Virus record (IMG/VR): IMGVR_UViG_3300037307_000296
Coordinates: 1-33,681 of that record
Direction: 5' to 3' (one strand)
Source of the DNA: a virus
Taxonomy: Duplodnaviria; Caudoviricetes
DNA length: 33,681 nucleotides
Positions 1 through 33,681 of the stretch are shown piece by piece. A program made the position numbers and the translations under genes. Under the pieces are notes generated by a model. The model was not told the DNA's origin, ran no database searches, and worked only from the letters and a program-made list of their open reading frames with translations. Position 1 is the stretch's first letter. Every line of letters begins with the position of its first letter.

Positions 1-125
1 AATGTGCCGCCGCCGCTGACTATCACAGCCTCCGCCGGTACGGCAGACACGACTGGGCACAGCGCCGCTATCCAGCCAGGGGCTGTCACTGTGACCGCCT
101 CCGCCGGCACAGCCGACACCGCTGG
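1..125. repeat. Terminal 125-bp overlap, copy 1 (identical to 33557-33681); circular assembly signature
   Basis: aatgtgccgccgccgctgac...gacaccgctgg is present at both ends; the overlap lies inside a repetitive gene. Confidence 0.9.
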
Positions 126-790
126 ACAGTCTGCCACCGTCACACCGGGCGCCGTCACGGTCACCGCCAGTGCCGGCACAGCCGACACCGCTGGACAGGC
201 CGCCACCATTACCAATGTGCCGCCGCCGCTGACTATCACAGCCTCCGCCGGTACGGCAGACACGACTGGGCACAGCGCCGCTATCCAGCCAGGGGCTGTC
301 ACTGTGACCGCCAGTGCCGGCACAGCCGACACCGCTGGACAGGCCGCCACCGTCACACCGGGCGCCGTCACAATAACCGCCAGTGCTGGCTCAGCCGACA
401 GCGCCGGACAGTCTGCCACCGTCACGCCGGGGGCTGTGACCGTCACGGCCATCAATGCAACCGCCACCACCGCCGGGCTTAGCGCAGGGGTATCTTCGCC
501 CGCGCCGGGGATACAAATAGATACTACGGTCGGGGCCGCAACCAGCGCGGGCCATGCTGCCAGCGTCATACCTGGGGCTGTCAGTGTGACCGCCTCCGCC
601 GGCACAGCCGACACCGCGGGCCAGTCTGCCACCATCAGCGTGGCGGCGGCGCCTGTTACTATCACCGCCAGTGCCGGCACTGCTGACACCGCCGGACATG
701 CCGCGGTGGTCCAGCCCGGCGCGGTCACGGTCACAGCCGCGGCTGGTACAGCTGACACTGCCGGTCACGCCATTGCTATCACCACCGCCG
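1..790 (+). repeat. Intragenic ~69-bp repeat array with a 213-bp higher-order duplication (1-99 recurs at 214-312)
   Basis: Recurring gccggcacagccgacaccgctggaca units. Confidence 0.85.
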
Positions 791-972
791 CGGCTGGCAA
801 CGCCGTCGCATCACACGCGCTGGTCGGCAACGCGGCCCTGCTTGCTGCGCTCTTTGGCGGCGCGGCCCTATCCCCCGCCCTTGTGGGCACTGTCACACCT
901 GCCGCCGCCGTGCAGGGTGCGGTAGATGTCTCCCACGCCGTGGTGGGCAGCGTTGTATTGGAGGAGATGTAA
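1..972 (+). CDS. 3' part of Thr/Ala/Gly-rich repeat fibre/adhesin-like virion protein (gene starts at 32459 and crosses the circular join, ~689 aa)
   Basis: ~23-aa repeats PGAVTVTASAGTADTAGQ.A; AAT at 33557 is in frame with ATG 32459 and equals codon 1 of this frame. Confidence 0.8.
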   Translation, partial: NVPPPLTITASAGTADTTGHSAAIQPGAVTVTASAGTADTAGQSATVTPGAVTVTASAGTADTAGQAATITNVPPPLTITASAGTADTTGHSAAIQPGAVTVTASAGTADTAGQAATVTPGAVTITASAGSADSAGQSATVTPGAVTVTAINATATTAGLSAGVSSPAPGIQIDTTVGAATSAGHAASVIPGAVSVTASAGTADTAGQSATISVAAAPVTITASAGTADTAGHAAVVQPGAVTVTAAAGTADTAGHAIAITTAAAGNAVASHALVGNAALLAALFGGAALSPALVGTVTPAAAVQGAVDVSHAVVGSVVLEEM

Positions 973-1256
973 TGGCTTACGATGTGGGCGATTTGGTCAG
1001 ACTGACAGTGACTTATACAAACAGTGCTGGCAGCGCGGTCGATCCGAGCACCGTTACGCTTGCCGTCAAGAGCTCCGCTGGCACCACCGCGTATACCTAT
1101 GCGGCGGGTAGTATCACCAAATCGAGTACCGGCGTGTACTACAAAGACGTGATGCTGACAGTGGCGGGCCAGTGGGATTACACCTGGACATCCACCGGCA
1201 CGCCGCAGCAGGTCGCAACCGGCACGCTGTACGCGCTGACGCCCGCGACGGGGTGA
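972..1256 (+). CDS. Small beta-rich (Ig/BppU-like) virion accessory protein
   Basis: GGAGGAG RBS, TAATG coupling, beta-strand pattern with TGVYY motif. Confidence 0.65.
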   Translation: MAYDVGDLVRLTVTYTNSAGSAVDPSTVTLAVKSSAGTTAYTYAAGSITKSSTGVYYKDVMLTVAGQWDYTWTSTGTPQQVATGTLYALTPATG

Positions 1257-1260
1257 TGGA

Positions 1261-1302
1261 GCGGTAGTGCATGAGTCTGTGCAAGCAAGTATGGGGCAGA
1301 CC
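1261..1302 (+). repeat. 42-bp imperfect direct repeat, copy B (37/42 identical to 29506-29547)
   Basis: gcggtagtgcatgagtctgtgcaagcaagtatggggcagacc vs gcggtagtgcatgagtttgtgcagacaagtatggagcacacc. Confidence 0.85.
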
Positions 1303-1304
1303 CA

Positions 1305-2537
1305 ATGACCTGGGATAATCGCATTGTCGGGCAAGGGACAGAGGCCCCGGATCAGCTGCTCGCCAATCCGCGGAACTGGCGGGTGCACCCGAGGCGTCAG
1401 CAGATCGCGCTTGCCTCTGTGTTAGATCAGGTGGGATGGGTGCAGCGTGTGATTGTCAACCAGCGCACCGGGCATGTCGTCGACGGCCATCTCCGCGTTG
1501 CGCTGGCCATCAGCCGCCATGAGCCAGCCGTGCCGGTAGTCTATATTGACGTCAGCGAGGATGAGGAGATGCTCATCCTCGCCAGCCTTGATCCGCTGGC
1601 CCACATGGCCGTCACCGATCAGGAGATGCTGGGGGCGCTCCTGGCCGACCTGCGCAATGAGACATTGGACGGGCTGTTAGGAGCAGTGGCGGCTGAGCAC
1701 AACATCGACATCGAGGGGCTATCTGCTGGCCTGCTACCGCCAAAGATGCCCAACCCGCGCCTCTTGCCGATTGACGTAATCTACACAGCCGGAGGCATAG
1801 ATCGGACAGCCCTACAGGAGCCTTCTCTGGTGCTGACGCACTGTTGCGTAGCTATCAAGGCGGGGTGGAGATATGGGGTGCAATCGTCAGGGTCAGGGGG
1901 TGTCTGCCTGGGGGCTACCTGCATGCGGGGGCATGAGGTGGTGTTCCTGGACAGCGACTACTTTGGGTATGACCACCGCCTCCATTTGGCCGCCGCCCGG
2001 AAATGGCAGCCCAAATATGCCACCGTGCGCGATGTGATGACGCGCTCCCAGTGCGGCGCCGCTGGCATCACTTATTACCCATTGGAGCAGGTGCTCGACT
2101 GGGCGGCAGAATTAAGTGAGTATGCCCGCAACGTAATCGTCATCCCCAAGTATGACTGCTTGGACCATATACCAGATCAGTATGTGCTAGGCTACAGCGA
2201 GCCGACCTCACACGGCGGGACACCGCTTCCTACTGAGGCATTCCGCGGGCGGCGCGTTCACCTATTGGGTGGCAGCTGGAAATCTCAGCTGGCCCATCTT
2301 GCCGTCCTCGGCAATGACGTGGTCAGTCTGGACAATAACTACGTCCACAAGATAGCCAAGTATGGTAAGTGTGTGATGCCAGATGGTACTACTATACGAT
2401 TAAACGATTTAGTGCCGGCAGTGGACAGCTCACTTTATGTCTCATTGGCAATCTCATACGCGAGTATTGCCACAATGGTTAATCGACTCTACGCCGGAGC
2501 GATGGTCAGCGAGCCGGTTCCAACACCCGGCGAATAA
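1305..2537 (+). CDS. ParB/Srx-like N-terminal domain fused to a TGT/DpdA-like (DUF6610-like) TIM-barrel domain
   Basis: N-terminal NPRNWRVHP...GWVQRVIVN...VVDGHLR is a phage ParB-like motif; C-terminal YATVRD, VIVIPK, LGYSEPT, VHLLGGS, VVSLDNN resemble transglycosylase HLLG/S.D motifs; adjacent to yhhQ. Confidence 0.7.
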   Translation: MTWDNRIVGQGTEAPDQLLANPRNWRVHPRRQQIALASVLDQVGWVQRVIVNQRTGHVVDGHLRVALAISRHEPAVPVVYIDVSEDEEMLILASLDPLAHMAVTDQEMLGALLADLRNETLDGLLGAVAAEHNIDIEGLSAGLLPPKMPNPRLLPIDVIYTAGGIDRTALQEPSLVLTHCCVAIKAGWRYGVQSSGSGGVCLGATCMRGHEVVFLDSDYFGYDHRLHLAAARKWQPKYATVRDVMTRSQCGAAGITYYPLEQVLDWAAELSEYARNVIVIPKYDCLDHIPDQYVLGYSEPTSHGGTPLPTEAFRGRRVHLLGGSWKSQLAHLAVLGNDVVSLDNNYVHKIAKYGKCVMPDGTTIRLNDLVPAVDSSLYVSLAISYASIATMVNRLYAGAMVSEPVPTPGE

Positions 2538-2543
2538 AATTGG

Positions 2544-2579
2544 CGGGGTCGCAGTGCTCCCCGGAAAAAACACAAGGAG
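2544..2579 (+). ncRNA. preQ1 class I riboswitch-like aptamer (translational type) overlapping the SD of yhhQ
   Basis: CGGGG-TCGCAGTGCT-CCCCG-GAAAAAACACAAG-GAG: 5-bp P1, UCGCAG loop, A-rich tail ending in ACAAG/SD; directly upstream of a queuosine-precursor transporter. Confidence 0.8.
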
Positions 2580-2585
2580 ATAGTG

Positions 2586-3191
2586 ATGATCAGAGCGATT
2601 GTGGTAGCGGCTGCTTATGTGGCAGCGCAGATGATGGCAGATGTAGCCAGCCTGCGGATTGTGCTGCTATTTGGGCTGTCAATCGACGCTGGCACGTTTG
2701 TGTATCCATTAACCTTCACATTGCGCGATATGGTCCACAAGACCGTCGGGGCCAAGGGGGCACGGGTGCTGATCGTAACTGCGGCGGTGGTTAATGTCAT
2801 GATGGCAGGCTTGTTCTGGCTCACCGCACGTCTGGCGGCCGATCTGGCGGTTGGACCCCAGGCGGAGTTCGGGATCGTTTTGTCGCCAGTCTGGCGCATC
2901 GTCTTTGCCAGTATCGCCGCCGAGGTAATCGCCGAACTGGTGGACACGGAAGCCTATCGACTCTGGGTGGACCGGGTTAGCCGCCGCTATCAGTGGGCAC
3001 GGGTGCTGTCGTCTAATGCAGTGTCAGTCCCGCTAGACAGCCTGCTCTTTGCTTGGGGGGCGTTTGGCGGTATGCTACCGGGGGCGGTCGTGTGGTCGAT
3101 CGTGGCGTCTAATATACTGGTCAAGGGGGCGACCACGTTGATCAGTATGCCGCTGATTTACGCCGTGCCGGATAATAGTTTAGCGATTTGA
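2586..3191 (+). CDS. yhhQ: Queuosine precursor (preQ0/preQ1) transporter, VUT/YhhQ family (alternative start GTG 2583)
   Basis: Multi-TM protein with AGTFVYPLTFTLRD, RIVFAS, RVLSSNAVSVPLDSLLF motifs; AAGGAG SD at 2574-2579. Confidence 0.9.
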   Translation: MIRAIVVAAAYVAAQMMADVASLRIVLLFGLSIDAGTFVYPLTFTLRDMVHKTVGAKGARVLIVTAAVVNVMMAGLFWLTARLAADLAVGPQAEFGIVLSPVWRIVFASIAAEVIAELVDTEAYRLWVDRVSRRYQWARVLSSNAVSVPLDSLLFAWGAFGGMLPGAVVWSIVASNILVKGATTLISMPLIYAVPDNSLAI

Positions 3192-3202
3192 GGGATTAAA
3201 AA

Positions 3203-3607
3203 TTGGCAGGCAAGTTTGGCGAAGATGTTATTGGGCGGTTGGAACAGGCACTCACATTGGGCGCCACCTATGAGATGGCTTGCCGCTATGCAGGTATCAC
3301 ATACCAGACCTATCGCAACTGGATACTCAAGGGGGAGCAGGCCAAATCGGGGGACTTCTGCGACTTTGTCGAGCGCATGGCAGCGGCTGAGGGTCGGGCG
3401 GTGATCGGCTGGCTGGCCAAGATCGAGAGGGCCGCCAACGAGGGGGTGTGGCAGGCGGCGGCGTGGAAACTAGAGCGCCGCTATCCTGAGGCCTACGGAC
3501 GCCAACGGGTTGAGTTGACCGGCGCGGATGGAGATGTGGTCAGAATCTCGATAAGATGGCCGGAGGAGAACCAGGACGGCGAACAAACCAATGGCACGCC
3601 AGATTGA
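3203..3607 (+). CDS. terS: Terminase small subunit (HTH)
   Basis: ACRYAGITYQTYRNW HTH and WQAAAWKLERRYP motif; immediately upstream of terL. Confidence 0.8.
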   Translation: MAGKFGEDVIGRLEQALTLGATYEMACRYAGITYQTYRNWILKGEQAKSGDFCDFVERMAAAEGRAVIGWLAKIERAANEGVWQAAAWKLERRYPEAYGRQRVELTGADGDVVRISIRWPEENQDGEQTNGTPD

Positions 3608-4802
3608 CATTGACCTGCCCAGGCTGCATGCCGGGCAGATCGAAATCGTCAAGCATCCTGCTCGCTTCAAGGTGGTAGCCAACGGGCGGCGCTGGGGCAA
3701 AACGCGCCTGGGGATGTATATCTGCCTCACTGTTGCGCTCACTGGCGGGCGGGCGTGGTGGGTTGCGCCGTCCTATCCGATGAGCACGGTCGGATGGCGC
3801 GGGCTGAAGGGACTGGCCCGCCAGATACCAGGCGCTGAGCTACGGGAGGTTGACCGCATCATCACGTTTGCAGGTGGTGGTACTGTACAGGTGCGCAGCG
3901 CGGATAACCCGGACTCGCTGCGTGGTGAGGGATTGGATTACGTCGTGCTAGACGAGTGTGCCTATATGCAAGAGGATGCGTGGACAAACGCGCTGCGGCC
4001 TGCGCTGTCAGACCGCAAAGGTGGCGCGCTGTTCATCTCCACGCCGCGCGGGCGCAACTGGTTCCACCGGCTATATCAGCGCGGTTTGGGCGACACCGAT
4101 CTCAATTGGGCGGCGTGGTCATATCCTACTGTGGATAATCCCTATATAGATCCGGTAGAAATCGAGCGGGCCCGGCAGGAGTTGCCATCCGACATCTTTG
4201 CCCAGGAGTACCTTGCCGAGTTCGTTGATGACGGCGGGCTGGTGTTCCGCAACGTGACGGCCTGCCTGTGGGAGCCGCCGTCTGAGCCGGAGCGCGGGCG
4301 GCGCTACATGGCGGGGGTAGACTGGGCACAGTCTAGAGACTGGACGGTCATTGTGGTCATGGACGACCTGGGGCGCGTGGTCGCAATTGAGCGTTCCAAC
4401 CAAATTGCATGGGATGTCCAGCGCGCCCGGCTGGCTGGCATTGTGGACCGTTGGGGTGTGGTCCATGTGCTGGCCGAGGCCAACGCGATTGGCGGCCCGA
4501 ACATCGAGCAGCTCCAGGTGGAGGGCTTGCCGGTGGTAGGCTTTATGACCACCAATGAGAGCAAGTCGCGGGTGATCCAGGCGCTGGTGTTGGCCTTTGA
4601 GCGCGGGGGGATTGCGATACCGGAGCACGCGGTGCTGCTGGCCGAACTGATGGCGTTTGAGGCCGGACGGCTGCCGTCCGGGCGCTGGCAGTATGCAGCC
4701 CCGGCCGGGATGCATGACGATACAGTGATAGCGCTGGCTCTGGCGTGGTGGGCACATCACAACATGCCAGAGGTAGCATTTGCAGACAGCCCATTTTATT
4801 AG
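3591..4802 (+). CDS. terL: Terminase large subunit
   Basis: Walker A GRRWGKT, LRGEGLDYVVLDE Walker B, ISTPRG, nuclease motifs GVDWA..D and HDDTVIA. Confidence 0.95.
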   Translation: MARQIDIDLPRLHAGQIEIVKHPARFKVVANGRRWGKTRLGMYICLTVALTGGRAWWVAPSYPMSTVGWRGLKGLARQIPGAELREVDRIITFAGGGTVQVRSADNPDSLRGEGLDYVVLDECAYMQEDAWTNALRPALSDRKGGALFISTPRGRNWFHRLYQRGLGDTDLNWAAWSYPTVDNPYIDPVEIERARQELPSDIFAQEYLAEFVDDGGLVFRNVTACLWEPPSEPERGRRYMAGVDWAQSRDWTVIVVMDDLGRVVAIERSNQIAWDVQRARLAGIVDRWGVVHVLAEANAIGGPNIEQLQVEGLPVVGFMTTNESKSRVIQALVLAFERGGIAIPEHAVLLAELMAFEAGRLPSGRWQYAAPAGMHDDTVIALALAWWAHHNMPEVAFADSPFY

Positions 4803-4822
4803 GTCACGATATTATCGTGACC
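4802..4822. promoter_or_regulatory. Perfect 10-1-10 inverted repeat between terL and portal
   Basis: ggtcacgata-t-tatcgtgacc. Confidence 0.45.
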
Positions 4823-4856
4823 CGCTCGACATAGGCGCGGTAAGCGCAGGGGGGCG

Positions 4857-6338
4857 GTGATGCCCGCAGCGAAGCGATACCAGACACCCGGCAGCAGCGA
4901 GGCCCGTCAGCAGGAGGACGATTACGTGCGGGAGCGCAACGAGCGCCGCGCGGCGATGATCGAGAGCTGGAATTACTACAACGGCCAGCACCGCCTACCG
5001 CTCAAGCCAGACAAGACCAGGGCGGACGATAACGTGATCCTTAATTTAGTCGGGCTGGCTGTGGACAAGAGCGTGGCGGGTATTTTGGGCACGGATGACC
5101 GGGGGATGCTACGCGGCGTGGAGTTCGAGGTGGTCGATGAGGCAGGGGAGCCGGGCTTCCGCGGGCTATTTCGGCGCGCGCGTGCGGCCTTTGCGGCCGA
5201 GCGAGAAAACCCAGCGCAGACGTATCTTGATGCCGTCTGGAGTGCAAACCGGTCCAACCGCTGGCTGGCGAATGTGATGACCACCGGCGCTATCACGGGT
5301 CATGTGTTTGTCAAGGTACTGCCAGAGTCCTACGAGCAGCCTGGTATAGGGATGCTGCCGCGCCTGGTCAACCTTAACCCGGCCAATGTCGGTGTGTATT
5401 GGGATGCTGACGACCGCGAGCGCGCGCTGTGGTATCGCATTGAGTACGGGAACACCCGGCAGGATATTGTGCGAGCAGTCAGCGAGTCTGACGGTGATCT
5501 GGGCTACTGGTGGATCATGCGCTACAGCCGCAAGACGGAGGGCGGGCGCTGGGAGCAGGCCCAGGAGCCGGAGCAATGGCCGTACTCGTGGGCGCCAGTG
5601 GTCGACTGGCCCAATCGGGCGCCGTCCGGATGGGAGTTCTACGGGCGCGACGATTTGGGGGGCGCCGGCCGTGTCAACGACCAGATCAACTTTGTGCTGT
5701 CCAACGTACAGCGCATCATCAAGTACCACGCACACCCGCGTACGATCGTGACCGGGGCGCGCCTGGATGACATCAAAGACACCTCCATCAACGCGGTGTG
5801 GAGCATTCCGGCGCCGGACGCGAAGGTCGAGAACCTCGAAATGCAATCGGACCTCGGTAGCAGCATGGCGCTGTACAGCGCGCTGCGGCGGGCGTTCTTT
5901 GATGAGCTGCAGGAGTTGGACCCTGGCAGCGTCCAGGACCACCTGGGGCAAATTACCAACTTTGGGTTGCGCGTGCTGTACAACGACACGCTGGCGAAGT
6001 ATGGTGCCAAGCGGATGGTCTATGGCGAGGCGCTCAAGCGGCTGTGCGGGCTGCTGTTTGCGCTGGCCGGGCTGCCTGCTGAGACGCCGGTCAATGTGAG
6101 ATGGCCTGACCCACTGCCCAACGATCCGCTCCAGGAGGCACAGGCGCTACAGATTGACGCGCTGCATGGCATGAGCAACGAGACGTATCTTGAGCGGCGC
6201 GGGTATGAGCCGGAGCAGGAGCGCCAGCGGCGCGAAATCCAGCGCGGGGAGCGCGTGGAGGACGAGAGCGTGATAGCGCAGGCGCGTGGCCTCGAGGCCC
6301 TGGTAAACAGGGGGCGGGAGTTGAGGGACATTGGCTGA
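4857..6338 (+). CDS. Portal protein (SPP1 gp6-like)
   Basis: Follows terL; YYNGQH...N, GQITNFGLRVLY, VRWPDPLP pattern; 493 aa. Confidence 0.9.
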   Translation: MMPAAKRYQTPGSSEARQQEDDYVRERNERRAAMIESWNYYNGQHRLPLKPDKTRADDNVILNLVGLAVDKSVAGILGTDDRGMLRGVEFEVVDEAGEPGFRGLFRRARAAFAAERENPAQTYLDAVWSANRSNRWLANVMTTGAITGHVFVKVLPESYEQPGIGMLPRLVNLNPANVGVYWDADDRERALWYRIEYGNTRQDIVRAVSESDGDLGYWWIMRYSRKTEGGRWEQAQEPEQWPYSWAPVVDWPNRAPSGWEFYGRDDLGGAGRVNDQINFVLSNVQRIIKYHAHPRTIVTGARLDDIKDTSINAVWSIPAPDAKVENLEMQSDLGSSMALYSALRRAFFDELQELDPGSVQDHLGQITNFGLRVLYNDTLAKYGAKRMVYGEALKRLCGLLFALAGLPAETPVNVRWPDPLPNDPLQEAQALQIDALHGMSNETYLERRGYEPEQERQRREIQRGERVEDESVIAQARGLEALVNRGRELRDIG

Positions 6339-7047
6339 GGTGCGCACACAGGGCGCGGCCCTGGCATGGTCTGATGCGGATATAGAGCGTTGGACTGGCA
6401 TCGACGAGGATGGGGTGATCAACCCGGCGGCGCTGGCCGATGATCGGGCTGATGCCCGCCGCTACCCGCTGCTGATGGCGTTGTTTGTGGCGCTGCTGCG
6501 TGGAGAAGCCGTCGAAGCCGAGATGTTCCCCCGGGTCCTGGACGCCCGCATTGAGGGCGGGCTGGATCGCCTGATCGCCATGCTTGAGCCGGTGGTGGCT
6601 GGCGAGGTGCCAGTAGCGGCGTGGCAGCAGGCGATGGCAGTGGAGCTGAGACGTGCCCACCACCAGGCCGCAGCGCTGGGGCGCGGCGGCTGGGATGCCA
6701 TGGCGCCGCAGGATTGGCGCGCGGTACAGCGCCGCATGGCGGAGGAGCTGCGCTATCTGTCGCGCTTTGCAGACGAGCTTGCACAGGGGCGCGTGTCGCT
6801 GGGGCAAGCGCAGGTCCGCGCCGGGTTGTACCAGGGGGATATCTGGTCAAGCTACTGGGAGGCACATACCGCAGCGATGGGCGCGGAGGGCTATACCATG
6901 GAGAGGCGCGTGCTGGGATCGGCGGAGCACTGTGCCGACTGCGTGGGCTATGCCGCACAGGGCTGGCAGCCCATTGGCTCACTGCCAGAGCCAGGCGACG
7001 GCTCGGTATGCCTCAGTAATTGCAGATGCAGCAAGGAGTACCGCTGA
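6331..7047 (+). CDS. Minor head / MuF-like head morphogenesis protein
   Basis: C-terminal HCADC...C..NCRC; position after portal. Confidence 0.75.
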   Translation: MAEVRTQGAALAWSDADIERWTGIDEDGVINPAALADDRADARRYPLLMALFVALLRGEAVEAEMFPRVLDARIEGGLDRLIAMLEPVVAGEVPVAAWQQAMAVELRRAHHQAAALGRGGWDAMAPQDWRAVQRRMAEELRYLSRFADELAQGRVSLGQAQVRAGLYQGDIWSSYWEAHTAAMGAEGYTMERRVLGSAEHCADCVGYAAQGWQPIGSLPEPGDGSVCLSNCRCSKEYR

Positions 7048-7277
7048 TGGCACGGGTGACCAGCGAGGACCGCGAGGAGCACGCCGCGCTGTCAGGCGGG
7101 CGGTTCCCACTTGCGACCAAAGCGCAGTGTATCTCGGCGATCCGGCTGCGTGGACACACGCGCAACCGCGACGAGCGCCGCCGATTGTTGAATGCGATCA
7201 TCCGACGCGCCCGGCGCGAAGGATGGGCAGACGTGGTGAAGAAAGCTCAGGAAGCCAGGGAGAGTGACGGATTATGA
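7047..7277 (+). CDS. Small basic head-region protein
   Basis: AAGGAG RBS, TGATG coupling at 7047, GRFPL motif. Confidence 0.6.
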   Translation: MARVTSEDREEHAALSGGRFPLATKAQCISAIRLRGHTRNRDERRRLLNAIIRRARREGWADVVKKAQEARESDGL

Positions 7278-7900
7278 GCGAGGAAAAGGCCCAGGTGGCC
7301 CCGGAACCACAGGACACGAAGTCCGAAGCGAAGGATGTAGGACCCCAGGCGGAGCCCGAACGCACCTTCCCGGCCAGATACGTGGAGGAGTTGCGCCAGG
7401 AGAACGCCGCCCGCCGTGTCGAGGCGCGGGAGCTGCGTGAGCAGATGGCCCGCATCGAGCAGGCAGTGGCAGATGTGGTCGGTAGCGACGCAGAGCGGAA
7501 AGACGTGGCAGGTACGCTGAAGGCGCTGGCAAAGCAGCTCGAGGAGACGCAGGCCAAGATGGCTGAGATGACCGAGCGCCAGCGTGAGACAGCGTTGCGC
7601 CAGGCGGTCGTGCTTTCTGCCGCTCGCGCGGGTGTTACTGACCCTGATGACGCCTGGAGGCTAGCCGATCTCAAGGCCGTCGGACTTGATGACGACGGCA
7701 ACGTGACCGGCGTAGAGGAGGCAATTGCTGAGCTGGTCAAGGCAAAGCCCTACCTGGTCCAAGCCAAGGCCGCGCCCAAGCCGGGGGCAACAAACCCCGC
7801 AGGGCCGGGTGGCGAGACCGGGGGTGATTGGATGCGAGACTACCTGACCCGCGGCAACACGTTCGGCGCGGGCAGGATCATACTTAATCCCAAGGAGTAA
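7274..7900 (+). CDS. Capsid scaffolding protein
   Basis: Acidic coiled coil, LRQENAARR, KPYL, directly before the capsid gene. Confidence 0.85.
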   Translation: MSEEKAQVAPEPQDTKSEAKDVGPQAEPERTFPARYVEELRQENAARRVEARELREQMARIEQAVADVVGSDAERKDVAGTLKALAKQLEETQAKMAEMTERQRETALRQAVVLSAARAGVTDPDDAWRLADLKAVGLDDDGNVTGVEEAIAELVKAKPYLVQAKAAPKPGATNPAGPGGETGGDWMRDYLTRGNTFGAGRIILNPKE

Positions 7901-7905
7901 TCGGT

Positions 7906-8757
7906 ATGGCTCAGACACGTTATGCAGACATCGCCAGTCTGCTCAACAACATTTACGAGGGGGCGCTGTTCACCCTGCGCCAACAGAATCTGCTGGTGCC
8001 CACTGTCACGGTCTTCCGCGACACGGCCGGCATGATGCCGCGCAAAAACAGCCAGTACGGGGCGGCCTCGGTGCGCTCACTGACAGAGGGCGAGGACGTC
8101 ACGTCAACGCAGCTCACCCGCACGGCGCTGAGCACGCTCACCCCGGCCCGCTTTGGCGATCAGTTCTTCGTCACAGACGAGCGCATCGCCAGCGACGATC
8201 ACAACATCCGCGCGGATGCGGCCCTCGAAATGGGTGCCGCGTTTGCACAGTATGTAGACCAGACCATCTCTGACCAGTTCACCAGCCTCACCGGCGGCAC
8301 CATCGGCACGGCAGGCAGCACGCTGCTATGGGCAGACATGATCGAGGCGCGCGCAATGATGCACACGCTGAAAGTACCCGGCCCGTACTACTGTGCGCTA
8401 CACCCGTACCAGTGGATGCACCTGGTCAAGAGCGCGGTGGCGTCCTCGGGCGAAGTGCGTGGCGCGCCGCAGTTCAACGACCGCATCGTTCAGAACTACT
8501 TCGTCTCCACGATCCTGGCAGATGTGACGTTCGTGATCACGCCGTCGATCGATGTGGATGTGTTGGATGATGCCATCGGTGCGATGTACAACATCCAGGC
8601 GCTGGCATACGACGAGCGCACCCCGTTCACGATCGAAGTCGAACGCGACTCGTCCCGCGGCGGCTGGGAACTCAACGCCTCGCTGCGTTATGCCGTCGGC
8701 ACATGGGCACCCGCGCGCGGCATCAAGCTTGTTGGTGACGCGGCCACGCCATCTTAA
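7906..8757 (+). CDS. Major capsid protein (HK97 fold)
   Basis: AAGGAG RBS; LTEGED, HPYQ..L, IEVERD motifs; 283 aa after scaffold. Confidence 0.9.
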   Translation: MAQTRYADIASLLNNIYEGALFTLRQQNLLVPTVTVFRDTAGMMPRKNSQYGAASVRSLTEGEDVTSTQLTRTALSTLTPARFGDQFFVTDERIASDDHNIRADAALEMGAAFAQYVDQTISDQFTSLTGGTIGTAGSTLLWADMIEARAMMHTLKVPGPYYCALHPYQWMHLVKSAVASSGEVRGAPQFNDRIVQNYFVSTILADVTFVITPSIDVDVLDDAIGAMYNIQALAYDERTPFTIEVERDSSRGGWELNASLRYAVGTWAPARGIKLVGDAATPS

Positions 8758-8758
8758 G

Positions 8759-9181
8759 ATGACTGGCAGGGTGACCTGGTGGTCGGGTACGTTATGCAAG
8801 CCCCGGCGGCGGCGTCCGCCGCCGCCGGGCTATGAGCCGGTCGCGGTATGGATCGTGCGGGACGAATGGCCTGTGATCCACTCCCAGGTGGCGATGCGGC
8901 ACGTGCGGGCTGTCAGCGAGGCACAGACCAACGCCCGTGAGGCCGTGCTGCGCATCGCACATGACATCATGGCGGCACAGGTGCCGTACTGGTGGGTAAC
9001 CTACGCGGGCATCGCGCGGCGGCCCGGCCTGGTGCTGGGCTGGCTGGCTGAGGAGCTTGGCCTGATGGCCCCTGGCGTTGACGTGTACGATGCTGACGGG
9101 AAATGGTGGGAGGAATGCGAGCGTGAAGAATTACGTGCTGGTGAGGGGCAAGGAAATCGTCGAAGTGATGCCGGGCCGTGA
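8759..9181 (+). CDS. Hypothetical protein resembling the C-terminal half of a sulfotransferase
   Basis: VWIVRDEWPVIHSQ and VTYAGIARRPGLVLGWLAEELGL resemble the VRDP..V..S and YEDL..P..L..LGL motifs. Confidence 0.45.
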   Translation: MTGRVTWWSGTLCKPRRRRPPPPGYEPVAVWIVRDEWPVIHSQVAMRHVRAVSEAQTNAREAVLRIAHDIMAAQVPYWWVTYAGIARRPGLVLGWLAEELGLMAPGVDVYDADGKWWEECEREELRAGEGQGNRRSDAGP

Positions 9182-9350
9182 GGCCCGCCGCGATCAGCTG
9201 ATCGCCGCCGGGTACACGTGGGCAAACCGCCCCACCCCGGACCCGGAGCCGGACCCGGCGCCGGCGCCTGAAGAATTTGCTGAGAACCCCAAGCGCGGGC
9301 GCGGTAAGCAGCCGCGAGGGGGCAAGCCAGATATCGAGCTGGAGAGATAG
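9123..9350 (+). CDS. Small head-associated protein with Pro/Lys-rich tail
   Basis: GGAGG upstream of GTG 9123; typical position after the capsid gene. Confidence 0.55.
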   Translation: MKNYVLVRGKEIVEVMPGREARRDQLIAAGYTWANRPTPDPEPDPAPAPEEFAENPKRGRGKQPRGGKPDIELER

Positions 9351-9352
9351 CG

Positions 9353-9931
9353 ATGGCAGCACGCGCTGGGATGCTTAACCTGATCCGCCGCCTGCGGGGT
9401 ATGACGCAGGCCGGGACTGCCGACTACAGTGTGGCAGGCATTACCTGGTGGTCCGACGATCATCTCCAGGAGGTGCTTGACTTGCACCGCGTCGATCTCA
9501 ACTATGTGCCGCTGGTGAGCGAGCGCGAGTACAGCGGCGGCACGGCGTTGTACTACGATTACTACGCCCCGCTGGGCAATCTGGAGGAGACCAACAGCGG
9601 GGCGGCGTACTTTGCCATTGAGGACAGCGACGGCGATGACGTGGCAGACACGCTGTACAGTATGGACTACCTGCGGGGGCGTGTGCGTTTCCACGCCGAC
9701 CAGGGCGGCACGGCGTACTACATCCGCGGGCGGTCTTACAATCTCAACAGTGCCGCCGCGGATATCTGGCGGCAAAAGATGGGCTGGCGTGCCGATTTCG
9801 TAACCTTCCGCGCGGACGATCAGCAGTTCAATCAGTCGGATTGGTTCAAACACTGCGCAGAGATGGCCGCGTACTTCGATAGACAGGGTGGTGCCAGCCA
9901 ATCGACGCTGGGGAGGCTTGATCTGACATGA
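9353..9931 (+). CDS. Head-tail adaptor/connector
   Basis: Synteny; WSDDHLQEVL and YNLNSAAADIW motifs. Confidence 0.7.
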   Translation: MAARAGMLNLIRRLRGMTQAGTADYSVAGITWWSDDHLQEVLDLHRVDLNYVPLVSEREYSGGTALYYDYYAPLGNLEETNSGAAYFAIEDSDGDDVADTLYSMDYLRGRVRFHADQGGTAYYIRGRSYNLNSAAADIWRQKMGWRADFVTFRADDQQFNQSDWFKHCAEMAAYFDRQGGASQSTLGRLDLT

Positions 9932-10308
9932 CGCTCAAGACACCCACCACAGCCGATATCGCGCGCTTCCGCGCGGTCGCTGATGACATCCTGACTCAGA
10001 CGTGTACCGTTACGCGCAACACCCCCAGCAGCGACAGCGCCGGGGGATGGACCGACAGCTGGGCTACTGTCAGCAGCTCGACCCCGTGCCGCCTGGCGGT
10101 GCGTGGGGTGATCATCACCCATGACCTGGTGCGGTCAAGTGAGCGCCTGATGGCTGGCCTCGATTACACGCTCAAACTGGCGTATGATGCAGACATCGCA
10201 CGCGGGGATAGGGTGACAATCGATAGTGTGACCTATCAGATAGAGTCTGTATGGGATGATCACCAGTGGATGACCGTCAAGCGCTGCAAACTGAGCAAGG
10301 TCTACTGA
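9928..10308 (+). CDS. Head closure / head-tail joining protein
   Basis: DSAGGWTDSW, DIARGDRVTIDSVTYQI (SPP1 gp16-like). Confidence 0.8.
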   Translation: MTLKTPTTADIARFRAVADDILTQTCTVTRNTPSSDSAGGWTDSWATVSSSTPCRLAVRGVIITHDLVRSSERLMAGLDYTLKLAYDADIARGDRVTIDSVTYQIESVWDDHQWMTVKRCKLSKVY

Positions 10309-10309
10309 G

Positions 10310-10717
10310 ATGAGCGCCGTCATCACCGCTGTGCAGACCGGGATACATGCCGCGCTGAACGTGGCGGCAATCACAGACCTGACCGGCTCCGGCAAGATTT
10401 ACGCCGCAATTGCGCCGCTCGGTACAGCCCTGCCGCTGGTGATCTACCAGCAGCAGGGCGGCGGGGACGAAAACCTGACCCCCTCGCGGATGCGGAACGT
10501 GCTCTACACGGTCAAGGCTGTGGCATCGAGCCGGGCGACCGCCGCCGGGATTGATGCCCAGATCGACACAGCACTGCACAACGTGACGCTGACAGTGGGC
10601 GGCTGGACCGCCTTCTGGTGCGCGCGCGAAACTGATATCGAGTATGCCGAGGTGGATGATGCAGGTGATGTAATCTACCACATCGGCGGTATCTATCGTA
10701 TACGGATAGGAGCATAA
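10310..10717 (+). CDS. Tail terminator (DUF3168/SPP1 gp17-like)
   Basis: IYAAIAP...PLVIY, IDTALH; precedes tail tube gene. Confidence 0.75.
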   Translation: MSAVITAVQTGIHAALNVAAITDLTGSGKIYAAIAPLGTALPLVIYQQQGGGDENLTPSRMRNVLYTVKAVASSRATAAGIDAQIDTALHNVTLTVGGWTAFWCARETDIEYAEVDDAGDVIYHIGGIYRIRIGA

Positions 10718-10721
10718 TATT

Positions 10722-11114
10722 ATGGCCGAATATACCGGTAAAAATCTCTACATCACGTTTGACGGCAATGTCTTGACTGGCGATCAGCGCACCTTCACCG
10801 TGACCGAAACTATGGAGGTGGTCGACGCCAGTGCGGGGGCGGATGTTGCGCGTACATACCTGACCACGCTTGAAGATGGGTCTGCGACATTGGAACTGCT
10901 GCATCAAGAGGATGGCACGGTGTTGTGGGGCAACGTGGATAAGGGCACATCAGGCACCCTGATTTGGGCGCCAGAGGGCACTGCGACGGGCAAAGCCAAG
11001 CACACCGTAACGGCAATCGTGATCAGCCGCGAGCAGTCGATGCCGTACGACGACGTGGTGGCGCTCACCATCGAGTTCCAATTCACCGGCGTGGTTTCGG
11101 ACACGACATACTAA
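10722..11114 (+). CDS. Major tail (tube) protein
   Basis: AGGAG RBS; Thr-rich beta protein ending IEFQFTG. Confidence 0.8.
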   Translation: MAEYTGKNLYITFDGNVLTGDQRTFTVTETMEVVDASAGADVARTYLTTLEDGSATLELLHQEDGTVLWGNVDKGTSGTLIWAPEGTATGKAKHTVTAIVISREQSMPYDDVVALTIEFQFTGVVSDTTY

Positions 11115-11135
11115 CGATGGGAAGAATGGTGGCGG

Positions 11136-11384
11136 ATGGCGCGCGAGGTTGAGCTTCACGACGGGCGCAGGTTGAGCCTAAACCCGTATGCACTGAGCTG
11201 GGATGATGTGACGGCCCTGATCGAGGCCGGTCGCCAGGACGGCCCGGAGTACAAGCGGCTCGTGGGCAAGGCGTTCGGGCTAAGCGGTGAGGAGTTCGGA
11301 GCCTTGCCATTCCCAGACGCCTCCAAACTTGACCGGGCGGTGGGGGACTTCCTACGCAATCCGGTAGGAGCCGACCCAAACTGA
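11136..11384 (+). CDS. Tail assembly chaperone (G)
   Basis: Follows tail tube gene; ends at slippery CCCAAAC-TGA. Confidence 0.75.
   Translation: MAREVELHDGRRLSLNPYALSWDDVTALIEAGRQDGPEYKRLVGKAFGLSGEEFGALPFPDASKLDRAVGDFLRNPVGADPN
11375..11381 (+). other. -1 programmed ribosomal frameshift site C-CCA-AAC
   Basis: XXXYYYZ heptamer in the correct phase just before the stop; the -1 frame is open to 11602. Confidence 0.8.
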
Positions 11385-11602
11385 GCAAGGCGATCTACAC
11401 CAGCGCGGTGTTCAGGGCGGGCGTGGACCGCGAGCACTGGCGGAAGATACTGCGCTGGCGGATCGCCCGTGACACCGGATGGAGCCTGAGCGAGGTTGAC
11501 GCGATGACGATGGGGGATGTGTGGGAGTACCTGAGCGTCCTCGATGGCGAGGCCAAGGTGCTGGAGCACCGTAAGCCAAGAGGGCGCCGGAAGGGGCGCT
11601 GA
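11381..11602 (+). CDS. Tail assembly chaperone frameshift extension (T part of G-T)
   Basis: LSKAIYTSAVF...GWSLSEVDAMTMGDV in the -1 frame. Confidence 0.7.
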   Translation: MSKAIYTSAVFRAGVDREHWRKILRWRIARDTGWSLSEVDAMTMGDVWEYLSVLDGEAKVLEHRKPRGRRKGR

Positions 11603-11604
11603 TC

Positions 11605-11940
11605 GTGCCGGTGTCGATTACGGTCAAGATCGACATGAGCAGGCTGCAAGCGGTGATCGCGCGGTTGCCCGACGGCGCGTCGTTTGCCGCGGAGTTGGGG
11701 GCAGATGCCATCGAGAGCCGTGCCAAGCAGCTCGCCCCGGTGCGCACCGGGGCGTTGAAGAACAGCATCGGGAAGCGGAACGTTGGATCGTGGTGGTATG
11801 TGGTCGCCGATATTTACTACGCGATCTTTGTCGAGCTCGGGACTCGCAAGATGGCAGCGCGCCCGTACCTGGTGCCTGCTGTTGACTCGGTAGACTGGAG
11901 ATCGATTGTCGCTGCGGTCCTGCGCAGGATAGGGCTGTGA
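11605..11940 (+). CDS. HK97 gp10-family tail completion protein
   Basis: APVRTGALKNSI, YAIFVELGTRKMAARPYLVPA. Confidence 0.9.
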   Translation: MPVSITVKIDMSRLQAVIARLPDGASFAAELGADAIESRAKQLAPVRTGALKNSIGKRNVGSWWYVVADIYYAIFVELGTRKMAARPYLVPAVDSVDWRSIVAAVLRRIGL

Positions 11941-11941
11941 C

Positions 11942-14026
11942 ATGACGACAGTAGCATCAATCGACATCCGCATCGCGGCGCAAGGGGCCGATGATGCGAT
12001 GCGTGAGCTGCGGCGCGTCACTGGTGGGCTTGACGATGTGGGCAAAGCGGGTAAGGCCACCGGTGGGCATCTTGACAATCTGCTGACCGGGGTCAAGGCG
12101 CTTGCTGCAGGGTTTGTCGCCACGCAGGTGGCGCGCTTTGCCGCAGACGTGATGCAGGTCGGGGCGGCCTCGCTCCGTGCCGAACACTCGCTCAACGCGC
12201 TGACCGAGGGGCGCGCGGATGAGTTCATCCAGCGCGTAGGCGCGGCGTCGCGCGGCACGGTCTCTGACCTCGATATGATGAGCGCCAGCGCCCGCGCGCT
12301 GCGCTTTGGCGTGGTAGACAGCGCACAAGATATGGAGCTGCTCACGCGCGCCGCCCGCGCGCTGGGCACCACGATGGGGATGGACACCACCGCCGCTCTC
12401 AATGACCTGGTGACCGGTATCGGGCGCGCCAGCCCTATGATCCTGGACAACCTTGGTTTGGTTGTGAAGCTGGGCGAAGTGCAGGAAGAAGCCAACCGCA
12501 TCATGGCGGAAACGCCGGGGCTGACCTACGCGATGGCACAGCGCCAGGCGCTGTATAACAGCGTCATCCAGCAGGGGCTGGCGCTGGAAGCCGACTTGGG
12601 CGGCACAATGGATGATGCGGCGGCCAGTACCGAGCGCATGGCCGCGGCGGTCGCAAATCTGAAGGCCGAATTGGGCGCGATTGCGGCAACGGCACTTGCT
12701 CCGGCAATTGACCAGGCTGCGCAGGATGTGACCAGCCTGTCGAGCGGATTCGATGAGTTCGTCGGCACCATCCGGGGCGTGCGGGCCGCATACGAGCAGC
12801 ACAGCCGCGATGTGGCGTCCACCACAGGCAGTTATGGCGAGTGGCTGGCAGAGATGACGCGTATCCAACAGGACATGGGCGCGATGGGGCGCTTGATGCT
12901 GACCGGCCCGCAGTTGAGCCTCAGCATCAGTGAGTACGACCGGCTGACCGATGAGGTCCGAGCGCTGCAGGCTGCACAATCCACCGAGATCGAGATGCAG
13001 CGGGCCGTCAATTATACCCGTGCGCTGGGAGTGGACAGCACGATCGAGGCTGTCATGAGCACCGAGGAGCTGACGGCCTCGATCCAGAGCGCCGCCGATG
13101 TGGTGCTGGAGTATGCGAATGCGGTGCAGTTCCAGGCACAGGCACAGATGAGTGCGCTGGGGGCGGCCCAGCAGATGTCTCAGATTGCGGCGGACCATTA
13201 TGTGAGCCAGCGCGAGCTGGCAGACGTTTACGCGGTTGGCACGGAGATGCTGGGACAGTATAACCTCAGCGCGGTGCAAACCGTCGAGTTTATGCAGGCT
13301 TTGGGCCTGGCAACCGGACAAATCACACAGGAGCAGATCAACCAGGCGACCGGGGTGCGAGAGCTGACCAACCTGTATACCGGCCTGGTCGCGGATGGCC
13401 TGATGCCTGCTGCCGAGGCGGGTAGCGCGTATGCCGCCGCGCTGCAGCAGGTGGCAGCCGGGGCTGATGCCCAGCAGGTGGCGCTTGATGCCCAGCGCAC
13501 CGCGCTGCAATCGACGCTCCTCGAGGCGGAGTATCTGGGCGAAGGCTTTATGACGATGGGCGGCACAATGGAGCAGTCGATCCGCACCGGCGTGCCTGCA
13601 ATTGAGGAAGTACAGGCGGCCTTGACGACCCTGAGCACGCAGCAGGGGCAAATCAACATCAACGCAGACGACGCCGGGGCCGCAATGGCCGCGATCGAGG
13701 CCGTACAGGGCGCGCTGCATGCCCTGTCTGCCACGGTGGCGACCCCCACGATCATCGTGCGTGGCGGCGGCGGCATTGGCGGCTTCGCGGAAGGCGGGCG
13801 TGTTGGGGCCTCCGGTACCTATCTGGTAGGTGAGCAGGGGCCGGAGCTGGTACAGCTCCCGTCCGGCGCGTATGTGCATGACGCCGGGCAAACCCGCTCG
13901 ATGCTGAGCGACCGGCGCGGCGGCGGCCAGGTGGTGATCAACGTTACTGCCCATGACGTGCAAGACACAGTAGCTGCCATCCAGCGTGAGCTGCGTGCGC
14001 AGGGCGTGATTGGAGCACTCCCATGA
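11942..14026 (+). CDS. Tape measure protein
   Basis: Ala-rich helical 694 aa; GRASPMILDNLG; C-terminal FAEGG...LVGEQGPEL. Confidence 0.9.
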   Translation: MTTVASIDIRIAAQGADDAMRELRRVTGGLDDVGKAGKATGGHLDNLLTGVKALAAGFVATQVARFAADVMQVGAASLRAEHSLNALTEGRADEFIQRVGAASRGTVSDLDMMSASARALRFGVVDSAQDMELLTRAARALGTTMGMDTTAALNDLVTGIGRASPMILDNLGLVVKLGEVQEEANRIMAETPGLTYAMAQRQALYNSVIQQGLALEADLGGTMDDAAASTERMAAAVANLKAELGAIAATALAPAIDQAAQDVTSLSSGFDEFVGTIRGVRAAYEQHSRDVASTTGSYGEWLAEMTRIQQDMGAMGRLMLTGPQLSLSISEYDRLTDEVRALQAAQSTEIEMQRAVNYTRALGVDSTIEAVMSTEELTASIQSAADVVLEYANAVQFQAQAQMSALGAAQQMSQIAADHYVSQRELADVYAVGTEMLGQYNLSAVQTVEFMQALGLATGQITQEQINQATGVRELTNLYTGLVADGLMPAAEAGSAYAAALQQVAAGADAQQVALDAQRTALQSTLLEAEYLGEGFMTMGGTMEQSIRTGVPAIEEVQAALTTLSTQQGQININADDAGAAMAAIEAVQGALHALSATVATPTIIVRGGGGIGGFAEGGRVGASGTYLVGEQGPELVQLPSGAYVHDAGQTRSMLSDRRGGGQVVINVTAHDVQDTVAAIQRELRAQGVIGALP

Positions 14027-16353
14027 CCGAGACGCTTCAGTGGGAGGTTGCCATTGACAGCGATGGGGATGGGTACTTCAACGGCCCCAACACGATTTCG
14101 GGGACGACCTATACCTACTGTGCCGAGGGCGGCCTGGGTGACCTGCTGCGCTCGCTCATCATCCAGCGCGGCGCCACGTCGGCGCACGAAATCGTGGCAC
14201 GCTCCAATACTGCGCAGCTGACGTTTGACGGTAGCGACTACTTGCAGTTTTTGGCCACTGCATCCCAGGCATTGCCGCCGCCCCAGCCGGTGGTGGATCG
14301 CGGGATGGCGATCCGCGTGCGCTCACAGTCACCCACTACTGCCGCGCTGGCCGCAACCAACGCCAATCTGGGTTTTGCCGCGGTGGGTATTGGCGATGGC
14401 ACGCACGCGAGGGTCTGGGATGGCACAGCCACCGATTACCTTGACATGTACTACGACGGCCTGGAGGCGCGCATCAGCAGCAGCACAGGCACCATTATCG
14501 CGTGGGTCTACTGTGACGCGGCCGCGTTCAGCGACGCGGACAATCACCACATCATCGAGCTGTACTTCTCCACCGTCGGTCAGCGCATCCGCATCTACCT
14601 CGCGGCGTCAACACAGACGATCCGGGGCCAGTACCGCGACGGCGTGACGATTGACACCATCGATATCGGCAACATCAGCGCCGCGACGTGGTACATGGTG
14701 ACGCTCACCTGGGATAAGAGCGGTGATGCCATCGGGGGCTATCTGAACACGACCGCATGCTCCGGGGCCAGCGGGCTCGCCACCATCAGCGGCGCGCTGA
14801 ACCATGTGGCGCTGGGGGCACGCTGGGTGAGCGGCACGACGACCTATGCGGATGCGTGGGAGGGCCGTCTGGCACATATCGCGGTGTTTGACACTGTCCT
14901 GAGCAGCACGCAGGTAAGTGAGCTTTATGCAGACTGGCAGGCGGCGAAGCCGATGGAGCGCCGCATTAAGGCGCTCAAGCCAAAGGGATACTGGCTGTGC
15001 TATGCCGAGAGCAACGCGGCCAGCACCTCAAACTATTCGCACGACATGGCACGCTGGCAAACCCACTTCACGGGCTGGGTCCAGAGCGTGCAGATTGACC
15101 CGGACCACAACAACACGCGCAACGCGGTCCTGGACTGTGTGGGCTACTTTGATCGGCTGATGGCCGTGGAGGCCGCCCTGCCGGTGCAGGAAGGCAAGCG
15201 CAGCGATGAGGTGATCAGCGCGCTGATCACGTCCGCTGCGGAGTACCCGCCTGTCTTTGCGGGCTGGGTGCTGGGACACCCGCGCCTGTCGCGGTTGGGC
15301 CGCACGACGCGGCTGCTCACAGGGGCATCGGACTACAGCGATCTTGACGTGGGCCAAACGGTGTTCCATTATGCGGGGGACAACTGGGAGCGCGGCACCA
15401 GTGTGCGCAGCGCGATACAGCAGATCGCGGATGCGGAACGCGCGTTCCTGATCTACGAGAACCGGTATGGTGAGTTCGTATTCCGCAACCGCCACTACCC
15501 CTGGCTCAATTTGCTTGACAGCGCAGCGGGCGCGCTCACGGCCTCAGTCACGCTGCGGGGCCGCACCCAGCACGCGCGCGGCGCGCGGCTGCTCAACGAT
15601 TGTACGGTATCGTATAACCCGCGCTATGTGCAAGCGGGCCAGACGCTGCACACCATCCAGGAGGCGGTGCTTTTCGGCGCGGGCGAGACCCGCAGCATGT
15701 CACTGCGCTATGAGGGCGGCGCCGGGGAGCAGGTAGGCGGGCGCGATGTATCGTTCACCTTCGCCGCAAACGCGGCGGCGGACGGCAGCGGCGAGGACCT
15801 GACAGGCAACATCACCACGATCGAGACCGAGTACGGCAACCGGCTTGACGTCGAGGTGACCAACAATGCAGCGGTGGACGCATACATCCAGGCGGGGTCG
15901 TATGTGGCCGGTACCAAGATCACGGATTACGGCAGGCAGAGCTACCGCAAGCAGGATGACGACAGCATCTTCCAATACGGGCGCGCGGCGGGCGAGATTC
16001 CGCTCACGATGCTGGATGATGCGGCGTTCGCCGCACAGGTGGCCAATTTCGAGGTGCTCGTCCGCCGCGCGTCACTGGATGCCCTGGAGCGCACCGCTGT
16101 GCATGGACAGGAGAGCGCGGCTAACATGATCCTTGCGCGCTCGCTCGATATTGGTGACCGGGTGACGCACTCCGGCTATCGAGTCTATAACGTCGCCAGT
16201 CACATTGTCGGGATCACCGAGCGATGGGACTTGGCAGGTGGATATATCAGCGAGTTTATCCTGCGGCCGGCCCCTACCACCGATACGCCGGTGTGGGTGC
16301 TGGGCAATGCAGATTATGGCGATATTGGCGAGACGACCTACCTCGCGCTGTAA
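14023..16353 (+). CDS. Tail tip/hub protein with inserted LamG (ConA-like) domain
   Basis: Directly after the tape measure gene; TWYMVTLTWD...YLN, WEGRLAHIAVFDTVLSSTQVSELY are LamG_3-like. Confidence 0.75.
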   Translation: MTETLQWEVAIDSDGDGYFNGPNTISGTTYTYCAEGGLGDLLRSLIIQRGATSAHEIVARSNTAQLTFDGSDYLQFLATASQALPPPQPVVDRGMAIRVRSQSPTTAALAATNANLGFAAVGIGDGTHARVWDGTATDYLDMYYDGLEARISSSTGTIIAWVYCDAAAFSDADNHHIIELYFSTVGQRIRIYLAASTQTIRGQYRDGVTIDTIDIGNISAATWYMVTLTWDKSGDAIGGYLNTTACSGASGLATISGALNHVALGARWVSGTTTYADAWEGRLAHIAVFDTVLSSTQVSELYADWQAAKPMERRIKALKPKGYWLCYAESNAASTSNYSHDMARWQTHFTGWVQSVQIDPDHNNTRNAVLDCVGYFDRLMAVEAALPVQEGKRSDEVISALITSAAEYPPVFAGWVLGHPRLSRLGRTTRLLTGASDYSDLDVGQTVFHYAGDNWERGTSVRSAIQQIADAERAFLIYENRYGEFVFRNRHYPWLNLLDSAAGALTASVTLRGRTQHARGARLLNDCTVSYNPRYVQAGQTLHTIQEAVLFGAGETRSMSLRYEGGAGEQVGGRDVSFTFAANAAADGSGEDLTGNITTIETEYGNRLDVEVTNNAAVDAYIQAGSYVAGTKITDYGRQSYRKQDDDSIFQYGRAAGEIPLTMLDDAAFAAQVANFEVLVRRASLDALERTAVHGQESAANMILARSLDIGDRVTHSGYRVYNVASHIVGITERWDLAGGYISEFILRPAPTTDTPVWVLGNADYGDIGETTYLAL

Positions 16354-16368
16354 CAGGAGAGATGGATC

Positions 16369-16977
16369 ATGGCGTATTCGGACCCCGGCAGCCAGACCAC
16401 TGGCGACCTGATCACTGCGGCGATCTGGAACCAGAACGTGGTGAGCAACATCGATTATCTGTATGCAGCACTACATGACGTGATCGAGTTCGACGACTAT
16501 CAGGAGGTTGTCAACACGACGGACGAGACTACTATCCTGAGCTACACCGTGACCGGCGGCACGCTGGGCACGGACAAAAGCATCAGGCTGATGTTTGGAC
16601 TGTCGTTCTACAACAACACCGGCGGCGCTGAAACGATCACTGTCAAAGTCAAGCTGGGCAGCACGACGTTGCACACGGGGATTTACAATAGCATCACCAA
16701 CTCATCGACGGCGCGGTCTATCGCGCTGTGGGATGTGGTGATTGCCAACGAGGACAGCGCCAGTGCGCAGCGGTCGATTGCGCGGGCGGCATCTGCGATG
16801 GGGCTGGCTGCGGCCAGTCTGTCAACAGCGACGGTACAGATCGGCTGGCAGACCGCCACCGAAAGCACGGCAAGCGATCTGGCGCTAACTGTCACAGTTG
16901 ACCCCAACACGGCCAGCGCGAGCCTGAGCGCGCGGCTGATCGGCGCGGTTGTCATCAAGCCGGTTGCTGCGAGTTAG
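16369..16977 (+). CDS. Tail fibre/minor tail protein
   Basis: N-terminal TGDLITAAIWNQNV..N.YL; Thr/Ser-rich beta domain. Confidence 0.7.
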   Translation: MAYSDPGSQTTGDLITAAIWNQNVVSNIDYLYAALHDVIEFDDYQEVVNTTDETTILSYTVTGGTLGTDKSIRLMFGLSFYNNTGGAETITVKVKLGSTTLHTGIYNSITNSSTARSIALWDVVIANEDSASAQRSIARAASAMGLAAASLSTATVQIGWQTATESTASDLALTVTVDPNTASASLSARLIGAVVIKPVAAS

Positions 16978-16983
16978 GCAATT

Positions 16984-17601
16984 ATGGATAGAGAGCTGAT
17001 ACAGATGATCGTAGACGGCGGGGTAACGGCGGTCTTTGTGCTGCCTGTGATCCTGCTGATTGCGCGCGCTCCCGGCCTGCTGGAGCGCTACCAGAAGATC
17101 GCGCTAGACCGCGAGGCCGCACGGGAGCGTGAGCGCCAGTTTGAGCGCGAGGCTCAGGAGCGCACAGTGCAGACCAATGACACCATGACCGCCACGATCA
17201 GAATACTCAATGCGAGCCTGGAGGATATACTGCGAGCGCACCGGGAGTGGGTGGCACGCTATGGTGCGCTGGAAGAGCGTATGGACGAGCAAACCAGGCA
17301 GTTGGAGGCCCTGCGGGGGGACCTGGCGGCCAAGACGCTGGAGCTGGTGGCGGCGCGGGCCCGCATCACCGAACTGGAGCAGCAGCTAGAGCAGGTGCAT
17401 GCTGATCTGCGCACCAAGACGGACGATTTGGTTGCCGCCCGCAAGCACATCGACGAGCTGCAGGAAGCGCTCCAAAAGGAGATCGGGCGCCGAAATGAGC
17501 TCAAAGCGCAGCGCGATGGGCTGGAAAAGAAGGTCAAAGAGCTGGAGGCGCGCGTGGCGAGCCTGTCGCAGCGCGTCGATGACCAGGAGGCAGCAACATG
17601 A
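16984..17601 (+). CDS. Membrane-anchored coiled-coil protein (i-spanin-like architecture)
   Basis: Single N-terminal hydrophobic helix followed by a long heptad coiled coil. Confidence 0.6.
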   Translation: MDRELIQMIVDGGVTAVFVLPVILLIARAPGLLERYQKIALDREAARERERQFEREAQERTVQTNDTMTATIRILNASLEDILRAHREWVARYGALEERMDEQTRQLEALRGDLAAKTLELVAARARITELEQQLEQVHADLRTKTDDLVAARKHIDELQEALQKEIGRRNELKAQRDGLEKKVKELEARVASLSQRVDDQEAAT

Positions 17602-18119
17602 GGACTCTTATTGTTGTGTTGTGCAGCATTATACTGCTGGCGGCGTGCCGGGCGCCCTATGTACCAATCCCGGCGGATATGACGCCTGTTGTCATAACGC
17701 AGGACGCGCCCCCTACCCCGACGCAGATCGCGCCGGAGCCGGAAGTGCCACCTGCCGGGGAGCAGCCGCCGCCCGCGCCGGATGATGTGCCGTCGCCCTG
17801 GCCGGAGCCGGTGGGTTGGGTGTGCAACCCGCTGGAGCGCACGTACTATGTGCCTGACAACAACATGCGGGTGCGGGCCGGGCCGGGCGTGGACCAGCCG
17901 GAGGCGTGGGATACGCTGTTGTACGCCGGGATGATTTTCCCCCAGGTGGACCTGGGGATGGAGCTGCTGCAATGCCTGGATATGCAGGACCGGGGCGAGG
18001 AGTGGTTCTGCCAGTACGCGCTGGCAGAGGCCTCTGCCAGTGCGTTAGAGTGCGTGGCACACATCGCTGTGGTGGACGGGGCACTGCGGGAGTTCCCAGG
18101 GCGGCTGTATGTCCGGTAA
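17598..18119 (+). CDS. Lipoprotein with Pro-rich linker and SH3b-like domain
   Basis: Signal peptide with LLAA-C lipobox; NMRVRAGPG; ATGA overlap, AGGAGG RBS. Confidence 0.65.
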   Translation: MRTLIVVLCSIILLAACRAPYVPIPADMTPVVITQDAPPTPTQIAPEPEVPPAGEQPPPAPDDVPSPWPEPVGWVCNPLERTYYVPDNNMRVRAGPGVDQPEAWDTLLYAGMIFPQVDLGMELLQCLDMQDRGEEWFCQYALAEASASALECVAHIAVVDGALREFPGRLYVR

Positions 18120-19053
18120 CCTGCGTCCCCCCTTCTCGTGGTTCGGCGGAAAGCGGCTGATCGCTGCGGAGGTCTGGCGGCGGTTTGGCCCACACATCTT
18201 CCGCTATGCCGAGCCGTTTGCGGGCGGGCTGGCGGTGGCGCTGGCGGCCCCGCGTGTGCCGTACTACGAGATATACAACGACATCGACGGCTTGCTGGTT
18301 AATGCCTGGCGGGCCATCCAACGCGATCCGCGTGGGGTGTGGCAGGCGGCCGACCGCCCGATGGCCGAGCTCGAATTACAGGCGATCCACGCCCGCATGA
18401 TGGTACGTGCCGAGGGGCTGGCCGCCCGGCTGGCAGCTGATCCGGATTACTACGATGCCGAGATGGGCGGCTGGTGGGTTTGGGGCCAGTGCGCAACAAT
18501 TGGCGACCATTGGGTGCAAGATCGGATGTCCCGCTCAGTGCCGCGTCTGGTGGGTTTTCCCGGCCTCCTCAGCATCCGGGCGTCCGGTAACGGCCCTGCC
18601 TATCTGCGGGCGCTGTCGCGGCGGCTGAGCCGCTCGGTTATCCTGTGTGGTGACTGGATGCGGGCGGTGACACCTATTGTGTTGTTTCGCAGGGCCAGCC
18701 CGACAAATGTCGTTGCCGTGTTCCTGGACCCCCCGTATGCCGCCGCGACGGGGCAACGCTACAAGGTATACGGGAGACACGATGATGGGGAGGTTGCCCA
18801 CAGGGTGCGGGAGTGGGCATTGGAGCATGGGGACGACCCGCGCCTGCGCATCGCGTTGTGCGGCTATAACGAGCACGACGACCTGGCGGCGGCGGGCTGG
18901 CAGCTCCACCGCTGGTCGGCCAATGGGGGATACGGCAATATAGGCTCCAACGGCGATCAGCGGCACCGCGAGGTGGTGTGGTTCTCCCCGCGCTGTGTCC
19001 GCCCTGCGCAGCAGCTAAGCCTATTTGACGGGGTGATCCTTGGACAGCAGTAG
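18109..19053 (+). CDS. DNA adenine methyltransferase (Dam/D12-like)
   Basis: PFSWFGGK, YAEPFAGG, EIYNDID, FLDPPY. Confidence 0.9.
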   Translation: MSGNLRPPFSWFGGKRLIAAEVWRRFGPHIFRYAEPFAGGLAVALAAPRVPYYEIYNDIDGLLVNAWRAIQRDPRGVWQAADRPMAELELQAIHARMMVRAEGLAARLAADPDYYDAEMGGWWVWGQCATIGDHWVQDRMSRSVPRLVGFPGLLSIRASGNGPAYLRALSRRLSRSVILCGDWMRAVTPIVLFRRASPTNVVAVFLDPPYAAATGQRYKVYGRHDDGEVAHRVREWALEHGDDPRLRIALCGYNEHDDLAAAGWQLHRWSANGGYGNIGSNGDQRHREVVWFSPRCVRPAQQLSLFDGVILGQQ

Positions 19054-20524
19054 GCGCTCGCTGCTTGGGCTGCATCTGCACGCCGGGGTGCCGGACGGCT
19101 GGCACACGCGGATTATTGACGCCCGGCCTGCGTGGGTCAAGGTCATCAACCGCCTGGACGTGGCAGCATGGGCACAGTCGGCTATCCCGGACGTCAAGGT
19201 ACTGGTGCGCTCGATGTGGCCTGATGATGATTTTGGCCGGCTGCCGTCCGCGCCATTGCAGGCCGTCCACGCTGTCCTGACCGCCAACTCCAGCCTGCTG
19301 GAGCAGTGCGGGCGTAACGGTTGGTGGGTCGAGCTGCCGCCCAATGAGCCGCATCTGGACACCGCAGGGCTACAGCGGCTAAGCGACTATCTGATCATAC
19401 TGCAACAGCAGATCATGGATCGGTACGGTGTGCACTGTGCGATTGTCAACGCCAGCGCCGGGACGCTGGAGGAGCACGAGTGGCGGGTCATTAACGGCGC
19501 GCTGGAGCACGCGGCGCTGCTGGGTAATGCCCTGGCGGTCCACGAGTATGCCGTGCGTACCCCGGTATGGTTTGGTGCTGACAATCAGCAGGCCCAGCTG
19601 GTGCTGCGGCGCCGCCTGATTGACAACCCGGCGCCGGATGATGAGGGCTGGCTGGTGGGTCGTTGGCGCAAGATGAGACGCCTGGGCGCTATCCCGGCTG
19701 GTTTGCAGGTGATGGTCACTGAGGCCGGTTGGGATAAGGCGGGCGATCCGGCCCTGCCGCTATTGGGCGTCTACGATGCAGTATGGAGCATCAACCAGTA
19801 CCGCGACGTACACGCACAGGCGATGGGGTTTGCCACAGTGCGTGATATGCTCGCACACGACCTCAAACTGACCGACGATATCTACCATGCCGGGGGGGAT
19901 GTGATCGCCGTGTTCCCGTTCACTTTCGGCACGGCCGATCCTGCCTGGTCGGGATACGACTACACGACCAGATTTGGCGGGCTGCTGCTTGACCACATCG
20001 CCAACTATACTGTGCCGGAGCCACCACCGCCACCAGAGCCACCACCGCCACCAGAGCCGCCACCAGAGCCGCCGCCAGACCCGCCCGCCCCGGAGCCGCG
20101 CCCGATAGGACTGGTGGTGCTGCTTTTGCTTGCACTGCTGATTGTGGTCGGAGTATACTTACCAACGATGGAGGACACACTGATGCTTGACACACTCTTT
20201 GCCGACCTGATCCCGTTCGTGGCGAGCCTGCTCGCTTACCTGCCTCCGGTTGCAGGGGCGCCGTTTGTGGCGTTTGTCGTCGATACCCTCAAGCGGTTTG
20301 GGGTGCTGCCCGATGGGTTTGCGCCGCTGGCTAGCGGGCTGCTCAATCTGGCGCTCTACATTGTATGGTTTGTCGTCGGAGACAGGCAGGCACAAGTGCT
20401 GACCGCATTTGATGTCATCATGCAGATCGCGGCGCTTATCCTGCCGCTGTTTGCCAGTTTGGTGCTCACCCAACGCAGCCATGTAGCCCTGGAGCAGATC
20501 GGGATCGGATACAGGCACCGTTAG
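19040..20524 (+). CDS. Putative endolysin (clan GH-A-like TIM barrel) with Pro linker, fused in frame to a holin-like multi-TM domain
   Basis: PNEP, AVHEY, VTEAGWD catalytic pattern; (PEPPPP)n linker; several C-terminal hydrophobic helices. Confidence 0.65.
   Translation: MDSSRRSLLGLHLHAGVPDGWHTRIIDARPAWVKVINRLDVAAWAQSAIPDVKVLVRSMWPDDDFGRLPSAPLQAVHAVLTANSSLLEQCGRNGWWVELPPNEPHLDTAGLQRLSDYLIILQQQIMDRYGVHCAIVNASAGTLEEHEWRVINGALEHAALLGNALAVHEYAVRTPVWFGADNQQAQLVLRRRLIDNPAPDDEGWLVGRWRKMRRLGAIPAGLQVMVTEAGWDKAGDPALPLLGVYDAVWSINQYRDVHAQAMGFATVRDMLAHDLKLTDDIYHAGGDVIAVFPFTFGTADPAWSGYDYTTRFGGLLLDHIANYTVPEPPPPPEPPPPPEPPPEPPPDPPAPEPRPIGLVVLLLLALLIVVGVYLPTMEDTLMLDTLFADLIPFVASLLAYLPPVAGAPFVAFVVDTLKRFGVLPDGFAPLASGLLNLALYIVWFVVGDRQAQVLTAFDVIMQIAALILPLFASLVLTQRSHVALEQIGIGYRHR
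20183..20524 (+). CDS. Holin-like protein from an internal in-frame start (113 aa)
   Basis: GGAGGA at 20170-20175, 7 nt before in-frame ATG 20183; 3-4 TM helices, basic C-terminus. Confidence 0.55.
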   Translation: MLDTLFADLIPFVASLLAYLPPVAGAPFVAFVVDTLKRFGVLPDGFAPLASGLLNLALYIVWFVVGDRQAQVLTAFDVIMQIAALILPLFASLVLTQRSHVALEQIGIGYRHR

Positions 20525-20546
20525 CACCCCCAAGCCTCCGGTCCGC

Positions 20547-20580
20547 AGCGGCCCGCGCCTGTGGAGGTGTGCGGGCCGCT
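20547..20580. terminator. GC-rich hairpin between convergent genes, probable bidirectional terminator
   Basis: agcggcccgc...gcgggccgct stem; weak U tract. Confidence 0.6.
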
Positions 20581-20603
20581 TGCGTGTAGGGAGTTACTTG
20601 CGC

Positions 20604-21359
20604 CTACGCGCTCCAGGTGGGCGTGAGCACCCCAGAGCGGTCTGTAAACACGCTAAAGCGGGCGCCGGTCAGATTGGTATTGCGCAGGTCCGCGCCGGTC
20701 AGGTCAGCCTTGTGCAGGTGAGCGCCGTAGATGTCCGCGCCGGTCAGGTCGACATTGCGCAGGTCGACATTGCGCAGGTCGACATTGCGCAGGTCGGCAT
20801 AGCACAGGTAAGCGCCGCTCAGATCGGTATTGCGCAGGTCCGCGCCGGTCAGGTCAGCGCGACGCAGGTCCGCGCCGGTCAGATCGGCATAGCTCAGGTC
20901 GGTATAGCACAGGCAAGCGCCGTACAGTCTGGCGTTGCACAGGTAGGCGCCACACAGGTCCGCGCTGCGCAGGTCCGCGCCGGTCAGGTAAGCGCCGCTC
21001 ATGTCTGCGTCCCCGAAGTTAGCATAGCCCGTCAGGGCGCCGCTCAGGTAAGCGTCGGTCAGATCGGTATTGCGCAGGTCCGCGCCGCTCAGGTCCGCAT
21101 AGCGCAGGTCCGCGCCGCTCAGGTCCGCATAGTGCAGGTCCGCGCCGCTCAGGTCCGCATAGCGCAGGTTGGCACAGTGCAGGTTGGCGCTGCTCAGGTC
21201 CGCATAGCGCAGGTTGGCACAGTGCAGGTTGGCGCTGCTCAGGTCCGCATAGTGCAGGTTGGCATTGCGCAGGTCTATGGCCTCGCTTGGGTTAGCATCT
21301 CGCCATGCGTTCCAGGGGGCGACGCCCCTGGTGATCAGCTCGTACTGCTTGTCGTTCAC
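20604..21359 (-). CDS. Pentapeptide repeat protein, paralog 1
   Basis: WNAWRDANP head then (A[DN]LXX)n; purine-rich RBS before GTG. Confidence 0.9.
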   Translation of the reverse strand: MNDKQYELITRGVAPWNAWRDANPSEAIDLRNANLHYADLSSANLHCANLRYADLSSANLHCANLRYADLSGADLHYADLSGADLRYADLSGADLRNTDLTDAYLSGALTGYANFGDADMSGAYLTGADLRSADLCGAYLCNARLYGACLCYTDLSYADLTGADLRRADLTGADLRNTDLSGAYLCYADLRNVDLRNVDLRNVDLTGADIYGAHLHKADLTGADLRNTNLTGARFSVFTDRSGVLTPTWSA

Positions 21360-21400
21360 TATTACCTTCCCTTTCCTTGGCCGCTATGCGGCCTGTATTA

Positions 21401-21429
21401 TCTATATCTCTGGTTATTGGTCCGATCAA
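21401..21429 (-). promoter_or_regulatory. Sigma70-like promoter for paralog 1 (TTGATC-N17-TATAGA)
   Basis: Minus strand reads ttgatc-ggaccaataaccagaga-tataga. Confidence 0.5.
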
Positions 21430-21463
21430 ATTGATCTGATGGCATCAGATCAAAATGATCGGA
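21421..21463. promoter_or_regulatory. 43-bp palindrome with four GATC sites
   Basis: tccgatcaaattgatctgatg-g-catcagatcaaaatgatcgga; 19/21 pairs. Confidence 0.65.
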
Positions 21464-21464
21464 T

Positions 21465-21486
21465 GGGCAGCCCTCCGGGGCTGCCC
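21465..21486 (-). terminator. Hairpin downstream of paralog 2
   Basis: gggcagccc-tccg-gggctgccc, 10 nt after the stop; no clear U tract. Confidence 0.55.
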
Positions 21487-21496
21487 TGGTCTTGTA

Positions 21497-22060
21497 CTAC
21501 GCGCTCCAGGTGGGCTCCAGCGCCCCGGAGCGGTCTGCAAACCCGCTAAAGCGGGCACCGGTCAGAGCAGCATAGTCCAAAGCGGCGCCGCGCAGGTGAG
21601 CGCCGGTCATGTTGGCGCCACGCAGGTTAGCCTTGCGCAGATCGGCGCCGCGCAGGTCCGCGCGACGCAGGTCGGTGCCGGCCAAGTCGGCGCCGGACAG
21701 GTCGACCATACGCAGGTCCGCGTCGCGCAGATCGGCGCCGCGCAGGCCCGCGCCGCGCAGGTTGGCACCGGCCAGATGAGCGCGGACCAGGTCCGCCCTG
21801 CGCAGGTCCGCAATGTGCAAGTCCGCGTCGACCAGATCGGCGCCACACAGGTCCGCGCTGCGCAGGTCCGCGCCAGCCAGGTCCGCGCCGGCCAGGGAAG
21901 CGCCGGTCAGGTCCGCCCTGCGCAGGTCCGCGCGACGCAGGTCCGCGCCGGCCAGGTAAGCACCGCCCAGGTCTATGCTCTCGCTTGGGTTAGCATCTCG
22001 CCACGCGTTCCAGGTGGCGACTCCCTTGGTGATCAGCTCGTACTGCTTGTTCGTGTCCAT
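21497..22060 (-). CDS. Pentapeptide repeat protein, paralog 2
   Basis: Same N- and C-terminal caps as paralog 1; AGGAGG RBS. Confidence 0.9.
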   Translation of the reverse strand: MDTNKQYELITKGVATWNAWRDANPSESIDLGGAYLAGADLRRADLRRADLTGASLAGADLAGADLRSADLCGADLVDADLHIADLRRADLVRAHLAGANLRGAGLRGADLRDADLRMVDLSGADLAGTDLRRADLRGADLRKANLRGANMTGAHLRGAALDYAALTGARFSGFADRSGALEPTWSA

Positions 22061-22202
22061 TGTGTCCTCCTATGTATGTGCTATTGATTACATCTTACCA
22101 CAGGTCGCTGTAGTTGTATATAGTACTATGGTACTATATACAAATATAGTGTTATCATGTATGATCAAGGTAAGGTAACACACACAAGGAGCGGAGTAAA
22201 CG
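22061..22202. promoter_or_regulatory. AT-rich divergent control region with a 13-4-13 inverted repeat
   Basis: ttgtatatagtac-tatg-gtactatatacaa (22114-22143); leftward TGGTAAGAT (22092-22100) and rightward TGTTATCAT extended -10-like boxes. Confidence 0.7.
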
Positions 22203-22541
22203 ATGATCAAGGTAAGGATCCCCCGCAAGGCAGCAAGCAAGACCGTCAAGGTCGCAGCGCAGCAGACCCCGGCGCCGCAGGCGGAGCAGCAGGCGGAATC
22301 AATGCTCGAGGCGCTGGTCCGCATCAACCTGTATGTGAGCGCGGTCCGCACCATCAAGGCCGCGGCGCACTTGGACGCCGCGGCATGGATACTGATTGAG
22401 GGCACATGGGTACTGACCACGTACCGGATGGCGGTTGACTACTGCCAGCCGTACATGACGGCCGATTGGACGACCGGCGAATACGCCGGTTGCCCGGCCG
22501 TCTTTATGGGCCGCGAGCTGATCATCGCCGCGGCCTTCTAG
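22203..22541 (+). CDS. Hypothetical early protein
   Basis: AAGGAG/GGAG RBS; first gene of the rightward arm. Confidence 0.6.
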   Translation: MIKVRIPRKAASKTVKVAAQQTPAPQAEQQAESMLEALVRINLYVSAVRTIKAAAHLDAAAWILIEGTWVLTTYRMAVDYCQPYMTADWTTGEYAGCPAVFMGRELIIAAAF

Positions 22542-22576
22542 GGGCGTATGTCCCGCCCTATATATAGGAGAGCGCA

Positions 22577-22879
22577 ATGAACTACGCGATCGATCCAACT
22601 GAGGCCACGATGCTTGAGCGGGCGATCAAGATCGCTCGCCACAACACCGCGTTTGCGCCGGAGGCGTACCCGGCGTTGCGCGATGGCGAGATGGTCGTGC
22701 CGTCCGGTGATCCACAGGCTATTGCAGTGCTGGAGCACCTGCGGCACCTGATGGGGTATGATGTGCCGATGGAGGTGCTGCTCACCGCCAGCGTGGACCA
22801 GTTTGAGGCAGAACTCGTCGCCACGTGGACGCTGAGAGCGATCCTGCGGGCGGCGCTGCTGTGTGAGATGGCGGCATAG
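22577..22879 (+). CDS. Hypothetical protein
   Basis: AGGAG RBS, tandem arrangement. Confidence 0.65.
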   Translation: MNYAIDPTEATMLERAIKIARHNTAFAPEAYPALRDGEMVVPSGDPQAIAVLEHLRHLMGYDVPMEVLLTASVDQFEAELVATWTLRAILRAALLCEMAA

Positions 22880-22899
22880 TATATCAAGGAGCGACCGAC

Positions 22900-23376
22900 A
22901 TGGAGTCAATGAGCGGATACGAGGACAATCTGTGCAAGGCCCGTGCGGCGATCGCCGCACGCCAGCAGACGGCACAGGCGGATGAGGATCAGGCCAACGA
23001 GGCGGAGCGGGCCGTGCTGCGAGCATGGCTCGCAGTGGCGGGGGTCGAGGGTGCGGTAAGCTGCGCTGATAACCCCAGCGCGGTAGTCCTGCCGGGTAAG
23101 CGGTCCTACCGCTTCTACCGTCGCTTTGACGGGTATCGGCTGGATTTTTTCGCGGCGCGCGCGCCATCAGATCGGCGCGATGTGCCACAGGATGAGGTGG
23201 CGCTCAGGGTCGATTACACCGAGTACCACTGGCTGCCGATAGAGCAGCGCCGAGCCGTGCTGCTGGCTGATGCGATCGCACGGCTCGAGCACGGCTATCA
23301 ATGCGATGGTTGGTATGAGGCGGAGCGTCGCAGCCAGCCGCACCTCTGGGACTATAGCGCAGTATACTGCGCATAG
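22900..23376 (+). CDS. Hypothetical protein
   Basis: AAGGAG RBS. Confidence 0.65.
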   Translation: MESMSGYEDNLCKARAAIAARQQTAQADEDQANEAERAVLRAWLAVAGVEGAVSCADNPSAVVLPGKRSYRFYRRFDGYRLDFFAARAPSDRRDVPQDEVALRVDYTEYHWLPIEQRRAVLLADAIARLEHGYQCDGWYEAERRSQPHLWDYSAVYCA

Positions 23377-23439
23377 TACGACCGTGCTATAGGGTGCCGG
23401 GGGGACCTGGTGTAAGATTAGAGTATGGGAGTGTAAGAA

Positions 23440-23679
23440 GTGAACGAGCTCAAGGCATGGACGAGACGACACGGCAGATCACTGGTACAGGTTGCCCGCG
23501 AGATGGGCTATCGCAACCCCGTGCCGGTGTATCAGGTATCACGCGGGGCGGCTATGCCGTCCTGGGAGTTTATCGGGCGCTTCTATGCGGCCTATGTCCA
23601 CGAGGCGTCGCTGTATGCGATGCCTGTGCATCACACCCATGCCATCCTGGAGTGGATGGTGAGGGGGGTAGGCAAGTGA
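23440..23679 (+). CDS. Cro/XRE-like HTH regulator
   Basis: SLVQVAREMGY...VYQVSRG..MPSWEFI pattern. Confidence 0.65.
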   Translation: MNELKAWTRRHGRSLVQVAREMGYRNPVPVYQVSRGAAMPSWEFIGRFYAAYVHEASLYAMPVHHTHAILEWMVRGVGK

Positions 23680-23969
23680 GCAAGCCACTGGTCCCGCGCT
23701 GTGCTATATGTGGGGCAAGCCCCACTACGATCTACAACGGCGTGCGGGTGTACGATCTGACGTACCACCCCGTGCTGCCTGGCCTGCTGGTATGCGATGT
23801 GCATTACCGGCAGGAGATCGCCCTGGTGCGAGATGAGCTGCAGACGCGGGCGCTCCCGCGTGAGCTGCAGACTGGATTGAGCGTCGCAGTGCGCACCAAT
23901 CTGGATTGGCCGTTTGGCCCACTGTGGAGCAGCAGAGTAGGAGAGGAGCAAAGCCATGAGCAACAGTAG
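23676..23969 (+). CDS. Small Zn-finger-like protein
   Basis: GTGA overlap start; CAIC...CDVH. Confidence 0.5.
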   Translation: MSKPLVPRCAICGASPTTIYNGVRVYDLTYHPVLPGLLVCDVHYRQEIALVRDELQTRALPRELQTGLSVAVRTNLDWPFGPLWSSRVGEEQSHEQQ

Positions 23970-24693
23970 TATCGATTGGGCCGCGCTTGCCGCCCCTATC
24001 CCGGATGAGGACATCCAGTTCCGGCGGTCCATGGACGATCGCCCTGACGCATACGTGGCGTATATCGACGCCCGCACCGTCCACGACCGCCTCAATGCCG
24101 TGTGTCCCGGCGCCTGGTCGTACTCGTGGGAGCTCATCCAGGTGCTCCCCAATGGGGATTGGATCGTCAAGGGCCGCCTGACTATTGGCGGTCAGGCCCA
24201 CGAGGATGTGGGGGTGGGTGAGCTCAAGCTGTCCAAGGCTGGCCACACCGTCTACGGTGGGCCCGAGAAGGCGGCGGTCTCGGACGCGCTCAAACGGTGT
24301 GCTGTGCAAGTGGGCATCGGGCGTAACCTGTATGATGATGCCGCGATGGGCGCGCTGCTGCGGGCGCGCGGGCTTGCGCAGCAGCCACACAGGCCCAAGA
24401 CCACGCCTGCGCAACCGCCTAACCCTGCCCCAGTGCCGCCGCCCGCGCCTGCCGTGATCGCGGACGACCTGCCGTCGGACGACCTGCTGATGACCGACCT
24501 GACAGGGATGCAATGTGCGGCCCTGCAGAGGGCGCTCCCTCCTCTGCTCGGCATCGTGCCGGCCCACTACCGCAACCGCATGCGGGCGCGCTTTGGCACA
24601 ACGGACTACCGCAGGATCGAGGGTGTGACGGTCGGGGAGTTTGTCGCTCGCATGGCCGACCAGGGAGGCAGTGATGGCAGTGTCTCCTCCTAG
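23956..24693 (+). CDS. Rad52/Rad22-family (Sak-like) single-strand annealing protein
   Basis: YIDARTVHDRLN...WSY...KAAVSDALKRCAVQVGIGRNLY. Confidence 0.9.
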   Translation: MSNSSIDWAALAAPIPDEDIQFRRSMDDRPDAYVAYIDARTVHDRLNAVCPGAWSYSWELIQVLPNGDWIVKGRLTIGGQAHEDVGVGELKLSKAGHTVYGGPEKAAVSDALKRCAVQVGIGRNLYDDAAMGALLRARGLAQQPHRPKTTPAQPPNPAPVPPPAPAVIADDLPSDDLLMTDLTGMQCAALQRALPPLLGIVPAHYRNRMRARFGTTDYRRIEGVTVGEFVARMADQGGSDGSVSS

Positions 24694-25249
24694 CGGCAGT
24701 GCATTGATACGAGCCGCGTTCGAGGCGCGGCTCGCTGCGGCTGAGGCCCTGCTCGATGAGGTCACGGACATCTACGAGATGCCTGACTTTGTGCGGGGCG
24801 CGCGGCTGCTGGCAGACGTGGTACACCATGCACAGGCGGCGCGTGATATCCAAAATCGCGCCGCCGAACTGGTGGCACGCGCCTACCGGCGGATGGGTGC
24901 GCTCCTGCTGGAGATGCCCATGCACCAGGGTGGGCGGCCATCTGATAACCCGTTACACGATGTGACAGGTTTGCCCACGTTGCGAGACATCGGCATCACG
25001 CGCCGCGATGCGGCACAGGCGCAAGAGATCGCCCGCCTGCCGGAGGGCGTGTTTGTCGCACACCTTGACGAGGTGCGCGCACACCCTAACCGCGACTTGA
25101 GCATCGCGGGGTTATACCGACACGCGGTTGCACACAACCGCGCCGCTGGCAACCCGGACGCTGATACTGTGATAGACGCTGATAATCGGCGGTTAGCGCG
25201 CTGTCCGCGCTGTGGTGGACAGGGGTGGGTGTATGAGAGCAACGATTGA
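24674..25249 (+). CDS. Helical DNA-binding-like phage protein with C-terminal CPRC motif
   Basis: GGGAGG RBS; GGRPS...PTLRDIGITR...AQEIARLPE..F. Confidence 0.6.
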   Translation: MAVSPPSGSALIRAAFEARLAAAEALLDEVTDIYEMPDFVRGARLLADVVHHAQAARDIQNRAAELVARAYRRMGALLLEMPMHQGGRPSDNPLHDVTGLPTLRDIGITRRDAAQAQEIARLPEGVFVAHLDEVRAHPNRDLSIAGLYRHAVAHNRAAGNPDADTVIDADNRRLARCPRCGGQGWVYESND

Positions 25250-26159
25250 CGATATTAAGGCCCGCGTCAACCTTGAGGACATCATCGCGCATACGACCGG
25301 GGAGCAGCCGCGCCACAACAAGGTGCACTGCCCATTCCACGCGGACCGCAATCCATCGTTGGCTATCTATCCGGACGGGCGCTGGCACTGTTTTGGCTGT
25401 GGATTGCGCGGTGACGTGCTGGATTTCCTCGGCTACCTGCATTACGGGCCGGGCTATGACCCAGCGCAGCATCTCCGCGATGTGATCGACCGGATCGCAG
25501 GGCTGGACATACAGCCGCGCCCGGCGCGCCCGGCCCGGGCGGTCTACAAACCGACCCTTGATAGCGCGATGGTCGATGCGGCGATCGACCGCATGGGTGC
25601 TCGCGAGCGTGCCTACTGGCTCACGCGACGCATCGCATCTGAGACATTGCGCCATTTCGGCGTTGGCTGGACAGGCCAGCGTTACACCATCCCGCACTAT
25701 GTCCGCGGGCTGCTGATGGGGATCAAGTTGCGGCGTGATGATGATGTTACGCCGCGGCTGGAGCCCAAATACGTGATGCAGCCCGGGTCGCGTATAGTGG
25801 CGCCGTATAACATCGATGTCCTTGATCACCTTGACGGCAGCGCGCCGCTGCTCATTGTCGAGGACGAGAAGTCGGTGTGGGCCGCGTGGCAGGAAGACAT
25901 CGCGGCGCTTGCCGCCCCTGCTCACTCATGGCGCGATGAGTGGAGCGCTGCGCTATCTGCCGTCGATCGTATCCTGATCGTGGCCGACTGGGATGAGCCC
26001 GGTCTGGCAGGTGCGGCGCGTATCACCAAGACAATACGTCGTGCCGTGGTGGCACAGGCCGGGGCCTACTACAGCGATGGCTCGCCGGCAACCGACCTAC
26101 ATGATATGTACATGGCAGGCGTAGACCTGCCAGCATGGGTAGCACAGCATGTCTACTAA
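25233..26159 (+). CDS. DNA primase (CHC2 zinc finger + TOPRIM)
   Basis: CPFHADRNPS...WHCFGC; LIVEDEKS; ADWDEPG. Confidence 0.9.
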   Translation: MRATIDDIKARVNLEDIIAHTTGEQPRHNKVHCPFHADRNPSLAIYPDGRWHCFGCGLRGDVLDFLGYLHYGPGYDPAQHLRDVIDRIAGLDIQPRPARPARAVYKPTLDSAMVDAAIDRMGARERAYWLTRRIASETLRHFGVGWTGQRYTIPHYVRGLLMGIKLRRDDDVTPRLEPKYVMQPGSRIVAPYNIDVLDHLDGSAPLLIVEDEKSVWAAWQEDIAALAAPAHSWRDEWSAALSAVDRILIVADWDEPGLAGAARITKTIRRAVVAQAGAYYSDGSPATDLHDMYMAGVDLPAWVAQHVY

Positions 26160-26529
26160 GCTGCTGATCGACGAGCCACCGTTGCAAGTGCTGCCAAGTT
26201 TGGCCTGCAAAATCGGGCTCAACGAGGCGATCATCCTGCAGCAAATCCACTATCTGTGTCTGTATACGCGCAACGAGGCACAGGGGCGCAAGTGGATCTA
26301 CGGCTCTTACCAGGAGATCACGGAGCGATATTTCCCATTCTGGTCCGTGCCGACGGTGGTGCGGACCGTACAGCGGCTAGAGGCGTTGGGTCTGCTGATC
26401 AGCCGCCAGGGTCTAAACCGCATGGGGATAGATCGCACCAAGTGGTACACGATCGACTATGAGGCGCTCAGGCGCCTCGAAGGGGATGGATATGCAAGCA
26501 GTGAGTACAGCGACGAGATCGCCCTCTGA
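26149..26529 (+). CDS. Replication initiator/replisome-organiser N-terminal winged-helix domain, stand-alone
   Basis: LLIDEPPLQVLPSLA..IGLNEAIILQQIHY...FPFWS..T..R...DRTKWYTIDY. Confidence 0.75.
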   Translation: MSTKLLIDEPPLQVLPSLACKIGLNEAIILQQIHYLCLYTRNEAQGRKWIYGSYQEITERYFPFWSVPTVVRTVQRLEALGLLISRQGLNRMGIDRTKWYTIDYEALRRLEGDGYASSEYSDEIAL

Positions 26530-27964
26530 CGGCAAGATCGGGCGCGTAGGCCACCCTGCGGCGCTGGGTTTGCTTGCGGCCGCGTGGCGCAACCCGCGCC
26601 ATCGCGCCGCCGTACTGGGCAGCCTGTCTGTCGACCATTTCGTGGGCGCGGACCGGACGCTGTATAGGGCGCTTGAGGAGGAGCCCTTTGACTATTTGTC
26701 CATCGAGGGCAAACTGGACGCAGCGGCGCTGGCGCGCGTGATCGAGATGCAGGCAGTAACTCTAGGGCAACCGTCCGATGCGCTTGTGGCGCGTTGGATT
26801 ACGACGTTGCGCTATGAGCGTAGTCGTGCCACGTTTGGCGCTGCGCTGGCGGACTCGATCGCCGCGCTCAGCAAGGGGGCAAAGATCGGAGAGGTGCTCG
26901 ACAAGCTGGTAAGCGTGGTTGCGGATGAAAACATTGCGGGTGTATCCACAGTGACGGCGGCGGCGGCTGTGGAGCTGGCGCGGGCCGACCTCGATAACGC
27001 GCTCAAGGGCGACCCATGGACGAACGCTGTGCCAACGGGTTTCCGGGGCGTGGACCGCAATCTGGGCGGGTTGCGGCGTGGGCACGTGACGGTGATTGGT
27101 GCGTTGCAGCAGCGCGGCAAGACACAGCTGGCTCTACAGATATTGCGCAATGTCATCGCGTGGTCGCAGAGTAGGCAACTGGACAACGCCTGTGTGATGT
27201 TCTCCGCGGAGATGCCGGAGGCGGAGATCATCATGCGGTTAGCGCAGGCCGAGAGTGGGGTTGCGCTGCACAGCATCAAGACCGGGCGGATACCCGGCGC
27301 GACCATCGCGGAGAGCACTCCGGTTGAGCAGCGCCACATAGATGCCTATAAGGCGGCACTGGACCATATTGCGCAGCAGTTAGGCGATAGGCTGGTGATT
27401 TGCCCGGATGCAGCGCCGTCCACTGCACTAATGGCACGCATTGTCAGTCTGGAGGCGGCGCGGCGCAAAGATGGCATCGGCTTGATTGTGTTTGACTACT
27501 TGCAATTGGCAGGGGACGGGCGCGGGGCCGAAAACGAGACCGTGCGGGTGGGCACAATCATGCGTGGTCTCAAGCGGCTGGCCAAGACCTACAACGCGCC
27601 CGTGCTGGTACTTGCGCAGCTCAATCGCTCGGTGGAGATGACCACCGAGCGTATGCCGCAGATGTACCACTTGCGGCAATCGGGGGAGATCGAGCATCTT
27701 GCTGAGGCTGTGCTGCTGATTGACATGCCGATGCTGTACAAATCCGCATCGGGCTACCCTGCTCAGGCGATAGAGGAGCGCGCCCGGCGCTATGACAAGG
27801 CGGGCGGCAACGCCGCGCTCGTCATCGGGAAAAACCGCAACGGCGGCCAGCCCGGGCGCGGTATGATCATGCGCTTTGAGCCGGCCTGCACACGCTGGGC
27901 TGACATCGATTATCCCGATGACGGCAAGGGTAAGTTGCTGCAAACCAAAGGAGACTTTGACTGA
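26492..27964 (+). CDS. dnaB: DnaB-like replicative helicase (start uncertain, 26459-26492)
   Basis: PTGF..D, RGKT, FSAEM, VFDYLQL, LAQLNR, LRQSGEIE, KNRNG. Confidence 0.9.
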   Translation: MQAVSTATRSPSDGKIGRVGHPAALGLLAAAWRNPRHRAAVLGSLSVDHFVGADRTLYRALEEEPFDYLSIEGKLDAAALARVIEMQAVTLGQPSDALVARWITTLRYERSRATFGAALADSIAALSKGAKIGEVLDKLVSVVADENIAGVSTVTAAAAVELARADLDNALKGDPWTNAVPTGFRGVDRNLGGLRRGHVTVIGALQQRGKTQLALQILRNVIAWSQSRQLDNACVMFSAEMPEAEIIMRLAQAESGVALHSIKTGRIPGATIAESTPVEQRHIDAYKAALDHIAQQLGDRLVICPDAAPSTALMARIVSLEAARRKDGIGLIVFDYLQLAGDGRGAENETVRVGTIMRGLKRLAKTYNAPVLVLAQLNRSVEMTTERMPQMYHLRQSGEIEHLAEAVLLIDMPMLYKSASGYPAQAIEERARRYDKAGGNAALVIGKNRNGGQPGRGMIMRFEPACTRWADIDYPDDGKGKLLQTKGDFD

Positions 27965-28230
27965 TGGACGGGTGTGGATACTACCGGCTTGACATGGCTA
28001 TAGAGCATCGCGGCGGCAACGCCTACCTGCTGCATGTGGAGCACACCCATGATGAGGTTATGGAGATCGCGAGGCGGGCCGCTGACGTACTGGGCTGTGC
28101 CATTGGTGTGCATCAGGTAGGGCCAACTGTCTGGCAGCTGATTGTGGCACACCGCGTTAATCACGTGGCGGCGGTGCTCGCTGCGCTGCGAGATGCGGCC
28201 CATCCCGGCCCATGGGCCGCGCTGTATTGA
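27964..28230 (+). CDS. Hypothetical protein
   Basis: TGATG coupling, GGAG RBS. Confidence 0.55.
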   Translation: MDGCGYYRLDMAIEHRGGNAYLLHVEHTHDEVMEIARRAADVLGCAIGVHQVGPTVWQLIVAHRVNHVAAVLAALRDAAHPGPWAALY

Positions 28231-28246
28231 CAGGCCGTGTTATAAT
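28227..28246 (+). promoter_or_regulatory. Extended -10 promoter (TGtTATAAT)
   Basis: ttgaca-ggccgtgt-tataat, 15 nt upstream of ATG 28262. Confidence 0.6.
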
Positions 28247-28261
28247 AGGGTAGGCGGGGTG

Positions 28262-28519
28262 ATGGACGAGTTTGACAGAGACGACCTTGCGCAGTGGCTC
28301 ACGCATTACACGCTGGCCAACGGCGTGGTGGACCCGCCGCGTCATGTGGCGGAGATCAATTGTGGCAACTACTTTGGCCTAATTGGACGGTGTCGCGGCA
28401 CGTGGTATCTGTGGCTCAGCCGCATCCCGATCTGGCGGCGCCGCAGCCCGTTTGATGTGGTGTCCATCCGCGACATCCGGGCCGCCCTGCTGAGTGGTGA
28501 TGAGGTACAGCAGTTATGA
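28262..28519 (+). CDS. Hypothetical protein
   Basis: ATG downstream of the promoter. Confidence 0.55.
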   Translation: MDEFDRDDLAQWLTHYTLANGVVDPPRHVAEINCGNYFGLIGRCRGTWYLWLSRIPIWRRRSPFDVVSIRDIRAALLSGDEVQQL

Positions 28520-28767
28520 TAGCTCGCTGTGCTGCCAGTGACGGGGTTTGTCCGTTGCTCCCTATGTGTGTGTACCCCTCAAGGCTCGCGCCACTGGCAG
28601 CACAGCGGGCTATGATGTCCGCAGGTTCGAGTGGGACCGAGGACCGACACGGGAAGGAAGGTCGTATCGAACCATGCAGAGACCGGGGCGGTGTTTTGAT
28701 CCTGATAGACCAAGCACGCATCTACACTGAGCCACACCGTCCCGGTCGCGTGCGATATGGAGGCTGA
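28516..28767 (+). CDS. Hypothetical protein (reading frame uncertain)
   Basis: ATGA overlap; competing ORF at 28548-28730. Confidence 0.3.
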   Translation: MIARCAASDGVCPLLPMCVYPSRLAPLAAQRAMMSAGSSGTEDRHGKEGRIEPCRDRGGVLILIDQARIYTEPHRPGRVRYGG

Positions 28768-28772
28768 CGACC

Positions 28773-29132
28773 ATGGTATCAGACTGGGTGTCACTGGCGG
28801 AGAGCCTCAGGGCGTTGGAGGCCGTGACCAGCATCCGCGACGGCTGGCCGACACGTGCCGCGCTTGGCCTTATCCGCATGGTCCTAACCGATCTACTGCT
28901 GCGCTCGCTCGCGCGGCACGGCTACACGGTCATGTGGGATAATCGCAATCTGGTCTACGCGGTGGAGCATAGCCGCGGCTTCGCAGGGGCGGGGGTAACA
29001 TTGCCGGCCGCCGCGCTGGAACTGTGGGGCCAGATGCGGCGCCGCATGGCGCTGCGTCTGGATATGCAGTATACCGATCAAGGAATGGAGGAACCGTATG
29101 AAGGGCATCAGCATCGATCCCAACACGCATGA
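28773..29132 (+). CDS. Hypothetical protein
   Basis: GGAGG RBS. Confidence 0.55.
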   Translation: MVSDWVSLAESLRALEAVTSIRDGWPTRAALGLIRMVLTDLLLRSLARHGYTVMWDNRNLVYAVEHSRGFAGAGVTLPAAALELWGQMRRRMALRLDMQYTDQGMEEPYEGHQHRSQHA

Positions 29133-29553
29133 CACAGGTCTGGTGATCTGGTCTGGCTCCGAGCCTATCTCGTGGTGGGTCCTGGGCGGGCGCTCTGCCG
29201 AGGAGATGGCAGGGCACATCGTGACGCAGATCATACGCCTTGCGCCCGATTGGATCGCGATCGAGGGCGCGTATCTGGGCGAAAACCCAAACACCTATGG
29301 GCAACTGATGATGCTGATTGGCGCTACAGTTGGCACGGCGCGGCATCTGGGTATCCCGTGCCGCGTGATCTCAGCAGCCGAGATCAGCGACCGGCTTAAT
29401 CTGCCGGTCAAAGGCCGCAAGGCCGCCAATATGCGACTGGCGGAGATGGTACGCCCGGCATGGCGTCTCACGCAGGACACTGCTGATGCTCTTGCTGTGG
29501 GGCTGGCGGTAGTGCATGAGTTTGTGCAGACAAGTATGGAGCACACCGGGTGA
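29098..29553 (+). CDS. ruvC: RuvC-like Holliday junction resolvase
   Basis: ISIDP..TG, IAIE, DTADALAVG acidic tetrad. Confidence 0.85.
   Translation: MKGISIDPNTHDTGLVIWSGSEPISWWVLGGRSAEEMAGHIVTQIIRLAPDWIAIEGAYLGENPNTYGQLMMLIGATVGTARHLGIPCRVISAAEISDRLNLPVKGRKAANMRLAEMVRPAWRLTQDTADALAVGLAVVHEFVQTSMEHTG
29506..29547 (+). repeat. 42-bp imperfect direct repeat, copy A (3' end of ruvC)
   Basis: Matches 1261-1302 with 5 mismatches. Confidence 0.85.
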
Positions 29554-29606
29554 CCCGGGATGCTGCCGTTTGACCGCGCAACTGATGTTGCTGGGGAGTC
29601 GATGAG

Positions 29607-29873
29607 ATGAGATGTCCGCGCTGCGGGGCCGTACTGGAGCCATCTGTGCCTCTGACGCCACCGGAGATCGCGGTGCTTGACGCACTGCGTTACTGCGCAA
29701 ACGGCGCCGGCATTGTGCGTGCCGTGGCAGTCGCTGATGTGGCAGGACTGTCGCGCTGCTACACGTCAAGCCTGCTCAAGTCGCTTGAGATACGAGGCCT
29801 GGTGGACCGCCCGCGCGGTCCGAAATCGGGCTGGCGACCGGTGCTGCGGGAGGTCTTGCGGCTGGTCATGTAG
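29607..29873 (+). CDS. Winged-HTH transcription regulator with N-terminal CPRC
   Basis: LTPPEIAVL...VADVAGLSR...LKSLEIRGLV.R..G..SGW. Confidence 0.7.
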   Translation: MRCPRCGAVLEPSVPLTPPEIAVLDALRYCANGAGIVRAVAVADVAGLSRCYTSSLLKSLEIRGLVDRPRGPKSGWRPVLREVLRLVM

Positions 29874-29901
29874 CGGGTATATCATAGTGCTATCGTTTCG
29901 T

Positions 29902-29939
29902 GGCCGCGCCGGCACCAGTTGTCAACCGCCGGCGCGGCC
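29902..29939 (+). terminator. 12-bp GC stem-loop after the wHTH gene
   Basis: ggccgcgccggc...gccggcgcggcc; no U tract. Confidence 0.4.
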
Positions 29940-30095
29940 CGCACGCGACAGAACATCTGCCAAACATCACCTCTTGCGGCTCTGACATACTATAGTCAGA
30001 GTCTCTGTTTACCCCGCCCTGCCACACACAAGAGGGCTTGCCAGCCGACAGAGGGTGGCAGCGCGGGGGGCGTGCACAGCAGCAACGAGGCAGGG

Positions 30096-30386
30096 GTGGA
30101 CGAGAAGACATTACGCGAGCGGGTGCAAGCAATCGACTTGTTGCTGAGGCTGCTCGACACCGTGATCCGTGACGCGCAAGCCAGCGGAGACGACCGCTGG
30201 AAAACGCGCCCAAATCCGGACACACCCAGCGTGCAGGAACAGGCTGTGGCCCTAAACGCGGAACGCGGGGCGCTGCTGGCTGATTTGCGCGCCCTGCTGG
30301 GCATCCCGCGGCCAGACCAGGTCATCATACGGGCCCGGCCGGGCCAGACCAAAGCAAAGGAGTTATCAACCCATGGCCGAAGGTGA
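30096..30386 (+). CDS. Hypothetical helical protein
   Basis: GAGG RBS before GTG 30096. Confidence 0.55.
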   Translation: MDEKTLRERVQAIDLLLRLLDTVIRDAQASGDDRWKTRPNPDTPSVQEQAVALNAERGALLADLRALLGIPRPDQVIIRARPGQTKAKELSTHGRR

Positions 30387-30822
30387 CATTGTCCTCTACA
30401 ACAATTTCAAGGAAGGCATCCTGACCGGGCTGTTCAACCTGGCGACAGACACGATCCGGATCACGCTCCACACAGGGTATACGCCCAACATTGACACGCA
30501 CGACCAGTGGGCAGATACCGGCGTGTCGTCAACCGAGTACGGTACGGGGGCGGGCTACACCGCGGGCGGCGCGACGCTCGGATCGCTGTCGGTCACACAA
30601 GACGACACGAACGACCGCGTGCTGTGGGATGCTGCGGATGTCACGTGGAGCTCGCTGGGAGCACTGACGCCCGCCACGCCGTCACACGCGATCATCTGGG
30701 ATGATACCACGACTGGTGACCTGCTGATCTGTTACATCGTGCTGGGCACCACAGCCACCAATGGGGGCAATTACACCATTGCGTTCTCATCGTCCCCGGC
30801 CGCGATCATCTCTATCACGTGA
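30373..30822 (+). CDS. Virion structural protein (minor tail/fibre-associated)
   Basis: AAGGAG RBS; YTAGG.TL, WDAADVTW, TNGGNYTIAF. Confidence 0.7.
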   Translation: MAEGDIVLYNNFKEGILTGLFNLATDTIRITLHTGYTPNIDTHDQWADTGVSSTEYGTGAGYTAGGATLGSLSVTQDDTNDRVLWDAADVTWSSLGALTPATPSHAIIWDDTTTGDLLICYIVLGTTATNGGNYTIAFSSSPAAIISIT

Positions 30823-30825
30823 CGT

Positions 30826-31083
30826 ATGGCGCGAGAAATCAACGTCTTTGTCACCAGCGAAAGCGACGGCACCACACGTGACGCGGTGCCTGACTGGCTG
30901 ATCCATATGGCGGCAAGCTGGATCGACAACGCAGGCCAGCCCCAGCAGGCAGCGGTAGATCGCTATCTACTGGCACAATTGAGCTGGATCAAAGACAGCC
31001 ATCCAGCGAGGGCGCGGGAGCTGATGGAGCAGCTGGTATACGAGATCGAGCGGGTACGGCAGGGGCTTGATCCGACACTATGA
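30826..31083 (+). CDS. Hypothetical protein
   Basis: Tightly coupled within the operon. Confidence 0.55.
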   Translation: MAREINVFVTSESDGTTRDAVPDWLIHMAASWIDNAGQPQQAAVDRYLLAQLSWIKDSHPARARELMEQLVYEIERVRQGLDPTL

Positions 31084-32459
31084 CCACGTACTATGTAGGG
31101 CCAGGTGGCAATGACGGCAACGCAGGCACCAGCTGGGCGGCGAGAAAAGCGACGCTCACCGGCGCTGAGGATATCCCAGTGGTGGCTAACGATACGGTCT
31201 ACGTTGGCCCGGGAACCTACCGCGAGACATTGACGCTGGATGTGTCAGGCTCCAGCGGGCAACCCATCACGTACATCGGGGATGTGACGGGGGCCAACAC
31301 GGATGGCGTGGGGGGACTGGTGCGCATCACCGGCTCGGATAACGATCAGACTGGCACCAGAGACTATTGTGTGACCGACAACGGGCGGAGCTATCGCACC
31401 TTTCGCGGGTTCGCGTTCGAGGGCGCGCTTGAAAGCCAGTTCCATGTGACGGGCGGCGGCGCCAATGTGATCATCGAGGATTGCCAGTTTTTCTGTGGCG
31501 GCGCTTACGACACCCGGGATGTGTATGTCTCCGAGAGCACGCCAACGAACATCACAATCCGCCGCTGCCTGTTCTGGGGATACGGCCAGGGGGTCTATTT
31601 CTACTCCGGGTCTGACACGGCGGCGTCGGGTTGCACCGTAACAAACTGCCTTTTCACCGGGAAATACTACGGTCTGGTATGTAATAACGTATCTGGCGTG
31701 TCGATGAGTCATTGCACTGTGGTCGGGGCGGCTTATAGCGTCTACGTCAATTCGCTGGCGGCTTCGTCTTCTATCACGCTGCGCAACAGCCAGTTCCTGG
31801 GCTGCCACTACAACCTCTATTCGTCGGCGGCCGGCCAGATCGACGAGGACTATAACAACGTAACCGGCTCATACACCGACAGGACAAATGTCACGGCCGG
31901 GGCGAATTCGGTCGCTTATATCCCCGGCCTGTGGGCAGCGCCCCTGTTTGACGGTGTGCGCCTCCCGGCGGTCGTGCCTGGAGACCTCGCGCCCTGGTCA
32001 GCGTTGCGAGGGTTTGTGGGCAGCGCCACGCAGACCGATGATCTATATGGCGTCACGCGCCCGACGACAGCCAGCAAGCAATCGCTGGGGGCGGTACAGT
32101 ACCAGCCGGTTGTGCGTGAGGCCAGCACCACCTATGACAGCAGCGCGGCGTCGCTGGAGTTGAGCGATGCCGGCGAAGTGCAGTTCCGCGCGCCGGTCAC
32201 GGCCACCAGCACCACGATCTCGGTACGCGCCTACCGCGAGGCCAACTACGCCGGCACCAACCCGCAGATGATCATCATGCAGGCGGGCCAGAGCGACCGC
32301 ACCACGACCGACACAGGCAGCGCCGGCGCCTGGAACCAGTTGACCGACACCTTCACTCCGGCGGCTACCCCTGATTACGTGGTGGTCGTGCTGCGCTCCA
32401 ACAACACCGCAACCAGCGGCTCGTATGCCGCGTACTTTGACGCCCTGGCGGTGTCGTGA
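31080..32459 (+). CDS. Parallel beta-helix (pectin-lyase-like) protein with C-terminal jelly-roll/CBM-like domain; candidate depolymerase or receptor-binding protein
   Basis: TYYV..GND.N.G.S, DTVYVGPGTYRE, repeated I.NC.F rungs, C-terminal YFDAL.V. Confidence 0.75.
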   Translation: MTTYYVGPGGNDGNAGTSWAARKATLTGAEDIPVVANDTVYVGPGTYRETLTLDVSGSSGQPITYIGDVTGANTDGVGGLVRITGSDNDQTGTRDYCVTDNGRSYRTFRGFAFEGALESQFHVTGGGANVIIEDCQFFCGGAYDTRDVYVSESTPTNITIRRCLFWGYGQGVYFYSGSDTAASGCTVTNCLFTGKYYGLVCNNVSGVSMSHCTVVGAAYSVYVNSLAASSSITLRNSQFLGCHYNLYSSAAGQIDEDYNNVTGSYTDRTNVTAGANSVAYIPGLWAAPLFDGVRLPAVVPGDLAPWSALRGFVGSATQTDDLYGVTRPTTASKQSLGAVQYQPVVREASTTYDSSAASLELSDAGEVQFRAPVTATSTTISVRAYREANYAGTNPQMIIMQAGQSDRTTTDTGSAGAWNQLTDTFTPAATPDYVVVVLRSNNTATSGSYAAYFDALAVS

Positions 32460-33681
32460 TGACCAGCACAGGCCAGGTCTATCCGGGGTCAGTGACTACA
32501 GCCTCGGAGTCGCCCTGGTCGGATAACGACTGGTCTACGCCGTCTGGCGTCACAGCCGACGGTGGTGACACCGCCAATATCACAAGCCCTACTTATGATA
32601 CCGGGGACCAGAGCTATGTGCTCAAGGCATACAACTTTGCCTTGAGCAGCATCCCGGACGGCGCGACAATTAACACGGTCACCTGTCGCGTCAATGCATA
32701 TTACGCCAGCGGTGAGGGCAGCGGGTCAGTTGATCTGATGCAGCTGCTGGACACCTCCCGCGCAACGGGCGGCACAAATTTGTGCAGCACGCCTGTTGCC
32801 CTCACCACGACGACCAGCACCGTGATCACCAAGAGCGGCACCCCGACAGACTGGGGCCGTGCCCTGACCGCGGCGTGGGTCAAGGATGCCGATTTTGGCG
32901 TGGCGTTGGGCATCATCGCCACGGCAAATAACGCAGACGTGCACATCGATTATGTCACGTTGGAGATCGACTACACCGCCGCCGTGACCGTGACTGCCAG
33001 CGCCGGCACAGCCGACAGCGCTGGACAGGCCGCCAGTATCACGCCCGGCGCCGTGACCGTGACTGCCAGTGCCGGCACAGCCGACACGACCGGACAGGCC
33101 GCCACCATTACTACTGTGGCCCCCGGCGTCACGGTCACCGCCAGTGCTGGCACAGCCGACACGACCGGACAGGCCGCCACAATAACGCCCGGCGCGGTCA
33201 CGGTCACCGCCAGTGCAGGGGCGGCGGATACAGCGGGGCTTGGCGCGACAGTCAGTGCGGCTGCTGCGGTCGACCGCAACCCAGGCACAATCGATGTCTG
33301 GCTTACGGATCGCATCCCGCTTGGCGACCCTGCTCCACTGGCGGCCAGCACCGGAGATTTGGATGTCTGGCTGACCGACCGGCTCCCGCTGACCGTCTAT
33401 GCAGACGGTGGAGAGCCAAGCGGCGACCAGACCGTTACCGCCGCAGCGGGCTCAGCAGACACGGCGGGCCACGCCGCCAGTATCACACCGGGCGCCGTCA
33501 CGGTCACCGCCAGTGCCGGCACAGCCGACAGCGCCGGACAGTCTGCCACCATTACCAATGTGCCGCCGCCGCTGACTATCACAGCCTCCGCCGGTACGGC
33601 AGACACGACTGGGCACAGCGCCGCTATCCAGCCAGGGGCTGTCACTGTGACCGCCTCCGCCGGCACAGCCGACACCGCTGG
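32459..33681 (+). CDS. 5' part of the repeat fibre/adhesin-like protein (not in the ORF track; continues at 1-972)
   Basis: TGATG coupling; open frame MTSTGQVYPG...HIDYVTLEIDYT followed by the 23-aa repeats, no stop to the window end. Confidence 0.8.
   Translation, partial: MTSTGQVYPGSVTTASESPWSDNDWSTPSGVTADGGDTANITSPTYDTGDQSYVLKAYNFALSSIPDGATINTVTCRVNAYYASGEGSGSVDLMQLLDTSRATGGTNLCSTPVALTTTTSTVITKSGTPTDWGRALTAAWVKDADFGVALGIIATANNADVHIDYVTLEIDYTAAVTVTASAGTADSAGQAASITPGAVTVTASAGTADTTGQAATITTVAPGVTVTASAGTADTTGQAATITPGAVTVTASAGAADTAGLGATVSAAAAVDRNPGTIDVWLTDRIPLGDPAPLAASTGDLDVWLTDRLPLTVYADGGEPSGDQTVTAAAGSADTAGHAASITPGAVTVTASAGTADSAGQSATITNVPPPLTITASAGTADTTGHSAAIQPGAVTVTASAGTADTA
33557..33681. repeat. 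Terminal 125-bp overlap, copy 2
   Basis: Identical to 1-125. Confidence 0.9.

Follow-up and report, generated by a model that had tools for sequence, protein, structure and literature searches.

Can a phage-borne preQ1 riboswitch in which U replaces the ligand-specifying C be taken as a sensor of another ligand? This question is raised by the leader of a transporter gene in IMGVR_UViG_3300037307_000296, a record of 33,681 nt that was analysed at its full length (hereafter the window) and that represents a tailed phage, with terminase, portal, scaffold, capsid, DnaB and Rad52-like genes. The original prediction, made from the sequence alone, had singled out a class I preQ1 (preQ1-I) element at 2544-2579 with U at specificity position 15, and had proposed a different ligand for it. 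The answer reached here is another one: the locus presents two riboswitch aptamers of a known class in a tandem arrangement that is well supported, and the second pocket of the pair is damaged or rewired in this phage.

Gene context and the flagged element

The features on which the argument depends are the following.

1305-2537, + strand: gene for a fusion of a ParB-like N-domain with DUF6610 (DpdA4, a predicted DNA 7-deazaguanine transglycosylase); PF20314 E 1e-33, PHROG ParB-like
2513-2543, + strand: aptamer 1, intact class I preQ1 type; P1 2513-2517/2527-2531, U6 at 2518, A2525 followed by the specificity base C2526
2532-2539, + strand: L3 of aptamer 1, A-rich and containing the dpdA4 stop; the four-pair P2 is 2520-2523/2540-2543
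2540-2548, + strand: junction of 9 bases, in which the 3' strand of aptamer 1 P2 is followed immediately by the 5' strand of aptamer 2 P1
2544-2579, + strand: aptamer 2; P1 2544-2548/2559-2563, U6 at 2549, G11 at 2554, C14 at 2557, U15 at 2558
2564-2572, + strand: L3 of aptamer 2; C28 at 2571, A29 at 2572, with C30 at 2573
2557-2560, + strand: CUCC, predicted anti-Shine-Dalgarno (anti-SD), complementary to the SD core GGAG and formed by the changes at positions 14 and 15
2575-2579, + strand: SD of yhhQ (AGGAG), 6 bases before ATG 2586
2586-3191, + strand: yhhQ, Vut_1 queuosine-precursor transporter; PF02592 E 2e-33, TIGR00697 82.3 bits against a cut-off of 50.95
3203-4802, + strand: genes for the small and large terminase subunits, directly downstream of yhhQ; PHROG 4102, Terminase_6N/6C

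The protein encoded at 1305-2537 is assigned to DpdA4 on three grounds: its DUF6610 domain, its similarity to HVTV-1 gene 69 (tblastn E 1e-12) and its TGT-like fold, the AlphaFold model (pLDDT 89.8) having TGT and ParB as its top Foldseek matches, with weak E-values (1e-4 and above). DUF6610 was named DpdA4 after HVTV-1 gene 69 in bioRxiv 2023.04.13.536721, a source according to which heterologous activity tests of the family failed and activity is not shown even for its founding members. The last codons and the stop of dpdA4 are the coding sequence of aptamer 1. The transporter gene has an alternative start, GTG 2583, the recorded protein comprising 201 aa from ATG 2586; its dN/dS of about 0.05-0.07 against the three nearest relatives indicates purifying selection, with synonymous sites near saturation (dS about 1.9). 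Phage-encoded YhhQ was already known (PMC6884629). Since most of the closest YhhQ relatives from named genome records, among the matches listed, belong to Chloroflexota, the host is presumably bacterial. Searches for the QueC, QueF, FolE and PTPS/QueD families returned 0 matches in the record, the estimated completeness of which (51%) leaves their absence not established. The terminal 125 bases of the window (1-125 and 33557-33681) are identical and lie within an Ala/Thr-rich repetitive gene, and the record, with its completeness estimate of 51%, may be a falsely closed fragment. Elsewhere in the window, a fragment match to a Dam-like adenine methyltransferase and two decapeptide-repeat proteins were seen at 18109-19053 and 20580-22087, respectively.

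Promoter- or terminator-like sites above shuffle level were not found in 900-3300, nor was a terminator-like site found between or beside the two aptamers in the window. A 56-base direct repeat, 84% identical, is shared by 1261-1316, just before dpdA4, and 29506-29561, and is possibly a common promoter or operator. Inspection by eye revealed no slippery heptamer before aptamer 1, and a frameshifting reading was dropped.

The 36 bases at 2544-2579 read as the original prediction had quoted them, with T at 2558, and their description as a phage-borne preQ1-I-type leader located 3' of a TGT-like gene and 5' of yhhQ is supported. That prediction puts their identity to the 33-nt T. tengcongensis (Tte) aptamer at 24/33. 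In the most stable register the U falls on the specificity position; this register is that of the minimum free energy (MFE) stem 2544-2548/2559-2563, a perfect 5-bp helix which taken alone is not above chance (z -1.04). This P1 is closed by G5-C16 and followed by U6, as is typical of preQ1-I, and G2554-C2573 and C2552-G2576 are complementary, which provides P2 potential with the start of the SD (aptamer positions follow the Tte numbering of PMC11625349). What is lacking is the C specificity base, as AC or UC, before the 3' strand of P1, since CU is found there in the stable register. In addition to U15, the element departs from the class by C at position 14 and C at position 28. The A-rich L3 of preQ1-I is described as ending in three adenines (A27, A28 and A29) of a quintuple-base motif (PMC11625349); here A27 and A29 are kept, while position 28 is C, as also in locus L404, and is G in L179 and L193.

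Recognition by the Rfam PreQ1 model (RF00522), a check put forward with the prediction, did not reach the model's threshold: 2539-2581 is the sole match in 2300-2800 (20.9 bits, E 0.07) and falls below the gathering score of 39, and no Rfam family reaches its gathering score anywhere in the window. Aptamer 1 has no RF00522 match. Relatives with the canonical C are likewise sub-gathering, at 24.5-32.9 bits in 4/10 loci and with no match in 6/10, so that the tandems scanned fall under the Rfam threshold. A model built from eight homologous leaders, with the window left out, matches 2511-2582 at 49.5 bits (E about 7e-13), the next match scoring 10.2 bits; the significance of the leader accordingly derives from this context and not from the aptamer 2 stem alone.

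A tandem of abutting aptamers

Directly upstream of the flagged element, and over the dpdA4 stop codon, lies a second aptamer that the original prediction had missed. Aptamer 1 has a G5-C floor, U6, AC, an A-rich L3 and a Watson-Crick P2, i.e., the full set of preQ1-I characteristics. A structural descriptor for it, which was written after examples had been seen, yields a single match on both window strands, against 0.02 expected per shuffled strand, and 28 matches in 2.98 Mb of fetched loci, every one of them at this leader position.

The tandem is present in 10 distinct phage or metagenome loci (the window and nine others). The junction measures 9 bases in all ten, and the four P2 pairs of aptamer 1 are Watson-Crick in all ten, across two different dpdA4 reading frames. 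An in-frame dpdA4 stop lies in the L3 of aptamer 1 in 10/10 of these tandems, the upstream frame being less certain in L177 and L079. Over eight homologues, 96.4% of the cells in aptamer 1 P2 pair and three pairs change on both sides; the covariation score is reached by 0/500 shuffles, a test that relatedness can inflate, and slid controls pair at 29-46%. In the window, both aptamer 1 P2 and aptamer 2 P1 show a two-sided change that is specific to this lineage. Covariation thus shows both aptamer folds.

The same layout occurs in bacterial chromosomes, where the parser presupposes the 9-base junction. While the first tandem model returned two chromosomal cases among 151 genomes, the rebuilt model (R2) detected the tandem in 38/151 genomes of one Chloroflexota order and 41/151 of one of its families; these are overlapping samples, and each tally counts an unpublished genome (G567) left out of the loci examined. 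Elsewhere, R2 found it in 1/28 genomes of the order of G001 and in 1/151 of a phylum sample, and the phage-type tandem pattern matched 1/401 genomes of the phylum sample, this being the known contig. Examination of 46 genome loci showed the tandem in 44 (39 distinct leaders, all from the one order) and aptamer 2 alone in two. With the ten phage or metagenome loci this makes 49 distinct tandems in which two aptamers, joined by a conserved junction, precede one expression platform, as in a dual-aptamer riboswitch. The chromosomal P2 of aptamer 1 shows further compensatory pairs and survives loop 1 insertions of up to about 20 bases and L3 lengths of up to 126. Many leaders (L413-L416 and L419-L429) have an aptamer 1 whose L3 is interrupted by an insert of 26-126 bases, in several cases a hairpin or a short repeat, P2 being preserved. 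A -10-like box stands 7-14 bases before P1 in 19/21 parsed chromosomal cases, so that the chromosomal pair likely stands at the very start of its mRNA, where coding imposes no constraint.

The genes located 3' of the tandem are yhhQ, QueT (L193) and queC (L412). The leader therefore precedes queuosine synthesis or salvage genes, as preQ1-I aptamers do, and these genes indicate preQ1 or preQ0 as the ligand. QueT replaces yhhQ behind dpdA4 at L193:4163-4645 and L187:2539-3048, the tandem being kept in the former and a single aptamer in the latter.

The first pocket is AC in 39/39 chromosomal tandems, and the second has C in 36/39. In the three exceptions the second pocket has U (L421) or A (L412) or belongs to a broken aptamer (L430), the first aptamer being intact every time. 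Of these, L421:1458-1572 (genome G712) is a second natural C15U, which keeps A14 and an intact yhhQ downstream and whose aptamer 1 has hairpin insertions in two loops; L412 near 1500-1590 (G618) has its A at the pocket 2 specificity base, before queC and a Vut_1 gene; and in L430 near 200-290 (G610) the stem of aptamer 2 is broken. Such single-base exceptions in draft genomes could be errors. With the window included, pocket 2 is lost four times and pocket 1 not once in 49 tandems (Fisher p 0.12, not significant), a comparison to be read with the tandem definition in mind, under which aptamer 1 has to be recognisable. In L014, L431 and L432 it is aptamer 1 that has been lost or scrambled. From these patterns, either aptamer seems dispensable.

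Further variation was observed around this family. In L014 near 1500-1525, the interior of the aptamer 1 hairpin is inverted relative to L017 and L095, with aptamer 2 intact, either by natural inversion or as an assembly artefact. L040 near 931-965 may hold a decayed aptamer 1, the 9-base junction being kept before an intact aptamer 2. A short variant with P1 and AC, almost no A-rich L3 and the SD close behind the stem precedes phage yhhQ genes at L175:669, L176:1709 and L072:2034. Pattern scans of IMG/VR added little: a first loop-plus-tail pattern gave eight loci with no clear aptamer (L010 is possible); a looser aptamer 2 pattern gave 17 loci, and of the 13 that were not known tandems only L275 (identical to L002) lies near yhhQ; and two aptamer 1 patterns gave no new tandem, with six loci (all known) and 29 loci (six known, 23 unrelated). 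An apo-state pairing of the junction with loop 1 of aptamer 2, considered as a shared feature, was rejected by eye, as it is not common to all members.

The U in the second pocket

The original prediction held that U15 may read a 2,6-diaminopurine- or adenine-like face and that transporter and enzyme use such a non-canonical base, in which case U15 might track with the enzyme family. Homologues were drawn from the best 80 of 542 metagenome rows, the best 80 of 371 genome rows and 17 viral rows (16 loci) for YhhQ, and from the best 80 of 105 viral loci for DpdA4. The 170 distinct regions before yhhQ homologues (two after dpdA4) contain 28 distinct SD-proximal aptamers, identified with the specificity base not presupposed: 25 have AC, one CC, one UC and one, the window, CU. 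No tracking was found, as 27/27 other phage-type aptamers keep C, including those of L014, L017 and L095 (all AC), with which the window yhhQ groups (96/93 support, the bootstrap being not fully settled). A U15 clade is not seen either: L421 supplies a second natural U15, yet the two cases are scattered among 27 + 39 relatives and both stand before ordinary yhhQ genes, unlike an altered-specificity ('snuggler') class. A U15-specific scan of IMG/VR returned 68 loci, five with a stem, each of which lies within a long open frame and away from yhhQ and dpdA4.

Of the two proteins, the enzyme points in the same direction and the transporter in the opposite one. Window DpdA4 differs at 1/77 columns that 59 relatives conserve (V263 in place of I) and has the majority residue at 30/31 inspected conserved positions (22 rows), the other being a variable aliphatic site. 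Window YhhQ has more departures than its relatives, which speaks for another ligand: it has six at conserved columns, whereas 52 relatives have a median of 1.5 and at most 4. Four of the six are conservative hydrophobic swaps. Aptamer 2 also keeps U6, A29, G5-C16 and G11/C30, and an engineered C15U is reported to shift affinity to 2,6-diaminopurine-faced ligands (PMC12122380); these ligands are, however, artificial ones (PMC12122380), and HVTV-1, the sole DpdA4 virus assayed, carries mainly dPreQ1 in its DNA (PMC6884629). With no enzyme tracking, a single changed column in DpdA4 and an aptamer with the canonical C directly upstream, the proposal of another ligand is not upheld, and we consider it very improbable.

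A second possibility, also raised with the original prediction, is that P1 slips by one base, which would make C2559 the specificity base after U2558, at the price of a G-G mismatch, and leave an ordinary, weaker OFF switch. The slip restores the UC motif, by which type I aptamers are defined when it precedes the 3' strand of P1 (PMC11625349); UC is likewise present in 3/39 chromosomal second pockets and in L211, the loop lengths of the slipped form (11 and 8) occur in homologs, and the aptamer 1 of L177 is mismatched at the very P1 pair that mismatches in slipped aptamer 2. The slipped hairpin is less stable by 5.2, 6.1, 5.1 and 8.5 kcal/mol in four parameter sets, however, the slip breaks a pair that is G-C in 11/11 aligned second aptamers, and the other natural U15 case, L421, cannot slip. 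We regard the slipped register as unlikely.

Still less probable, in our view, is that the U is an assembly error or that regulation by the leader as a whole has been lost in this phage. Site 2558 is covered by one sample only: a contig of run X1 (depth 10.5) shows no difference over 1200-3700, which speaks against an error, but X1 is possibly the source of the window itself, and none of the listed pieces of run X2 spans the site. No RNA run is listed among those containing the sequence. Decay would fit the three pocket-adjacent departures and the position of aptamer 1 within translated sequence; the lineage-specific two-sided changes in aptamer 1 P2 and aptamer 2 P1 argue against it, though at a dS of about 1.9.

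The best explanation, to which we give about an even chance, is that aptamer 2 is the second member of a class I preQ1 tandem in which a sporadic U likely weakens pocket 2, while aptamer 1 likely still senses preQ1. Its observed basis consists of the covarying folds, the fixed junction, the gene contexts and the C at the first pocket. In the family as a whole, preQ1 would bind both pockets, and aptamer 1 P2 may stack coaxially on aptamer 2 P1, an arrangement which, like any cooperativity between the aptamers, is suggested by the spacing only; aptamer 2 would then bury the start of the SD and turn translation of the transporter OFF when preQ1 is plentiful. In this phage, YhhQ would import preQ0 or preQ1 and DpdA4 would insert the base into phage DNA, and the damage to positions 14, 15 and 28 of pocket 2 would make repression weak or leaky and reliant on aptamer 1. 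For the type III aptamer of E. coli, C15U is reported to cost 64,000-fold in preQ1 affinity and to leave 1.2-fold repression (PMC10622847), and A14 of Tte is described as participating in the ceiling of the pocket (PMC10622847). The Tte C15U variant is reported to prefer synthetic diaminopurine-faced ligands, yet an E. coli reporter still answered preQ1 (PMC12122380; PMC8222354), so that pocket 2 of the window may work; weak preQ1 binding in this pocket is predicted in either register.

Several observations count against this tandem switch with a weakened second pocket. Aptamer 1 ends 32 bases from the SD, and a type I aptamer is described as acting only up to a distance of about 10 bases (PMC11625349). 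Ribosomes finishing dpdA4 would melt aptamer 1. That the excess of pocket 2 losses is not significant (p 0.12) and that aptamer 1 too is lost in places (L014, L431 and L432) are further counterpoints, and folding models predict the SD to open, not to close, once aptamer 1 folds.

This last behaviour would fit a switch of inverted sense. Without ligand, the CUCC at 2557-2560 would pair with the SD; an aptamer 1 locked by preQ1 would let aptamer 2 P1 form, thereby freeing the SD and turning yhhQ ON. Across 16 settings (boundary and temperature combinations per energy set), the SD becomes more accessible by over 0.2 upon locking of aptamer 1 in 14, 15 and 14 settings with the Turner 2004, Andronescu 2007 and Turner 1999 parameters, respectively, the means rising from 0.09 to 0.69, 0.29 to 0.81 and 0.09 to 0.67; under the Langdon 2018 set, the SD is open whether aptamer 1 is locked or not (0/16). 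Departures 14 and 15 both build the anti-SD, and when 2557-2558 are barred from pairing the SD opens, from 0.06 to 0.71 (one energy set). Eight phage-type tandems show the opening in at most 3/16 settings, and while the mean shift of the window is 0.34-0.42, 0/19 chromosomal tandems attain 0.2. The inverted switch is proposed for a single sequence, with no covariation, and two other damaged cases, L421 and L412, show no flip. When the stretch under a terminating ribosome is blocked, the SD stays closed (0.05, one energy set). Every class I example in the tabulation of PMC11625349 is a repressing one. Because the models omit pseudoknots and the two folds lie within about 0-4 kcal/mol of each other, the inverted switch is considered possible but doubtful. 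It is only tentatively suggested, from these models, that the phage may have rewired the tandem into a preQ1-activated switch in which aptamer 2 would be an anti-SD platform driven by the stop-codon aptamer 1. Were this so, the transporter would be made only when the DNA-modification base is available.

Relation to known systems

Aptamer 2 resembles preQ1-I type II as represented by T. tengcongensis (RF00522; PMC11625349) in its 5-bp P1, G5-C16 floor, U6 and A29, in its possible G11-C30 and C9-G33 pairs, in an SD that starts in the 3' tail and in the transporter gene downstream; it differs in having C14-U15 in place of A14-C15, in C28, in the second aptamer upstream and in its phage location. 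Aptamer 1 is closer to type III, i.e., the E. coli yhhQ leader (PMC10622847), and to B. subtilis type II, with UU after P1, AC, a short loop and a fully Watson-Crick P2. Unlike in these, the P2 partner of aptamer 1 is the junction to aptamer 2 and not the SD or a terminator arm, and the phage aptamer 1 overlaps a stop codon. Two like aptamers before one expression platform are also a property of the glycine and guanidine-II dual-aptamer riboswitches (Table 1 of PMC9481103), and one pocket of the glycine riboswitch is reported to be dispensable (PMC11625349); here, in contrast, two H-type pseudoknots abut without a linker.

Table 3 of that 2022 tandem-riboswitch survey (PMC9481103) places preQ1-I with the classes for which no tandem had been found, and riboswitches are described as rare in phages (PMC5473149). 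Tandem or phage preQ1 cases were not encountered in the literature searched, including PMC2258182 and PMC3766115. The smallest well-studied riboswitch is here represented by a linker-less pair of pseudoknots in 49 distinct sequences. At about 70 bases, the tandem is small enough for direct ITC, probing and structural work on the cooperativity of stacked pseudoknots, while the natural pocket losses (the window phage, L421, L412 and L430) and the single-aptamer forms (L431 and L432) offer comparisons for the origin, decay and change of logic of dual aptamers.

On the protein side, the window enzyme shares the TGT-like DUF6610 domain with HVTV-1 DpdA4, and the record resembles those of DpdA-only salvage phages (bioRxiv 2023.04.13.536721; PMC6884629), having yhhQ while precursor-synthesis genes were undetected in it. 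Unlike HVTV-1 and the DpdA-only phages, it has a ParB-fused DpdA4, a presumed bacterial host and a riboswitch-led transporter gene, and the leader would link a metabolite-sensing RNA to a predicted salvage route for DNA modification in DpdA4 phages. Gene 1 of the Mycobacterium phages Rinkes, Funsized and Knocker, annotated as ParB-like only, matches 80% of the ParB-DUF6610 protein at 33% identity; as these phages are in culture, they would allow an assay of DpdA4 activity.
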